Shown: positions 1-64,000 of the stretch, in pieces
How positions within the stretch are numbered: the stretch's first letter is position 1
Layout of the letters: the number at the start of each line of letters is the position of its first letter
Source of the DNA: Escherichia coli
GTDB lineage: Bacteria; Pseudomonadota; Gammaproteobacteria; Enterobacterales; Enterobacteriaceae
Length of the DNA stretch: 64,000 nt
Reading direction: 5' to 3' (one strand)
Assembly (NCBI RefSeq): GCF_003334405.1
Contig: NZ_QOWM01000005.1
The notes under the pieces: generated by a model
Database searches by the model: none
The model's input: the letters and a program-made list of their open reading frames with translations, nothing else
Told to the model about the DNA's origin: nothing
Program-made: the position numbers and the translations under genes

Positions 1-278
1 TCTACGACTTCTTTATGAACTACGGCAAAACGCCGGAAGAAAAAGCGGTGCTGGAACGCCTGGGCTGGGCGCCATTCCGCGCTTCCAGCGACCTGCAACT
101 GGTGCCGATTCGCCAGCTCGCGCTGTTTAAAGAGATGCAGGGCGTGAAAAGCAATAAAGGACTGAATGAGCAGGACAAGCTGGCAAAAACCACCGAGATT
201 CAGGCGCAGCTGGATGACCTGGACCGCCTGAACAACGCGCTAAGCGCGATGAGTTCGGTGAGTAAAGCGGTGCAGTAA
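1..278 (+). CDS. phnD: Phosphonate ABC transporter periplasmic binding protein PhnD, C-terminal part (5' end lies outside window)
   Basis: Frame open from window edge to TAA at 276-278; translation ends ...LSAMSSVSKAVQ, recognised as PhnD C-terminus; followed by REP and phnE. Confidence 0.85.
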   Translation, partial: YDFFMNYGKTPEEKAVLERLGWAPFRASSDLQLVPIRQLALFKEMQGVKSNKGLNEQDKLAKTTEIQAQLDDLDRLNNALSAMSSVSKAVQ

Positions 279-280
279 AT

Positions 281-370
281 CGTAGGTCGGATAAGACGCC
301 CCGGCGTCGCATCCGACAATGTGCAGGCGTTGATGCCGGATGCGGTGCAAGCACCTTATCCGGCCTACAG
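281..370. repeat. REP/BIME element (two inverted REP units)
   Basis: Sequences cgtaggtcggataagacgc...gcgtcgcatccgaca and gccggatgcgg...ccttatccggcctac, the canonical E. coli REP palindromes, in intergenic phnD-phnE. Confidence 0.85.
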
Positions 371-383
371 ACCGGAGCCAAAC

Positions 384-1171
384 ATGCAAACCATCACCAT
401 CGCCCCACCCAAGCGCAGCTGGTTCTCGCTTCTGAGCTGGGCCGTTGTACTCGCCGTGTTGGTCGTCTCGTGGCAGGGCGCGGAAATGGCCCCGCTTACG
501 CTGATCAAAGACGGCGGCAACATGGCGACGTTCGCCGCCGACTTCTTCCCGCCCGATTTCAGCCAGTGGCAGGATTACCTCACCGAAATGGCCGTCACGC
601 TGCAAATCGCCGTCTGGGGCACCGCGCTGGCGGTGGTTCTCTCCATCCCCTTTGGCCTGATGAGCGCCGAAAACCTGGTGCCGTGGTGGGTTTACCAGCC
701 CGTTCGCCGCCTGATGGACGCCTGCCGCGCCATTAACGAAATGGTCTTCGCCATGCTGTTCGTGGTCGCCGTCGGCCTCGGCCCGTTCGCTGGCGTGCTG
801 GCGTGCTGGCGCTGTTTATCCACACCACCGGCGTGCTCTCCAAGCTGCTTTCCGAAGCGGTGGAAGCGATTGAACCCGGCCCGGTGGAAGGCATTCGCGC
901 CACCGGTGCCAACAAGCTCGAAGAGATCCTCTACGGCGTGCTGCCACAGGTGATGCCACTGCTGATCTCCTACTCCCTCTATCGCTTCGAATCCAACGTC
1001 CGCTCGGCGACCGTCGTCGGCATGGTCGGCGCAGGCGGGATCGGCGTCACCCTGTGGGAAGCGATTCGCGGTTTCCAGTTCCAACAAACCTGCGCCCTGA
1101 TGGTGCTTATCATCGTCACGGTCAGCCTGCTGGATTTCCTCTCTCAACGGTTGCGTAAGCACTTTATCTGA
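384..1171 (+). pseudogene. phnE: Phosphonate ABC transporter permease PhnE, disrupted by frameshift (8-bp tandem duplication at 789-812)
   Basis: ATG at 384 ([19 protein letters not shown]...) reads in one frame to ~805, continuation ([15 protein letters not shown]...QRLRKHFI) is in the frame of ORF 803..1171; three copies of GCTGGCG(T/C) at the junction. Confidence 0.85.
789..812. repeat. 8-bp tandem direct repeat gctggcgt/gctggcgt/gctggcgc causing the phnE frameshift
   Basis: Read directly: 789-796, 797-804 identical, 805-812 one mismatch; deleting one unit joins the two phnE reading frames. Confidence 0.9.
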
Positions 1172-1191
1172 TAAGCGAGGCATTGATATCT

Positions 1192-1917
1192 ATGCACTTG
1201 TCTACACATCCGACCAGCTACCCAACACGCTATCAAGAGATAGCCGCAAAACTTGAGCAGGAGCTTCGTCAACACTACCGCTGCGGCGACTATCTTCCCG
1301 CCGAGCAGCAACTGGCAGCGCGCTTTGAGGTGAATCGCCACACCCTGCGCCGCGCCATCGACCAACTGGTGGAAAAAGGCTGGGTACAGCGCCGTCAGGG
1401 CGTCGGCGTGCTGGTGCTGATGCGCCCGTTCGATTACCCGCTCAACGCCCAGGCGCGTTTTAGCCAGAATCTGCTGGATCAGGGCAGCCATCCCACCAGC
1501 GAAAAACTGCTTTCGGTATTGCGCCCCGCGTCCGGCCACGTCGCTGACGCACTGGGGATTACCGAGGGGGAGAACGTCATCCACCTGCGCACCCTGCGTC
1601 GTGTCAACGGCGTCGCGCTCTGTTTAATCGACCACTACTTCGCGGACCTCACCCTCTGGCCGACGCTGCAACGCTTCGACAGCGGCTCGCTGCACGATTT
1701 TCTGCGCGAGCAAACCGGAATTGCGCTGCGCCGCAGCCAGACGCGGATCAGCGCCCGCCGCGCCCAGGCCAAAGAGTGCCAGCGTCTTGAAATCCCGAAT
1801 ATGTCGCCGCTGCTGTGCGTGCGCACCCTTAACCACCGTGACGGTGAAAGCAGCCCGGCGGAGTACTCCGTCAGCCTGACGCGCGCCGACATGATTGAAT
1901 TCACTATGGAGCACTGA
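1192..1917 (+). CDS. phnF: GntR-family transcriptional repressor of the phn operon
   Basis: ORF 1183..1917 trimmed to first ATG (MHLSTHPTSYPTRYQEIAAKLEQ...), 241 aa; GntR-type wHTH N-terminus. Confidence 0.92.
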   Translation: MHLSTHPTSYPTRYQEIAAKLEQELRQHYRCGDYLPAEQQLAARFEVNRHTLRRAIDQLVEKGWVQRRQGVGVLVLMRPFDYPLNAQARFSQNLLDQGSHPTSEKLLSVLRPASGHVADALGITEGENVIHLRTLRRVNGVALCLIDHYFADLTLWPTLQRFDSGSLHDFLREQTGIALRRSQTRISARRAQAKECQRLEIPNMSPLLCVRTLNHRDGESSPAEYSVSLTRADMIEFTMEH

Positions 1918-2370
1918 ATGCACGCAGATACCGCGACCCGCCAGCACTGGATGTCCGTGCTGGCGCACAGCCAACCGGCTGAACTGGCAGCACGCCTGAA
2001 CGCGCTAAACATCACCGCCGACTATGAGGTGATCCGCGCCGCTGAAACTGGCCTGGTACAGATTCAGGCGCGGATGGGCGGCACCGGCGAACGTTTTTTT
2101 GCCGGCGACGCCACGCTGACCCGCGCCGCCGTGCGCCTGACTGACGGCACGCTCGGCTACAGCTGGGTGCAGGGGCGTGATAAACAGCACGCCGAACGCT
2201 GCGCGCTGATTGACGCGCTGATGCAGCAATCTCGCCACTTTCAAAACTTATCAGAAACCCTTATTGCCCCGCTGGACGCTGACCGTATGGCACGCATTGC
2301 CGCACGCCAGGCCGAAGTGAACGCCAGCCGGGTCGACTTCTTTACGATGGTTCGCGGAGACAACGCATGA
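1918..2370 (+). CDS. phnG: C-P lyase core complex subunit PhnG
   Basis: 150-aa ORF, ATG immediately after phnF stop; recognised PhnG sequence. Confidence 0.93.
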
Positions 2371-2951
2371 CCCTGGAAACCGCTTTTATGCTTCCCGTGC
2401 AGGATGCCCAGCACAGTTTTCGTCGCCTGTTAAAGGCCATGAGCGAGCCGGGCGTGATTGTCGCCCTGCATCAGCTCAAACGCGGCTGGCAACCGCTGAA
2501 TATCGCCACCACCAGCGTGCTGCTGACGCTGGCCGATAACGACACGCCGGTGTGGCTTTCTACCCCATTAAATAACGATATCGTCAACCAGAGCCTGCGT
2601 TTTCATACCAACGCGCCGCTGGTCAGCCAGCCGGAACAGGCGACCTTCGCGGTGACGGATGAGGCGATTTCCAGCGAACAGCTCAACGCCCTTTCCACCG
2701 GCACCGCCGTTGCGCCGGAAGCGGGTGCGACGCTGATTTTACAGGTCGCCAGCCTGAGCGGCGGACGCATGTTGCGCCTTACTGGTGCGGGTATTGCCGA
2801 AGAACGAATGATCGCTCCGCAGCTGCCGGAGTGCATTCTGCACGAACTCACCGAGCGCCCGCATCCGTTCCCGCTCGGCATCGACCTGATCCTGACCTGT
2901 GGCGAGCGCCTGCTGGCTATTCCGCGAACCACTCATGTGGAGGTGTGCTGA
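2367..2951 (+). CDS. phnH: C-P lyase core complex subunit PhnH
   Basis: 194-aa ORF overlapping phnG stop by 4 bp (ATGA). Confidence 0.93.
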
Positions 2952-4015
2952 TGTACGTTGCCGTGAAAGGGGGCGAGAAGGCGATCGACGCCGCCCACGC
3001 CCTGCAAGAGAGCCGACGCCGAGGCGATACCGATTTGCCCGAACTGAGCGTCGCCCAGATTGAACAGCAGCTTAACCTCGCGGTAGATCGCGTGATGACC
3101 GAAGGCGGCATTGCCGACCGCGAACTGGCGGCGCTGGCGCTGAAACAGGCCAGCGGCGATAACGTTGAAGCGATTTTCCTGCTGCGCGCCTACCGCACCA
3201 CGTTGGCGAAGCTGGCGGTAAGCGAGCCGCTCGACACCACCGGGATGCGTCTCGAACGCCGTATCTCCGCCGTTTATAAAGACATTCCCGGCGGCCAGCT
3301 GCTTGGCCCAACCTACGACTACACCCATCGCCTGCTCGATTTTACCCTGCTGGCAAACGGCGAAGCGCCGACGCTGACCACCGCCGACAGCGAACAGCAG
3401 CCGTCGCCGCACGTTTTCAGCCTGCTGGCGCGTCAGGGGCTGGCGAAGTTTGAAGAGGATAGCGGCGCACAGCCGGATGACATCACCCGCACGCCGCCGG
3501 TTTACCCCTGCTCACGCTCCTCCCGTTTGCAGCAGTTGATGCGCGGCGACGAAGGCTATTTGCTGGCGCTGGCCTACTCCACCCAACGCGGTTACGGGCG
3601 CAATCACCCGTTCGCAGGCGAGATCCGCAGCGGCTATATCGACGTGTCGATTGTGCCGGAAGAGCTGGGATTTGCGGTGAACGTCGGCGAACTGCTGATG
3701 ACTGAGTGTGAAATGGTTAACGGTTTTATCGACCCGCCGGGTGAGCCGCCGCACTTCACGCGCGGCTACGGGCTGGTGTTCGGCATGAGCGAGCGCAAAG
3801 CGATGGCGATGGCGCTGGTCGACCGCGCTCTGCAAGCCCCGGAGTACGGCGAGCACGCGACAGGCCCGGCGCAGGATGAAGAGTTCGTGCTGGCACATGC
3901 CGACAACGTCGAAGCCGCAGGCTTTGTCTCACACCTCAAACTCCCCCACTACGTCGATTTCCAGGCCGAACTGGAGCTACTCAAACGTCTGCAACAGGAG
4001 CAGAACCATGGCTAA
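2951..4015 (+). CDS. phnI: C-P lyase core complex subunit PhnI
   Basis: ORF 2831..4015 trimmed to ATG at 2951 ([16 protein letters not shown]...), 354 aa; overlaps phnH stop (TGATG). Confidence 0.92.
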   Translation: MYVAVKGGEKAIDAAHALQESRRRGDTDLPELSVAQIEQQLNLAVDRVMTEGGIADRELAALALKQASGDNVEAIFLLRAYRTTLAKLAVSEPLDTTGMRLERRISAVYKDIPGGQLLGPTYDYTHRLLDFTLLANGEAPTLTTADSEQQPSPHVFSLLARQGLAKFEEDSGAQPDDITRTPPVYPCSRSSRLQQLMRGDEGYLLALAYSTQRGYGRNHPFAGEIRSGYIDVSIVPEELGFAVNVGELLMTECEMVNGFIDPPGEPPHFTRGYGLVFGMSERKAMAMALVDRALQAPEYGEHATGPAQDEEFVLAHADNVEAAGFVSHLKLPHYVDFQAELELLKRLQQEQNHG

Positions 4016-4853
4016 TCTGAGCGGCTACAACTTTGCCTACCTCGACGAGCAGACCAAACGCATGATCCGCCGCGCCATCTTAAAAGCGGTGGCGATCCCC
4101 GGTTATCAGGTGCCGTTTGGCGGGCGCGAGATGCCGATGCCGTACGGCTGGGGAACCGGCGGCATTCAGCTTACCGCCAGCGTGATTGGCGAAAGCGACG
4201 TGCTGAAGGTGATTGACCAGGGCGCGGATGACACCACCAACGCCGTGTCGATTCGCAACTTCTTCAAGCGCGTGACCGGGGTAAACACCACGGAACGTAC
4301 GGACGATGCGACGGTTATCCAGACGCGTCACCGCATCCCCGAAACGCCGCTGACCGAAGATCAGATAATTATCTTCCAGGTGCCAATCCCCGAGCCGCTG
4401 CGCTTTATCGAGCCGCGCGAAACGGAAACCCGCACCATGCACGCGCTGGAAGAGTACGGCGTGATGCAGGTGAAACTGTATGAAGATATCGCCCGCTTCG
4501 GTCATATCGCCACCACCTACGCCTATCCGGTGAAGGTAAATGGGCGCTACGTGATGGACCCGTCGCCGATCCCGAAATTCGATAACCCAAAAATGGACAT
4601 GATGCCCGCCCTGCAACTGTTCGGCGCGGGGCGCGAGAAGCGCATCTATGCGGTGCCGCCGTTTACCCGCGTGGAAAGTCTCGATTTCGACGATCACCCG
4701 TTCACCGTTCAGCAGTGGGATGAGCCATGCGCCATCTGCGGATCGACCCACAGCTATCTTGATGAAGTGGTGCTGGATGACGCCGGAAACCGCATGTTTG
4801 TCTGCTCCGATACCGATTATTGCCGCCAACAGAGCGAGGCAAAAAACCAATGA
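4008..4853 (+). CDS. phnJ: C-P lyase PhnJ (radical SAM-type C-P bond cleaving subunit)
   Basis: ORF 3876..4853 trimmed to ATG at 4008 (MANLSGYNFAYLDEQTK...), 281 aa; C-terminal CX2CX21CX5C cysteine cluster. Confidence 0.92.
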   Translation: MANLSGYNFAYLDEQTKRMIRRAILKAVAIPGYQVPFGGREMPMPYGWGTGGIQLTASVIGESDVLKVIDQGADDTTNAVSIRNFFKRVTGVNTTERTDDATVIQTRHRIPETPLTEDQIIIFQVPIPEPLRFIEPRETETRTMHALEEYGVMQVKLYEDIARFGHIATTYAYPVKVNGRYVMDPSPIPKFDNPKMDMMPALQLFGAGREKRIYAVPPFTRVESLDFDDHPFTVQQWDEPCAICGSTHSYLDEVVLDDAGNRMFVCSDTDYCRQQSEAKNQ

Positions 4854-5608
4854 ATCAACCGTTACTTTCGGTCAATAACCTGACCCACCTTTACGCGCCG
4901 GGCAAAGGCTTTAGCGATGTCTCTTTTGATTTATGGCCGGGGGAAGTGCTGGGCATTGTCGGGGAATCCGGCTCCGGGAAGACCACGCTGCTGAAGTCGA
5001 TCTCCGCGCGCCTGACGCCGCAGCAGGGGGAAATTCACTACGAGAACCGTTCGCTGTATGCAATGAGCGAGGCCGACCGCCGTCGCCTGCTGCGTACCGA
5101 ATGGGGCGTGGTGCATCAGCATCCACTCGACGGCCTGCGCCGCCAGGTGTCGGCGGGCGGCAATATCGGCGAGCGGCTGATGGCGACCGGGGCACGTCAT
5201 TACGGCGATATTCGTGCCACCGCGCAGAAGTGGCTGGAAGAGGTGGAGATTCCCGCCAACCGGATCGACGACCTGCCGACCACCTTTTCCGGCGGTATGC
5301 AGCAGCGTTTGCAGATTGCCCGCAACCTGGTGACGCATCCGAAGCTGGTGTTTATGGATGAACCGACCGGCGGGCTGGATGTGTCGGTGCAGGCCCGCCT
5401 GCTCGACCTGCTGCGCGGCCTGGTGGTGGAGCTGAACCTCGCGGTGGTGATTGTCACCCATGATTTAGGCGTCGCCCGCCTGCTGGCGGACCGTTTGCTG
5501 GTGATGAAGCAGGGGCAAGTGGTGGAGAGTGGGTTAACCGACCGCGTGCTCGACGACCCGCATCATCCGTATACACAGCTGCTGGTGTCATCGGTTTTGC
5601 AGAATTGA
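4850..5608 (+). CDS. phnK: ABC-type ATPase-like C-P lyase accessory protein PhnK
   Basis: ORF 4820..5608 trimmed to ATG 4850 ([15 protein letters not shown]...), 252 aa; Walker [10 protein letters not shown]. Confidence 0.92.
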
Positions 5609-5610
5609 GC

Positions 5611-5700
<90 letters not shown>

Positions 5701-5718
5701 CGAACCACGAGGCGAAAA

Positions 5719-6399
5719 ATGATTAACGTACAAAACGTCAGTAAAACCTTCATCCTGCACCAGCAAAACGGCGTGCGCCTGCCCGTCCTCAATCGCGCCT
5801 CGCTCACCGTCAACGCGGGCGAATGCGTGGTGCTCCACGGCCATTCCGGCAGCGGCAAATCAACTCTGCTACGCTCGCTGTACGCCAACTATCTGCCCGA
5901 CGAAGGTCAAATCCAGATCAAACACGGTGACGAGTGGGTAGACCTGGTCACCGCGCCAGCGCGCAAAGTGGTGGAAATCCGCAAAACCACCGTCGGCTGG
6001 GTGAGCCAGTTTCTGCGCGTCATCCCGCGTATCTCAGCACTGGAAGTGGTGATGCAGCCGCTGCTCGATACCGGCGTTCCGCGTGAAGCCTGCGCCGCTA
6101 AAGCCGCGCGTCTTCTCACCCGCCTGAACGTGCCGGAACGCCTGTGGCACCTGGCACCATCGACATTTTCCGGTGGCGAACAGCAGCGCGTCAACATCGC
6201 CCGCGGCTTTATCGTCGACTACCCCATTCTGCTGCTTGACGAACCTACCGCCTCGCTGGACGCCAAAAACAGCGCCGCGGTGGTGGAACTGATTCGCGAA
6301 GCCAAAACCCGTGGCGCAGCCATCGTAGGCATCTTCCATGACGAAGCTGTACGTAATGACGTCGCCGACCGCCTGCACCCAATGGGAGCCTCTTCATGA
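5719..6399 (+). CDS. phnL: ABC-type ATPase-like C-P lyase accessory protein PhnL
   Basis: ORF 5605..6399 trimmed to ATG 5719 ([15 protein letters not shown]...), 226 aa; Walker [10 protein letters not shown]; upstream part of ORF is REP sequence. Confidence 0.92.
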
Positions 6400-7532
6400 T
6401 TATCAATAACGTTAAGCTGGTGCTGGAAAACGAGGTGGTAAGCGGTTCGCTGGAGGTGCAGAACGGCGAAATCCGCGCCTTTGCCGAAAGCCAGAGCCGC
6501 CTGCCGGAGGCGATGGACGGCGAAGGCGGCTGGCTGCTGCCGGGGCTGATTGAGCTGCATACCGATAATCTGGATAAATTCTTCACCCCGCGCCCGAAAG
6601 TTGACTGGCCTGCCCACTCGGCGATGAGCAGCCACGACGCGCTGATGGTGGCGAGCGGCATCACCACCGTACTGGATGCCGTGGCAATTGGCGACGTGCG
6701 CGACGGCGGCGATCGGCTGGAGAATCTGGAGAAGATGATCAACGCCATCGAAGAGACGCAGAAACGCGGCGTCAACCGCGCCGAGCACCGTCTGCATCTG
6801 CGCTGCGAACTGCCGCATCACACCACGCTGCCGCTGTTTGAAAAACTGGTGCAGCGCGAGCCGGTGACGCTGGTGTCGCTGATGGACCACTCGCCGGGCC
6901 AGCGCCAGTTCGCCAACCGCGAGAAGTATCGCGAATATTATCAGGGCAAATACTCCCTCACTGATGCGCAGATGCAGCAGTACGAAGAAGAGCAACTGGC
7001 GCTCGCCGCACGCTGGTCGCAGCCGAATCGCGAATCCATCGCCGCCCTGTGCCGCGCGCGAAAAATTGCGCTTGCCAGCCACGATGACGCCACCCACGCC
7101 CACGTTGCTGAATCTCACCAGCTTGGCAGCGTGATCGCCGAATTTCCCACCACGTTCGAAGCGGCGGAAGCCTCGCGCAAGCATGGCATGAACGTGCTGA
7201 TGGGCGCGCCGAATATTGTGCGCGGCGGCTCGCACTCCGGCAACGTGGCGGCCAGTGAACTGGCGCAGCTTGGCCTGCTGGATATCCTCTCTTCCGACTA
7301 CTACCCCGCCAGCCTGCTCGATGCGGCATTTCGCGTCGCCGATGACCAGAGCAACCGCTTTACGCTGCCGCAGGCGGTGAAGCTGGTGACTAAAAATCCA
7401 GCGCAGGCGCTTAATCTCCAGGATCGCGGGGTGATTGGCGAGGGCAAACGCGCCGACCTGGTGCTGGCGCATCGCAAGGACAATCATATTCATATCGACC
7501 ACGTCTGGCGTCAGGGTAAAAGGGTGTTCTGA
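6396..7532 (+). CDS. phnM: Amidohydrolase-family PhnM (ribose 1-methylphosphonate 5-triphosphate diphosphatase)
   Basis: 378-aa ORF overlapping phnL stop by 4 bp. Confidence 0.93.
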
Positions 7533-8089
7533 TGATGGGAAAACTGATTTGGTTAATGGGGCCGTCCGGCTCCGGGAAAGACAGCCTGCTGGCGGAACTC
7601 CGCCTGCGGGAACAAACTCAGTTACTGGTGGCGCATCGCTACATCACGCGCGATGCCAGCGCCGGAAGTGAAAACCATATCGCCCTGAGCGAGCAGGAGT
7701 TTTTTACCCGCGCGGGGCAAAATCTGTTGGCCTTAAGCTGGCACGCTAACGGTCTGTATTATGGCGTCGGCGTCGAGATTGATCTCTGGCTGCACGCCGG
7801 ATTCGACGTGCTGGTCAACGGCTCACGCGCCCATCTGCCGCAGGCGCGGGCGCGCTATCAATCGGCGCTGCTGCCCGTCTGTTTACAGGTTTCGCCGGAG
7901 ATCCTCCGCCAGCGCCTGGAAAACCGTGGCCGTGAAAACGCCAGTGAAATTAACGCCCGCCTGGCGCGCGCCGCCCGCTATACTCCACAGGATTGCCATA
8001 CGCTCAACAATGACGGCAGCCTGCGCCAGTCGGTCGACACGCTGCTGACGCTGATCCATCAGAAGGAGAAACACCATGCCTGCTTGTGA
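7532..8089 (+). CDS. phnN: Ribose 1,5-bisphosphate phosphokinase PhnN
   Basis: 185-aa ORF, P-loop GPSGSGKDS; overlaps phnM stop. Confidence 0.93.
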
Positions 8090-8510
8090 GCTTCGCCCGG
8101 CCACGCAGTACGACACCGACGCGGTTTACGCGCTGATTTGTGAGCTAAAACAGGCGGAGTTTGACCACCACGCGTTTCGCGTGGGTTTTAACGCCAATCT
8201 GCGCGACCCAAACATGCGCTACCATCTGGCGCTGCTTGATGGCGAAGTTGTCGGCATGATCGGCCTGCATTTGCAGTTTCATCTGCATCATGTCAACTGG
8301 ATCGGCGAAATTCAGGAGTTGGTGGTAATGCCGCAGGCGCGCGGTCTGAACGTCGGCAGTAAGTTACTGGCGTGGGCAGAAGAAGAAGCCCGCCAGGCCG
8401 GGGCCGAAATGACCGAACTTTCGACCAACGTGAAGCGCCACGACGCGCACCGTTTCTATCTGCGCGAAGGCTACGAGCAGAGCCACTTCCGCTTCACCAA
8501 GGCGCTGTAA
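8076..8510 (+). CDS. phnO: GNAT aminoalkylphosphonate N-acetyltransferase PhnO
   Basis: 144-aa ORF overlapping phnN 3' end by 14 bp. Confidence 0.92.
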
Positions 8511-8511
8511 C

Positions 8512-9270
8512 ATGAGCCTGACCCTCACGCTCACCGGCACCGGCGGCGCACAGGGCGTTCCGGCATGGGGCTGCGAGTGTGCGGCCTGCGCCAGAGCGCG
8601 GCGCTCGCCGCAGTATCGCCGCCAACCGTGCAGCGGCGTAGTGAAGTTTAACGACGCAATCACCCTGATCGACGCCGGGCTGCACGATCTCGCCGATCGC
8701 TGGTCGCCCGGATCGTTCCAGCAGTTTTTGCTGACGCATTATCATATGGATCACGTCCAGGGGCTGTTTCCGCTGCGCTGGGGCGTTGGCGATCCGATCC
8801 CGGTTTACGGCCCGCCGGATGAACAGGGCTGCGACGATCTGTTTAAACATCCGGGCCTGCTTGATTTCAGCCACACGGTGGAACCGTTTGTGGTGTTTGA
8901 TTTGCAGGGGTTACAGGTCACGCCCCTGCCGCTCAACCACTCAAAACTGACCTTCGGTTATCTGCTGGAAACGGCACACAGCCGGGTGGCGTGGCTGTCT
9001 GACACCGCAGGCTTGCCGGAAAAAACGCTGAAATTTTTACGCAATAATCAGCCGCAGGTAATGGTGATGGATTGCAGTCACCCGCCGCGCGCGGATGCAC
9101 CGCGTAATCACTGTGATTTAAATACCGTGCTTGCGCTGAATCAGGTTATCCGCTCGCCACGGGTGATTCTGACCCATATCAGCCACCAGTTTGATGCGTG
9201 GCTGATGGAAAACGCACTACCGTCAGGGTTTGAGGTGGGGTTTGATGGGATGGAGATTGGGGTGGCGTGA
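8512..9270 (+). CDS. phnP: Metallo-beta-lactamase-fold phosphodiesterase PhnP
   Basis: 252-aa ORF, HYHMDH motif; last gene of phn operon. Confidence 0.93.
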
Positions 9271-9293
9271 TGAGAGGGAATGTGCGCGCTGGC

Positions 9294-9395
9294 CCCCTCA
9301 CCCTAACCCTCTCCCCAGAGGGGCGAGGGGACCGATTGTGCTCGATATTGAATATTGCGCTCGTTTTCTCCCTCTCCCCATTGGGGTGAGGGGCG
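9294..9395. repeat. Two copies of a GC-rich imperfect palindrome (CCCTCTCCCC-N3/4-GGGG(C/T)GAGGGG), boxC-like; likely convergent terminator region
   Basis: Read directly at 9294-9330 and 9369-9395 between the converging phnP and yjdP stops; family assignment tentative. Confidence 0.5.
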
Positions 9396-9416
9396 ATGCC
9401 TGCTCCATACCCAACC

Positions 9417-9746
9417 TCATCGCCCATACTCATCTTCCATTCTCCGCTCTTCATCCTCCAGTTGCCGACGCTCCTGATCAAGCTGGCGCTGGCGATCGTC
9501 CAGCTGCCTGCGGCGATCTTCAAACTGGCGGCGGCGGTCGTCATATTGTCTGCGCCGATCGTCGCTCACTTCACGCTGCCAGCCGTCGTCGCGCGAATCT
9601 TCATAGTCTCGCCCACGGTCAGGGTTATAAGCGTCATTAATCGCCTGCTGAATATTGCCAATGGTGTCGTCGATAATATCGGCCTGGGCCGGAACGGTGG
9701 ACAGCGTGAGCAGGGTGAATAAAAGAAATAGCGGAAAGCGTTTCAT
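9417..9746 (-). CDS. yjdP: Small secreted low-complexity protein YjdP
   Basis: 109-aa ORF with N-terminal signal peptide and highly charged D/E/R/Q repeats (DDRRRQ..). Confidence 0.8.
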   Translation of the reverse strand: MKRFPLFLLFTLLTLSTVPAQADIIDDTIGNIQQAINDAYNPDRGRDYEDSRDDGWQREVSDDRRRQYDDRRRQFEDRRRQLDDRQRQLDQERRQLEDEERRMEDEYGR

Positions 9747-9814
9747 TAGCCAACCTCAAAAAGAAACTCTATCCACATTAATCATTACTCATCCATGCAA
9801 GTAGTGGATGAATC

Positions 9815-10264
9815 TCAATTTCTCCGCTGCTCTATTGCCGTAATCGCCTCCACGCGTTGTTGATGACGACCGCCTTCGTACTGTGCGCCCAGCCACGCAT
9901 CCACAATCATTTTTGCCAGTTCGAGGCCAACCACTCGTGAACCAAAAGCCAGCACGTTGGTGTCGTTATGCTGCCGCGAAAGTTGCGCGGAATAAGGTTC
10001 GCTACAGACGACCGCGCGAATTCCGGCAAACTTGTTCGCCGCTATCGAAATACCGACGCCAGTACCACAAATCAAAATCCCGCCATCAACCTCTCCGCCA
10101 GCAACAGCCAGTGCGACTTGACTGGCGTAATGTGGATAATCAGTACGCTCTGACGACCAGGTTCCTTTATCAATCACTTCAACGCCACGCTCAACTAAAT
10201 GTGCCACTATTTCATGTTTTAAAATGAAACCGACATGATCACAGCCAAATGCAATCTTTTTCAT
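9815..10264 (-). CDS. rpiB: Ribose-5-phosphate isomerase B / allose-6-phosphate isomerase
   Basis: 149-aa ORF MKKIAFGCDHVGF...; RpiB/LacAB family. Confidence 0.93.
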   Translation of the reverse strand: MKKIAFGCDHVGFILKHEIVAHLVERGVEVIDKGTWSSERTDYPHYASQVALAVAGGEVDGGILICGTGVGISIAANKFAGIRAVVCSEPYSAQLSRQHNDTNVLAFGSRVVGLELAKMIVDAWLGAQYEGGRHQQRVEAITAIEQRRN

Positions 10265-10622
10265 TCATCTTCCCCGTCCGTGCAAAACTTCACAATCAAA
10301 AAACATTTGTGATGTTAATGAATTAAAAACACCCAAAATCGATGAATTACGCCTTCCTGATCTGTTTTACAGAGTTACATCTGACAGCGCAATAGCGTTA
10401 AAGACACTCACCATCCAGCAACATCTATCATCTAAAAAACCAGAAAAACAAATAACATCATGTTTTTAAACTAATTAAATGAAATAAAATTTTAAGCCAC
10501 TCGCCATTGTTCACAATAAAATAAACTTTATAAATTTTATTTTTTTGTGAAGTCGCCAGCATCTTTTCTGTTCTTGCTGTGGTGATATAGTGGCGTCTTC
10601 AATTCAAGGACAAGAGAACGTG

Positions 10623-11513
10623 ATGAGCCAGTCAGAGTTTGATTCAGCGCTTCCGAACGGTATAGGGTTAGCGCCTTACCTGCGAATGAAGCAGGAAGGA
10701 ATGACAGAAAATGAAAGCCGCATCGTGGAGTGGTTACTCAAACCCGGTAACCTGAGTTGTGCACCCGCAATTAAAGATGTCGCAGAAGCTCTGGCGGTAT
10801 CTGAAGCGATGATAGTTAAGGTATCAAAGCTGCTGGGGTTTAGCGGCTTTCGTAACTTACGCAGTGCGCTGGAAGATTATTTTTCTCAGTCAGAACAGGT
10901 ATTGCCTTCCGAGTTGGCTTTTGATGAAGCGCCGCAGGATGTGGTGAATAAGGTATTTAACATCACTTTACGCACCATTATGGAAGGTCAGTCGATCGTC
11001 AACGTTGATGAGATCCACCGTGCCGCCCGCTTTTTCTATCAGGCCAGACAGCGGGATTTGTACGGTGCCGGAGGATCAAATGCTATCTGTGCTGATGTAC
11101 AGCACAAGTTCTTGCGCATTGGCGTACGCTGTCAGGCCTATCCTGATGCTCACATCATGATGATGTCCGCTTCGTTGTTACAGGAAGGAGATGTTGTGCT
11201 GGTAGTGACCCATTCCGGGCGAACCAGTGATGTAAAAGCGGCCGTAGAACTGGCAAAAAAGAACGGGGCAAAGATTATTTGTATAACCCATAGCTACCAT
11301 TCACCGATAGCGAAACTGGCCGATTATATTATTTGCTCACCAGCCCCGGAAACGCCGTTATTAGGTCGTAATGCCTCGGCAAGAATATTACAACTAACTT
11401 TGCTGGACGCTTTTTTTGTCTCTGTCGCCCAGCTCAACATTGAACAAGCTAATATTAATATGCAAAAAACCGGCGCAATTGTTGATTTCTTCTCACCAGG
11501 CGCGCTGAAATAA
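10623..11513 (+). CDS. rpiR: RpiR/AlsR family transcriptional repressor (HTH + SIS domain)
   Basis: ORF 10590..11513 trimmed to ATG 10623 (MSQSEFDSALPNG...), 296 aa; divergent from rpiB across AT-rich 358-bp region. Confidence 0.9.
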   Translation: MSQSEFDSALPNGIGLAPYLRMKQEGMTENESRIVEWLLKPGNLSCAPAIKDVAEALAVSEAMIVKVSKLLGFSGFRNLRSALEDYFSQSEQVLPSELAFDEAPQDVVNKVFNITLRTIMEGQSIVNVDEIHRAARFFYQARQRDLYGAGGSNAICADVQHKFLRIGVRCQAYPDAHIMMMSASLLQEGDVVLVVTHSGRTSDVKAAVELAKKNGAKIICITHSYHSPIAKLADYIICSPAPETPLLGRNASARILQLTLLDAFFVSVAQLNIEQANINMQKTGAIVDFFSPGALK

Positions 11514-11571
11514 GAAAAAGGTAATTCCGCCATCGCGGAGTTACCTGTCCCCTTACCGTGAGAACATTATT

Positions 11572-12507
11572 ATGAATAAATATCTGAAATATTTCAGCGG
11601 CACACTCGTGGGCTTAATGTTGTCAACCAGCGCTTTTGCTGCCGCCGAATATGCTGTCGTATTGAAAACCCTCTCCAACCCATTTTGGGTAGATATGAAA
11701 AAAGGCATTGAAGATGAAGCAAAAACACTGGGCGTCAGCGTTGATATTTTTGCCTCTCCTTCAGAAGGCGATTTTCAATCTCAATTGCAGTTATTTGAAG
11801 ATCTCAGTAATAAAAATTACAAAGGTATCGCCTTCGCTCCATTATCCTCAGTGAATCTGGTCATGCCTGTCGCCCGCGCATGGAAAAAAGGCATTTATCT
11901 GGTTAATCTCGATGAAAAAATCGACATGGATAATCTGAAAAAAGCTGGCGGCAATGTGGAAGCTTTTGTCACCACCGATAACGTTGCTGTCGGGGCGAAA
12001 GGCGCGTCGTTCATTATTGACAAATTGGGCGCTGAAGGTGGTGAAGTCGCAATCATTGAGGGTAAAGCCGGTAACGCCTCCGGTGAAGCGCGTCGTAATG
12101 GTGCCACCGAAGCCTTCAAAAAAGCAAGCCAGATCAAGCTTGTCGCCAGCCAGCCTGCCGACTGGGACCGCATTAAAGCACTGGATGTCGCCACTAACGT
12201 GTTGCAACGTAATCCGAATATTAAAGCGATCTATTGCGCGAATGACACGATGGCAATGGGTGTTGCTCAGGCAGTCGCAAACGCCGGAAAAACGGGAAAA
12301 GTGCTGGTCGTCGGTACAGATGGCATTCCGGAAGCCCGCAAAATGGTGGAAGCCGGACAAATGACCGCGACGGTTGCCCAGAACCCGGCGGATATCGGCG
12401 CAACGGGTCTGAAGCTGATGGTTGACGCTGAGAAATCCGGCAAGGTTATCCCGCTGGATAAAGCACCGGAATTTAAACTGGTCGATTCAATCCTGGTCAC
12501 TCAATAA
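11572..12507 (+). CDS. alsB: D-allose ABC transporter periplasmic binding protein
   Basis: 311-aa ORF with signal peptide; recognised AlsB. Confidence 0.93.
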   Translation: MNKYLKYFSGTLVGLMLSTSAFAAAEYAVVLKTLSNPFWVDMKKGIEDEAKTLGVSVDIFASPSEGDFQSQLQLFEDLSNKNYKGIAFAPLSSVNLVMPVARAWKKGIYLVNLDEKIDMDNLKKAGGNVEAFVTTDNVAVGAKGASFIIDKLGAEGGEVAIIEGKAGNASGEARRNGATEAFKKASQIKLVASQPADWDRIKALDVATNVLQRNPNIKAIYCANDTMAMGVAQAVANAGKTGKVLVVGTDGIPEARKMVEAGQMTATVAQNPADIGATGLKLMVDAEKSGKVIPLDKAPEFKLVDSILVTQ

Positions 12508-12515
12508 AACTGAAT

Positions 12516-12558
12516 GATGCCGGATGATGATGCTAATGAAGTGTCTTATCCGGCCAAC
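12516..12558. repeat. REP-like palindromic element
   Basis: gatgccggatgatgatgctaatgaagtgtcttatccggccaac, REP-type ends GCCGGATG...CTTATCCGGCC, downstream of alsB. Confidence 0.5.
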
Positions 12559-12633
12559 AAAATAACCTGAACGTAGACCTGATAAATGTAGCCATCAGGC
12601 AATAATACGATATTTCGTGCAGAGAGGTTATTT

Positions 12634-14166
12634 ATGGCCACGCCATATATATCGATGGCGGGGATCGGCAAGTCCTTTGGTCCGGTTCACGCATTAAAGT
12701 CGGTTAATTTAACGGTTTATCCTGGTGAAATACATGCATTACTAGGAGAAAATGGCGCGGGTAAATCCACGCTAATGAAAGTTTTATCCGGAATACATGA
12801 GCCGACCAAAGGCACCATTACCATTAATAACATTAGCTATAACAAGCTGGATCATAAATTAGCGGCACAACTCGGTATCGGGATTATTTATCAGGAACTC
12901 AGCGTTATTGATGAATTAACCGTACTGGAAAATTTATATATTGGTCGTCATCTGACGAAAAAAATCTGTGGCGTCAATATTATCGACTGGCGAGAAATGC
13001 GTGTCCGCGCCGCCATGATGTTATTACGCGTGGGCTTGAAAGTTGATCTAGATGAGAAAGTGGCGAATTTATCTATCAGCCACAAGCAGATGCTAGAAAT
13101 TGCCAAAACGCTGATGCTCGATGCCAAAGTCATCATCATGGATGAACCCACCTCCTCACTCACCAATAAAGAGGTGGACTATCTGTTTCTGATCATGAAT
13201 CAGTTGCGTAAAGAGGGTACGGCCATCGTCTATATCTCGCATAAGTTGGCGGAAATTCGCCGTATTTGCGACCGCTATACGGTGATGAAAGACGGCAGCA
13301 GCGTTTGCAGCGGCATAGTAAGCGATGTGTCAAATGACGATATCGTCCGTCTGATGGTAGGCCGCGAACTGCAAAACCGTTTTAACGCGATGAAGGAGAA
13401 TGTCAGCAACCTTGCGCACGAAACGGTTTTTGAGGTGCGGAACGTCACCAGTCGTGACAGAAAAAAGGTCCGGGATATCTCATTTAGCGTCTGCCGGGGA
13501 GAAATATTAGGCTTTGCCGGACTGGTCGGTTCCGGACGTACTGAACTGATGAATTGTCTGTTTGGCGTGGATAAACGCGCTGGCGGAGAAATCCGTCTTA
13601 ATGGCAAAGATATCTCTCCACGTTCACCCCTGGATGCCGTGAAAAAAGGGATGGCTTACATCACTGAAAGCCGCCGGGATAACGGTTTTTTCCCCAACTT
13701 TTCCATCGCTCAGAACATGGCGATCAGCCGCAGTCTGAAAGACGGCGGCTATAAAGGCGCGATGGGCTTGTTTCATGAAGTTGACGAGCAACGTACCGCT
13801 GAAAATCAACGCGAACTGCTGGCGCTGAAATGTCATTCGGTAAACCAGAATATCACCGAACTCTCCGGGGGAAATCAGCAGAAAGTCCTGATCTCCAAAT
13901 GGCTGTGCTGTTGCCCGGAAGTGATTATTTTCGATGAACCTACCCGCGGCATCGACGTTGGCGCGAAAGCCGAAATTTACAAAGTGATGCGCCAACTGGC
14001 GGACGACGGAAAAGTCATCCTGATGGTGTCATCTGAACTACCTGAAATTATCACCGTCTGCGACCGCATCGCCGTGTTCTGCGAAGGACGACTGACGCAA
14101 ATCCTGACGAATCGCGATGACATGAGCGAAGAGGAGATTATGGCATGGGCTTTACCACAAGAGTAA
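12634..14166 (+). CDS. alsA: D-allose ABC transporter ATP-binding protein (duplicated ABC domains)
   Basis: 510-aa ORF with two Walker A motifs (GENGAGKST, GLVGSGRTE). Confidence 0.93.
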   Translation: MATPYISMAGIGKSFGPVHALKSVNLTVYPGEIHALLGENGAGKSTLMKVLSGIHEPTKGTITINNISYNKLDHKLAAQLGIGIIYQELSVIDELTVLENLYIGRHLTKKICGVNIIDWREMRVRAAMMLLRVGLKVDLDEKVANLSISHKQMLEIAKTLMLDAKVIIMDEPTSSLTNKEVDYLFLIMNQLRKEGTAIVYISHKLAEIRRICDRYTVMKDGSSVCSGIVSDVSNDDIVRLMVGRELQNRFNAMKENVSNLAHETVFEVRNVTSRDRKKVRDISFSVCRGEILGFAGLVGSGRTELMNCLFGVDKRAGGEIRLNGKDISPRSPLDAVKKGMAYITESRRDNGFFPNFSIAQNMAISRSLKDGGYKGAMGLFHEVDEQRTAENQRELLALKCHSVNQNITELSGGNQQKVLISKWLCCCPEVIIFDEPTRGIDVGAKAEIYKVMRQLADDGKVILMVSSELPEIITVCDRIAVFCEGRLTQILTNRDDMSEEEIMAWALPQE

Positions 14167-15125
14167 AAAGCGAAGCGAGCGAGAAGAAACCGTTCAACTT
14201 TGCGCTGTTCTGGGATAAATACGGCACCTTTTTTATCCTGGCGATCATCGTCGCCATCTTTGGTTCGCTGTCACCAGAATATTTTCTGACCACCAATAAT
14301 ATTACCCAGATTTTTGTTCAAAGCTCCGTGACGGTATTGATCGGCATGGGCGAGTTTTTCGCTATCCTGGTCGCTGGTATCGACCTCTCGGTTGGCGCGA
14401 TTCTGGCGCTTTCCGGTATGGTGACCGCCAAACTGATGTTGGCAGGTGTTGACCCGTTTCTCGCAGCGATGATTGGCGGTGTACTGGTTGGCGGCGCACT
14501 GGGGGCGATCAACGGCTGCCTGGTCAACTGGACGGGGCTACACCCGTTCATCATCACCCTTGGCACCAACGCGATTTTCCGTGGGATCACGCTGGTGATC
14601 TCCGATGCCAACTCGGTATACGGCTTCTCATTTGACTTCGTGAACTTCTTTGCCGCCAGCGTAATTGGGATACCTGTCCCCGTTATCTTCTCACTAATTG
14701 TCGCGCTCATCCTTTGGTTTCTGACAACGCGTATGCGGCTCGGGCGCAACATCTACGCACTGGGCGGCAACAAAAATTCGGCGTTCTATTCCGGGATTGA
14801 CGTGAAATTCCACATCCTGGTGGTGTTTATCATCTCCGGTGTTTGTGCAGGTCTGGCAGGCGTCGTCTCAACTGCACGACTCGGTGCCGCAGAACCGCTT
14901 GCCGGTATGGGTTTTGAAACCTATGCCATTGCCAGCGCCATCATTGGCGGCACCAGTTTCTTCGGCGGCAAGGGGCGCATTTTCTCTGTGGTGATTGGCG
15001 GGTTGATCATCGGCACCATCAACAACGGTCTGAATATTTTGCAGGTACAAACCTATTACCAACTGGTGGTGATGGGCGGATTAATTATCGCGGCTGTCGC
15101 CCTTGACCGTCTTATCAGTAAGTAA
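14145..15125 (+). CDS. alsC: D-allose ABC transporter permease
   Basis: 326-aa hydrophobic ORF overlapping alsA 3' end. Confidence 0.93.
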   Translation: MGFTTRVKSEASEKKPFNFALFWDKYGTFFILAIIVAIFGSLSPEYFLTTNNITQIFVQSSVTVLIGMGEFFAILVAGIDLSVGAILALSGMVTAKLMLAGVDPFLAAMIGGVLVGGALGAINGCLVNWTGLHPFIITLGTNAIFRGITLVISDANSVYGFSFDFVNFFAASVIGIPVPVIFSLIVALILWFLTTRMRLGRNIYALGGNKNSAFYSGIDVKFHILVVFIISGVCAGLAGVVSTARLGAAEPLAGMGFETYAIASAIIGGTSFFGGKGRIFSVVIGGLIIGTINNGLNILQVQTYYQLVVMGGLIIAAVALDRLISK

Positions 15126-15135
15126 GGAATTGAAC

Positions 15136-16744
<1,609 letters not shown>

Positions 16745-16751
16745 GTAAAAC

Positions 16752-16786
16752 GTTGGCACAGTAGCGCAATGTCCCGCTGTGCCAAC
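16752..16786 (+). terminator. Hairpin downstream of alsK (10-bp stem gttggcacag/ctgtgccaac, 15-nt loop), no clear U-tract
   Basis: Inverted repeat read directly; weak as intrinsic terminator because the U-run is missing. Confidence 0.3.
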
Positions 16787-17016
16787 GACAGGTACAATAT
16801 ATATAATAAACACATAAAACGACTCATATTATTTTCTGCAATGATAGTTTTACTGTAATTTTCCCTCTTCAGCACAAATGCCTAATAAAATGGCGCGTTC
16901 CGCTCACACTTCCACTTATTAAAGTCGCAATTTCCCAATTATGATAACGCCAGCTTTAAATGACGTATTTTGCATGGATTACATATTTACGACATAAATG
17001 ATAAATGGAGATTTAT

Positions 17017-19002
17017 ATGAATAACTCTCGGTTATTCCGTTTGAGCAGGATTGTTATTGCGTTAACTGCCGCCAGCGGCATGATGGTAAATACCGCTAAC
17101 GCGAAAGAGGAAGCGAAAGCCGCCACTCAATATACCCAACAGGTTAATCAGAATTACGCCAAATCATTACCGTTTAGCGATCGTCAGGATTTTGACGATG
17201 CCCAGCGTGGATTTATCGCCCCGCTGCTGGATGAAGGTATTCTGCGTGATGCGAACGGTAAAGTTTACTACCGCGCGGACGATTACAAATTTGATATTAA
17301 TGCCGCAGCGCCGGAAACCGTAAACCCCAGCCTGTGGCGTCAGTCGCAAATCAACGGTATTTCTGGCCTGTTCAAAGTCACCGATAAAATGTATCAGGTG
17401 CGCGGCCAGGATATCTCTAACATTACGTTCGTTGAGGGCGAGAAAGGCATTATTGTTATCGACCCGCTGGTGACGCCGCCTGCCGCAAAAGCCGCACTTG
17501 ACCTTTACTTCCAGCATCGTCCGCAAAAACCGATTGTTGCCGTTATCTACACTCACAGCCACACCGACCACTATGGTGGCGTGAAAGGCATTATCTCTGA
17601 AGCCGATGTTAAATCCGGCAAAGTTCAGGTGATTGCCCCTGCAGGCTTTATGGACGAAGCCATCAGCGAAAACGTGCTGGCGGGTAACATCATGAGCCGC
17701 CGTGCGCTCTACTCTTACGGTCTGTTACTGCCGCACAACGCGCAAGGCAATGTGGGTAATGGCCTTGGCGTGACGCTGGCAACGGGCGACCCGAGCATTA
17801 TTGCACCGACGAAAACTATCGTCAGAACTGGCGAGAAGATGATTATCGACGGCCTGGAGTTTGACTTCCTGATGACCCCAGGTAGCGAAGCGCCAGCCGA
17901 AATGCACTTCTATATTCCGGCCCTGAAAGCCCTGTGTACCGCCGAGAACGCCACGCATACCCTGCACAACTTCTACACTCTGCGCGGCGCGAAAACCCGC
18001 GACACCAGCAAGTGGACCGAGTATCTGAACGAAACGCTGGATATGTGGGGTAACGACGCGGAAGTGCTGTTTATGCCGCACACCTGGCCGGTCTGGGGCA
18101 ATAAGCATATCAATGATTATATTGGTAAATACCGCGATACCATCAAGTACATTCACGACCAGACCCTGCACCTGGCGAACCAGGGCTACACCATGAATGA
18201 AATCGGCGACATGATTAAGCTGCCGCCTGCACTTGCCAATAACTGGGCCAGCCGCGGCTATTACGGTTCTGTCAGCCACAACGCCCGCGCGGTGTATAAC
18301 TTCTATCTTGGCTATTACGACGGTAACCCGGCTAACCTGCATCCGTATGGTCAGGTGGAGATGGGTAAACGTTACGTGCAGGCGCTGGGCGGTTCTGCCC
18401 GTGTCATCAACCTGGCGCAAGAAGCGAACAAGCAAGGTGATTACCGCTGGTCGGCAGAACTGCTGAAACAGGTGATTGCCGCCAACCCGGGTGACCAGGT
18501 CGCGAAGAATCTGCAAGCGAATAACTTTGAACAGCTGGGCTATCAGGCCGAGTCCGCCACATGGCGCGGTTTCTACCTGACCGGCGCGAAAGAGCTGCGC
18601 GAAGGGGTGCATAAGTTCAGCCACGGCACCACCGGTTCCCCGGACACCATTCGCGGGATGTCGGTCGAAATGCTGTTCGACTTTATGGCCGTTCGCCTCG
18701 ATAGCGCGAAAGCTGCGGGTAAAAATATCAGCCTGAACTTCAATATGAGCAACGGCGATAACCTCAACCTGACGCTGAACGATAGCGTGCTTAACTACCG
18801 GAAAACGCTGCAACCGCAAGCCGACGCCTCTTTCTACATCAGCCGTGAAGATCTGCACGCCGTGCTGACCGGACAAGCCAAAATGGCGGATCTGGTAAAA
18901 GCGAAGAAAGCCAAAATTATTGGCAATGGCGCGAAACTGGAAGAAATTATCGCCTGTCTGGATAATTTCGATTTGTGGGTGAATATCGTAACCCCAAATT
19001 AA
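17017..19002 (+). CDS. yjcS: Putative alkyl/aryl-sulfatase (metallo-beta-lactamase fold)
   Basis: ORF 17005..19002; start taken at second ATG ([10 protein letters not shown]...) giving 661 aa, ATG at 17005 also possible; signal peptide; motif [10 protein letters not shown]. Confidence 0.88.
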
Positions 19003-19011
19003 TGTCACTCG

Positions 19012-19050
19012 CTTTTGGGGGCGCTGAAGCCCCCAAAAGTATTTATTTTA
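19012..19050 (+). terminator. Rho-independent terminator of yjcS
   Basis: cttttggggg-cgctgaag-cccccaaaag followed by tatttatttta. Confidence 0.85.
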
Positions 19051-19210
19051 AAAATATATACAGCCAATTAATAAATAAAATATATAAGTTATGAATGCGG
19101 TGGCTGAATAAAGCTATTTTTATTCATCAAGAAAATAGCCATACTGACGCCTTCAATGGATATTGATATTCACTACAGATATTGTTCGCAGCAGACAGGA
19201 TGTATTTAAT

Positions 19211-19486
19211 ATGCCAACAGTTCTCTCTCGCATGGCGATGCAACTCAAAAAAACAGCCTGGATAATTCCCGTCTTCATGGTTTCGGGATGCTCATTATCT
19301 CCGGCAATCCCGGTGATCGGCGCTTATTATCCCAGCTGGTTTTTCTGCGCCATTGCCAGCCTTATTTTGACGCTCATCACGAGGCGAGTTATTCAGCGGG
19401 CAAATATCAATCTGGCATTTGTCGGAATTATTTATACCGCCCTTTTTGCTCTCTACGCCATGCTGTTCTGGCTGGCATTTTTCTAA
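19211..19486 (+). CDS. ytcA: Small membrane lipoprotein YtcA
   Basis: ORF 19163..19486 trimmed to ATG 19211 (MPTVLSRMAMQLKKTAWIIPVFMVSGCSLS...), lipobox VSGC; 91 aa. Confidence 0.8.
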   Translation: MPTVLSRMAMQLKKTAWIIPVFMVSGCSLSPAIPVIGAYYPSWFFCAIASLILTLITRRVIQRANINLAFVGIIYTALFALYAMLFWLAFF

Positions 19487-19504
19487 TCTATTTGAGACGC
19501 GCTC

Positions 19505-20536
19505 ATGGAAAGTACGCCGAAAAAAGCTCCTCGCAGTAAATTCCCTGCTCTGTTAGTGGTTGCGTTGGCGCTGGTTGCCCTTGTTTTCGTTATCTGGCGC
19601 GTAGACAGTGCGCCATCAACTAATGACGCTTACGCGTCAGCAGATACCATTGATGTGGTACCGGAAGTCAGCGGCCGCATTGTAGAACTGGCGGTCACCG
19701 ACAACCAGGCAGTCAAACAGGGCGATTTGCTGTTCCGCATCGACCCGCGCCCGTACGAAGCCAATCTGGCGAAAGCTGAAGCCTCCCTCGCGGCGCTGGA
19801 TAAGCAAATTATGCTCACCCAGCGTAGCGTTGACGCGCAACAGTTTGGTGCCGACTCGGTTAATGCCACGGTAGAAAAAGCCCGTGCCGCCGCGAAACAG
19901 GCCACAGATACATTACGCCGCACCGAGCCATTACTGAAAGAAGGTTTTGTCTCAGCGGAAGATGTTGACCGTGCAAGAACGGCGCAGCGCGCCGCAGAAG
20001 CGGATCTTAATGCCGTATTGTTACAGGCGCAGTCAGCCGCCAGCGCCGTCAGCGGCGTGGATGCATTAGTTGCCCAGCGTGCGGCGGTCGAAGCGGATAT
20101 TGCCCTGACCAAACTGCATCTGGAAATGGCGACCGTTCGCGCGCCGTTTGATGGCCGGGTCATTTCCCTCAAAACCTCCGTCGGGCAATTTGCTTCTGCC
20201 ATGCGCCCTATTTTTACCCTAATCGACACTCGTCACTGGTATGTGATCGCCAACTTCCGCGAAACCGATCTGAAAAATATTCGCTCAGGTACACCCGCAA
20301 CGATTCGCCTGATGAGTGACAGCGGCAAAACCTTCGAGGGTAAAGTGGATTCGATTGGCTACGGCGTGCTACCGGATGACGGCGGCCTGGTGCTGGGCGG
20401 CCTGCCGAAAGTGTCTCGTTCTATTAACTGGGTCCGCGTTGCCCAGCGTTTTCCGGTCAAAATCATGGTCGATAAACCTGACCCGGAAATGTTCCGCATC
20501 GGCGCTTCGGCAGTCGCTAATCTTGAGCCGCAATAA
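19505..20536 (+). CDS. mdtN: Multidrug efflux membrane fusion protein (HlyD/EmrA family)
   Basis: 343-aa ORF, single N-terminal TM then coiled-coil region. Confidence 0.92.
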   Translation: MESTPKKAPRSKFPALLVVALALVALVFVIWRVDSAPSTNDAYASADTIDVVPEVSGRIVELAVTDNQAVKQGDLLFRIDPRPYEANLAKAEASLAALDKQIMLTQRSVDAQQFGADSVNATVEKARAAAKQATDTLRRTEPLLKEGFVSAEDVDRARTAQRAAEADLNAVLLQAQSAASAVSGVDALVAQRAAVEADIALTKLHLEMATVRAPFDGRVISLKTSVGQFASAMRPIFTLIDTRHWYVIANFRETDLKNIRSGTPATIRLMSDSGKTFEGKVDSIGYGVLPDDGGLVLGGLPKVSRSINWVRVAQRFPVKIMVDKPDPEMFRIGASAVANLEPQ

Positions 20537-22587
20537 TGAGCGCGCTCAACTCCCTGCCATTACCGGTGGTCAGGCTGCTGGCGTTCTTTCATGAAGAGTT
20601 AAGCGAGCGGCGACCAGGTCGCGTGCCGCAGACCGTGCAACTCTGGGTAGGCTGCCTGCTGGTGATTCTGATCTCGATGACCTTTGAGATCCCTTTTGTG
20701 GCGTTATCGCTGGCAGTGCTGTTTTACGGTATTCAGTCGAACGCGTTTTACACCAAATTTGTCGCGATCTTGTTTGTGGTTGCCACGGTGCTGGAGATCG
20801 GCAGCCTGTTTTTGATCTACAAATGGTCATACGGCGAACCGTTGATCCGATTGATCATCGCCGGACCGATCCTGATGGGCTGCATGTTTTTGATGCGCAC
20901 CCATCGCTTGGGGCTGGTCTTTTTCGCCGTCGCCATTGTCGCTATTTACGGGCAAACCTTCCCCGCCATGCTCGACTATCCGGAAGTGGTCGTGCGCTTA
21001 ACGCTGTGGTGTATCGTTGTTGGCCTCTATCCAACCTTGCTGATGACGTTAATCGGCGTGCTGTGGTTTCCCAGTCGTGCCATTTCGCAAATGCATCAGG
21101 CGCTTAATGATCGGCTTGATGATGCCATTAGTCACCTGACAGACAGCCTCGCACCGCTACCCGAAACGCGGATTGAAAGAGAGGCGCTGGCGCTACAAAA
21201 ACTCAATGTCTTTTGCCTCGCGGACGATGCCAACTGGCGAACTCAAAACGCATGGTGGCAAAGCTGCGTGGCAACGGTAACCTACATTTACTCGACGCTG
21301 AATCGCTACGATCCCACCTCTTTTGCTGATTCTCAGGCAATTATTGAATTCCGACAAAAATTAGCTTCAGAAATCAACAAGCTGCAGCATGCCGTTGCTG
21401 AAGGTCAGTGCTGGCAAAGCGACTGGCGGATCAGTGAAAGTGAAGCGATGGCGGCACGGGAATGTAACCTGGAGAATATCTGCCAGACGTTGTTACAACT
21501 GGGTCAGATGGACCCGAATACGCCGCCAACGCCCGCAGCCAAACCGCCATCAATGGCCGCCGATGCTTTTACCAATCCAGACTATATGCGCTACGCGGTA
21601 AAAACGCTGCTCGCCTGTTTGATCTGTTACACCTTTTACAGCGGCGTGGACTGGGAAGGCATTCACACCTGTATGCTGACATGCGTGATCGTCGCTAACC
21701 CAAATGTCGGTTCGTCGTACCAGAAGATGGTGCTGCGTTTTGGCGGGGCCTTTTGCGGCGCGATTCTGGCGCTGTTATTCACGCTACTGGTCATGCCCTG
21801 GCTGGACAATATTGTCGAATTGCTGTTTGTGCTGGCACCGATTTTCCTGTTGGGCGCATGGATTGCCACCAGCTCTGAACGCTCTTCTTATATCGGCACA
21901 CAGATGGTGGTCACCTTCGCGCTCGCCACGCTCGAAAACGTTTTTGGCCCAGTGTACGACCTGGTGGAAATTCGCGATCGCGCCCTGGGTATCATCATTG
22001 GTACCGTGGTGTCCGCGGTGATTTACACCTTTGTCTGGCCTGAAAGTGAAGCGCGCACACTGCCGCAAAAACTGGCTGGCACGCTGGGTATGTTAAGTAA
22101 AGTAATGCGGATCCCACGCCAGCAGGAAGTCACGGCTCTGCGCACTTATCTGCAAATTCGTATCGGTCTGCATGCGGCGTTTAATGCCTGTGAAGAGATG
22201 TGCCAACGCGTGGCGCTGGAGCGTCAACTGGACAGCGAAGAACGCGCATTACTGATTGAACGTTCGCAAACGGTTATTCGTCAGGGCCGCGATCTTCTTC
22301 ACGCCTGGGATGCCACCTGGAACTCGGCGCAGGCGCTGGATAACGCACTACAGCCGGACAGAGCAGGTCAGTTTGCCGACGCCCTGGAGAAATACGCTGC
22401 CGGTCTGGCAACCGCACTCAGCCGTTCTCCTCAAATAACGCTTGAAGAGACACCCGCCTCTCAGGCCATCCTGCCCACCTTATTAAAACAGGAGCAACAC
22501 GTCTGCCAGCTTTTCGCCCGCTTGCCAGACTGGACAGCCCCGGCATTAACGCCCGCCACGGAACAGGCACAAGGAGCCACGCAATGA
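20536..22587 (+). CDS. mdtO: Multidrug efflux inner membrane component (FUSC/aromatic acid exporter-like)
   Basis: 683-aa ORF overlapping mdtN stop (TAATG). Confidence 0.92.
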   Translation: MSALNSLPLPVVRLLAFFHEELSERRPGRVPQTVQLWVGCLLVILISMTFEIPFVALSLAVLFYGIQSNAFYTKFVAILFVVATVLEIGSLFLIYKWSYGEPLIRLIIAGPILMGCMFLMRTHRLGLVFFAVAIVAIYGQTFPAMLDYPEVVVRLTLWCIVVGLYPTLLMTLIGVLWFPSRAISQMHQALNDRLDDAISHLTDSLAPLPETRIEREALALQKLNVFCLADDANWRTQNAWWQSCVATVTYIYSTLNRYDPTSFADSQAIIEFRQKLASEINKLQHAVAEGQCWQSDWRISESEAMAARECNLENICQTLLQLGQMDPNTPPTPAAKPPSMAADAFTNPDYMRYAVKTLLACLICYTFYSGVDWEGIHTCMLTCVIVANPNVGSSYQKMVLRFGGAFCGAILALLFTLLVMPWLDNIVELLFVLAPIFLLGAWIATSSERSSYIGTQMVVTFALATLENVFGPVYDLVEIRDRALGIIIGTVVSAVIYTFVWPESEARTLPQKLAGTLGMLSKVMRIPRQQEVTALRTYLQIRIGLHAAFNACEEMCQRVALERQLDSEERALLIERSQTVIRQGRDLLHAWDATWNSAQALDNALQPDRAGQFADALEKYAAGLATALSRSPQITLEETPASQAILPTLLKQEQHVCQLFARLPDWTAPALTPATEQAQGATQ

Positions 22588-24050
22588 TCAATCGTCAACT
22601 TTCACGTCTGCTGTTGTGCAGCATTCTCGGCAGCACGACGCTGATTTCCGGCTGTGCCCTGGTACGTAAGGATTCTGCACCTCATCAACAGCTCAAACCG
22701 GAACAAATCAAACTGGCCGACGATATTCATCTTGCCAGCTCCGGCTGGCCGCAGGCGCAGTGGTGGAAACAACTCAATGACCCGCAGCTGGATGCGCTGA
22801 TCCAACGGACGCTAAGTGGTTCACACACCCTCGCCGAAGCGAAACTGCGGGAAGAAAAAGCGCAGTCCCAGGCCGATTTGTTAGATGCCGGTTCACAATT
22901 ACAGGTCGCAGCGTTAGGGATGCTCAACCGCCAACGTGTCTCGGCGAACGGCTTTTTAAGCCCTTATTCAATGGATGCGCCAGCACTGGGTATGGACGGG
23001 CCGTACTATACGGAAGCCACAGTAGGTTTGTTTGCCGGACTGGATCTTGATTTGTGGGGTGTGCATCGCTCAGCGGTTGCCGCCGCCATTGGCGCGCATA
23101 ATGCCGCGCTGGCAGAAACCGCAGCAGTAGAGCTATCGCTGGCCACGGGCGTAGCGCAGCTTTATTACAGTATGCAGGCCAGCTATCAGATGCTCGATCT
23201 GTTAGAACAAACTCACGATGTGATTGATTACGCGGTGAAAGCGCACCAGAGTAAAGTGGCGCACGGTCTGGAAGCGCAAGTGCCTTTCCACGGCGCGCGG
23301 GCACAGATTCTGGCGGTCGATAAACAAATTGTTGCCGTCAAAGGGCAAATCACCGAAACGCGAGAATCTCTGCGTGCATTGATTGGCGCGGGAGCCAGCG
23401 ATATGCCGGAGATCAGACCGGTGGCATTACCGCAAGTCCAGACCGGCATTCCGGCGACACTCTCTTATGAGTTGCTCGCCAGACGCCCGGATCTGCAAGC
23501 CATGCGCTGGTATGTTCAGGCGTCATTAGATCAGGTGGATTCCGCGCGGGCGTTGTTCTATCCGAGCTTTGATATCAAAGCGTTTTTCGGTCTGGACTCC
23601 ATCCATCTGCATACCTTATTCAAAAAAACCAGTCGCCAGTTCAACTTCATCCCGGGTCTGAAATTGCCGCTGTTTGACGGTGGACGGTTGAATGCCAATC
23701 TCGAAGGCACGCGCGCCGCCAGCAACATGATGATTGAACGTTACAACCAGTCAGTACTGAACGCGGTGCGTGACGTTGCCGTCAACGGCACGCGTCTGCA
23801 AACGCTCAACGACGAGCGAGAAATGCAGGCTGAACGCGTGGAAGCCACGCGCTTTACCCAGCGCGCTGCCGAGGCCGCCTATCAGCGCGGCTTAACCAGC
23901 CGCTTACAGGCCACCGAAGCCCGGTTGCCAGTGCTTGCCGAAGAGATGTCATTACTGATGCTGGACAGCCGCCGGGTGATCCAAAGCATTCAGTTGATGA
24001 AATCGCTGGGCGGCGGGTATCAGGCAGGTCCCGTCGTCAAGAAAAAATAA
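22584..24050 (+). CDS. mdtP: Multidrug efflux outer membrane factor lipoprotein (OMF/TolC-like)
   Basis: 488-aa ORF overlapping mdtO stop by 4 bp; lipobox LISGC. Confidence 0.92.
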   Translation: MINRQLSRLLLCSILGSTTLISGCALVRKDSAPHQQLKPEQIKLADDIHLASSGWPQAQWWKQLNDPQLDALIQRTLSGSHTLAEAKLREEKAQSQADLLDAGSQLQVAALGMLNRQRVSANGFLSPYSMDAPALGMDGPYYTEATVGLFAGLDLDLWGVHRSAVAAAIGAHNAALAETAAVELSLATGVAQLYYSMQASYQMLDLLEQTHDVIDYAVKAHQSKVAHGLEAQVPFHGARAQILAVDKQIVAVKGQITETRESLRALIGAGASDMPEIRPVALPQVQTGIPATLSYELLARRPDLQAMRWYVQASLDQVDSARALFYPSFDIKAFFGLDSIHLHTLFKKTSRQFNFIPGLKLPLFDGGRLNANLEGTRAASNMMIERYNQSVLNAVRDVAVNGTRLQTLNDEREMQAERVEATRFTQRAAEAAYQRGLTSRLQATEARLPVLAEEMSLLMLDSRRVIQSIQLMKSLGGGYQAGPVVKKK

Positions 24051-24058
24051 AATGTCTG

Positions 24059-24090
24059 CCGCGTGATGGCTGTCACGCGGTATTTCGTTT
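24059..24090 (+). terminator. Probable intrinsic terminator after mdtP
   Basis: ccgcgtga-tggctg-tcacgcgg followed by tatttcgttt. Confidence 0.55.
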
Positions 24091-24110
24091 CGTCACGTCA
24101 AAACTGACGA
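24090..24110 (+). promoter_or_regulatory. Inverted repeat TCGTCA-N9-TGACGA about 105 bp upstream of the fdhF sigma-54 element; candidate enhancer (FhlA UAS)
   Basis: Palindrome read directly; position relative to the -24/-12 element fits a sigma-54 activator site. Confidence 0.4.
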
Positions 24111-24180
24111 CAGCCTGTTTTTCGTCAGAGTTTTGAATAAATAGTGCCCGTAATATCAGGGAATGACCCCACATAAAATG

Positions 24181-24196
24181 TGGCATAAAAGATGCA
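24181..24196 (+). promoter_or_regulatory. Sigma-54 (-24/-12) promoter of fdhF
   Basis: TGGCATAAAAGATGCA matches TGGCAC-N5-TTGCA with exact GG...GC spacing, 50 bp upstream of fdhF ATG. Confidence 0.8.
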
Positions 24197-24247
24197 TACT
24201 GTAGTCGAGAGCGCGTATGCGTGATTTGATTAACTGGAGCGAGACCG

Positions 24248-26395
24248 ATGAAAAAAGTCGTCACGGTTTGCCCCTATTGCGCATCAGGTTGCAAAATCAA
24301 CCTGGTCGTCGATAACGGCAAAATCGTCCGGGCGGAGGCAGCGCAGGGGAAAACCAACCAGGGTACCCTGTGTCTGAAGGGTTATTATGGCTGGGACTTC
24401 ATTAACGATACCCAGATCCTGACCCCGCGCCTGAAAACCCCCATGATCCGTCGCCAGCGTGGCGGCAAACTCGAACCTGTTTCCTGGGATGAGGCACTGA
24501 ATTACGTTGCCGAGCGCCTGAGCGCCATCAAAGAGAAGTACGGTCCGGATGCCATCCAGACGACCGGCTCCTCGCGTGGTACGGGTAACGAAACCAACTA
24601 TGTAATGCAAAAATTTGCGCGCGCCGTTATTGGTACCAATAACGTTGACTGCTGCGCTCGTGTCTGACACGGCCCATCGGTTGCAGGTCTGCACCAATCG
24701 GTCGGTAATGGCGCAATGAGCAATGCTATTAACGAAATTGATAATACCGATTTAGTGTTCGTTTTCGGGTACAACCCGGCGGATTCCCACCCAATCGTGG
24801 CGAATCACGTAATTAACGCTAAACGTAACGGGGCGAAAATTATCGTCTGCGATCCGCGCAAAATTGAAACCGCGCGCATTGCTGACATGCACATTGCACT
24901 GAAAAACGGCTCGAACATCGCGCTGTTGAATGCGATGGGCCATGTCATTATTGAAGAAAATCTGTACGACAAAGCGTTCGTCGCTTCACGTACAGAAGGC
25001 TTTGAAGAGTATCGTAAAATCGTTGAAGGCTACACGCCGGAGTCGGTTGAAGATATCACCGGCGTCAGCGCCAGTGAGATTCGTCAGGCGGCACGGATGT
25101 ATGCCCAGGCGAAAAGCGCCGCCATCCTGTGGGGCATGGGTGTAACCCAGTTCTACCAGGGCGTGGAAACCGTGCGTTCTCTGACCAGCCTCGCGATGCT
25201 GACCGGTAACCTCGGTAAGCCGCATGCGGGTGTTAACCCGGTTCGTGGTCAGAACAACGTTCAGGGTGCCTGCGATATGGGCGCGCTGCCGGATACGTAT
25301 CCGGGATACCAGTACGTGAAAGATCCGGCTAACCGCGAGAAATTCGCCAAAGCCTGGGGCGTGGAAAGCCTGCCAGCGCATACCGGCTATCGCATCAGCG
25401 AGCTGCCGCACCGCGCAGCGCATGGCGAAGTGCGTGCCGCGTACATTATGGGCGAAGATCCGCTACAAACTGACGCGGAGCTGTCGGCAGTACGTAAAGC
25501 CTTTGAAGATCTGGAACTGGTTATCGTTCAGGACATCTTTATGACCAAAACCGCGTCGGCGGCGGATGTTATTTTACCGTCAACGTCGTGGGGCGAGCAT
25601 GAAGGCGTGTTTACTGCGGCTGACCGTGGCTTCCAGCGTTTCTTCAAGGCGGTTGAACCGAAATGGGATCTGAAAACGGACTGGCAAATCATCAGTGAAA
25701 TCGCCACCCGTATGGGTTATCCGATGCACTACAACAACACCCAGGAGATCTGGGATGAGTTGCGTCATCTGTGCCCGGATTTCTACGGTGCGACTTACGA
25801 GAAAATGGGCGAACTGGGCTTCATTCAGTGGCCTTGCCGCGATACTTCAGATGCCGATCAGGGGACTTCTTATCTGTTTAAAGAGAAGTTTGATACCCCG
25901 AACGGTCTGGCGCAGTTCTTCACCTGCGACTGGGTAGCGCCAATCGACAAACTCACCGACGAGTACCCGATGGTACTGTCAACGGTGCGTGAAGTTGGTC
26001 ACTACTCTTGCCGTTCGATGACCGGTAACTGTGCGGCACTGGCGGCGCTGGCTGATGAACCTGGCTACGCACAAATCAATACCGAAGACGCCAAACGTCT
26101 GGGTATTGAAGATGAGGCATTGGTTTGGGTGCACTCGCGTAAAGGCAAAATTATCACCCGTGCGCAGGTCAGCGATCGTCCGAACAAAGGGGCGATTTAC
26201 ATGACCTACCAGTGGTGGATTGGTGCCTGTAACGAGCTGGTTACTGAAAACTTAAGCCCGATTACGAAAACGCCGGAGTACAAATACTGCGCCGTTCGCG
26301 TCGAGCCGATCGCCGATCAGCGCGCCGCCGAGCAGTACGTGATTGACGAGTACAACAAGTTGAAAACTCGCCTGCGCGAAGCGGCACTGGCGTAA
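24248..26395 (+). CDS. fdhF: Formate dehydrogenase H (selenocysteine/molybdopterin enzyme); in-frame UGA at 24665-24667 decoded as Sec
   Basis: ORFs 24248..24667 and 24716..26395 are in the same frame, separated only by TGA; combined 715 aa; N-terminal CPYCASGC Fe-S motif; SECIS hairpin follows the TGA. Confidence 0.93.
24665..24710 (+). other. SECIS element (selenocysteine insertion stem-loop) immediately 3' of the UGA
   Basis: tgacacggcccatcggttgcaggtctgcaccaatcggtcggtaatggc, stem-loop directly downstream of in-frame TGA. Confidence 0.8.
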
Positions 26396-26408
26396 TACCG
26401 TCCTTTCT

Positions 26409-26438
26409 ACAGCCTCCTTTCGGAGGCTGTTTTTTTAT
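26409..26438 (+). terminator. Rho-independent terminator of fdhF
   Basis: acagcctcc-tttc-ggaggctgt followed by ttttttt. Confidence 0.9.
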
Positions 26439-26488
26439 CCATTCGAACTCTTTATACTGGTTACTCCCTACCCAATCGTATTATCAAA

Positions 26489-27178
26489 ATGAAAAAAATT
26501 ATCGCATTGATGTTGTTTTTGACATTCTTTGCCCACGCCAACGACTCCGAGCCTGGCAGCCAGTATTTAAAGGCAGCAGAGGCCGGGGACCGACGCGCAC
26601 AATATTTTCTTGCCGACAGCTGGTTTAGCTCCGGCGATTTGAGCAAAGCCGAATATTGGGCACAGAAAGCCGCCGACAGCGGTGATGCTGATGCCTGCGC
26701 GCTGCTGGCGCAGATCAAAATCACCAATCCGGTCAGTCTGGACTATCCACAAGCAAAAGTTCTTGCAGAGAAAGCGGCGCAAGCGGGCAGTAAAGAAGGT
26801 GAAGTAACGCTGGCGCATATTCTGGTAAATACTCAAGCGGGTAAACCGGATTATCCAAAGGCAATTTCGCTGTTAGAAAACGCCTCGGAAGATCTGGAGA
26901 ACGACTCTGCCGTCGATGCCCAAATGCTGCTTGGTTTGATTTACGCCAACGGCGTGGGCATTAAGGCCGACGATGACAAGGCAACCTGGTATTTCAAACG
27001 CAGCTCTGCAATTTCCCGAACCGGTTATTCCGAGTACTGGGCGGGAATGATGTTCTTAAACGGTGAAGAAGGTTTTATCGAGAAGAACAAGCAAAAGGCG
27101 CTGCACTGGTTGAACCTGAGCTGTATGGAAGGGTTTGATACCGGGTGTGAAGAGTTTGAAAAATTAACCAACGGTTAA
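26489..27178 (+). CDS. yjcO: Sel1-like repeat periplasmic protein YjcO
   Basis: 229-aa ORF with signal peptide and repeated AxxWxxKAA(D/E)xG Sel1/TPR-like units. Confidence 0.88.
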   Translation: MKKIIALMLFLTFFAHANDSEPGSQYLKAAEAGDRRAQYFLADSWFSSGDLSKAEYWAQKAADSGDADACALLAQIKITNPVSLDYPQAKVLAEKAAQAGSKEGEVTLAHILVNTQAGKPDYPKAISLLENASEDLENDSAVDAQMLLGLIYANGVGIKADDDKATWYFKRSSAISRTGYSEYWAGMMFLNGEEGFIEKNKQKALHWLNLSCMEGFDTGCEEFEKLTNG

Positions 27179-27180
27179 GA

Positions 27181-27672
27181 TAGGCCTGATAAGACGCGGC
27201 AAGCGTCGCATCAGGCATTGATGTCGGATGCGGCGTAAACGCCTTATCCGACCTACAAAATCACGCTAAATCAGGCTATTGCGCTGTCTGGCGTAGGCCT
27301 GATAAGACGCGTTAAGCGTCGCATCAGGCGTTGATGTCGGATGCGGCATAAACGCCTTATCCGACCTACAAAATCACGCTAAATCAGGCTATTGCGCTGT
27401 CTGGCGTAGGCCTGATAAGACGCGGCAAGCGTCGCATCAGGCGTTGATGTCGGATGCGGCGTAAACGCCTTATCCGACCTACAAAATCACGCTAAATCAG
27501 GCTATTGCGCTGTCTGGCGTAGGCCTGATAAGACGCGTTAAGCGTCGCATCAGGCGTTGATGTCGGATGCGGCATAAACGCCTTATCCGACCTACAAAAT
27601 CACGCTAAATCAGGCTATTGCGCTGTCTGGCGTAGGCCTGATAAGACGCGGCAAGCGTCGCATCAGGCATTC
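27181..27672. repeat. Tandem REP/BIME array: about 4.3 copies of a 113-bp unit
   Basis: Unit starts (taggcctgataagacgcg) at 27181, 27294, 27407, 27520, 27633; each unit holds two inverted REP palindromes; copies differ at a few positions. Confidence 0.9.
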
Positions 27673-27708
27673 ACACATTGCCGGGTGGATATCCCCGGCA
27701 ATCTTCAA

Positions 27709-29022
27709 TTATTGATCCGCAGTTTTATCAAATTTGCCCAGCACTTCACGCTCATAAGCCAGCGCTTTCTTACGGTCAAATTTGTGTTCCCACTTGGCAA
27801 TCACCAGCACCGCCAGCGCATTACCCACCACGTTCAGCGCAGTACGCGCCATGTCGAGGATACGGTCAACACCAGCAATAAACGCCAGACCTTCCAGCGG
27901 AATACCTACGCTACCCAGCGTTGCCAGCAACACCACAAACGACACGCCAGGCACGCCAGCAATCCCTTTCGAGGTCACCATCAGCGTCAGCACCAGAATG
28001 ATTTCCTGCCAGATGGACAGGTCAATGCCATACAACTGCGCGATGAAGATAGCGGCAATACTTTGATACAGCGTCGAACCATCAAGGTTAAAAGAGTAAC
28101 CGGTCGGCACCACGAAACTGGTGATCGACGCCGGTGCTCCGTAGGCTTCCATCTTCTCAATAATTCGCGGCAGCACGCTTTCAGAGCTGGCAGTGGAGTA
28201 CGCCAGAATCAGCTCATCTTTCAGAATACGAATCAGGATCCAGACGCTTAACCCGCACAGGCGCGCCACAATTCCCAGCACTACCAGCGCGAAGAACAGA
28301 ATGGCGAAATGCACCAGCAGCACCAGTTTCGCCAGTGGCCACAGAGACGAGAAACCAAAGTTAGCCACCGTCACCGCAATCAGCGCAAACACACCCACCG
28401 GTGCATAACGCATCACCATGTGAGTCACTTTAAACATGGTTTCAGAGATGGAGCGGAACACGGTCACCAGCGGTTCACGATGCGTCGCGGGCAGGGAAGA
28501 AAGCCCCAGACCAAACAGCACCGAGAAAAAGATGATCGGCAGCATTTCGCCTTTCGCCATCGACGCCACAATGTTCGTCGGCACCAGCGACAAAATCGTG
28601 CCCATAATGCCGTGGGAACTGCTTTGTACCGCTTCCGTAGTGCTCTGATATTTCGAGATATCGACGGTCGCCAACTGCGACATATCCACCCCGGCACCGG
28701 GCTGGAAGACGTTCGCCAGAGTGATCCCCAAAATGATGGCGACGGTGGTGATCACCTCGAAGTAGATAATGGTTTTCGCGCCAATACGCCCGAGCTGTTT
28801 GGCATCACCAACACCCGCGATACCCACCACCAGCGTGGAGATCACAATCGGCACAACAATCATTTTAATCAGATGGATGAAGATATCACCCGCCGGAGAG
28901 AGCAAATTGACGACCAGCCAGTCGCGGCTGTCGCTATGGTAGTGCAGGTAGCTTCCCAGGAGAATGCCCAGCACCATAGCAAACAGAATCTGCCAGGCCA
29001 GGCTGAATTTTATATTTTTCAT
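27709..29022 (-). CDS. gltP: Glutamate/aspartate:proton symporter
   Basis: 437-aa ORF MKNIKFSLAWQILFAMVLGILLG...; DAACS family. Confidence 0.93.
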   Translation of the reverse strand: MKNIKFSLAWQILFAMVLGILLGSYLHYHSDSRDWLVVNLLSPAGDIFIHLIKMIVVPIVISTLVVGIAGVGDAKQLGRIGAKTIIYFEVITTVAIILGITLANVFQPGAGVDMSQLATVDISKYQSTTEAVQSSSHGIMGTILSLVPTNIVASMAKGEMLPIIFFSVLFGLGLSSLPATHREPLVTVFRSISETMFKVTHMVMRYAPVGVFALIAVTVANFGFSSLWPLAKLVLLVHFAILFFALVVLGIVARLCGLSVWILIRILKDELILAYSTASSESVLPRIIEKMEAYGAPASITSFVVPTGYSFNLDGSTLYQSIAAIFIAQLYGIDLSIWQEIILVLTLMVTSKGIAGVPGVSFVVLLATLGSVGIPLEGLAFIAGVDRILDMARTALNVVGNALAVLVIAKWEHKFDRKKALAYEREVLGKFDKTADQ

Positions 29023-29363
29023 ATGAATGACTTCCTCAATGGAGCGCCGTTCCCCGTTCAGAAACGCGAGAACGTGACATACTGCCAGGGCATGAATTGT
29101 GTTGCGTTGGTTTGTAGATTTTTTTAACGCTTATGATCAGTATCATTTGCGCGGTATGTTGCGCAACCCTTTAACAACAGAGCTTTTCGCTGCATTAATG
29201 CATAATAACGCGAGTTTATGGCAGGATTAATGAATAACCATTTGTTATGGAAAGATTTTTATTTGTTTAATCTGCAATAATACTGATTAGTGATTATTTT
29301 TGGCATATGTTCATTCGATTATTTTTTATGCAGCTCAATGACATAATCTTCATCACCAGATGA

Positions 29364-29960
29364 TTAATCCAATCTCCGCTGCAACAATTTCGCCATATTA
29401 ATCGACTCAACCAGCTGTGTTCGGTTAACTCGCGGTGAGTTGAGATCCATCACTTTTTGCCATAGTTCGATGGCTTGCGCGTAGTTCGCCTGCATAAACG
29501 CATCGGAAGCCAGCAGCATCAGGGCGGTGATTTCATTACTGTCCAGCGCGAGGGCTTTGTCGATCATTGCGCGAGTCTGGGCGGTCATATGCTGGCTGGC
29601 CTGGTAATAAAGCACCGTCGCCAGCGCCGCATACAGTTCAGCGTTCTCACCACGTAGTTGCAACGCCTGACGGTACGCCAGCAACGAATTGCTGTAATCG
29701 TTTTGCCACAGATAGTACTCGCCCAGTAACGCCCACTGTTCGCTGTTTTGTGGATTAGCGCGGATTTTATCCTGCAATGCCTGAAGCTGCGCTTCCGGGG
29801 TTTGCTGGCTGGCAAACTGATGTAGCGGATCGCGCTGACGCTGATACTCCGCACGTACCGCCTGCCATTTTGGGCTTAACAGATAACTGCCGACACAGAG
29901 AAATACCATCAATATCGTGAGTGTTGTCAGCATTTTCACCGGTATTTTGGGCTGTTTCAT
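29364..29960 (-). CDS. nrfG: TPR-repeat formate-dependent nitrite reductase assembly protein NrfG
   Basis: ORF 29364..30026 trimmed to ATG ([14 protein letters not shown]...), 198 aa; overlaps nrfF stop. Confidence 0.88.
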
Positions 29961-30340
29961 CGCTTCGCCCTCACTCGCCAGAGGATCAGTGCCATCAGCA
30001 GTAACAACACCACTGGCAGCGCCCATAACACCAGCGTCTGACCCGTTAACGGTGGGTTATAGCGAACAAAATCTCCGTAGCGTTCGGTCATCCAGCCAAT
30101 GATTTCGACTTCGTTCTTCCCCTCCGCCACCATGCTGTAAACCTGATGGCGCATACTGACAGCCACCGGCGCGTTGGATTCCAGTAAGTTTTGATTCTGG
30201 CACTGCGGACAACGTAACTGGCTGGCAATATTTAACGCCTGTTGCTGTTGTTGCGGATTGGCGAATTGCCAGGTGTCTACGACCTGAGCGTGCGCAAAAC
30301 AGGTAAATAACAGCAGTAGCGTGAGAAGCCCTTTATTCAT
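29957..30340 (-). CDS. nrfF: CcmH-like cytochrome c maturation protein NrfF
   Basis: 127-aa ORF, signal peptide, CPQCQNQ thiol motif. Confidence 0.9.
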
Positions 30341-31991
30341 CGCGCTTCTTCCCCCGCCATCCGCTTAACAATGCGCCCGCAATCATCAACAATCCTCCCC
30401 CCCAGATCCAGCGCACACCGCTTTGTACATACAAACGAAAAGCGTAACGATCCGGCCCAGTTTTCTCCCCCATGACCGCATACCAGTCATGGATGCCGTT
30501 CCAGCGAATTGACGGTTCCATCATTTGTTGACGGCGTGCTTCATAAAAACGCCGCTCCGGCGTCAGTTCACCAATGCGTTGCTGATGGTCAAACAGTGCC
30601 ACTATCGCTTTTTCGCTGGTGTAATTGCCTTTGGCTTGTAGATCGAGGCACTCAAAACGGAAGGTGTATCCTGCCAGCGTCACCTGCTGACCCGGCTGTA
30701 AATTCAGGCTGATCTCCTGACGGCTGACGCTGGAGACCACGACCCCAGCGGCAAATAACAGCACGCCCGCATGAGCTACCAGCGCCGGAAGCTGCACGCG
30801 TTTGCCAGAGACAAACGTCGCCAGCACAATCACCACCAGCATCAACAGACCAAACGGTAACGTCGCGCGGTTAAAATACGGCGCGCCAACGGAGAGGCGT
30901 CCCCAGCCCAGCAGGCCGTAAATCATCGGATAAAGCGTTCCCACCAGCACGATCAGTAGCACTGCGCAAAACAGCAACAGCGTAGCGAGGATTAACATTT
31001 CCCGCGATAACCCCGAAAAATGCACCGCCGGGCCACCGTCCCGCGCTCGCCAGCCATACAGAGCCAGAGACGCAAGGCTAATCAGTGCAAACAGGCTGAA
31101 CAACGGCACGGCGCGGACGTTATCCAGCGCGAACGCATGAACCGAAACCAGAATGCCAGAACGGACAATTAAGGTGCCCAGCAGCGACAGCATCAGAGTA
31201 ACTATCGCCAGCAACAGCGACCAGTGGCAAAAAATCCCCCGCTGGCGTGTCAGGGACAAACTGTGCAGCAGCGCAGTGGCAGAAAGCCAGGGTAATAAAG
31301 AGGCGTTTTCCACCGGATCCCAGAACCACCAGCCGCCCCAGCCGAGTTCGCAGTAGGCCCACCAGGAACCGAGGATGATCCCCGCCGTTAATGCACTCCA
31401 GCCAGGTAACGCCCAGCGCCAGCAAATTCGGGCGCAGGCACCATCAAACTCGCCGCGCAGTAGACTCGCCAGCGCCACGCTCGCCGCTACCATCAAACCG
31501 CCATAGCCAAGGTAAAGCAGCGGTGGATGAAAGATAAGACCGGGATGTTGCAGCATCGGATTGAGATCGCGGCCTTCGATTGCTGGTGGAAATATCCGCA
31601 CGAAGGGATCGGACCACAGCACCACAAACAGTAGCAGTGCGGCGAGCATGAGAGATAAAACGGCTAACGTCAGCGGAAATAGCGGATCGGTTTGCTGCCG
31701 ATAATGCCAGGCAAACAGCGCGCTCCAGGCGGAAAGCAGCAGCACCCAAAGCAGCAGCGAACCTTCATGGCCGCCCCACACCGCTGCCAGCTTGAGTTCC
31801 CACGACAGCAGGCTATAGCTATGTTGCGCGACATAAATGACCGAGAAATCGCTGATGAGAAAACAATACGTCAGTACGCCAAAGGCGAGCAGCAGGAGCG
31901 CGAACTGCGCCAGAATGCCGATGCAAGTGAGTCGCATCATGGCAGGCCAGCGCAACCGCACTCCCGCGAAGGCCGTCAACGGGGTCAACAC
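30333..31991 (-). CDS. nrfE: CcmF-like heme lyase NrfE
   Basis: ORF track gives 30333..32015 (TTG start, no RBS); GTG at 31991 preceded by GGGG gives 552 aa; start therefore uncertain by 24 bp. Confidence 0.85.
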   Translation of the reverse strand: MLTPLTAFAGVRLRWPAMMRLTCIGILAQFALLLLAFGVLTYCFLISDFSVIYVAQHSYSLLSWELKLAAVWGGHEGSLLLWVLLLSAWSALFAWHYRQQTDPLFPLTLAVLSLMLAALLLFVVLWSDPFVRIFPPAIEGRDLNPMLQHPGLIFHPPLLYLGYGGLMVAASVALASLLRGEFDGACARICWRWALPGWSALTAGIILGSWWAYCELGWGGWWFWDPVENASLLPWLSATALLHSLSLTRQRGIFCHWSLLLAIVTLMLSLLGTLIVRSGILVSVHAFALDNVRAVPLFSLFALISLASLALYGWRARDGGPAVHFSGLSREMLILATLLLFCAVLLIVLVGTLYPMIYGLLGWGRLSVGAPYFNRATLPFGLLMLVVIVLATFVSGKRVQLPALVAHAGVLLFAAGVVVSSVSRQEISLNLQPGQQVTLAGYTFRFECLDLQAKGNYTSEKAIVALFDHQQRIGELTPERRFYEARRQQMMEPSIRWNGIHDWYAVMGEKTGPDRYAFRLYVQSGVRWIWGGGLLMIAGALLSGWRGKKRDE

Positions 31992-32070
31992 GTTGACCCC
32001 GAGACTTAACAACAACGCCAGAAAACCGACTTCAGGAAGGAATACGTCCAGAAACCACCTCTTTTCTGGC

Positions 32071-33027
32071 TTACGCCACCGTCAACTGTCCGGCGTAGAG
32101 AATGAAAAAGCGCAGCATCAACACGCCGACCAGACTGGCCCCACACGCCGCCAGCACGGCAGGAATGCCGGAACTGCGATTGACCCACGGTTTGAGCAGC
32201 ATTGGCACAATCAGCCCCAGCCCGGCGACACCAAGCCAGAACCACCACGTCCAGAAACCGCCACCTAATGCCGCCACCAGCGCACGAACTTTACCGTCAT
32301 CGCCCAGCGCCAGACCGACAAAAAACGCCACCAGCAGGAAGATTTCACCCCATACCACAGGGATTTCCATACGGTGTACAAACTGCGCTTCCGTGGAATG
32401 CGGGTTACTGCGTTGGCGTATCGCCATGGCGATCAGCGCCACCGCCGCACCGGACGAGATGCCGGAGAAGAGGAACAGCACCGGCAGGATCGGGTTATTG
32501 AGGAACGGATACGATTTCAGCGCCGACAGCAGAAAGCCGGTATAAGCCCCCAACAACACCGCCAGCACCAGCATCAATGTTTCCAGTCCGCGATGAACGG
32601 GCGTCAGCAGGCTCAGAACCTTTTGCACGATCCCCAGCTTCGGCAACCAGCGTTGTTGCAGGGCAAGCAAATCATGTTCAAAGATTTTCGCCAGCCACAG
32701 CACCAGCACCACCATGTAGAGCTGAAACAGCATCACCCCCATCGACATCACCGAGGTAAAACTGTAGTGGAACATCAGCTTCCAGAAGGTCCACGGTCTT
32801 GTCAGGTGGAAGACGAGGATCAACAGACCGAGGATCACCGCGCCCGGCCCGACAATCAGCGTGGTGCGCAGCAACGTACTGTCTGCACCGCCCGCCTGCG
32901 GGTAGAAGCGACGTAACAGCACGGCCAGCGTCACCAGACCAGCAGAAATACCAATCAAAAACAGGTAGATGGCAATCGGCCAGTCCCACACCAGCGATTC
33001 AAAATGAAATGCGGAAGTCTGCGTCAT
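32071..33027 (-). CDS. nrfD: Integral membrane quinol-oxidising subunit NrfD
   Basis: 318-aa hydrophobic ORF overlapping nrfC stop. Confidence 0.92.
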   Translation of the reverse strand: MTQTSAFHFESLVWDWPIAIYLFLIGISAGLVTLAVLLRRFYPQAGGADSTLLRTTLIVGPGAVILGLLILVFHLTRPWTFWKLMFHYSFTSVMSMGVMLFQLYMVVLVLWLAKIFEHDLLALQQRWLPKLGIVQKVLSLLTPVHRGLETLMLVLAVLLGAYTGFLLSALKSYPFLNNPILPVLFLFSGISSGAAVALIAMAIRQRSNPHSTEAQFVHRMEIPVVWGEIFLLVAFFVGLALGDDGKVRALVAALGGGFWTWWFWLGVAGLGLIVPMLLKPWVNRSSGIPAVLAACGASLVGVLMLRFFILYAGQLTVA

Positions 33028-33695
33028 TGGCTCACCTCCCCGTATTTAAACGGTACGCGGTACAGCTTCGGTTTGGTTCCCAGCGCCAGCTTGTAGCGGT
33101 AAGTGGGCTTCTGGCGCAGCAGTTGCGAAATCTCACTGTTGGGATCGTCCAGATTGCCAAACGTCAGCGCCTTGGTCGGGCAAGCTTCAACGCACGCGGG
33201 CAACTTACCGGCCTGCAAATTGGTCTTACGGCAGAAATCGCATTTGTCCGCCGTCTTCGTGACCGGATGGATAAAGCGCACGCGGTACGGACAGGCGGCG
33301 ATGCAGTACTGACAACCGACGCAGAGATCCGGATTAACATCGACAATCCCACTGGCAGCATCGCGAAAAGACGCACCGGTCGGGCAGACGTCAACGCACG
33401 GCGCATGATCGCAGTGCTGGCAAGACTTACGGAAGAAGCGATATTTCACATCAGGAAATTCGCCCTGCGGCTCGCTACGAATAATCGTCAGGCGCGAGAC
33501 GCCTTCCGGCACCTTGTTCACTTCCCGACAAGCATCCATACAGGCGGTACAGCCGATGCATAACGACTCGTCATGCACCATGCCGTAACGCACCCCATTG
33601 ATATTCAACGTTTTCGCCACCACGCGCCCTGCGGTGCCGCTGACGGCTGCCAGCACGCCGACGCCGGTGAGAAACTGGCGACGAGACCAGGTCAT
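33024..33695 (-). CDS. nrfC: 4Fe-4S ferredoxin-type subunit NrfC
   Basis: 223-aa ORF with Tat-like signal (RRQFL) and multiple CxxCxxCxxxCP clusters. Confidence 0.92.
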
Positions 33696-49630: not shown

Positions 49631-52453
49631 ATGGATAAGATCGAAGTTCGGGGCGCCCGCACCCATAATCTCAAAAACATCAACCTCGTTATCCCCCGCG
49701 ACAAGCTCATTGTCGTGACCGGGCTTTCGGGTTCTGGCAAATCCTCGCTCGCTTTCGACACCTTATATGCCGAAGGGCAGCGCCGTTACGTTGAATCCCT
49801 TTCCGCCTACGCGCGGCAGTTTCTGTCACTGATGGAAAAGCCGGACGTCGATCATATTGAGGGGCTTTCTCCTGCCATCTCAATTGAGCAGAAATCGACG
49901 TCTCATAACCCGCGTTCTACGGTGGGGACAATCACCGAAATCCACGACTATTTGCGTTTGTTATTCGCCCGCGTTGGCGAGCCGCGCTGTCCGGACCACG
50001 ACGTCCCGCTGGCGGCGCAAACCGTCAGCCAGATGGTGGATAACGTGCTGTCGCAGCCGGAAGGCAAGCGTCTGATGCTACTCGCGCCAATCATTAAAGA
50101 GCGCAAAGGCGAACACACCAAAACGCTGGAGAACCTGGCAAGCCAGGGCTACATCCGTGCTCGTATTGATGGCGAAGTCTGCGATCTTTCCGATCCGCCA
50201 AAACTGGAACTGCAAAAGAAACATACCATTGAAGTGGTGGTTGATCGCTTCAAGGTGCGTGACGATCTTACCCAACGTCTTGCCGAGTCATTTGAAACCG
50301 CGCTGGAGCTTTCCGGTGGTACCGCGGTAGTGGCGGATATGGACGACCCGAAAGCGGAAGAGCTGCTGTTCTCCGCCAACTTCGCCTGCCCAATTTGCGG
50401 CTACAGTATGCGTGAACTGGAGCCGCGACTGTTTTCGTTTAACAACCCGGCGGGGGCCTGCCCGACCTGCGACGGCCTTGGCGTACAGCAATATTTCGAT
50501 CCTGATCGAGTGATCCAGAATCCGGAACTGTCGCTGGCTGGTGGTGCGATCCGTGGCTGGGATCGCCGCAACTTCTATTATTTCCAGATGCTGAAATCGC
50601 TGGCAGATCACTATAAGTTCGACGTCGAAGCGCCGTGGGGCAGCCTGAGCGCGAACGTGCATAAAGTGGTGTTGTACGGTTCTGGCAAAGAAAACATTGA
50701 ATTCAAATACATGAACGATCGTGGCGATACCTCCATTCGTCGTCATCCGTTCGAAGGCGTGCTGCATAATATGGAGCGCCGCTATAAAGAGACGGAATCC
50801 AGCGCGGTACGCGAAGAATTAGCCAAGTTTATCAGTAATCGTCCGTGCGCCAGCTGCGAAGGGACGCGTCTGCGTCGGGAAGCGCGCCACGTGTATGTCG
50901 AGAATACGCCGCTGCCTGCTATCTCCGACATGAGCATTGGTCATGCGATGGAATTCTTCAACAATCTCAAACTCGCAGGTCAGCGGGCGAAGATTGCAGA
51001 AAAAATCCTTAAAGAGATCGGCGATCGTCTGAAATTCCTCGTTAACGTCGGCCTGAATTACCTGACGCTTTCCCGCTCGGCAGAAACGCTTTCTGGCGGT
51101 GAAGCACAGCGTATCCGTCTGGCGAGCCAGATTGGTGCGGGCCTGGTTGGCGTTATGTACGTGCTGGACGAGCCGTCTATCGGCCTGCACCAGCGTGATA
51201 ACGAGCGCCTGTTGGGTACGCTTATCCATCTGCGCGATCTCGGTAATACCGTGATTGTGGTGGAGCACGACGAAGACGCAATTCGCGCCGCTGACCATGT
51301 GATCGACATTGGCCCGGGCGCAGGTGTTCACGGCGGTGAAGTGGTCGCAGAAGGTCCGCTGGAAGCGATTATGGCGGTGCCGGAGTCGTTGACCGGGCAG
51401 TACATGAGCGGCAAACGCAAGATTGAAGTGCCGAAGAAACGCGTTCCGGCGAATCCGGAAAAAGTGCTGAAGCTGACAGGCGCACGCGGCAACAACCTGA
51501 AGGACGTGACGCTGACGCTGCCGGTGGGTCTGTTTACCTGCATCACCGGGGTTTCAGGTTCCGGTAAATCGACGCTGATTAACGACACACTGTTCCCGAT
51601 TGCCCAACGCCAGTTGAATGGGGCGACCATCGCCGAACCAGCACCGTATCGCGATATTCAGGGGCTGGAGCATTTCGATAAAGTGATCGATATCGACCAA
51701 AGCCCAATTGGTCGTACTCCACGTTCTAACCCGGCGACCTATACCGGCGTGTTTACGCCTGTGCGCGAACTGTTTGCGGGCGTACCGGAATCCCGTGCGC
51801 GCGGCTATACGCCGGGACGTTTCAGCTTTAACGTTCGTGGCGGACGCTGCGAGGCCTGTCAGGGCGATGGCGTGATCAAAGTGGAGATGCACTTCCTGCC
51901 GGATATCTACGTGCCGTGCGACCAGTGCAAAGGTAAACGCTATAACCGTGAAACGCTGGAGATTAAGTACAAAGGCAAAACCATCCACGAAGTGCTGGAT
52001 ATGACCATCGAAGAGGCGCGTGAGTTCTTTGATGCCGTACCTGCACTGGCGCGTAAGCTGCAAACGTTGATGGACGTTGGCCTGACGTACATTCGACTGG
52101 GGCAGTCCGCAACCACCCTTTCAGGCGGTGAAGCCCAGCGCGTGAAGCTGGCGCGTGAACTGTCAAAACGCGGCACCGGGCAGACGCTGTATATTCTCGA
52201 CGAGCCGACCACCGGTCTGCACTTCGCCGATATTCAGCAACTGCTCGACGTACTGCATAAACTGCGCGATCAGGGCAACACCATTGTGGTGATTGAGCAC
52301 AATCTCGACGTGATCAAAACCGCTGACTGGATTGTCGACCTGGGACCAGAAGGCGGCAGTGGTGGCGGCGAGATCCTCGTCTCCGGTACGCCAGAAACCG
52401 TCGCGGAGTGCGAAGCATCACACACGGCACGCTTCCTTAAGCCGATGCTGTAA
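49631..52453 (+). CDS. uvrA: Excinuclease ABC subunit A
   Basis: 940-aa [22 protein letters not shown]...; two ABC ATPase modules and zinc-finger cysteine pairs. Confidence 0.96.
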
Positions 52454-52458
52454 TCGTT

Positions 52459-52489
52459 AAGGCCGCTTTCTGAGCGGCCTTTTCCTTTC
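52459..52489. terminator. Intrinsic terminator after uvrA, overlapping the convergent yjbR stop
   Basis: aggccgct-ttctg-agcggcct followed by tttcctttc. Confidence 0.8.
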
Positions 52490-52844
52490 AGAGTTGCACC
52501 AGCAATTTACGTTTTTCTTCCGGCAGTAAATTCACCGCCTGCTGATAAGACGCATCCACCAGATAATAGATTTGCGAATCTGGCAGCGAACCGTCGAGAT
52601 ACACGGTGCTCCAGTGCGCTTTATTCAGATGGCGGCTTGGACGCACATCGCTGTGCTGCTGACGTAGCAGCTCCGCCAGCTCCGGGCTGGTTTTCAGCGA
52701 AACAGCTGGGCGATTTTCTACTTCTTTCACCATCGCAAACAGTACATCTTCCACTTTGATCTGCGTCGCTTTCCAGTCATTATGCACGCTCTGTTCTGCG
52801 CCTGGTTTTGCCATGCAATATTGTAGCAACTCCGAAATGGTCAT
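52488..52844 (-). CDS. yjbR: Uncharacterised protein YjbR (MmcQ/YjbR family)
   Basis: 118-aa ORF MTISELLQYCMAKPGAEQSVHNDWKATQ... Confidence 0.85.
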   Translation of the reverse strand: MTISELLQYCMAKPGAEQSVHNDWKATQIKVEDVLFAMVKEVENRPAVSLKTSPELAELLRQQHSDVRPSRHLNKAHWSTVYLDGSLPDSQIYYLVDASYQQAVNLLPEEKRKLLVQL

Positions 52845-52847
52845 TTT

Positions 52848-53264
52848 TTACTCCCCTTGTAGTGTCGCGATGATGCGACGCGATCCGCCGTGGATGCGAT
52901 GTTCCCCCAGCCAAATGCCTTGCCAGGTGCCGGTCTGAATACGCCCTTTATGCACCGGCAATACAAGCGATGTTCCCAGCATTGAGGATTTGATATGAGA
53001 AGGCATATCGTCTGCTCCCTCATAGTCATGCTCATAATTTCCGTTGTCGGGAACGGTGCGGAGGAAAAAACGCTCCATGTCGTGGCGTACGGTGGGATCG
53101 CAGTTCTCATTAAGTGTCAGAGAGGCGGAGGTATGTTGCAGCAACAGATGCAGTAAGCCGATGTTAACGCGCGGCATATCAGCCAGCTGATTCAGAATTT
53201 CATCCGTTACCAGATGAAACCCACGAGATTTGGCGCTAAGCGTGAGCGTCTTTTGATACCACAT
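52848..53264 (-). CDS. yjbQ: UPF0047-family protein YjbQ
   Basis: 138-aa [25 protein letters not shown]... Confidence 0.85.
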
Positions 53265-53374
53265 GTGCTGCTCCTTGATAAAACTCTCTTAATCAGTTTG
53301 CAGCAAGACAGCGAAAGGATAAAGGTGTGATTAAAAAAACAGCATTCGGGAGAGCATCACGCTCTCCCGCTCTG

Positions 53375-54367
<993 letters not shown>

Positions 54368-54489
54368 TTAATGAACTTAATGATACAGCATTACAAAAAC
54401 AATCGAAGTTTATAAAGATGATTTCTGATTGACCAGCCCCCTACCCTACAATGGTGATTAATTTTATTACTCGCGATGGAGATGATGAT

Positions 54490-54693
54490 ATGAATATATC
54501 ATATGTGAATAGCAACAAAACGACATCTTTACCTGTTGAGCTAGATGCACTAAATAATAAAGATATCTCTTATGCCAAAGATTTCTTTTTATACATAGAA
54601 ACACAGTTAAAAATTGCAAAAGATTTTTTAGACCTGGAGAAGAAGTATCAAGTTCTATTGCAAGTAAAGTTTTTCACGCATTTATTGATTTAG
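54490..54693 (+). CDS. yjbS: Small uncharacterised protein YjbS
   Basis: ORF 54451..54693 trimmed to ATG 54490 (MNISYVNSNKTTSLPVELD...), 67 aa; lies in a very AT-rich spacer. Confidence 0.55.
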   Translation: MNISYVNSNKTTSLPVELDALNNKDISYAKDFFLYIETQLKIAKDFLDLEKKYQVLLQVKFFTHLLI

Positions 54694-55194
54694 TTAACAA
54701 AATCAGGGGTAAGAAAGACTTTATGTATATTTGCACGCTTTGCTGTTTTGCCGAGGAGGTTAAAGGTGATTATTCTCATTACAGGACCTTTTTATTTGAT
54801 ATTGGTAATCAATATAAGGTTAAACTTACACAAAGCGGAAAAAAGAGTTCTCTTTAACATTAGAATTTAACGATACTATAATTGAATCTCAGAAAGTCAC
54901 AGGCAATAAGGCAAAGCATATTCTTGAGGATATAGAAATATTCTATCGTAACAAACCCGATACTTATTATTAAATTTAATAATGGTTAGATGTGCAGAAA
55001 TTATTACTCCACCCAAAAAAACAGGATAAGGAATTCCAGATAATTGGGATAAGCTTAACAATAAAAGAACTAACAACGTTTATTATCTCTCACGTAGAAC
55101 GATGGCATCAAAAAAATCATCTATAAAGAAAGAGTGAAAGCGACGACAGTTTAATTTCACTGCAGGCTGGGTAGCTCCAGCCTGCTTTCCTGCA

Positions 55195-56388
55195 TTACAT
55201 CACCGCAGCAAACGCCTTTGCCACACGTTGTACATTTGCCGTATTTAACCCGGCGACACACATGCGACCGCTGGCGATGAGATAGACACCAAATTCTTCA
55301 CGTAGTCGGTCAACCTGAGCGGCACTTAAACCGGTATAACTGAACATGCCGCGCTGATTAAGCAGATAATCGAAATTGCGTTCTGGCATCTCTGTGCTTA
55401 ATACCTTCACCAATTCCTGACGCATTGCCAGAATGCGAGTACGCATCTCTTCTACTTCCGCCAGCCAGCTGGCTTTCAATGCCTCGTCATTCAGCACTGC
55501 AGCCACCACCTGCGCACCAAAATTCGGCGGGCTGGAGTAGTTGCGGCGAACTGTTGCTTTCAATTGCCCCAGTACGCGGCCAGCGGCTTCGGCATCTTCA
55601 CACATAACAGAAAGTCCGCCGACGCGCTCGCCGTAAAGGGAGAAAATTTTCGAGAACGAATTGCTCACCAGAGCGGGTAATCCAGCGCTGGCAATGGCGC
55701 GAATAGCGTAGGCATCCTCTTCCATACCGGCACCAAATCCTTGATAGGCAATATCGAGGAATGGAATAAGCTCGCGGGCTTTGAGAATTTCAATCACCGC
55801 ATCCCACTGATCATTAGTGAGATCGGCACCCGTTGGGTTGTGGCAACATGGATGCAGCAACACAATACTGCGGGCAGGTAATGTTTTCAGCGTCGCCAAC
55901 AGGTCATTAAAGCGCACGCCGTTAGTCGCTTCGTCATACCAGGGGTAAGTACTCACTTCGAATCCAGCCCCGGCGAATATTGCTACGTGGTTTTCCCAGG
56001 TAGGATCGCTGACCCAGACGCCTGATTCCGGGAAGTAGCGTTTCAGGAAATCCGCGCCCACTTTCAATGCCCCGGAGCCGCCAAGGGTTTGAATGGTTGC
56101 TACGCGCTGTTGTTTCAGTACCGGATGGTCCGCACCAAACAGCAGCGGCGCAATGGCATGGCGATAGCAGTTAAGCCCTTCCATCGGTAAATAAAGCGAA
56201 GCGCCATGAGGCTGCGCATTCAGGCGCGCTTCCGCCTCCGCCACGGCTTGCAGTTGTGGAATAATTCCGTCTTCGTTGTAGTACAGACCGATACTTAAAT
56301 TCACTTTGTCGCTGCGAGGGTCTTCTTTAAAACGCTCCATAAGCGTAAGAATCGGGTCGCCAGCGTAGGCGTCAACTTTTTGAAACAC
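55195..56388 (-). CDS. tyrB: Aromatic amino acid aminotransferase
   Basis: ORF 55195..56430 trimmed to GTG 56388 ([20 protein letters not shown]...), 397 aa; PLP-lysine motif [16 protein letters not shown]. Confidence 0.93.
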
Positions 56389-56584
56389 GCGATGGTTCTC
56401 CAGGTTTACGGGCAGGTGGTTAAAACACAATAAACCGGAAGAAGGCGAAGATCGAGTGGATGTTCAGGAGCGAACGGCAATTAGCAACAGAGTGAGACTC
56501 ATGACAAACGTACATCCGCCAGAGGCACGACCTTTATAAGAGCATGAAAGAACATCAACTTATTGAATTTTTAGGATTTTATTG

Positions 56585-56614
56585 GCCGGATAAGGCATTC
56601 ACGCCGCATCCGGC
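56585..56614. repeat. REP element
   Basis: gccggataaggcattcacgccgcatccggc between alr stop and tyrB start. Confidence 0.8.
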
Positions 56615-56640
56615 ACAGACAATCAAATATTACAGAACGA

Positions 56641-57720
56641 TTAATCCACGTATTTCATCGCGACCCTTGAAGTCAGGCGCGTAATAAGTTCGTAAGCGCT
56701 TACTTTCGTCATTTCAGCGATACGTTCTACGGGCAAACCTTCGCCCCATAAAATGACCGGATCCCCGGCTTTGTCCTGCGCCTGTGGACCTAAGTCTACG
56801 CAGATCATATCCATCGCCACGCGCCCGACAATCGGTACTTCGCGACCGTTCACCAGCACTGGCGTACCGGACGGCGCGGCGCGCGGATAACCATCGCCAT
56901 AGCCCATCGCGACTACGCCAAGACGGGTATCACGTTCGCTTACCCAGGTTCCACCATAACCAACAGGCTCTCCGGCTTTATGCTCACGCACGGCAATCAG
57001 GCTGGAGGTTAGTGACATCACTGGCTGACAGCCAAAATCGGCACCGGTGGAGCGATCTTCCAGCGGCGAGACGCCATAAAGAATGATGCCCGGGCGCACC
57101 CAGTCAAAATGCGACTGTGGCCACAGCAGAATGCCACCCGACGCGGCAATGGAACGTTGACCAGGTTTGCCTTCGCAAAAGGTATTAAAGATAGCGAGTT
57201 GTTTCTCGGTTGCGCCACATTTTGGTTCATCCGCGCGCGCAAAATGGCTGACGATATTCACCGGCTGACGAACGTTTTTGCACTGGGTCAGGCGATGATA
57301 AAACGCCTCAGCCTGTTCCGGCCTTACGCCCAGACGGTGCATACCGGTATCGAGTTTCATCCAGACGGTAACCGGCTCGTCCAGGCTAGCCTCTTCCAGC
57401 GCAGCCAGCTGTTCTTCGTTATGCACGGCGGTATGAAAATGTTGCGCAGAAATCGTCGGCAGATCTCTGGCATCAAAAAAGCCTTCGAGTAACAGTACAG
57501 GTTTGGTGATTCCCCCCGCACGCAGTCGCAGAGCTTCTTCGAGACGGGCTACGCCAAAGGCGTCAGCATCGGGGAGCGTTCGCGCGGTCTCAAGAAGACC
57601 GTGACCATAAGCGTTCGCTTTCACCACCGCAACCATTTTACTGGCAGGGGCCAGTTCACGAAGACGTTGCAGGTTGTGTCGCAGAGCGCGGCGGTTAATC
57701 ACAACAGTTGCCGCTTGCAT
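56641..57720 (-). CDS. alr: Alanine racemase (biosynthetic)
   Basis: 359-aa [23 protein letters not shown]...; PLP-lysine motif [10 protein letters not shown]. Confidence 0.94.
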
Positions 57721-57772
57721 TTGTGTTCCTTGATAAGTGTTTGCTTTAATTACCTAATTCATAAAATAATTA

Positions 57773-59188
57773 TTATTCGTCGTCGTACTGCGGCCCCGCA
57801 TAGTTGTCGAAGCGCGACCATTGACCGTTAAAGGTCAGGCGTACCGTCCCGATTGGGCCGTTACGTTGTTTACCGATAATAATTTCCGCGATGCCTTTTA
57901 AATCACTGTTTTCGTGATACACCTCATCACGATAGATAAACATGATCAAGTCCGCATCCTGCTCGATAGAGCCAGATTCACGCAGGTCGGAGTTGACCGG
58001 GCGTTTGTCGGCACGTTGTTCCAGAGAACGGTTCAACTGGGACAGCGCCACCACCGGCACGTTCAGTTCTTTCGCCAGTGCTTTCAGCGAGCGAGAGATT
58101 TCTGCAATTTCCAGCGTACGGTTATCGGAAAGCGCCGGTACGCGCATCAGTTGCAGGTAGTCGATCATGATAAGCCCGATGCCGCCGTGTTCACGGGCAA
58201 TACGGCGTGCGCGGGAACGCACTTCCGTTGGCGTCAGGCCGGAGGAGTCATCGATATAGATATTGCGTTTTTCGAGCAAAATACCCATGGTGCCGGAAAT
58301 GCGCGCCCAGTCTTCGTCATCGAGCTGCCCGGTACGGATTTTAGTCTGGTCAACGCGCGACAGCGACGCCAGAGAACGCATCATGATCTGTTCTGATGGC
58401 ATCTCCAGCGAGAAGATAAGTACCGGTTTATCCTGCAACATCGCCGCGTTTTCGACGAGGTTCATCGCAAATGTTGTTTTACCCATCGACGGACGCGCGG
58501 CGACGATGATCAAATCCGACGGCTGCAAGCCAGCGGTTTTTTTGTTGAGATCGTCATAACCGGTGTTTACCCCGGTAACGCCATCGTGTGGCTGCTGAAA
58601 CAACTGCTCAATACGCGCCACGGTTGCGTCGAGCACATCGGCGATGTTCTTCGGCCCTTCGTCTTTGTTCGCACGACTTTCGGCAATTTTAAAGACGCGG
58701 GATTCAGCCAGATCCAGCAGATCTTCGCTGGTACGCCCCTGCGGATCAAAACCAGCTTCGGCAATCTCATTCGCAACCGAGATCATCTCACGGACAACGG
58801 CACGTTCACGCACGATGTCCGCATAGGCACTGATGTTAGCCGCACTTGGCGTATTTTTTGACAGCTCTGCCAGATAAGCAAAACCACCGACGCTATCGAG
58901 TTGCCCCTGGCGTTCCAGCGATTCCGCAAGAGTAATCAGATCGATAGGGCTACCGCTTTCCTGCAAACGCGCCATTTCAGTAAAGATATGACGGTGTGGG
59001 CGGGTGTAAAAATCGTCTGCTACCACACGCTCGGCTACATCATCCCAGCGTTCGTTATCTAGCATTAAACCGCCCAACACCGACTGCTCCGCTTCGATCG
59101 AGTGCGGAGGCACTTTCAGCCCGGCAACTTGTGGATCGCGTTCGCGGGGTTCAGCCTGCTGTTTGTTGAAGGGTTTATTTCCTGCCAT
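57773..59188 (-). CDS. dnaB: Replicative DNA helicase
   Basis: 471-aa ORF; Walker A ARPSMGKTTFA. Confidence 0.96.
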   Translation of the reverse strand: MAGNKPFNKQQAEPRERDPQVAGLKVPPHSIEAEQSVLGGLMLDNERWDDVAERVVADDFYTRPHRHIFTEMARLQESGSPIDLITLAESLERQGQLDSVGGFAYLAELSKNTPSAANISAYADIVRERAVVREMISVANEIAEAGFDPQGRTSEDLLDLAESRVFKIAESRANKDEGPKNIADVLDATVARIEQLFQQPHDGVTGVNTGYDDLNKKTAGLQPSDLIIVAARPSMGKTTFAMNLVENAAMLQDKPVLIFSLEMPSEQIMMRSLASLSRVDQTKIRTGQLDDEDWARISGTMGILLEKRNIYIDDSSGLTPTEVRSRARRIAREHGGIGLIMIDYLQLMRVPALSDNRTLEIAEISRSLKALAKELNVPVVALSQLNRSLEQRADKRPVNSDLRESGSIEQDADLIMFIYRDEVYHENSDLKGIAEIIIGKQRNGPIGTVRLTFNGQWSRFDNYAGPQYDDE

Positions 59189-59270
59189 AGTGAATGGAGT
59201 TACCGAGATAAAGAATGGGTCGAAACTTTATCATATGAAGCAGACCCTGACGATACGTTCTGGAGGACAC

Positions 59271-60254
59271 ATGGCAACACGAATTGAATTTCACAAGCAC
59301 GGTGGCCCGGAAGTACTTCAAGCCGTAGAGTTCACTCCTGCCGATCCGGCGGAGAATGAAATCCAGGTCGAAAATAAAGCCATCGGCATCAATTTTATCG
59401 ACACATATATCCGCAGCGGCCTTTACCCGCCGCCATCGCTACCCAGCGGATTAGGCACCGAAGCAGCAGGCATCGTGAGTAAAGTCGGCAGTGGTGTAAA
59501 GCATATTAAGGCAGGCGATCGTGTAGTCTATGCGCAGTCGGCGTTAGGCGCTTACAGCTCTGTGCATAACATTATTGCGGATAAAGCGGCGATTCTGCCT
59601 GCGGCAATTTCTTTTGAGCAAGCTGCGGCATCCTTCCTGAAAGGCTTAACGGTTTATTATCTGCTGCGCAAAACCTATGAAATTAAACCCGATGAACAGT
59701 TCCTGTTCCACGCAGCGGCTGGCGGCGTTGGCTTAATTGCCTGCCAGTGGGCAAAAGCCCTGGGCGCGAAACTTATCGGCACCGTAGGAACCGCGCAAAA
59801 AGCGCAGAGCGCGCTAAAAGCGGGCGCGTGGCAGGTTATTAACTATCGTGAAGAGGATCTGGTCGAGCGGTTAAAAGAGATCACCGGCGGTAAGAAAGTG
59901 CGCGTGGTGTACGATTCCGTGGGCAGAGACACCTGGGAACGGTCGCTGGATTGCCTGCAACGCCGCGGCTTAATGGTCAGTTTTGGCAACTCATCAGGTG
60001 CGGTTACCGGTGTGAACTTAGGCATTCTCAATCAAAAAGGCTCGTTGTATGTGACACGCCCTTCCCTGCAAGGCTATATCACCACGCGGGAGGAATTAAC
60101 CGAGGCCAGTAATGAACTGTTCTCTTTGATTGCCAGCGGTGTGATTAAGGTCGATGTCGCCGAGCAGCAGAAATATCCGCTGAAGGATGCGCAGCGTGCG
60201 CATGAGATTCTGGAAAGCCGGGCGACGCAAGGTTCCAGCCTGCTGATTCCATAA
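59271..60254 (+). CDS. qor: NADPH:quinone oxidoreductase (zeta-crystallin-like)
   Basis: ORF 59163..60254 trimmed to ATG 59271 with ggagga RBS (MATRIEFHKHGGPEVLQ...), 327 aa. Confidence 0.92.
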   Translation: MATRIEFHKHGGPEVLQAVEFTPADPAENEIQVENKAIGINFIDTYIRSGLYPPPSLPSGLGTEAAGIVSKVGSGVKHIKAGDRVVYAQSALGAYSSVHNIIADKAAILPAAISFEQAAASFLKGLTVYYLLRKTYEIKPDEQFLFHAAAGGVGLIACQWAKALGAKLIGTVGTAQKAQSALKAGAWQVINYREEDLVERLKEITGGKKVRVVYDSVGRDTWERSLDCLQRRGLMVSFGNSSGAVTGVNLGILNQKGSLYVTRPSLQGYITTREELTEASNELFSLIASGVIKVDVAEQQKYPLKDAQRAHEILESRATQGSSLLIP

Positions 60255-60261
60255 AAGAAAT

Positions 60262-60293
60262 AGGGCTTCCACCTGGGAAGCCCTTTCTTTTTA
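60262..60293. terminator. Intrinsic terminator after qor (shared region with convergent pspG)
   Basis: agggcttcc-acct-gggaagccct followed by ttcttttta. Confidence 0.85.
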
Positions 60294-60419
60294 TAGTTCG
60301 GCTGTATGTAGGGTACAGCACGATGAATCTGTTAGAGGCGCAATAGTGACAGATTTGATTATCAATTCCTATTTTGTTCTAAGGATAAAACCTTAGGTTG
60401 TGATCATCCGCACAATCCC

Positions 60420-60662
60420 TTAGTAACGCCAGCGGTCATAACGCTGATATTTCGGCACTTTTGGTGCTTTAATCGCCTTAATAACCCACACCACCGCAAT
60501 CGCCAGTAGTAACCACGGCAGCAACTTAATCATCAATGCCAGCATACCGCCGAGGAACATAATGGCCGTCGCCACAACCAGCGCGGCGATAATGCCCAGC
60601 AACGAAACGCCGGTGACCATCAGCATGACAAAAAAGCCAATCACAAAAAGTAGTTCCAGCAT
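60420..60662 (-). CDS. pspG: Phage shock protein G (small membrane protein)
   Basis: ORF 60420..60872 trimmed to ATG 60662 (MLELLFVIGFFVMLMVTGVSL...), 80 aa, two TM helices. Confidence 0.88.
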   Translation of the reverse strand: MLELLFVIGFFVMLMVTGVSLLGIIAALVVATAIMFLGGMLALMIKLLPWLLLAIAVVWVIKAIKAPKVPKYQRYDRWRY

Positions 60663-60693
60663 GATGCTCTCCCAAATATGAAATCTCTTGCTG

Positions 60694-60716
60694 GCATTAC
60701 AAGAATCATGCCAAAA
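60694..60716 (-). promoter_or_regulatory. Candidate sigma-54 promoter of pspG (TGGCATGATTCTTGTA on minus strand) with IHF-like site just upstream (60721-60735)
   Basis: TGGCAT-N5-TTGT on minus strand about 32 bp upstream of pspG ATG; -12 element is TTGT not TTGC, so match is imperfect. Confidence 0.5.
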
Positions 60717-60795
60717 ATAATCTATTGATTTAACAGCAAAACGCCCCGCGACGGTGCGCAGGGCGTGGTGAATTTGACTACTTTTTGGTGAAAAG

Positions 60796-61833
60796 TTAAC
60801 GCTTATCCGCCACCAGTTTGAGCGCGTGTTCCAGCACATTAATGTCTGCACCCGCTTTATGGGCATTTTCACTTAAATAACGCCGCCACTGCCGCGCGCC
60901 AGGAATACCCTGGAACAAGCCCAACATATGCCGGGTAATATGGCCGAGATACGTCCCCTGGCTGAGTTCACGCTCAATGTACGGATACATGGCGCGCACT
61001 ACCGCCACCGGATCGGCATCGGTATCCGAGGAACCAAAGATCTCCCGGTCTACCGCCGCCAGAATACCCGGATTCTGATACGCCTCGCGCCCGACCATCA
61101 CGCCATCCATATGTTGCAGGTGTGCTTTGGCCTCTTCCAGCGACTTGATACCACCGTTAATCGACATTGTCAGATGCGGAAAGTCACGCTTCAGTTGATA
61201 CACACGCGGATAATCGAGCGGCGGGATTTCACGGTTTTCTTTCGGGCTTAACCCCGAAAGCCAGGCTTTACGTGCGTGGATGATGAACATCTCACACTCG
61301 CCTTTGCCGGAAACGGTATTGATGAAATCGCAGAGAAATTCATAGCTGTCCTGGTCGTCGATGCCAATACGCGTTTTCACCGTCACCGGAATCGACACCA
61401 CATCGCGCATCGCTTTCACGCAGTCGGCAACCAGCTGCGCATTACCCATCAGACACGCACCAAACATGCCGTTCTGCACCCGGTCAGACGGGCAGCCGAC
61501 ATTCAGGTTGATCTCATCATATCCGCGCGCTTCTGCCAGCTTTGCACACTGCGCCAGCGCCGCCGGATCGCTACCGCCCAGTTGCAACGCTACCGGATGT
61601 TCTTCTTCACTGTACGCCAGATAATCACCTTTACCGTGAATAATCGCCCCTGTGGTCACCATTTCGGTATACAGCAACGTATTGCGGGAAAGCAGACGCA
61701 AGAAATAGCGGCAATGTCTGTCCGTCCAGTCGAGCATTGGTGCAACGCTAAACCGACCACTCCAGTGAACGTCAGTTTTTTCAGGCATTGCGCTGGTTTG
61801 GTTGATTTTTTGCATTTCAGAATTACCGTGCAT
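60796..61833 (-). CDS. dusA: tRNA-dihydrouridine(20/20a) synthase
   Basis: ORF 60796..61839 (TTG) trimmed to first ATG 61833 ([13 protein letters not shown]...), 345 aa; TIM-barrel Dus family. Confidence 0.9.
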
Positions 61834-62127
61834 TTTCAAATGTAGAGATTATTTTATCGATATATCATGGGGTTATGTTATTCAGCATCACTATTCAGGA
61901 GGCTCAATAGCGGGGTACTATACCATAACAACAGGAAGCGCCTGTCTCATTGCAAAAGAAAATTGAGATCCTCTCAAGGCATGAAGCTCTCACGAAGTGA
62001 TGGAAATAATCTTATTAGCCGTTAACTTTGTTAAGGCCAATGATAAACAATCCAGGTTCGACGATAAATAAAAAATCACACATTAAACTCTGGTGATATA
62101 TCTCCCTGCTAATAGCATTGATAGAGA

Positions 62128-62160
62128 AAAAAGAACCCAATAAATATTGGGTCCTTTTAT
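62128..62160. terminator. Hairpin with flanking A/T runs downstream of yjbM (bidirectional terminator-like)
   Basis: aaaaaagaacccaataaatattgggtccttttat read directly; 7-bp stem acccaat/attgggt. Confidence 0.55.
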
Positions 62161-62195
62161 ATAATGCCTTCCATACTATCGAAGAACTTCACATA

Positions 62196-62903
62196 TTATT
62201 TCTCCGATTTAACCCCGAACAAATCATAAATTAATTTAGAAGTGTCTGTAAGTATTTTAATCTCTTCCTTTGAGGTTGGGTCAAACGACTTCGCGAAGCT
62301 AATTAATTGTGGTGCAGCATCTCGCATTTTGCTTAAAATATCAGGATCGAGCGTTCCTTCATTCACCAGATGTGACATCTTATCCAGATAGCCATCAAAA
62401 TTCATTTCTCCCCCATCAGCCAGACGCTTCATCTCTCCCAGGTACTTCTTCATATCACGTTGAGATAATTTTTCAAACTGAGCTTTCAGGTAGCTCTCAT
62501 TATTTTCATTAATATACACTGTTTCTGATAAATCTGCGTAGGCACTAGAATATGAAAGTGAAATTAACAGCGAAGCAAATAATTTTAAGCTGTTGTCATC
62601 ATGTTCCTGGCAGGCATTAACAAACGTTAAAAAACCAGAACCTATTGCTTGAAAATGTATATTCGCTAAAGGTTCATTATCCTTAGATTCCTCATAAAAT
62701 AGCTGAACCGTGGAGGGAAGGTCATTCTTAGTTTCTACATCAAAAGTACATTGTTCAATGGGCATTGCATCTTTATTATCCCCAGGATTACATATACTAT
62801 TAATCGCGAAATGAAAAATAGCCCGGTCAACAACTGATGCAATAAAGTCACGATCGTTTAAATCCTCATCAGTGCAATCGTCAATATACTTATTGACCCA
62901 CAT
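62196..62903 (-). CDS. yjbM: Uncharacterised protein YjbM
   Basis: ORF 62196..62936 trimmed to ATG 62903 (MWVNKYIDDCTDEDLNDRDF...), 235 aa; AT-rich codon usage; no recognisable domain by eye. Confidence 0.8.
   Translation of the reverse strand: MWVNKYIDDCTDEDLNDRDFIASVVDRAIFHFAINSICNPGDNKDAMPIEQCTFDVETKNDLPSTVQLFYEESKDNEPLANIHFQAIGSGFLTFVNACQEHDDNSLKLFASLLISLSYSSAYADLSETVYINENNESYLKAQFEKLSQRDMKKYLGEMKRLADGGEMNFDGYLDKMSHLVNEGTLDPDILSKMRDAAPQLISFAKSFDPTSKEEIKILTDTSKLIYDLFGVKSEK

Positions 62904-64000: not shown

What the first reader, a model, noticed from the sequence alone, without database searches (positions are those of the whole stretch)
384..1171. phnE inactivated by an 8-bp tandem duplication (slippage-prone cryptic switch)
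At 789-812 the octamer GCTGGCGT occurs twice, followed by GCTGGCGC. The permease ORF changes frame exactly here (...PFAGVLA|CWRCLSTPP... versus the continuing frame [13 protein letters not shown]...). Removing one 8-bp unit gives a single continuous ORF of about 259 codons. Such short tandem repeats gain or lose units by slipped-strand mispairing, so the phosphonate uptake permease is reversibly switched off.
Basis: partly seen in the sequence, partly recalled or inferred. Interest (0 to 1): 0.5.

Follow-up and report, generated by a model that had tools for sequence, protein, structure and literature searches.

The report
Known cryptic phnE octamer-repeat frameshift

Summary
GCTGGCGT, GCTGGCGT, GCTGGCGC lie at 789-812. 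The phnE frame changes there, and removing any one unit gives a 259-codon ORF (384-1171). That ORF passes the NCBIfam PhnE model; the two halves do not.

Papers read here attribute the 8-bp insertion and its spontaneous loss to Makino 1991. They cite Iqbal 2004 for "reversible phase variation in phnE" and report new 8-bp-deletion revertants. RefSeq flags the gene as "frameshifted".

What this check adds:
- The window is not K-12 MG1655. It matches natural isolates exactly.
- About 1,000 of 5,395 complete E. coli genomes carry three units. Roughly two thirds of a 30-genome sample of these are non-laboratory isolates.
- Twelve genomes carry four units, one carries seven, and none with five was found.
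- Only five genomes combine the window's haplotype with two units.

So slippage has occurred in both directions in nature, but each state is mostly inherited stably.

Verdict: real, correctly read, already known, low interest.

The parts
384..1171 (+). phnE, the phosphonate ABC transporter permease gene, present as a frameshifted pseudogene of 788 nt. The intact allele is 780 nt.
   Evidence: ORFs and translations. RefSeq annotates the identical stretch of FORC_081 as phnE, pseudogene, 'frameshifted', at locus 384-1171. The same flag is on K-12 MG1655. The repaired product passes TIGR01097 and matches Pfam BPD_transp_1 over residues 88-258.
789..812 (+). Tandem octamer array: GCTGGCGT, GCTGGCGT, GCTGGCGC. 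This is the site of the frameshift and of unit gain and loss. Intact alleles have two units, which encode AGVLA of ...PFAGVLALF... .
   Evidence: Sequence and TRF. It is unique in the window and absent from 100 shuffles. The alignment of 2-, 3-, 4- and 7-unit alleles places all length differences here.
384..953 (+). Truncated reading frame as it stands: 141 native PhnE residues plus 48 out-of-frame residues, stopping at TGA 951-953.
   Evidence: Translation. It matches only profile positions 8-133 of 252 in TIGR01097, at 127.7 bits, below the 216.7 cut-off.
803..1171 (+). The second frame, which carries the C-terminal half of PhnE. It includes the EAVEAIEPG...LP cytoplasmic loop and the last hydrophobic segment.
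   Evidence: ORF 803-1171. It matches TIGR01097 positions 131-251, at 176.5 bits, below the cut-off.
1..278 (+). 3' end of phnD, the periplasmic phosphonate-binding protein, upstream in the same operon.
   Evidence: Annotation of the identical FORC_081 stretch.
1192..9270 (+). phnF (regulator) and phnGHIJKLMNOP (C-P lyase pathway). All are intact and lie downstream of the broken permease gene.
   Evidence: Annotation of the identical FORC_081 stretch. None of these genes is flagged as a pseudogene.

Best explanation
This is the cryptic allele of phnE, the membrane subunit of the PhnCDE phosphonate/phosphate ABC importer.

Functional alleles carry two tandem copies of an 8-bp unit inside a hydrophobic segment (codons 136-141). 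This allele carries three. The extra 8 bp shifts the frame. Translation then yields a 189-residue product that lacks the C-terminal half of the permease, including the cytoplasmic loop that ABC permeases use to dock the ATPase. The importer is therefore inactive, although phnC, phnD and phnF-P are intact.

Because the units are tandem and identical, replication slippage can remove a unit, restoring the 259-codon gene, or add one. Only unit numbers 2, 5 and 8 are in frame.

Shown here: the anatomy, the frame arithmetic, the family membership of the repaired product, and copy-number polymorphism among genomes.

Taken from papers: the Phn-minus phenotype, selection of 8-bp-deletion revertants, and the claim of reversibility.

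Inferred: that the truncated product is non-functional because it lacks the coupling loop, and that slippage during replication is the molecular route.
For: - Sequence and frames.
- Repaired ORF 311.5 bits against TIGR01097 (cut-off 216.7); halves 127.7 and 176.5 bits, abutting at profile positions 133/131.
- BPD_transp_1 domain, E = 5.6e-26.
- Operon context phnD-phnE-phnF...phnP.
- RefSeq 'frameshifted' pseudogene flags on 3-, 4- and 7-unit alleles, and intact CDS on 2-unit alleles.
- The alignment shows that alleles differ only by whole octamers at this site.
- Counts: about 1,000 genomes with 3 units, 12 with 4, 1 with 7.
- Two natural isolates (ETEC1732, Z217-2) differ from the window over 7.17 kb by 2-3 SNPs plus exactly this 8-bp gap.
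- Literature: PMC6469041, PMC4759930, PMC3463581, PMC7566553.
Against: Nothing contradicts the lesion or its effect. The doubt concerns the word 'switch'.

- In 5,395 genomes the two states are almost perfectly partitioned by haplotype. About 999 three-unit alleles are at least 99% identical to the window. Only 5 two-unit alleles share that haplotype.
- At most 8 three-unit alleles occur in more distant backgrounds.
- At the scale of a genome collection, flips are therefore rare. This fits a mutational hot spot in a drifting pseudogene as well as it fits an evolved contingency locus.
- I could not read Makino 1991, Iqbal 2004 or Guillemet 2012 themselves. Reversibility (2 to 3 units) and switching frequency rest on how others cite them, and on my memory of the Iqbal abstract.
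Confidence: 0.93

Rival explanations
1. It is a plain pseudogene, not a switch. One slippage event created the three-unit allele in an ancestor of a phylogroup-A-like lineage. The allele is now simply inherited and drifts (3 to 4 units, occasional 3 to 2). It has no adaptive role as an on/off device.
For: - Three-unit alleles are almost confined to one haplotype: 999 records at least 99% identical over the gene, and at most 8 in backgrounds with 2-5 SNPs per 104 nt.
- Only 5 genomes carry that haplotype with two units.
- Further expansion to the equally dead four-unit state (12 genomes) is more common than contraction.
- The array is very short (2-3 units) compared with classical contingency loci. 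This comparison is from my own knowledge.
Against: Papers report that revertants arise readily under phosphonate selection or phosphate starvation and sweep populations (PMC6469041; PMC4759930). Iqbal 2004 is titled 'Reversible phase variation'. Assemblies record only the majority allele of a culture, so minority states are invisible. This rival differs from the best explanation only on evolutionary meaning, not on mechanism.
Confidence: 0.3
2. It is a sequencing or assembly artefact: a miscounted short repeat in this window.
For: Short tandem repeats are sometimes miscounted by assemblers. This is general knowledge; no tool result here supports it.
Against: The identical three-unit sequence occurs in about 1,000 independently assembled complete genomes. 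These include the K-12 MG1655 reference. Turner 2020 confirmed three copies by re-sequencing BW25113 (PMC7566553).
Confidence: 0.01
3. The gene is expressed despite the frameshift. This could happen by programmed ribosomal frameshifting at the repeat, or as two separately translated half-permeases (384-953 and GTG 803-1171) that assemble.
For: The second frame opens with a GTG at 803 inside the array and runs to the native stop. The two fragments together cover the whole PhnE profile.
Against: Papers describe K-12 with this allele as unable to take up phosphonates until the 8 bp are lost (PMC6469041; PMC3463581). The frameshift is absent from about four fifths of E. coli genomes with phnE, which is the opposite of a conserved recoding site. 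No slippery-site or stimulator analysis was done.
Confidence: 0.02

Closest known systems
Cryptic phn(EcoK) allele of E. coli K-12 phnE (Makino et al. 1991; Iqbal et al. 2004; gene b4583 'phnE1' in the MG1655 reference)
   Same: The 788-nt gene is identical to MG1655 except for one synonymous base (874 A instead of G). It has the same three octamers, the same frameshift and the same operon. The unit reported lost in revertants (5'-GCTGGCGT at ORF position 407-414, PMC6469041) maps to this array: ORF 407-414 is window 790-797, the same deletion written one base to the right.
   Different: The window is not MG1655. Its first 20 kb are 100% identical to natural isolates from chicken, opossum and human and to NCTC9041. 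The allele is therefore not peculiar to the laboratory strain.
Functional phn(EcoB)-type phnE (for example BL21, WP_001193500.1)
   Same: Same gene, position and length apart from the repeat. The in-silico repaired window ORF is 100% identical to annotated intact phnE genes whose product is WP_001193500.1 (ETEC1732, Z217-2).
   Different: It has two octamers instead of three. BL21 also carries synonymous differences flanking the array (GGTCTCGGA... and ...CTATTT).
Slipped-strand-mispairing contingency (phase-variable) genes with intragenic repeats, for example tetranucleotide or pentanucleotide tracts in Haemophilus and Neisseria surface genes (from my own knowledge)
   Same: A tandem repeat whose unit length is not a multiple of three lies inside a coding region. 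The unit number sets the reading frame and varies among strains.
   Different: The array is only 2-3 units long, with a long (8-bp) unit. The gene is a nutrient importer, not a surface antigen. Among sequenced genomes the state follows lineage closely rather than varying freely.

Membership tests
PhnE phosphonate ABC transporter permease (NCBIfam TIGR01097, equivalog) | Full-length match above the curated cut-off of 216.7 bits | tested here: met
   The repaired 259-aa product scores 311.5 bits over profile positions 8-251 of 252. As it stands, the gene does not meet the cut-off in either frame (127.7 and 176.5 bits), which is what makes it a pseudogene.
PhnE phosphonate ABC transporter permease (NCBIfam TIGR01097, equivalog) | Binding-protein-dependent transporter inner-membrane domain | tested here: met
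   Pfam BPD_transp_1 PF00528, E = 5.6e-26, residues 88-258 of the repaired product.
PhnE phosphonate ABC transporter permease (NCBIfam TIGR01097, equivalog) | Position in a phnCDE transporter cluster next to the C-P lyase genes | tested here: met
   The order is phnD - phnE - phnF - phnG...phnP in the window. phnC lies upstream in K-12 and ETEC1732.
Slipped-strand-mispairing phase-variable (contingency) locus | Perfect tandem repeat inside the coding region, with a unit length that is not a multiple of 3 | tested here: met
   8-bp unit, 2.9 copies, 100% matches at 789-811, inside codons 136-143.
Slipped-strand-mispairing phase-variable (contingency) locus | Unit number varies among strains, and the reading frame (on/off) follows it | tested here: met
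   2 units are annotated intact. 3, 4 and 7 units are annotated 'frameshifted'. Frame arithmetic.
Slipped-strand-mispairing phase-variable (contingency) locus | Changes in both directions within one lineage | tested here: inconclusive
   Within the window's haplotype there are 2-unit (5 genomes), 3-unit (about 999) and 4-unit (12) alleles. No rooted tree was made, so the direction of each change is inferred, not shown. The title of Iqbal 2004 asserts reversibility, but the paper is not held.
Slipped-strand-mispairing phase-variable (contingency) locus | High switching frequency, well above the ordinary mutation rate | not testable with these tools
   This needs fluctuation tests or deep amplicon sequencing. 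PMC4759930 says the deletion 'occurs with a high frequency'. The genome survey shows that the two states are largely lineage-bound.
Programmed ribosomal frameshift site | The frameshift is conserved among homologues | tested here: not met
   About four fifths of E. coli genomes with phnE have a single uninterrupted frame at this site.

The most novel reading that the evidence does not exclude
The three-unit OFF allele is not a laboratory curiosity of K-12. It is a stably inherited natural haplotype, carried by roughly one in eight non-laboratory complete genomes, and revertants to ON within it are very rare (four natural genomes). If that rarity reflects selection for keeping the importer off in this lineage, or a switching rate far lower in nature than reported in culture, the accepted picture of phnE as a fast reversible phase-variation switch would need revising. 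One possible reason for such selection is avoiding uptake of toxic phosphonates.
Probability: 0.25. Interest if true: 0.3.

Novelty: already known. Interest (0 to 1): 0.12.

Why it matters
The lesion explains why strains with this allele cannot grow on phosphonates, or import phosphate through PhnCDE, until they lose 8 bp. That matters for interpreting phosphate-starvation, glyphosate, phosphonate and fosfomycin experiments. All of this is already in the literature and in genome annotation.

The only modest addition here is the population picture. The OFF allele is common in natural isolates of one lineage. Alleles with four and seven units exist. Both states are inherited stably at the scale of a genome collection.

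Tried and rejected
- I tried to read the primary papers: Makino 1991 (PMC207835), Iqbal 2004 (PMC515159) and Guillemet & Moreau 2012 (PMC3256660). None is held, so I relied on four open papers that cite them.
- I searched for a five-unit allele, which would be in frame with an 8-residue insertion. None was found in the window's flanking haplotype.
- My 48-nt query was meant to hit only alleles with three or more units. It also seeded on two-unit alleles through a 28-nt exact match, so I used only its count of matches covering at least 80% of the query.
- Assembly artefact: rejected, because about 1,000 independent assemblies agree.
- Recoding or a split gene: rejected on the reported Phn-minus phenotype and the lack of conservation of the shift.
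- Not attempted: a unit-number count for the roughly 450 genomes whose repeat region was too divergent for the short megablast queries (4,943 of 5,395 matched), a one-unit search, and a phylogeny.

Full report
**Observation.** The window carries GCTGGCGT at 789-796, GCTGGCGT at 797-804 and GCTGGCGC at 805-812. Tandem Repeats Finder reports period 8, 2.9 copies and 100% matches at 789-811. The frame opened by ATG 384 reads ...GPFAGVLA then CWRCLSTPP... and ends at TGA 951-953. A second frame reads (M)[13 protein letters not shown]... from 803 to the stop at 1169-1171. Deleting any one unit gives 780 nt and one 259-codon ORF. Unit numbers 2, 5 and 8 are in frame; 1, 3, 4, 6 and 7 are not. This is the only perfect tandem array of period 4-12 with about three copies in the 64 kb, and none arose in 100 dinucleotide-preserving shuffles.

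**What the gene is.** The repaired product scores 311.5 bits against NCBIfam TIGR01097, 'phosphonate ABC transporter, permease protein PhnE' (cut-off 216.7). The N-terminal fragment scores 127.7 bits over profile positions 8-133. The C-terminal fragment scores 176.5 bits over positions 131-251. Both are below the cut-off and they abut at the repeat. Pfam finds BPD_transp_1 over residues 88-258. The neighbours are the end of phnD, then phnF and phnGHIJKLMNOP, all intact. The repeat lies in a hydrophobic segment (residues 113-153), just before the EAVEAIEPG...LP stretch. From general knowledge of ABC permeases, I take that stretch to be the cytoplasmic loop that contacts the ATPase. The frameshifted product lacks this loop and everything after it.

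**Comparison with other genomes.**
- The gene is found in 5,395 of 5,426 complete E. coli genomes.
- Intact, annotated phnE genes have two units: BL21, ATCC 11775, O157:H7 PA20, ST2747 and a pig isolate.
- The three-unit records whose annotation was opened are marked as pseudogenes. PGAP flags 'frameshifted' on one MG1655 assembly, FORC_081 and a chicken isolate. The MG1655 reference lists the gene as pseudogene b4583.

**Literature.** This is the classical cryptic phn allele.
- Stasi et al. 2019 (PMC6469041) state that K-12 does not express PhnE because of an 8-bp insertion. They say revertants arise 'by spontaneous slippage'. They sequenced a revertant that had lost 5'-GCTGGCGT at ORF position 407-414. 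[quoted passage not shown]
- Moreau & Loiseau 2016 (PMC4759930) found the 8-bp deletion in five evolved strains. They attribute it to slippage between direct repeats, occurring at high frequency.
- Hove-Jensen et al. 2012 (PMC3463581) describe the '8-bp duplication' and its loss in Phn+ derivatives.
- Turner et al. [quoted passage not shown]
- The three primary papers are not held in the library.

**What this check adds.**
- The window is not MG1655. It differs by a synonymous base at 874. Its first 20 kb are 100% identical to isolates from chicken, opossum and human and to NCTC9041.
- About 1,000 genomes carry three units. The counts are 999 records at least 99% identical over the whole gene, which excludes an 8-bp gap. 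A 104-nt three-unit query gives 1,009 records at 95% or more, and a 48-nt query gives 1,000 at 80% coverage or more.
- Two evenly spaced samples give 30 distinct three-unit genomes. Of these, 19 come from humans, animals, food, water or sediment, 9 are laboratory strains and 2 are unclear. Roughly two thirds of the carriers are therefore natural isolates, about one in eight non-laboratory genomes.
- Twelve genomes have four units, including VR50.
- One bovine isolate has seven units, in a BL21-like flanking haplotype. That expansion is therefore independent of the K-12-like lineage.
- No five-unit allele was found.
- Some divergent backgrounds have imperfect pairs: GCTGGTGT-GCTGGCGC in O157:H7 and GCTGGCGT-ACTGGCGC in ST2747. 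These should slip less readily, which is an inference.

**How often it flips in nature.** I queried with the repaired window gene. Only five genomes are 99.9-100% identical: ETEC1732 and ETEC1734, Z217-2 and Z217-4, and one MG1655 derivative. The next two-unit alleles are 99.2% identical. Over 7.17 kb, ETEC1732 and Z217-2 differ from the window by 2 and 3 SNPs plus exactly the 8-bp gap. The nearest other two-unit genome differs by 122 SNPs.

Within the window's haplotype the counts are therefore about 999 with three units, 12 with four and 5 with two. In more distant backgrounds there are at most 8 three-unit alleles among about 3,900 genomes. Changes at the array have clearly happened more than once, but each state is mostly inherited. 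This fits a slippage hot spot. By itself it does not show a fast switch. Assemblies record only the majority allele of a culture, so this comparison cannot measure switching rates.

**Rivals.**
- A pure drifting-pseudogene reading (confidence 0.3) differs only on evolutionary meaning, not on mechanism.
- An assembly artefact is excluded by about 1,000 concordant assemblies and by published re-sequencing.
- Recoding or a split permease is contradicted by the reported Phn-minus phenotype and by the absence of the shift from most genomes.

**Verdict.** The feature is already known: described in 1991, called phase variation in 2004, and flagged in RefSeq. Interest is low.

Noticed in passing
window 285-365 (-), and 321-383: The phnD-phnE spacer holds a REP-type palindromic element, matched by Rfam naRNA4 at 69.1 bits. 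The MG1655 reference annotation (b4583 'phnE1', 839 nt) starts phnE 51 nt upstream, at window 333, inside this element. PGAP starts it at 384.
   Followed up: partly
window 27181-27668: A tandem array of a 113-bp unit, 4.3 copies at 96% identity, lies in and around the yjcO-gltP spacer. It is made of REP/BIME-like elements, with five naRNA4 matches. The window has 226 bp more, equal to two 113-bp units, than the otherwise near-identical genome FORC_081.
   Followed up: partly
L005 (E. coli OkiPb01679), phnE; corresponds to window 698-790: A different natural phnE knockout. An 83-bp deletion lies between two 10-bp direct repeats, GCCCGTTCGC (window 698-707 and 781-790). The second repeat overlaps the first two bases of the octamer array. 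The gene is 697 nt and is flagged 'frameshifted'.
   Followed up: partly
L004 (E. coli OkiPb01713), locus 491-546: phnE has seven octamer units, in a BL21-like flanking haplotype, and is flagged 'frameshifted'. Twelve other genomes, including VR50 (L003), have four units.
   Followed up: yes
window 62196-63181 (-): The yjbM-like (246 aa) and yjbL-like (84 aa) ORFs overlap in different frames. PGAP annotates the matching stretch of FORC_081 as one 'frameshifted' DUF2713 gene. A 30-bp tandem repeat (2.4 copies) lies at 63053-63123, inside the upstream part.
   Followed up: no
window 24660-24714 (+) and 45436-45576 (+): Expected known RNA elements: the SECIS element inside fdhF (87.1 bits) and the sRNA sraL near soxR (153.3 bits).
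   Followed up: no
window 9491-9563: A 21-bp tandem repeat (3.5 copies, 75% matches) lies inside yjdP, which is annotated as a 'DDRRRQL repeat protein'.
   Followed up: no

Follow-up and report, generated by a model that had tools for sequence, protein, structure and literature searches.

Catalogued BoxC repeats beside the gene for YjdP, a putatively exported and helical protein, between phnP and rpiB in Escherichia coli

We found that the interval between phnP and rpiB in Escherichia coli holds two features that are, very probably, unrelated to each other, already catalogued, and side by side by chance: BoxC repeats, and the gene for a predicted exported, helical protein, YjdP, that is putatively induced by RcsB. 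The repeat element and the gene have each been described in the literature and entered annotation pipelines before, and they carry little weight as a discovery. YjdP is a remaining uncharacterized protein of E. coli K-12, and the data favor a helical rod with a defined structure, kept by strong selection, over a disordered filler.

The window, i.e. the whole stretch of 64,000 nucleotides that was analyzed, is E. coli DNA and shows 100% identity to many complete chromosomes. K-12 shares with it the gene order, the length of the phnP-yjdP spacer and a 112-bp insert within that spacer, and coordinates are converted by the relation window x + K-12 coordinate = 4,323,614. An earlier note on this DNA had named the three genes and placed two palindromes between phnP and yjdP. 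All elements were found at the positions it had given, the gene identities are right according to RefSeq annotation, and the yjdP open reading frame has the sequence that had been quoted. The locus is laid out as follows.

8512..9270, plus strand: phnP, last gene of the phosphonate operon, converging on yjdP (open reading frame and RefSeq annotation)
9271-9416: phnP-yjdP spacer, 146 bp between the convergent genes, holding both palindromes
9275..9386: insertion/deletion-polymorphic segment of 112 bp, carrying both palindromes
9417..9746, minus strand: yjdP, 109 aa, stop codon at 9417-9419
9815..10264, minus strand: rpiB, upstream neighbor of yjdP and on the same strand as yjdP (open reading frame and RefSeq annotation)

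BoxC is a dispersed non-coding family built of 9-10-nt C blocks and G blocks, whose single strands fold into hairpins. BoxC and PIT are older names of the TMECO/HPG1 family (cited in PMC4666352 and PMC5100583), and triplex or G-quadruplex formation in vitro has been published for consensus oligonucleotides only (PMC4666352, PMC5100583). The two palindromes between the convergent genes phnP and yjdP are real and both lie inside the 146-bp spacer, with hairpins CCCTCTCCCCAGAGGGGCGAGGG at 9307-9329 and CCCTCTCCCCATTGGGGTGAGGG at 9370-9392. They make up one direct-repeat family (D3; 88% alike, 63 nt apart), and the pattern CCCTCNCCCN3-6GGGNGAGGG has 2 matches in the 64 kb window, namely these palindromes, where 0 were expected from 100 shuffles. 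The start at 9294 given in the earlier note holds for the full repeat element; the hairpin itself begins later. What had escaped it is that the palindromes belong to the catalogued BoxC/PIT/TMECO family, whose elements in the spacer are listed here.

9294..9329, minus strand: palindrome 1, a complete three-block BoxC/PIT/TMECO element of type A with one mismatch; the minus strand reads CCCTCGCCCCTCTGGGGAGAGGGTTAGGGTGAGGGG
9295..9315, minus strand: G-tract run GGGAGAGGGTTAGGGTGAGGG, the 'HPG1' putative G-quadruplex / hairpin switch motif
9294..9350: full BoxC unit of ~57 bp, made up of palindrome 1 and a conserved flank
9370..9393: palindrome 2, a degenerate BoxC half consisting of the hairpin only, the third G block being absent on either strand

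Palindrome 1 matches the BoxC/TMECO consensus CCCTCNCCC-N3-6-GGGNGAGGG-N3-GGGNGAGGG and is letter-identical to TMECO no. 22 (Holder et al. 2015 Table 1, PMC4666352), whose K-12 position (4,314,285-4,314,320) maps exactly onto 9294..9329. Similarly, GGGAGAGGGTTAGGGTGAGGG has an exact match in the window, with 0 expected by chance, and HPG1 no. 51 is listed between yjdP and phnP (Kaplan et al. 2016, PMC5100583). The 57-bp unit, corresponding to query bases 20-76 of the 112-bp segment, recurs at 91-93% identity in other chromosomal spacers such as tusA-zntA, and the 112-bp query matches a median of 3 places per genome among complete E. coli genomes, as would a dispersed, multi-copy, intergenic element. 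For palindrome 2, only the first two blocks of the full consensus match, the hairpin being followed by GCGATGCCTGC on the plus strand and by AGAAAACGAGC on the minus strand. It folds into a 9-bp DNA hairpin of -8.7 kcal/mol (z = -3.4), and its right arm, GGGTGAGGGG, is native sequence that is present also at the 'empty' site of other strains. Judged by its blocks, palindrome 2 is a degenerate BoxC relative and not a full member. Overall, the two palindromes are, on sequence grounds, copies of the catalogued BoxC repeat, one complete and one a degenerate half.

The spacer that carries them varies between strains, with six alleles seen (27, 34, 76, 95, 143 and 146 bp). Of 5426 complete E. coli genomes, 3087 (57%) contain the 112-bp segment at a coverage of at least 80%, the 146-bp allele being in the majority; the segment is absent from strains with the 34-bp spacer. 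The 76- and 146-bp alleles differ by a 70-bp indel with the 9-bp direct repeat GAGGGGCGA on its flanks. This indel alone has such a flanking repeat; we searched for a target-site duplication around the 112-bp insert and found no clean one. The 143-bp allele is approximately the inverse of the insert in the window, while the same site presents a perfect four-block palindrome in strain ES1 and an inverted A + B pair in strain 23CRST011. These alleles agree with the excess variability described at TMECO sites (Holder 2015, PMC4666352). BoxC blocks, being mutually repeated and inverted, probably drive insertion, deletion and inversion at the phnP-yjdP spacer. In this short spacer, nature provides a set of alleles with BoxC gained, lost or inverted that is usable for studying repeat rearrangement.

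The adjacent gene belongs to a defined protein family. YjdP scored 147.9 bits (cut-off 90, E = 8.9e-44) against the NCBIfam equivalog NF041443, 'DDRRRQL repeat protein YjdP', in a match spanning residues 1-103 and profile positions 1-101 of 101. Pfam PF28054 'YjdP' is found in its homologues. A Pfam-A scan with a library that did not include PF28054 gave insignificant matches only (best E = 0.048). The family is small, with 27 representative clusters at E<=1e-10 among 1.84 billion, and is confined to Enterobacteriaceae; named members come from Escherichia, Shigella, Citrobacter, Cronobacter, Buttiauxella, Entomohabitans and a Klebsiella MAG. Several other names and matches were set aside. Homologues named 'Skp family chaperone', 'membrane protein involved in colicin uptake' or 'RNase H-like nuclease' in JGI represent low-complexity artefacts, the long proteins P0156, P0160, P0161 and P0166, matched by the repeats alone, are compositional matches, and the weak NCBIfam matches of YjdP to FlbB, RNase Y and MutS2 score well under the respective cut-offs. 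PADLOC and PHROGs returned no YjdP match and therefore no link of YjdP to defense systems or phages. The earlier remark that its function is not evident is in line with our literature search, which found no paper assigning one. As far as can be read from substitutions, yjdP is under strong purifying selection, with a dN/dS of ~0.07 against Citrobacter. Within the repeats, 44 of 49 residues are identical between E. coli and Citrobacter (pN 0.047, pS 0.77, a value at which synonymous sites are saturated), and because these residues are kept while synonymous sites are saturated, the repeats appear to be constrained beyond their composition.

The coding sequence of yjdP was divided into the following segments.

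9681..9746, minus strand: signal peptide of Sec type (residues 1-22), cleavage being predicted between AQA and D (heuristic scoring)
9693..9719, minus strand: three imperfect 9-nt repeats (FTL / LTL / STV) in the hydrophobic core of the signal peptide
9627..9680, minus strand: amphipathic helix DIIDDTIGNIQQAINDAY, residues 23-40, the near-invariant mature N-terminus
9564..9626, minus strand: acidic D/S/G/R-rich linker, residues 41-61, variable between genera
9420..9563, minus strand: heptad region, residues 62-109, with six heptads [D/E][D/Q][R/E]R[R/Q]Q[Y/F/L/M] followed by EDEYGR, and 21-nt repeats in the DNA

A signal peptide had been proposed for YjdP, and rule-based features of Sec export and signal peptidase I cleavage are all present, as judged by rules and not by a trained predictor: an n-region MKR (+2), an h-region FPLFLLFTLLTL with a 10-residue Kyte-Doolittle mean of up to 2.7, and a c-region VPAQA, followed by DIIDD, that obeys the -3/-1 rule. 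A22-D23 is invariant in the family alignment. YjdP has no lipobox and no twin-arginine motif, and the absence of any cysteine rules out a lipoprotein. In strains TUM13881 and EC08, the FTL repeats of the hydrophobic core have grown to (FTL)x5 and (FTL)x6. The amphipathic helix at the N-terminus of the mature protein had been overlooked: residues 23-40 have a hydrophobic moment of 1.91 versus 0.73 +/- 0.37 when shuffled, a value reached by 7 of 5000 shuffles, and are helical in the AlphaFold2 (AF2) model with modest pLDDT. The following residues 41-52 are modeled as coil (block-mean pLDDT 53), and flexibility is probable for the linker as far as about residue 52. Going by the model, only residues ~41-52 of YjdP look disordered.

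The remainder of the protein is dominated by its heptads. Internal periodicity of yjdP, suggested in the earlier note, was recovered as a unit of 7 residues or 21 nt, and imperfect 21-nt units in the DNA match the repeats of the protein. Residue identity at lag 7 is 0.62 versus 0.18 +/- 0.05 in 2000 shuffles (z = 8.1), with lags 14 and 21 significant too; Tandem Repeats Finder reported a period of 21 with 3.5 copies and 75% matches at 9491-9563, and a DNA repeat search found four copies at 21-nt spacing at 9474-9560. The repeat copy number varies among strains and species, so that the comparison proposed earlier does show heptad copies to differ across strains. The description of YjdP as a very highly charged repeat protein bearing a signal peptide also holds, with a charged-residue fraction of 0.55 in the mature protein and 0.69 in the repeats and a net charge near zero. 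The charges are ordered: there are 36 opposite-charge i/i+3,4 pairs versus 21.5 +/- 3.4 in shuffled sequences (reached by 1 of 5000), and 2 like-charge pairs versus 20.2 +/- 3.4 (0 of 5000 as low). Such dense opposite-charge and sparse like-charge pairs are the charge pattern of a charged single alpha-helix (SAH). AF2, a program inclined to draw long helices for charged repeats, modeled one continuous helix over residues 53-108, with a block-mean pLDDT of 88-97 over 61-100 and a pTM of 0.35. Each heptad has a hydrophobic position and a Gln position that do not vary from genus to genus, and the conserved Y/F/L/M, one per heptad, persists in the predicted helix. Going by these features, the repeat of YjdP most likely folds into a long, stiff helix and does not form a disordered chain.

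Upstream of yjdP, we noted three short elements.

9754..9757, minus strand: Shine-Dalgarno GAGG, 7 nt from the ATG and conserved across the five genera aligned
9775..9780, minus strand: putative -10 hexamer TAATGT
9804..9817, minus strand: RcsB-box-like TGAGATTCATCCAC, a putative regulator site overlapping the rpiB stop codon

The published RcsB box is TN(G/A)GAN4TC(T/C)NA (PMC7913699), of which TGAGATTCATCCAC matches 7 of 8 specified positions, the last being C in all five genera versus A in the consensus. A loose RcsB consensus is expected ~2.3 times per 64 kb by chance, and the match is not significant alone. In the window as in four other genera, TTGRGAWTYNTCCRCT is found 72-74 nt ahead of the ATG, and this block was present upstream of yjdP in every yjdP locus fetched. 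Its spacing is fixed even as the gene upstream of yjdP differs, being rpiB, a hybrid histidine kinase, a 771-aa open reading frame or a divergent SSF transporter. Within TAATGT, the T, A and final T are invariant in five genera, the upstream DNA being otherwise unalignable; a simple sigma-70 scan called no promoter upstream of yjdP. Conservation and fixed spacing argue for a function of the box, and its occurrence before yjdP in five genera would be a new but modest finding. A LolCDE inhibitor raises yjdP RNA 9.5- and 10.6-fold, and osmB, bdm, wca, ivy, spy, rcsA and cpxP rise with it (PMC5105897). The RcsB-box-like motif fits this ~10-fold induction; the same study finds the RpoS and Cpx regulons to be induced as well upon LolCDE inhibition.

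Both features admit other explanations at the level of transcription. The palindromes could be functional 3'-end RNA hairpins that terminate or stabilize the convergent phnP and yjdP transcripts and avoid transcriptional collision. Their location exactly between two convergent stop codons fits such a role, as do the position of many family members at gene ends in Kaplan's table (PMC5100583), the fact that the filled allele is the commoner one, and the fold of the 146-nt spacer RNA, whose stability exceeds that of shuffles for either strand (z = -3.4 and -3.0). We nevertheless consider it quite improbable. Neither palindrome is an intrinsic (Rho-independent) terminator because neither has a U-tract: on the plus strand the hairpins are followed by GACCGATT and GCGATGCC, on the minus strand by AGAAAACG and GCCAGCGC, and a terminator scan found no hairpin with a T-run in 9271-9416 on either strand. 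Rfam gave no match over 9000-10700 at permissive thresholds, and earlier experiments cited in PMC4666352 detected no promoter or terminator activity for BoxC-type elements. Moreover, many strains with 27- or 34-bp spacers lack the elements yet keep phnP and yjdP intact. The palindromes are best read as passenger repeats, by default rather than by demonstration, and to our knowledge no function has ever been shown for the BoxC family. The majority 146-bp allele could be tolerated or mildly useful, e.g. as a 3' hairpin protecting yjdP or phnP mRNA. Similarly, yjdP may be the distal gene of an rpiB-yjdP operon with no promoter of its own, the conserved block then being an RNA-level or other protein-binding element and not an RcsB site. 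The two genes do lie on the same strand, 68 bp apart with no terminator between them, and the box misses the last position of the RcsB consensus. This arrangement is hard to reconcile with an upstream gene that is different or divergent in Citrobacter, Entomohabitans, Cronobacter, Buttiauxella and E. coli without the als/rpiB region, while the block and the TAnnnT hexamer are retained and the block stays equally far from the ATG. In addition, yjdP is on the list of genes induced >5-fold by the LolCDE inhibitor and rpiB is absent from that list, as far as given in the available part of PMC5105897. We regard the operon as distinctly unlikely.

The structure of the mature protein can also be read in other ways. 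The earlier note took YjdP for an intrinsically disordered periplasmic polyampholyte. Such a protein might act through bulk physical chemistry, as a hydrophilin-like molecular shield or by water or ion retention, with no defined structure. A charged fraction of 0.55-0.69 at a net charge near zero, the low complexity, the lack of a Pfam-A domain in the library without PF28054 and a repeat number that tolerates change are what such a chain would show, and yjdP is co-induced with osmotic/desiccation-type genes such as osmY, osmB, otsAB and yjbJ (PMC5105897). For the repeats, this is contradicted by the helix modeled by AF2 at high block-mean pLDDT over residues 61-100, by a charge order that is non-random and helix-stabilizing, by the exact residues kept against Citrobacter at saturated synonymous sites, and by the hydrophobic and Gln heptad positions invariant across genera, and we hold a wholly disordered mature YjdP to be very doubtful. 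The heptads could instead assemble into a homo-oligomeric coiled coil, a dimer or trimer held by the Y/F/L/L/L/M stripe, which would let YjdP act as a multivalent scaffold or inhibit one particular partner in the periplasm. This would account for the strict 7-residue periodicity, for the invariant hydrophobic position with Gln just before it and for the long, confidently predicted helix, and the conserved N-terminal amphipathic helix could cap or pack on the bundle. But with Y68/F75/L82/L89/L96/M103 taken as 'a', position 'd', three after each Leu, is occupied by R71, R78, R85, E92, E99 and E106, all Arg or Glu. The hydrophobic a/d seam of a canonical coiled coil is thus absent, and ~14% of the repeat residues are hydrophobic. 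A profile search of PDB sequences with YjdP found no match, including no solved coiled coil, and Foldseek found no match of the AF2 model in the PDB, as expected for an isolated helix. We rate the coiled coil as unlikely.

We therefore return to YjdP as a probable exported helical protein standing beside unrelated repeats. Its anatomy would comprise a Sec signal peptide cut after AQA, an invariant 18-residue amphipathic helix, an acidic flexible linker and the heptads. Over ~50 residues of heptads, R-R-Q-L-D/E-D/E-R, each acidic residue stands 3-4 positions from an arginine, and the repeats probably form one long, salt-bridge-stabilized alpha-helix of ~7-8 nm, resembling a charged single alpha-helix with a one-residue-wide Leu/Gln stripe. 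The gene may be transcribed from a promoter of its own that the envelope-stress regulator RcsB activates via the conserved box centered near -42, in which case YjdP would accumulate in the periplasm upon damage to the outer membrane or to lipoprotein traffic. As a guess, the N-terminal helix and the arginine-rich rod might bind an anionic envelope component or a partner protein. Taken together, YjdP would be an envelope-stress effector: an exported, RcsB-switched charged single alpha-helix, a rigid rod of ~7-8 nm whose length varies between strains in whole heptads and which, together with the invariant N-terminal amphipathic helix, binds anionic envelope material or a partner when the outer membrane is damaged. 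We put this forward tentatively and consider it doubtful as a whole; if true, YjdP would represent a new kind of envelope-stress effector. The RcsB-like box provides a cheap, testable handle on the regulation of yjdP.

Compared with known systems, palindrome 1 shares with the BoxC/PIT/TMECO/HPG1 family the three-block consensus, the intergenic position, the ~56-bp unit and the strain-to-strain variability. In contrast, palindrome 2 has the C block and one G block only, and so possesses the hairpin part of the definition and lacks the triplex/quadruplex part. K-12 harbors BoxC as an inverted pair of type A and type B at five sites, whereas at the phnP-yjdP site the partner is degenerate. Among Rcs/Cpx-induced periplasmic proteins, Spy, CpxP, Ivy, MliC and OsmY resemble YjdP in having a signal peptide, a small size and predicted helical content, and appear with yjdP in the LolCDE-inhibitor induction list of PMC5105897; they show no sequence or profile similarity to YjdP, for which chaperone or inhibitor activity is not known. 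SAH (ER/K) domains are found in eukaryotic proteins such as myosin VI/X and caldesmon. They are similar to YjdP in very high charge, opposite charges at i/i+3 and i/i+4, seven-residue periodicity, a long isolated helix, which for YjdP is confidently predicted, and length change by whole repeats. YjdP differs in relying on Arg with Asp/Glu and almost no Lys, in its conserved hydrophobic and Gln residue per heptad, and in being bacterial and, by prediction, exported. We consider the likeness to SAH domains an analogy, not homology. Finally, with respect to the YjdP family (NF041443, PF28054) there is no difference to describe, as yjdP is its type member and the same gene as K-12 b4487.

Many complete E. 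coli chromosomes contain the 631 bases around the palindromes and yjdP at 100% identity, and RefSeq annotates there phnP, a 'DDRRRQL repeat protein YjdP' and rpiB. The same order is found in K-12 MG1655 (rpiB b4090, yjdP b4487, phnP b4092; 146-bp spacer), and window positions x convert to K-12 positions through x + K12 = 4,323,614. We are confident that the overall identification and anatomy of the locus are right.

Genes at the locus in the window
8512-9270, plus strand, phnP
9417-9746, minus strand, yjdP
9815-10264, minus strand, rpiB

The earlier note had described paired GC-rich palindromes between phnP and yjdP, and these are indeed present, with CCCTCTCCCCAGAGGGGCGAGGG at 9307-9329 and CCCTCTCCCCATTGGGGTGAGGG at 9370-9392. 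They are 88% alike, lie 63 nt apart and constitute the sole matches to CCCTCNCCCN3-6GGGNGAGGG in 64 kb, compared with 0 in 100 shuffles. On the minus strand palindrome 1 (9294-9329) reads CCCTCGCCCCTCTGGGGAGAGGGTTAGGGTGAGGGG, exactly entry 22, 'type A mm' (K-12 4,314,285-4,314,320), among the 23 'TMECO' triplex motifs tabulated for K-12 and formerly named BoxC and PIT (Holder et al. 2015, PMC4666352). The G-rich portion of palindrome 1, GGGAGAGGGTTAGGGTGAGGG at 9295-9315 (minus), is what Kaplan et al. 2016 (PMC5100583) call the 'HPG1' motif, and their table has a copy between yjdP and phnP. When the indel-polymorphic 112-bp insert carrying both palindromes (9275-9386) was searched by megablast, 9294-9350 recurred at other chromosomal sites with 91-93% identity, e.g. 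in the tusA-zntA spacer, in agreement with the BoxC unit of about 56 bp. Palindrome 2 comprises a C block and one G block only, is followed by no third block on either strand, and is absent from both catalogues (Holder et al. 2015; Kaplan et al. 2016). Judged by sequence, palindrome 1 is a BoxC/TMECO family member and palindrome 2 a degenerate fragment of one.

On either strand the spacer folds more stably than its shuffled versions (z about -3), and single palindrome elements reach -8 to -13 kcal/mol as DNA hairpins. No T-run follows either hairpin, no terminator-like site was called in the spacer and the spacer had no Rfam match; earlier experiments found the family to be without promoter or terminator activity (reported in Holder et al. 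2015, PMC4666352). That the palindromes serve as mRNA 3' hairpins seems improbable, and nothing found in this analysis supports such a role; we conclude that they are passenger BoxC repeats.

Strain-to-strain variation is unusually high at TMECO sites (Holder et al. 2015, PMC4666352), and the phnP-yjdP spacer is a good illustration, since six lengths were found.

Spacer lengths between phnP and yjdP, with positions in the fetched yjdP loci (L numbers)
27 bp: TUM13881 (L014 1481-1507), EC08
34 bp (L001 1572-1605): PS1Phumofeces1, CLSC36
76 bp: DSM 103246 (L003 1572-1647)
95 bp: ES1 (L013 597-691)
143 bp: 23CRST011 (L015 1572-1714)
146 bp: window (9271-9416), K-12

These represent at least six alleles, in which BoxC blocks differ in number and orientation. 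The block GGGTGAGGGG is native to the empty 34-bp site and is reused by the filled alleles as their last G block. A 70-bp indel flanked by the direct repeat GAGGGGCGA separates the 76-bp from the 146-bp allele. In the 95-bp allele four blocks make up a perfect palindrome, CCCCTCACCC-TAA-CCCTCTCCCC-AGA-GGGGCGAGGG-CCG-GGGTGAGGGG, and the insert of the 143-bp allele is roughly the reverse complement of that in the window. The full 112-bp insert occurs in 3087 of 5426 complete genomes. We conclude further that the mutually repeated and inverted BoxC blocks lead to local rearrangement at the spacer.

The position of yjdP at the boundary of the phn/yjdM locus is constant, whereas its upstream neighbour varies.

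Upstream neighbour of yjdP
Window: rpiB
Other E. coli strains: truncated rpiB-like gene adjoining yjcS, or hybrid kinase
Citrobacter and Entomohabitans: hybrid histidine kinase
Cronobacter: 771-aa ORF
Buttiauxella: divergent transporter

In many E. coli strains a shortened 318-nt 'RpiB/LacA/LacB family' gene (L001 2004-2321, L003 2046-2363) followed by yjcS stands in place of full rpiB (window 9815-10264), alsR and the allose operon, and a disrupted ATP-binding, kinase-like gene occupies the rpiB place in strain 23CRST011 (L015). On the other side, the yjdP-phnP space holds a higB/HTH toxin-antitoxin pair in Citrobacter (L009 4487-5157) and a 203-aa ORF in Buttiauxella (L006 4582-5193); with this other cargo, the region downstream of yjdP is a hot spot for insertions outside E. 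coli as well. In strain FLI21 (NZ_CP139808.1, 2127049-2128455) yjdP is annotated twice, either side of an IS1X2 transposase. An IS1 insertion thus appears to have split the gene, suggesting that at least one isolate can do without it.

With 147.9 bits, YjdP clears the cut-off of 90 set for the NCBIfam equivalog NF041443. Pfam PF28054 (YjdP) is found on all close homologues, and NF041443/PF28054 has yjdP as its type member. The family is tiny: among 1.84 billion representatives we counted 53 clusters that pass E<=0.001 and 27 that pass E<=1e-10, including several fragments or compositional matches. Named members come from Escherichia, Shigella, Citrobacter, Cronobacter dublinensis, Buttiauxella, Entomohabitans and one Klebsiella MAG. 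The automatic labels that JGI gives to relatives of YjdP ('Skp family chaperone', 'membrane protein involved in colicin uptake', 'RuvC/YqgF-like nuclease') are mutually contradictory, and the charged, low-complexity repeat has almost certainly produced them as artefacts. Family architecture is constant: the signal peptide is followed by AD-(I/x)-(I/L)-D ... I-G-N-I-Q-Q-A-I-N-D-A-Y, then by a variable acidic linker and lastly by about six R-R-Q-L-(D/E)-(D/E)-R heptads. Codon comparison with Citrobacter (omega 0.07; repeat region pN 0.047, pS 0.77, the latter saturated) indicates that purifying selection on yjdP is strong.

The protein repeat postulated earlier is real, with a lag-7 identity of 0.62 against 0.18 +/- 0.05 in shuffles (z = 8.1) and echoes at lags 14 and 21, and is matched in the DNA by a 21-nt tandem at 9491-9563 (3.5 copies, 75% matches). 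Its units are, in order, DDRRRQY, DDRRRQF, EDRRRQL, DDRQRQL, DQERRQL and EDEERRM, then EDEYGR. A rule-based call likewise recovered the three regions of a Sec-type signal peptide, namely MKR, then FPLFLLFTLLTL as hydrophobic stretch, then VPAQA|D; YjdP is predicted to be exported to the periplasm and cut behind A22. YjdP has 109 aa in the window, 102 aa in two sequence-distinct forms that are each short of one heptad (protein P0039, one of the two, on at least 1000 contigs), 123 aa with two extra heptads in E. albertii, and 100-108 aa in minor variants from E. coli and relatives. A second repeat, of 9-nt units encoding FTL/LTL/STV (9693-9719, minus), lies within the signal peptide's hydrophobic core. 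It is expanded to (FTL)x5 in TUM13881 (L014 1508-1864) and (FTL)x6 in EC08 (L016 1508-1873), so that the proteins reach 118 and 121 aa and their h-regions span ~21-24 residues.

AlphaFold2, run on a 21-sequence family alignment, places a helix at residues 53-108 (block-mean pLDDT 88-97 across 61-100), a lower-confidence helix at 23-40 and coil at 41-52. Opposite-charge i/i+3 or i/i+4 pairs number 36 in the repeat region against 21.5 +/- 3.4 in shuffles, and like-charge pairs 2 against 20; such pairing is a signature of charged single alpha-helices. The repeat is predicted to form a long salt-bridged helix. Given the modeled helix and the charge-pair order, the proposal of an intrinsically disordered polyampholyte fits the short linker at most. 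One heptad position is always hydrophobic (Y68, F75, L82, L89, L96, M103), preceded by Gln in five of six heptads and by R102 in the sixth; a classical a/d coiled-coil seam is absent because the residue three after the hydrophobic one is Arg or Glu. We give the single helix an even chance against its rivals. The first 18 residues of the mature protein are strongly amphipathic (hydrophobic moment 1.91 versus 0.73 +/- 0.37) and nearly invariant.

In the literature searched, the functional data found on yjdP are expression responses. A LolCDE inhibitor raised yjdP RNA 9.5- and 10.6-fold, on a list that also holds osmB, bdm, wca genes, rcsA, ivy, mliC, spy, cpxP and osmY (PMC5105897); CsiR overproduction lowered it about 3.5-fold, with a ChIP peak nearby (PMC5217608). 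Despite differing upstream genes, the yjdP upstream regions of five genera have in common a 16-nt block, TTGRGAWTYNTCCRCT, at a constant 72-74 nt from the ATG (around 3927-3944 in loci L004, L006, L007 and L009), a hexamer TAnnnT 23 nt past it, its T, A and T invariant, and a GAGG ribosome-binding site. The core of the block in the window, TGAGATTCATCCAC (9804-9817, minus), overlaps the stop codon of rpiB. Besides resembling the RcsAB box TaAGaatatTCctA, it agrees with the RcsB homodimer box TN(G/A)GAN4TC(T/C)NA (PMC7913699) at 7 of 8 specified positions, the last consensus base being missed in all genera; this loose consensus is not rare by chance. The box would be centred near -42 if TAATGT (9775-9780) is the -10 element. 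We infer that yjdP may have its own RcsB-activated promoter and, therefore, a role in the envelope stress response; direct control by RcsB could equally be true or false. A hairpin with a 7-bp stem, TCATCCA-CTACTTGCA-TGGATGA (9785-9807, minus), lies just past the rpiB stop and overlaps the conserved box; it has no T-run after it and is not conserved in other genera.

Our analysis establishes or strongly supports a known gene and a known repeat, with a signal peptide, heptad repeat, strong constraint and copy-number variation in the product. Confidence in any specific molecular function for YjdP is low, and none is assigned in the literature either; as a guess, it might bind an anionic envelope component or partner through the N-terminal helix and arginine-rich rod. 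Our additions are modest: a reading of the modeled repeat as probably helical, not disordered, a conserved RcsB-like candidate box, the spacer allelic series and the signal-peptide repeat polymorphism. Everything observed in the earlier note was already catalogued, because palindrome 1 corresponds to BoxC/TMECO, palindrome 2 to a fragment of it and yjdP to NF041443/PF28054.

Follow-up and report, generated by a model that had tools for sequence, protein, structure and literature searches.

The window (the whole 64,000-nucleotide stretch of Escherichia coli DNA that was analysed) carries the fdhF gene together with its complete, previously described control apparatus, a reading to which we assign a probability of roughly 97%. 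What carries it is the identity of the gene, the continuity of its frame across an internal TGA, the match of a SECIS model directly around that codon, the signs of selection on RNA structure, and the conservation and fixed spacing of promoter and enhancer. The whole locus represents long-established biology of a model gene and there is nothing new in it: it was on fdhF, as the model, that the recoding of UGA as selenocysteine in bacteria and the SECIS hairpin were elucidated, and its promoter serves as a standard case of a sigma-54 promoter induced by formate. Its interest here is that recoding and enhancer-dependent promoters can be recognised from raw sequence, as the initial annotation of fdhF illustrates. 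The gene and the elements inside it are located as follows.

24248..26395, + strand: fdhF coding sequence, 715 codons plus TAA (translation, RefSeq, PDB, NCBIfam)
24660..24714, + strand: SECIS element (Rfam RF01988 SECIS_2; fold; synonymous-site entropy)
24665..24667, + strand: in-frame UGA, codon 140, decoded as selenocysteine (PDB 1AA6 X140; TGA conservation)

Gene identity and genomic setting

The product of 24248..26395 is formate dehydrogenase H, a selenoprotein with Mo-bisPGD and 4Fe-4S cofactors that forms part of the formate hydrogenlyase complex. The translation is identical to formate dehydrogenase H in the PDB over 715/715 residues, with X at position 140 (the chains matched are 1AA6, 1FDO, 1FDI, 2IV2 and 7Z0T), and scores 1089 bits against the NCBIfam model TIGR01591 (FdhF type; curated cutoff 666.25), the match spanning residues 6-685. 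The cysteines of the N-terminal 4Fe-4S motif fall at C8, C11, C15 and C42 of the translation, as they do in the solved protein. The RefSeq annotation of a K-12 derivative runs one CDS straight through the internal TGA and names it fdhF, 'formate dehydrogenase subunit alpha'. The annotation, the family score and the structural match all agree with the identity first proposed for this gene.

Gene order in the window is that of mdtO-mdtP-fdhF-yjcO on the E. coli chromosome; RefSeq places mdtO-mdtP upstream of fdhF in the K-12 derivative, and yjcO and gltP downstream. E. coli K-12 fdhF (b4079) encodes the same 715 residues with a non-standard residue 140, sits in the same mdtP-fdhF-yjcO order behind the same sigma-54 motif (site OS41, see below), and differs in nothing of substance from the copy in the window. 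At the DNA level, 24000-26450 matches strain 300709 without a difference (100% over 2451 bp) and the K-12 derivative at 99.9% identity. The region is found in 5420/5426 complete E. coli genomes, where the annotation is always mdtP then fdhF.

Two strains deserve a remark of their own. In E. coli Ec-U18 (NZ_CM192145.1), which matches 44% of the query, gltP adjoins a truncated 'molybdopterin-dependent oxidoreductase', an arrangement which indicates that a deletion probably took the 3' part of fdhF together with yjcO. Strain 300709, considered as the origin of the entire window, was rejected: it carries an IS150 insertion in aphA and its nrfE is frameshifted, whereas the window has no transposase-sized ORFs at the matching position and its nrfE ORF is intact.

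Codon 140 and the SECIS element

The ORF list shows fdhF as two ORFs, 24248..24667 and 24716..26395, as is usual for selenoprotein genes, which get split by ORF callers. The two share one frame since the offset between them, 468, is divisible by 3, and the translation of 24248-26395 contains a single internal stop, the TGA at codon 140 (24665-24667). Both the split and the continuous 715-residue frame through this TGA had been proposed in the initial annotation, and both are confirmed. The UGA aligns with X140 of PDB 1AA6, the chains being otherwise identical. In the orthologous fdhF loci that we retrieved from 80 species of Enterobacteriaceae, codon 140 reads TGA without exception (80/80) and constitutes the only stop in the first 600 codons, and amino-acid identity to E. 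coli downstream of it is at least 85%. It follows that no homologue in this set ends at codon 139; all 80 species keep an intact downstream frame. The TGA at codon 140 codes for an amino acid and does not end the protein.

One might still regard the TGA as a true stop or a nonsense mutation, so that the locus would be a pseudogene or would comprise two genes, of 139 and 559 aa. The two entries in the ORF list can be read in this manner, and Ec-U18 bears a truncated copy that is annotated only as a molybdopterin oxidoreductase. However, a codon that is TGA in every one of the 80 species, with no further stop and with downstream amino-acid identity of at least 85%, contradicts such an origin, as do the match to the SECIS model, the single CDS in RefSeq and the existence of a solved full-length structure with the same sequence; a full-length protein containing selenium, as in PDB 1AA6, excludes it. 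We consider the chance that the codon is a genuine stop to be negligible.

The codon is followed by the stem-loop that had been described 3' of it. Rfam model RF01988 (SECIS_2) matches 24660-24714 with 87.1 bits (E = 7.7e-19; gathering score 70), covering model positions 1-55 of 55 with standard pairs throughout and no difference from the model, whereas the related model SECIS_3 attains only 35.8 bits at this hairpin against a threshold of 63. The upper stem-loop, GGUUGCAGGUCUGCACC, occupies 24679-24695, with the apical loop GGUC at 24686-24689. This loop starts 18 nt past the UGA, inside the range of 16-37 nt downstream of the UGA given for bacterial SECIS apical loops (PMC10778597).

Synonymous variation is strongly reduced across the same stretch. 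In a set of 81 sequences, third-position entropy averages 0.24 bits over codons 141-153 versus 0.92 bits over the remaining degenerate codons up to codon 300, and the twelve 13-codon windows with the lowest entropy in this range all overlap the SECIS. Codons 144-149, which encode the upper stem-loop, are each represented by one codon in all 81 sequences; free variation within the SECIS is confined to two sites where the lower stem joins, nt 12 and nt 33 past the U of UGA. The SECIS is under selection on its RNA sequence beyond what the protein needs, and it is this loss of synonymous variation, along with the 87.1-bit model match, that substantiates the stem-loop.

Folding energy tells us less. 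A fold of 24665-24710 does return a stem-loop, at -14.9 kcal/mol, so that the hairpin suggested in the initial annotation is present, but its stability cannot be told apart from that of shuffled sequence (z = -1.33; 22/200 shuffles equal or better). Stability alone is therefore unremarkable, and the presence of a stable hairpin does not discriminate. We dropped free energy as a test for the SECIS because it was not significant against shuffles, and used the covariance model and the synonymous-site analysis instead; suppressed synonymous-site variation, and not hairpin free energy alone, is what identifies the element.

The sigma-54 promoter and the upstream activating sequence

Upstream of the coding sequence we distinguish the following control elements.

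24090..24110, no strand assigned: upstream activating sequence, part 1, TCGTCA-CGTCA-AAAC-TGACGA, putative FhlA site (exact match, conservation, matrix)
24119..24128, no strand assigned: part 2 of the upstream activating sequence, TTTTCGTCAG, in which the CGTCA half-site occurs for the third time (conservation, repeats D3 and I6)
24181..24196, + strand: sigma-54 promoter, TGGCATAAAAGATGCA (pattern match, ChIP-seq OS41, conservation)
24207..24247, + strand: predicted 5' untranslated region, a 41-nt leader (direct reading)

The promoter has the form TGGCAC-N5-TTGCW, with its doublets GG at 24182-24183 (-25/-24) and GC at 24194-24195 (-13/-12) ten bases apart. TGGCATAAAAGATGCA is the sole match to TGGCAY-N6-TGCW in the window; as chance would yield about 1.1 of them, the pattern alone is not significant. 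An RpoN matrix built from 186 promoters and scanned over the whole window, where it is not specific on its own, gives the fdhF promoter 13.5 bits and third rank, with two positions scoring higher. It is external evidence that establishes 24181-24196 as a sigma-54 site, with in vivo occupancy taken from the literature. ChIP-seq site OS41, GTGGCATAAAAGATGCA, lies upstream of fdhF, and transcription is predicted to begin 41 bp ahead of the gene (PMC4591121), which corresponds to 24207 in the window; the mark 'C' given to OS41 in the same source (PMC4591121) is taken to mean a previously confirmed promoter. The orthologous site in Salmonella was bound in ChIP-chip, fdhF expression there is 29-fold sigma-54 dependent, and FhlA is listed as the activator (PMC3844500). 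Across species, TGGCA-N7-TGC is found upstream of fdhF in 78/80. The -24/-12 element assigned to 24181-24196 at the outset is thus upheld by OS41 and by its conservation.

Two species lack promoter parts. In Entomohabitans teleogrylli (L078, 1240-1500) the -12 element is missing, in Leclercia sp. 29361 (L082, 1240-1500) the whole -24/-12; the enhancer is degenerate in both, and the fdhF ORF, TGA and SECIS are intact in both. Elsewhere in the window, the top match to the RpoN matrix is TGGCAGACGTGTTGCT (15.1 bits; 22493-22508, - strand), which lies within mdtO in antisense orientation and does not figure in the ChIP-seq tables in the main text of PMC4591121. The match ranked fourth, TGGCATGATTCTTGTA (60698-60713, - strand), is already known as the pspG sigma-54 promoter (ChIP-seq site OS40), so that the window has a second enhancer-dependent promoter.

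Part 1 of the upstream activating sequence consists of two overlapping dyads with a common right arm: an outer one, TCGTCA-N9-TGACGA, and an inner one, CGTCA-N4-TGACG (24096-24109). The outer dyad is exact at 24090-24110, where 0.16 matches would be expected by chance, and is centred 107 bp upstream of the start at 24207. The compound element TCG(A/T)CA-CGTCA-N4-TG(A/T)CGA is present in 75/81 sequences. Among these 75, the inner dyad is perfect in 71 and the outer in 23 (19 in the E. coli-like form, four as TCGACA...TGTCGA); most species have TCGACA as the left arm of the outer dyad (24090-24095). The N4 spacer occurs in eight variants between arms that are fixed. Part 2, TTTTCGTCAG, is inverted relative to TGACGA, 24104-24110 pairing with 24122-24128; its identity across 64 aligned species is at least 90%, and it keeps a fixed 32-nt offset from part 1 in 70/75.

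Spacing is constrained as well. The distance between the element and TGGCA is 91 bp in 64 sequences, 82-83 bp in eight and 92 bp in three, unlike the distance from promoter to ATG, which varies from 51 to 84 bp. The upstream activating sequence as a whole extends from 91 to 53 bp upstream of TGGCA, or from about -117 to -79 relative to the predicted start, and so fits the position of roughly 70-150 bp upstream of the sigma-54 promoter expected of FhlA-type sites (PMC3844500). The initial annotation had the position of the enhancer right, and its palindrome is real; the outer dyad that it drew is not the conserved unit, being perfect in only 23/75 sequences. The conserved unit is the inner dyad plus TTTTCGTCAG.

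Which protein uses these sites? According to secondary literature, FhlA binds upstream of fdhF, and from this together with the conservation we infer that the half-site cluster at 24090-24128 serves FhlA as its upstream activating sequence at fdhF. A matrix derived from 13 characterised FhlA sites (TGWC-N6-GWCA; PMC7658346) finds its best intergenic match on the inner dyad, with 8.4 bits, a score surpassed at over 25 other positions of the window, so that the matrix alone proves nothing. A 16-mer FhlA consensus, CATTTCGTACGAAATG (PMC4987338), is matched at best at 9/16 positions anywhere upstream of fdhF. Other promoters offer a comparison: the hycA/hypA intergenic region, hydN and hyfA have, like fdhF, TGGCAY-N6-TGCW with clusters of GTCA/GTCG/CGAC half-sites upstream. 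At K-12 hycA/hypA the cluster, which is related to the fdhF motifs and lies between divergent sigma-54 promoters, comprises TCGTCG, TGTCGACG and TCGACA. The arrangement of half-sites nevertheless differs among FhlA-dependent promoters, and within the four regions examined the exact CGTCA-N4-TGACG is found only at fdhF.

Two alternatives concern this enhancer, one its architecture and the other its binder. The functional dyad might be the outer TCGTCA-N9-TGACGA (24090-24110) and not the inner dyad plus TTTTCGTCAG. It is perfect in E. coli, four species change in concert to TCGACA...TGTCGA, so that the outer dyad is regained at the expense of the inner, and none of the 75 element-bearing species is without both dyads. 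Yet the outer dyad is imperfect in 52/75 whereas the inner is perfect in 71/75, and it is to the inner dyad that the published FhlA matrix (TGWC-N6-GWCA) aligns; we therefore find the outer dyad an unlikely candidate, though one to be taken seriously. Considerably less probable still, to the point of being a long shot, is that some regulator besides FhlA, such as a nitrate- or molybdate-responsive factor, occupies the cluster in its place. Effects on fdhF or the formate regulon have been attributed to NarL and ModE (PMC2636881), and in absolute terms the match to the FhlA matrix is a weak one. However, the fixed 91-bp spacing is to a sigma-54 promoter, which needs an enhancer-binding ATPase, the sources consulted all name FhlA as the activator of fdhF, and hyc/hyp share the same motif vocabulary. 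FhlA acting at the inner dyad and TTTTCGTCAG remains our preferred reading.

Combining these elements with what is established for fdhF suggests the following course of events. Sigma-54 RNA polymerase would sit on the -24/-12 element (24181-24196) as a closed complex. FhlA, whose gene is elsewhere in the genome, would on activation by formate assemble on the CGTCA/TGACG half-sites at 24090-24128 and contact the polymerase via DNA looping, ATP hydrolysis then opening the promoter so that transcription would start near 24207. On meeting the UGA at codon 140, the ribosome would find the downstream SECIS (24660-24714) bound to SelB loaded with Sec-tRNA(Sec); selenocysteine would be inserted without termination, yielding a 715-residue enzyme in which Sec140 would ligate the molybdenum centre. 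Binding by FhlA, looping, SelB binding and molybdenum ligation are drawn here from established knowledge. For fdhF it is established that SelB with Sec-tRNA(Sec) binds the upper stem-loop and brings selenocysteine to the UGA, and that Sec140 of formate dehydrogenase H is a ligand of the molybdenum centre is established from the structure.

Other elements between mdtP and fdhF and elsewhere in the window

Two further features were recorded in the intergenic region.

24057..24082, + strand: terminator-like hairpin, CCGCGTGA / TCACGCGG, followed by a T-rich tail (inverted repeat I2)
24146..24160, no strand assigned: partly conserved block cCGTAa..TC between enhancer and promoter, about -61 to -47 (cross-species alignment)

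The hairpin at 24057..24082 follows the mdtP stop codon and belongs to the upstream gene, even though it falls inside the coordinates originally given for fdhF; it is not conserved beyond Escherichia and a few other genera. For the block at 24146-24160 we considered IHF as a binder and found this unsupported: the fit to the IHF consensus is loose, and the literature found ties IHF to hyc/hyp and not to fdhF.

Within the leader, a Shine-Dalgarno GGAG at 24236-24239 lies eight bases before the ATG. A small hairpin, GCGC-GTAT-GCGT, occupies 24211-24222, around +5 to +16 of the predicted transcript. In E. coli its fold is weak (z = +0.88). The GCGC/GCGY stem recurs in Escherichia, Citrobacter, Kluyvera, Klebsiella and Salmonella, with loops that vary (GTAT, AAAT, GTGT, GCAA, GAGA, GTAG); at the same place Franconibacter has a longer, different hairpin and Enterobacter a short leader without one. 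There is a slim chance that the enhancer constitutes a compound site whose dyads trade off across Enterobacteriaceae, and that the block at 24146-24160 and the hairpin at 24211-24222 are regulatory parts not previously described, although all of this may equally be known already.

Elsewhere, the window contains Rfam matches to naRNA4, a REP-type repeat, at 27183-27592, 38128-38198 and 285-365 (- strand). Those between yjcO and gltP comprise four copies at an even spacing of about 113 nt. A match to the small RNA sraL (153 bits) lies at 45436-45576 on the + strand.

Follow-up and report, generated by a model that had tools for sequence, protein, structure and literature searches.

The yjcO–gltP intergenic region

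The window analyzed here, a 64,000-nt stretch of Escherichia coli DNA (GCF_003334405.1, NZ_QOWM01000005.1), carries a tandem array of palindromic repeats in the intergenic region between yjcO and gltP, two genes that converge upon it. yjcO, which encodes a Sel1/TPR repeat protein, lies on the + strand at 26489-27178, and gltP, which encodes the glutamate/aspartate:proton symporter, lies on the − strand at 27709-29022. Both genes were identified from the ORF list and from RefSeq annotation on identical DNA, and the pair carries this RefSeq annotation in thousands of E. coli genomes whose DNA is the same or nearly so. The gltP product scores 905.6 bits against the NCBIfam equivalog NF008440, for which the cut-off is 638. 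A sequence-only reading of this DNA had placed the array between convergent yjcO and gltP, a position that the ORF list, the RefSeq annotation, and the NCBIfam score all bear out. The annotated neighbors of the array are fdhF, yjcO, gltP, and nrfG, with no cas gene among them.

The intergenic region of the window is 530 nt long. A consensus scan for intrinsic terminators, consisting of a GC-rich hairpin and a U-tract, found no site within 27179-27708 on either strand, and no T runs directly follow the hairpins of the array. Six nucleotides downstream of the gltP stop codon, folding revealed a GC-rich stem-loop that is not a REP (TTGCCGGG...CCCGGCAA, 27677-27702), with an energy of −18.1 kcal/mol on the − strand, the strand of gltP, and −15.4 kcal/mol on the + strand. 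The stem of this structure is identical in all 15 loci examined, and no U-tract follows it on either strand. Coding potential within the array was limited to ORFs of 21-32 aa and a 47-aa ORF overlapping the end of yjcO, and was rejected.

Anatomy of the array

Tandem Repeats Finder delineated the array at 27181-27668, with a period of 113, 4.3 copies, 96% matches, no indels, and a score of 927, while a second, independent repeat finder returned start-to-start spacings of 113, 113, and 113. Splitting the intergenic region at each TAGGCCTGATAAG placed the starts of the full units at 27181, 27294, 27407, and 27520 and the start of a terminal partial unit of 36 nt at 27633. The array as a whole, to which no strand is assigned, consists of four full 113-nt units plus a terminal Z2, or nine palindromic units. 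This dissection reproduced the 113-bp spacing and every one of the five starts given by the sequence-only reading, as well as the beginning of its span; the end of that span, 27672, was set too far, since the repeat stops at 27668 and the final four bases are unique sequence.

Each full unit comprises, in order, a 36-nt palindrome of the Z2 type (TAGGCCTGATAAGACGCGGCAAGCGTCGCATCAGGC), a 6-nt head-to-head linker, a 34-nt palindrome of the Y type in the opposite orientation (GTCGGATGCGGCGTAAACGCCTTATCCGACCTAC), and a 37-nt tail-to-tail linker (AAAATCACGCTAAATCAGGCTATTGCGCTGTCTGGCG). The Z2 units, located by unit dissection, REP signatures, covariance-model alignment, and folding, lie at 27181-27216, 27294-27329, 27407-27442, 27520-27555, and 27633-27668. 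The Y units, of subtype GTCGGAT...ATCCGAC and inverted relative to Z2, lie at 27223-27256, 27336-27369, 27449-27482, and 27562-27595. Head-to-head linkers occupy 27217-27222, where the sequence is ATTGAT (unit 1), and 27330-27335, 27443-27448, and 27556-27561, where it is GTTGAT (units 2-4); tail-to-tail linkers, delimited by unit dissection and folding, occupy 27257-27293, 27370-27406, 27483-27519, and 27596-27632. REP signatures fall on the − strand for Z2 and on the + strand for Y, alternating throughout 27180-27668, and each palindromic unit carries a GTAG/CTAC tetranucleotide (ATAG at the first), with internal mismatches in the stems. Signature search, folding, and covariance-model alignment all agree with the initial description of two inverted REP palindromes per unit.

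The copies differ in small variants, which had been described as alternating. This holds for gcggcaag and gcgttaag, the Z2 loop being GGCAA in the odd-numbered units (1, 3, and 5) and GTTAA in the even-numbered ones (2 and 4), but not for ggcatt and ggcgtt, since units 2-4 all read ggcgtt and ggcatt is limited to the first unit and the terminal partial one. A third variant lies in the Y hairpin, whose loop-closing pair has either G or A (gcggcGtaaac or gcggcAtaaac), and it travels with the gcggcaag/gcgttaag variant. Because the Y-hairpin and Z2-loop variants are linked, the array reads A-B-A'-B-a, with a higher-order period of 226 nt. The possibility of the 37-nt linker being the remnant of a third REP was considered and found no support, its local alignment being no better than that of shuffled sequences (p about 0.06-0.07 against Z2 and ≥0.6 against Y); the only sequence common to the linker and the REP units in these alignments is ATCAGGC.

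Identity with REP321

The array is the already catalogued E. coli REP cluster REP321, an ordinary and well-described element. EcoCyc names the gltP–yjcO array REP321a-k, with 11 palindromic units in MG1655, and its MG1655 coordinates are given as 4295836-4296435 (supplement, bioRxiv 10.64898/2026.03.23.713779). The window and MG1655 share the locus, the flanking genes, and the sequences of the units. They differ in that the window has one B unit fewer, that is, 4.3 copies and 9 palindromic units versus 5.3 copies and 11, and in that it carries a CG dinucleotide in the Y loop of unit 1 that is absent from the MG1655 reference. W3110 and BW25113 have the 530-nt intergenic region of the window, which is 99.9% identical, not 100%, to W3110 across the array region.

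The locus appears repeatedly in the literature. Part of the gltP–yjcO BIME was used by Ton-Hoang 2012, as oligonucleotide B319, as a substrate for TnpA-REP, which cuts it in vitro at four sites mapped in the linker (PMC3333891). Resequencing of MG1655 yielded two calls in the yjcO–gltP intergenic region, a recurrent “+CG at 4,296,380” at a frequency of 1.0 and a C-to-T change at 4,296,060 at partial frequency (PMC4330922). The recurrent call is explained by the MG1655 reference itself, whose unit 1 has gcggtaaacgcc where every other strain has gcggCGtaaacgcc. An insertion between yjcO and gltP was reported in 34 of 35 isolates (PMC6120903), and part of REP321 is deleted in the J53 genome relative to MG1655 (PMC5968721). 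In a 2024 mobilome preprint, REP321 is one of eight REP clusters whose coverage rises in exonuclease-treated DNA under stress, and it is predicted to be a RAYT-associated REPIN.

Hairpins and the naRNA4 family

Folding of the individual elements predicts hairpins on both strands, with energies of −20.4 kcal/mol (+) and −21.3 kcal/mol (−) for Z2 and −19.2 and −17.4 kcal/mol, respectively, for Y, while the 37-nt linker forms a weak third hairpin (−10.0 and −8.5 kcal/mol). Base pairing in the first Z2 hairpin begins 5 nt beyond the yjcO stop codon (TAA, 27176-27178), as determined by folding 27176-27220. When the array region was compared with shuffled sequences, z-scores of −14.5 and −10.2 were obtained on the two strands, and none of 100 shuffles folded as well. 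The Tandem Repeats Finder score and the fold z-scores on both strands together exclude chance as the origin of the array.

All four full units matched Rfam family RF02564 (naRNA4, a Y-linker-Z2 pair) on the − strand, sense to gltP, at 27183-27253, 27296-27366, 27409-27479, and 27522-27592, with scores of 79.0, 71.4, 77.1, and 71.4 bits, respectively, against a gathering score of 59.5 bits. On the + strand, the array reaches 44-49 bits, below the gathering score. In the cmscan alignments, both palindromes follow the model's Y and Z2 hairpins at nearly every base, and the head-to-head linker of the array appears as a 7-nt deletion relative to the linker of the model. RF02564 also matches ordinary single BIMEs elsewhere in the window, at 285-365 and 38128-38198. 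A match to this family therefore marks the Y-Z2 pair, not a function.

Covariation was assessed in the three hairpins across 17 distinct units from 11 loci. No pair had changed on both sides, and the observed values equaled those of shuffles in this set, whose units are too similar to one another to be informative; the stem changes that are seen among the 17 units break pairs. With no compensatory changes among them, evolution within the locus lends no independent support to selection on the hairpins.

Copy-number variation at the locus

REP321 is a copy-number polymorphism, with E. coli alleles that range from 0 to about 7 units, although part of the differences could be an artefact of assemblies that may have collapsed a 500-800-nt repeat. 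Variation of this kind among E. coli genomes had been anticipated by the sequence-only reading and is what genome comparison revealed; it is also in keeping with the finding that the tandem BIME count of a locus differs between strains (PMC3333891). A single Z2, located 2 nt past the yjcO stop codon, is present in nearly every E. coli, and in about half of strains the 113-nt block Z2-linker-Y-linker has been amplified there head to tail.

Unit dissection, which covered 13 E. coli loci, resolved a series of alleles. The intergenic allele of 77-78 nt has no full unit, only one Z2 and the gltP-proximal stem-loop, while those of 191, 303, 416, 530, and 641-643 nt have one, two, three, four, and five units, respectively, and the length steps between these six alleles are exact multiples of 113 nt. 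K-12 lines differ among themselves, with 5.3 copies in MG1655 (an intergenic region of 641 nt), 4.3 in W3110 and BW25113, and about 3.3 in DH5alpha, which has three linkers. A second family of alleles, of 147 nt (an APEC strain), 488 nt, and 827 nt (Nissle), is found in B2-type strains, where the first Z2 is degenerate and the terminal Z2 is absent. The O157 unit is 101 nt long, with a 12-nt deletion in the linker.

Intergenic lengths were surveyed with a flank-only query, the ranking of which was sampled evenly to give 58 genomes. About 41% of these (24/58) have the 77-78-nt allele, with a single Z2 only; nine have 529-530 nt, six have 488 nt, five have 174-191 nt and another five 302-304 nt, three have 416 nt, two have 147 nt, and lengths of 260, 643, 713, and 828 nt were found in one genome each. 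Within this survey, 800-nt flanks that are 100% identical enclose intergenic regions of 78, 530, or 643 nt. Differing array lengths between identical flanks indicate that the arrays turn over quickly in comparison with point substitution.

A query consisting of the 37-nt linker alone matched at 6216 places, spread over 2449 of 5426 genomes, with a per-genome median of 2 and no more than 6 in any one; the count of 2449 is a lower bound because the diverged linkers of B2-type strains fall under the word size of the search. The five places found in MG1655 are its five units, and DH5alpha has three. A near-identical linker is missing from the other 2977 genomes. Across the 5426 E. coli genomes the linker is confined to the yjcO–gltP locus, which shows that amplification was local. 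Outside E. coli, an exact-pattern scan of one genome per species detected arrays at yjcO–gltP in two other Escherichia species, Escherichia sp. E1V33, with five units, and E. whittamii, with a 117-nt unit in 1.9 copies. Copies of the unit would be gained and lost locally, either by slippage or unequal recombination between near-identical 113-nt units or through the REP-associated tyrosine transposase TnpA-REP (RAYT), which would cleave the DNA and transfer strands.

A presumed two-way 3'-end element

We interpret REP321 as a BIME-2 cluster in which a Z2-Y block has been amplified locally and which presumably serves as a two-way 3'-end element, a reading to which we assign a probability of roughly 0.85. 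The analogy with the REP325 array and an in-vitro Rho-binding peak make the two-way 3'-end role the most likely function, and termination or 3'-end formation is accordingly the best supported of the functions that the sequence-only reading had offered, while its proposals of gyrase and IHF binding describe properties of the BIME-2 family at large and of BIME-1, respectively. According to the model, the array would be transcribed as the shared 3' untranslated region of yjcO and gltP, and either RNA strand would fold into a row of stable hairpins, each at about −17 to −21 kcal/mol. By stopping 3'-to-5' exonucleases, the hairpins would protect the mRNA upstream of them. A second effect would be to attenuate read-through, termination being completed by Rho on C-rich RNA just past the array, and the proposed outcome is that gltP and yjcO transcription would be kept from colliding.

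This model draws on a 2026 preprint (bioRxiv 10.64898/2026.03.23.713779). There, REP325 was found to stabilize upstream mRNA and to attenuate read-through in a partly Rho-dependent manner; only the full array did so, and fragments of 2-4 hairpins showed no Rho-dependent attenuation. Genome-wide, REPs between convergent genes accompany higher expression of both genes, the effects of REPs having a large variance and a context dependence that the authors stress. Both flanking genes are expressed in MG1655, with baseMean values of 2311 and 606, and an in-vitro Rho-binding peak at MG1655 4296428-4296596 (+), present with and without NusG, is flagged as overlapping REP321 (all bioRxiv 10.64898/2026.03.23.713779). 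Mapped to the window, the peak spans 27018-27186 on the − strand and corresponds to gltP-sense RNA leaving the array, antisense to the 3' end of yjcO. This stretch is C-rich and G-poor, and the C/G ratio is 1.6-2.2 just past the array in both read-through directions. We infer termination, stabilization, and a translational effect at REP321 from REP325 and from these genome-wide correlations.

The translational effect concerns yjcO, whose translation the first Z2 hairpin may lower, given that the hairpin begins 5 nt after the stop codon. REPs that lie no more than 15 nt from a stop codon are reported to reduce translation (Liang et al. 2015, as cited in PMC12306157), and REP321 is listed as falling inside this limit in the 2024 mobilome preprint. 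Such an effect would extend to all alleles, the 0-unit allele included.

Alternative explanations

Against a function of the array, it looks dispensable, the 24 of 58 sampled genomes with a single Z2 and the 2977 of 5426 without a near-identical linker suggesting that extra copies may add little or nothing. It is quite conceivable, at somewhat less than even odds, that RAYT activity or slippage has produced the extra copies as a neutral or selfish by-product, and that the locus is an unstable VNTR with no function beyond that of the ancestral single Z2. The range of 0 to about 7 units without any fixed number, the same 24 genomes that have no full unit, the differences in copy number among laboratory K-12 sublines, and the lack of compensatory changes among units are all consistent with this explanation, as are the in-vitro cleavage of the REP321 linker by TnpA-REP and the published model of BIME amplification (PMC3333891). 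However, that Rho-dependent attenuation is seen with the full REP325 and not with its shorter fragments indicates that copy number can matter, and arrays persist at yjcO–gltP in Escherichia sp. E1V33 and E. whittamii. Neutrality of the extra copies would, moreover, leave room for the whole element to act at 3' ends.

The array has also been considered as a strong site of DNA gyrase binding and cleavage that would act as a topological buffer between convergent transcription units, as proposed for BIME-2, an explanation that we regard as unlikely. BIME-2 elements are enriched in gyrase cleavage sites, chiefly in their Y units and irrespective of transcription (PMC6379681), and REP321 presents four Y units at a position where the positive supercoils of convergent transcription meet. 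The gyrase binding put forward by the sequence-only reading is, however, a property of the BIME-2 family (PMC6379681), and no cleavage site was found for REP321 in particular. The BIME intervals of PMC6379681 include none listed between 4,290,091 and 4,316,815 (W3110 Mu SGS), the interval in which REP321 must lie, and among the entries listed no cleavage coordinate falls at either plausible mapping of REP321, although the test is a weak one for an array whose near-identical reads multi-map. In REP325, the array most similar to REP321, the counts for the four conditions are just 0, 2, 0, and 0 sites (PMC6379681).

A more ambitious version of the 3'-end model, which we consider distinctly improbable, is that copy number is a heritable, fast-switching dial in which each 113-nt unit shifts Rho-dependent read-through and the stability of gltP and/or yjcO mRNA. 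If this were true, the polymorphism of 0-7 units would produce differences between strains in the expression of glutamate/aspartate uptake, those among K-12 sublines included, with promoters and coding sequence unchanged.

We find it very improbable that the gltP 3' UTR is a source of naRNAs, being cut into Y-Z2 RNAs of ~71 nt that bind HU and condense the nucleoid. The four matches over the RF02564 gathering score, which are sense to the upstream gene as in REP325, fit the original naRNA4 model (PMC4550694), but the occurrence of the same match at ordinary single BIMEs in the window shows that it marks the pair and not a function. A later study that includes the original senior author found nucleoid volume to be unchanged by deletion or over-expression of REP325, no stable HU-naRNA4-DNA ternary complex, and no REP-REP contacts in Hi-C (bioRxiv 10.64898/2026.03.23.713779).

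The least credible of the functional proposals is that of an IHF-binding BIME resembling RIP or RIB elements, which the sequence-only reading had also entertained. Each 37-nt linker does contain AATCAGGCTATTG, which fits the relaxed core WATCARNNNNTTR but fails the strict core WATCAANNNNTTR, and the relaxed pattern has eight unrelated matches in 64 kb versus 4 expected; in Nissle-type units, where the sequence is CATCAGG, the match is missing its first base. IHF binding is tied to BIME-1 and its long L linker, BIME-1 containing Y and Z1 in a single copy (PMC3333891), whereas the units of the array combine Y with Z2, have a head-to-head linker of 6 nt, and are multi-copy, and thus do not conform to BIME-1.

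Finally, a CRISPR array, which short palindromes at regular spacing might bring to mind, is excluded, as the sequence-only reading had concluded in favor of a REP/BIME array: the intervening sequences recur with the same fidelity as the palindromes, at 96-100% identity and with no unique spacers, the palindromes are of two different, inverted kinds belonging to the REP Y and Z2 types, and there are no cas neighbors.

Significance

REP321 has been annotated and used as a biochemical substrate, and the family to which it belongs has been described since the 1980s-90s, so the array has little value as a discovery. Its interest is practical. It is a genuine variable-number repeat that gives rise to recurrent variant calls in MG1655, and analysis pipelines should mask it or handle it carefully; in genome scans, it serves well as a negative control for periodic palindromes that resemble CRISPR. 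It also provides a natural allelic series, from 0 to about 7 units between expressed convergent genes, that can be used to test the dual terminator/stabilizer model.

Comparison with known REP systems

BIME-2 elements are defined by Y and Z2 units, a short head-to-head linker, and multiple tandem copies (PMC3333891), and in the Gilson/Bachellier classification the layout of REP321 is of the BIME-2 type. It has Y and Z2 palindromes in alternating orientation, in tandem, in extragenic DNA, and in variable copy number, and its head-to-head linker, judged by its length of 6 nt, is short, unlike the long L linker of BIME-1. Tail-to-tail linkers of BIME-2 are catalogued as s, l, or r motifs; the 37-nt tail-to-tail linker of REP321 is specific to its locus. 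REP321 is missing among the entries listed in the BIME-2 interval table of PMC6379681, and for this reason it may have been classed as an “atypical BIME” in the original catalogue.

The model BIME-2 array is REP325, located between yjdM and yjdN, which is the source of naRNA1-6; its units are labelled Y and Z2 (PMC4550694), and the naRNA4 family RF02564 was modelled on its Y-Z2 pair. As retrieved from MG1655, REP325 has a period of 100 nt and 5.8 copies, with six Y-Z2 pairs. Like REP321, it consists of tandem Y and Z2 units in alternating orientation, with the order Y-linker-Z2 sense to the upstream gene, the copy numbers are comparable, and both arrays score over the RF02564 gathering score. 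The two differ in period (100 versus 113 nt), in the head-to-head linker (13 nt in REP325 versus 6 nt in REP321), and in the tail-to-tail linker, which in REP325 is shorter than the 37 nt of REP321 and unrelated to it in sequence. The Y unit of REP321, GTCGGAT...ATCCGAC, represents a compensated change from a C-G to a U-A pair relative to REP325. The genomic settings are also distinct, REP325 lying between tandem genes of one operon and REP321 between convergent genes.

REP321 further resembles the REPIN/RAYT system, in which TnpA-REP mobilizes REP doublets, in that its paired Z2 and Y palindromes form an inverted REP doublet that carries the GTAG/CTAC tetranucleotide and has mismatches in the stems. 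It differs from that system in that the whole 113-nt unit, linker included, is confined to one locus, the signature of tandem amplification in place and not of dispersal.

Variation in unit length and allele structure

A second family of yjcO-gltP alleles is found in B2-type strains, represented by the Nissle allele (locus L003, positions 3480-4306), two 488-nt alleles (L005 and L010) and one of 147 nt (L011). Members of this family carry from 1 to about 7 copies of the unit, begin with a degenerate, truncated first Z2 palindrome (GGTAGGCGCAGCAAACGTCGC...) and have no terminal Z2, such that the final linker passes straight into ...TCAGGCATCCACACA. Unit length also varies elsewhere: in the O157 strain Al Ain (L009, 680-856) the unit is 101 nt and its long linker has a 12-nt deletion, while in E. 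whittamii (L016, 5991-6218) it is 117 nt, the head-to-head linker being 10 nt (ATTATTGATG...) rather than the usual 6 nt.

Sequence comparison revealed a further variant in the MG1655 reference, where the Y-hairpin loop of unit 1 lacks a CG dinucleotide, reading gcggtaaacgcc in place of the gcggcgtaaacgcc present in the window and in all other strains (about 2373-2385 of the compared locus L001, near 4,296,380 of NC_000913.3, equivalent to window 27232-27245). Because this CG is absent, unit 1 of the reference is 111 nt. Resequencing studies report '+CG 4,296,380' at a frequency of 1.0 (PMC4330922), and the missing dinucleotide corresponds to that call.

Candidate protein-binding sites in and beside the array

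Every 37-nt linker contains AATCAGGCTATTG (27269-27281, 27382-27394, 27495-27507 and 27608-27620, plus strand), which by pattern matching fits the relaxed IHF core WATCARNNNNTTR but fails the strict form WATCAANNNNTTR. Elsewhere in the window, 8 unrelated sequences match the relaxed core where about 4 would be expected; Nissle-type units have lost the linker match.

Binding of Rho in vitro, both with and without NusG, gives a peak at MG1655 4296428-4296596 (bioRxiv 10.64898/2026.03.23.713779). Mapped onto the window, this peak occupies 27018-27186 on the minus (gltP-sense) strand, where it adjoins the end of the array nearer to yjcO. RNA past the array is C-rich and G-poor in both read-through directions (C/G 1.5-2.2).

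The array as a possible junction

In one E. coli line evolved under amoxicillin (epmA-3), a 164-kb ampC amplicon had its boundary in the intergenic region of gltP and yjcO, as did an 86-kb duplicated segment next to it (PMC12625342). The position of this amplicon boundary in one evolved line suggests that recombination junctions can form at the REP321 array.

Array sequence was also observed in an assembly of the myxobacterium Pyxidicoccus caerfyrddinensis, as a 240-nt contig of coverage 0.53 (NZ_JAAIYA010000177.1, L014 1-240). Its entire length is identical to two successive 'B' units, an arrangement known from MG1655-type K-12, and the contig almost certainly reflects laboratory contamination of that assembly with E. 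coli.

Other features of the window

Two expected E. coli features were detected on the plus strand: a SECIS_2 selenocysteine insertion element (24660-24714, 87 bits), upstream of an ORF (24716-26395) that synteny with annotated genomes identifies as fdhF, and the Hfq-binding small RNA sraL (45436-45576, 153 bits). A 188-aa ORF with a GTG start lying antisense within gltP (27685-28251, plus strand) is most likely spurious, falling on the C-rich antisense strand.

The yjcO-gltP locus holds the only tandem REP array in the 64-kb window; the three other REP doublets are single BIMEs (285-365 and 38128-38198, both minus strand, and 5615-5697). Two of the three, 285-365 and 38128-38198, score high enough (69.1 and 84.1 bits) to reach the gathering score of Rfam's naRNA4 model, showing that this model recognises generic Y-Z2 pairs.

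Follow-up and report, generated by a model that had tools for sequence, protein, structure and literature searches.

The pspG promoter has served as a model enhancer-dependent promoter since 2004, and pspG is an accepted member of the PspF regulon. Lloyd et al. reportedly found in 2004 that yjbO/pspG is transcribed by sigma-54 RNA polymerase, with PspF and IHF as activators and PspA as negative regulator. Jovanovic 2010 (PMC3068692) states that pspG requires sigma-54 and PspF, and PspF-dependent, PspA-repressed induction by membrane stress is published (PMC3068692; Mehta 2013, PMC3709507). PspF binds the UASs of both pspA (two UASs, 100-fold induced) and pspG (one UAS, 20-fold induced), and deletion of the pspG promoter alters PspF dynamics (Mehta 2013, PMC3709507). 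In a ChIP-seq study of E. coli, TTGGCATGATTCTTGTA upstream of pspG was recorded as sigma-54 site OS40 and flagged 'C' (confirmed), with a distance of 25 to pspG that puts the predicted start 25 nt ahead of the gene (Table 1), and overexpression of sigma-54 upregulated pspG as one of only five genes having intergenic sites (Bonocora 2015, PMC4591121). The Salmonella Typhimurium orthologue (STM4244) is preceded by TGGCATGATTTTTGTAAG, which carries GT at -12 and was bound by sigma-54 in ChIP-chip (Samuels 2013, PMC3844500); this promoter differs from that of E. coli by a few substitutions. For pspA, the GT at -12 has been termed unusual and is conserved in almost all species (Huvet 2011).

The sigma-54 promoter identity of the region upstream of pspG is therefore established and already published knowledge, and as the promoter was known, its recovery here carries little weight as a discovery: the finding is correct but ordinary. 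The comparative data provide a base-level map of enhancer, embedded dusA terminator, IHF site, promoter and downstream pspH small RNA. The individual elements, their conservation, the collinearity with pspA and the hairpin covariation were computed here, and sigma-54 occupancy and the dependence on PspF and sigma-54 are taken from the papers cited above.

Gene order and the dusA-pspG spacer

The window analyzed is a 64,000-nt stretch of Escherichia coli DNA, of which positions 60200-60900 match E. coli K-12 MG1655 at 100% identity and are present in 5,426/5,426 complete E. coli genomes. RefSeq features mapped onto the window were dnaB, qorA, pspH, pspG and dusA. The pspG coding sequence (60420-60662, minus strand; 80 codons plus stop) follows a GGGAGAG Shine-Dalgarno sequence (60673-60667, minus strand) and was identified by its open reading frame and translation, by RefSeq annotation and by a score of 90.1 bits against the NCBIfam equivalog TIGR02975 (PspG; cut-off 53.7). 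An earlier note on this DNA had placed an 80-codon pspG between dusA and a convergent qor gene, which is the layout observed: dusA (tRNA dihydrouridine synthase A; 60796-61833, minus strand) lies upstream of pspG in the same orientation and ends at 60796, and qorA (quinone oxidoreductase; 59271-60254, plus strand; assigned from the mapped annotation and the ORF list) converges on pspG and ends at 60254. Every string quoted in that note was also found where it had been placed.

A scan with the PspG protein, using one genome per species, recovered 80 loci ranging from Escherichia to Yersinia, Rahnella and Brenneria. Same-orientation dusA was found upstream of pspG in 79 of these and convergent qorA downstream in 78, and the distance from the end of dusA to the promoter TGG was 83-89 nt in nearly all Enterobacteriaceae loci. 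The 74 distinct pspG upstream sequences from Enterobacteriaceae were used to build alignment A1. On the far side of pspG, a terminator scan of both strands identified a bidirectional intrinsic terminator (60262-60284) with a 9-bp GC-rich stem and T-runs on both strands, whose RNA folds reached -20.0 and -20.8 kcal/mol (z of -4.4 and -5.1); this hairpin is the end of qorA on the plus strand and of pspG/pspH on the minus strand.

The 133-bp spacer between dusA and pspG (on the minus strand TAA-CTTTTCACCAAAAAGTAGTCAAATTCACCACGCCCTGCGCACCGTCGCGGGGCGTTTTGCTGTTAAATCAATAGATTATTTTTGGCATGATTCTTGTAATGCCAGCAAGAGATTTCATATTTGGGAGAGCATC-ATG) is, with high confidence, the enhancer-dependent sigma-54 promoter through which pspG belongs to the phage-shock (Psp) membrane-stress regulon. 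As dusA and pspG are co-oriented over so short a distance in 79 of 80 loci, and as many E. coli sigma-54 ChIP sites are not productive promoters (PMC4591121), pspG might instead be expressed mainly from a dusA-pspG transcript or a sigma-70 promoter, leaving the sigma-54 motif as a silent binding site. We consider this very improbable. A strong, covarying hairpin with a T-run stands between dusA and the promoter, and a sigma-70 scan returned no minus-strand candidate in the dusA-pspG spacer. The published evidence also argues against it, in that sigma-54 overexpression raised pspG and just four other genes with intergenic sites (PMC4591121) and pspG is induced 20-fold via PspF (PMC3709507).

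The hairpin itself, identified in the terminator scan as the intrinsic terminator of dusA (60737-60766, minus strand), consists of a 10-bp stem and a 6-nt loop followed by TTTT (ACGCCCTGCG-CACCGT-CGCGGGGCGT, then TTTT) and separates the proximal PspF heptamer from the IHF core; it folds at -19.1 kcal/mol. In the 74 aligned sequences, pairing was seen in 96.4% of cells and compensatory changes were present in 8 of the 10 pairs; 0/500 shuffles performed as well and slid controls came nowhere near. The dusA hairpin is thus an RNA-level element, an intrinsic terminator embedded in the enhancer-promoter loop of pspG, where it probably insulates the pspG promoter.

The sigma-54 core and the inverted repeat

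The sigma-54 promoter TTGGCATGATTCTTGTA (60698-60714, minus strand) carries GG at -25/-24 and, in place of GC, GT at -13/-12, with the string TGGCATGATTCTTGT located at 60713-60699 on the minus strand. The loose pattern TGGCAYN5TTGY occurred once in the window against 1.02 matches expected. When the window was scored with a PSSM trained on 41 published sigma-54 ChIP sites, with pspG left out, the pspG site ranked first of ~128,000 positions at 17.85 bits, a score attained by 12/100 shuffles. Given these background rates the motif by itself only suggests a promoter, and it is the position 44 nt before the ATG, the retention in 73/74 distinct orthologous regions and the published ChIP that establish the site as real. 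TGGCAYG was present in 73/74 distinct sequences of A1 (Escherichia to Klebsiella, Kluyvera and Leclercia) and TTGT at -12 in 70/74, as against TTGC in 1/74, giving a conserved core of the form TGGCAYG-N4-TTGTAA in 70-73 of the 74; the core was also found in Yersinia, Rahnella and Brenneria. Core columns held 1.6-2.0 bits of information versus 0-0.4 bits in the leader just downstream, and the pspG promoter is therefore under strong constraint. Together, conservation, PSSM rank and published ChIP bear out the minus-strand -24/-12 promoter that had been proposed from the sequence.

With the GG at 60712/60711 taken as -25/-24, transcription is predicted to start at about 60687 (minus strand), which would produce a 25-nt leader. 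The T of TGGCA lies 51 nt from the ATG here and 50-62 nt in most Enterobacteriaceae loci; three loci have longer leaders (72-85 nt). In Salmonella enterica subspecies arizonae (L017:1435-1500) and diarizonae (L035:1436-1500), the leader contains a ~33-nt REP-like, GC-rich hairpin (…CCCGGTAAGCGC…GCCGGG…) that stretches it to ~85 nt. In Yersinia vastinensis (L078:1200-1294), the sigma-54 core was located 206 nt before the pspG ATG.

The -12 element had been described earlier as TTGT rather than TTGC, which is true and holds well beyond this genome. The E. coli pspA promoter reads TTGGCACGCAAATTGTA and therefore has TTGT as well. The GT at -12 is accordingly a conserved signature common to pspG and pspA and not a sign of decay or a defect. 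The pspG promoter is similar to generic IHF-assisted sigma-54 promoters in its GG at -24, the 4-5 nt spacing to -12, its upstream enhancer and the bend between them. It differs from them in the GT itself, as GC occupies this position in 37 of 42 intergenic sense sites and GT is found only at pspA, pspG and ygeW (PMC4591121). The sole TTGC among the 74 sequences was observed in Salmonella enterica subsp. diarizonae.

The promoter had also been described as built on a near-palindrome. This corresponds to a 6-nt inverted repeat, TGGCAT (60692-60697) and ATGCCA (60708-60713), with 10 nt between the arms; read on the minus strand, the arm at 60708-60713 belongs to the -24 element and the other, termed here the second arm, reads ATGCCA and covers -10 to -5 (60692-60697, minus strand; inverted repeat I5). 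By inspection, 7 of the 11 possible pairs of the dyad are complementary, including 1 of the 5 inner pairs. TGGCAT-N10-ATGCCA could in principle be functional itself, as the operator of a dimeric regulator or as a sigma-54 site readable in both directions: in this window its two 6-nt arms complement each other perfectly and could pair as RNA or single-stranded DNA at -6.5 kcal/mol. However, the z-score of this fold was only -1.9, with 11/200 shuffles folding equally well, and the repeat is one of eight inverted repeats of at least 6 nt within 191 nt. A palindromic operator should show both arms conserved or co-varying, whereas the second arm was fully complementary to the -24 arm in just 2/74 sequences; the commonest value was 3/6, which amounts to two conserved TTGTAAT bases plus chance. 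Other Escherichia genomes carry AATACC, AAAGCC or AATGGC at this position, and pspA has no such second arm. The plus-strand reading, CTGGCATTACAAGAATC, scored -9.27 bits with the sigma-54 PSSM, which ruled out a second sigma-54 site on that strand. As the second arm is not conserved and the opposite strand does not read as a promoter, the palindrome is incidental, and a function for the repeat is highly unlikely. The repeat arose by coincidence and is limited to a few Escherichia genomes, its second arm is not a functional element, and the description of the promoter as built on a palindrome finds no support. The value of this check lies in dismissing the palindrome and in showing the TTGT at -12 to be a conserved feature common to pspA.

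The remaining possibility, that the consensus match is a functionless product of chance, draws on the background rates given above (about one loose match per window and 12/100 shuffles) and has a negligible probability, being already refuted by a core that is invariant over at least 70 distinct sequences while the flanking leader varies and by ChIP occupancy published for two species (PMC4591121, PMC3844500).

IHF site, PspF enhancer and collinearity with pspA

An IHF-like sequence had been noted beside the promoter, and an exact match to the IHF core consensus WATCAANNNNTTR is present there in the form of AATCAATAGATTA (60730-60718, minus strand; -43 to -31), placed between enhancer and promoter. 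Within A1 its CA and TTA bases vary little or not at all, the full consensus being kept in 29/74 sequences under strict and 42/74 under relaxed matching, and the core aligns with a site at the equivalent position in pspA promoters. IHF dependence at pspG is probable, as suggested by this geometry and reportedly found by Lloyd et al.

Further upstream, the proximal PspF enhancer element TAGTCAAATTCACCA (60766-60780, minus strand; approximately -93 to -79) is near-invariant in A1 and holds an imperfect 11-bp dyad, GTCAAATTCAC. It can be aligned to pspA UAS elements from three genera and matches the pspA UAS consensus ATTCACCA drawn from nine genera. In Yersinia, the proximal element is a perfect 11-bp dyad (GTCAATTTGAC), and the order of dyad, hairpin, IHF core and promoter is kept. 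A TTCACCA heptamer at 60786-60792 (minus strand; -105 to -99) is a candidate second, half-site PspF element. The distal and proximal heptamers (60792-60786 and 60772-60766) are exactly 20 nt apart, the same spacing as in the pspA UAS pair, and the bipartite pattern TTCRCYA-N13-TTCRCYA was observed once in the window against 0.03 expected. The distal heptamer was present in 57/74 sequences, and both heptamers at the 20-nt spacing in 53/74. The distal element carries the right half of the dyad but lacks the left, and it may be non-functional, as the literature counts one UAS at pspG. Judging from spacing and conservation, the pspG enhancer may nevertheless be bipartite rather than consisting of "one UAS", with the distal heptamer having a putative role.

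An alignment with the pspA promoter, which had been proposed as a check, was run using the pspF-pspA spacers of E. coli and eight other genera (A2, nine genera) and a joint alignment of the pspG and pspA regions from three genera (A3). The invariant features of A2 were two TTCACCA-consensus heptamers that flank TAGTG at a spacing of exactly 20 nt, an IHF-like element, AATCAATAAGATA, and a promoter core, TTGGCAYG-N4-TTGTATTA (also expressed as TGGCAYG-N4-TTGTAWT). In A3 the two regions were collinear, in the order distal heptamer, T.GT, proximal heptamer, an 11-nt gap in pspG, IHF core and -24/-12 core, with TTGTA at -12 common to both. The pspG region therefore resembles that of E. coli pspA in its two TTC(A/G)C(C/T)A heptamers, which flank T.GT at a 20-nt spacing, in an IHF core ~14-16 nt before the TGG followed by TTGGCAYG-N4-TTGTA with GT at -12, and in sharing PspF as activator and PspA as negative regulator. 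In contrast to pspA, the pspG region has its enhancer and IHF site 11-13 bp closer together, its spacer is occupied by the hairpin of the dusA terminator instead of divergent pspF promoters, and its distal element is the right half of the dyad only. The sequence after -12 also differs (TTGTAAT in pspG, TTGTATT in pspA), as do the published UAS count and induction, with one UAS and 20-fold at pspG versus two and 100-fold at pspA (PMC3709507).

These elements suggest how the promoter would operate. Sigma-54 RNA polymerase would be held in a closed complex on TTGGCATG-N4-TTGTA (60714-60698, minus strand), with PspF bound at the upstream TTCACCA-type element or elements at approximately -79 to -105. 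IHF would bend the DNA at its core site (-43 to -31), and by virtue of this bend PspF would contact the polymerase. ATP hydrolysis by PspF would then remodel the complex and open the promoter, so that transcription would start ~25 nt before the pspG ATG. In the unstressed cell, PspF would be kept inactive by PspA until membrane stress occurs, and the dusA transcript would end at the hairpin in the loop region, which would leave pspG under stress control only.

More tentatively, and with less than even confidence, the pspG region may represent a copy of the pspA enhancer-promoter in compacted form, with a bipartite PspF enhancer, a loop-embedded dusA terminator and a GT at -12 that is Psp-regulon-wide. 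If this were true, the dusA hairpin sequence would double as a loop spacer and, as the strong compensatory changes in the embedded terminator imply, the PspF enhancer would be transcribed as the dusA 3' UTR; the GT at -12 would be tuned to PspF-activated promoters. Any novelty may be limited to the conserved distal half-site, where the literature has "one UAS", and to the position of the terminator within the loop, for neither of which was a description found in the papers examined.

pspH and further elements of the window

The second-best PSSM hit in the window, GTGGCATAAAAGATGCA at 24180-24196 (plus strand), is the known fdhF sigma-54 promoter, site OS41 (Bonocora 2015, PMC4591121), but this site was among those used for training. 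Four other hits of 14.3-15.4 bits, at 41693-41709, 29380-29396 and 22493-22509 (all minus strand) and at 52046-52062 (plus strand), fall within the range of shuffled sequences, and a further high hit lies at 2222-2238; these five are absent from the main text of PMC4591121.

The small RNA pspH (b4758; 60253-60363, minus strand), mapped from the NC_000913.3 annotation, overlaps the pspG 3' UTR and lies between pspG and the shared terminator, within the range covered by the earlier note, which did not include it. An Rfam scan of 60150-60900 gave no match for pspH; its only hits were two to ctRNA, both below threshold (21 bits, with 50 needed) and both on the hairpin that terminates qorA and pspG. 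pspH has been described as an Hfq-dependent sponge of the sRNA Spf (Melamed 2016, PMC5145812). Its sequence was 80-97% identical in 75/80 orthologous loci, and it may have its own promoter. A further short hairpin, CTAAGG-TTTTAT-CCTTAG (60379-60396, minus strand), follows the pspG stop codon by ~25 nt and closely precedes the annotated 5' end of pspH; it could serve as a signal for processing or pausing, or belong to a pspH promoter region.
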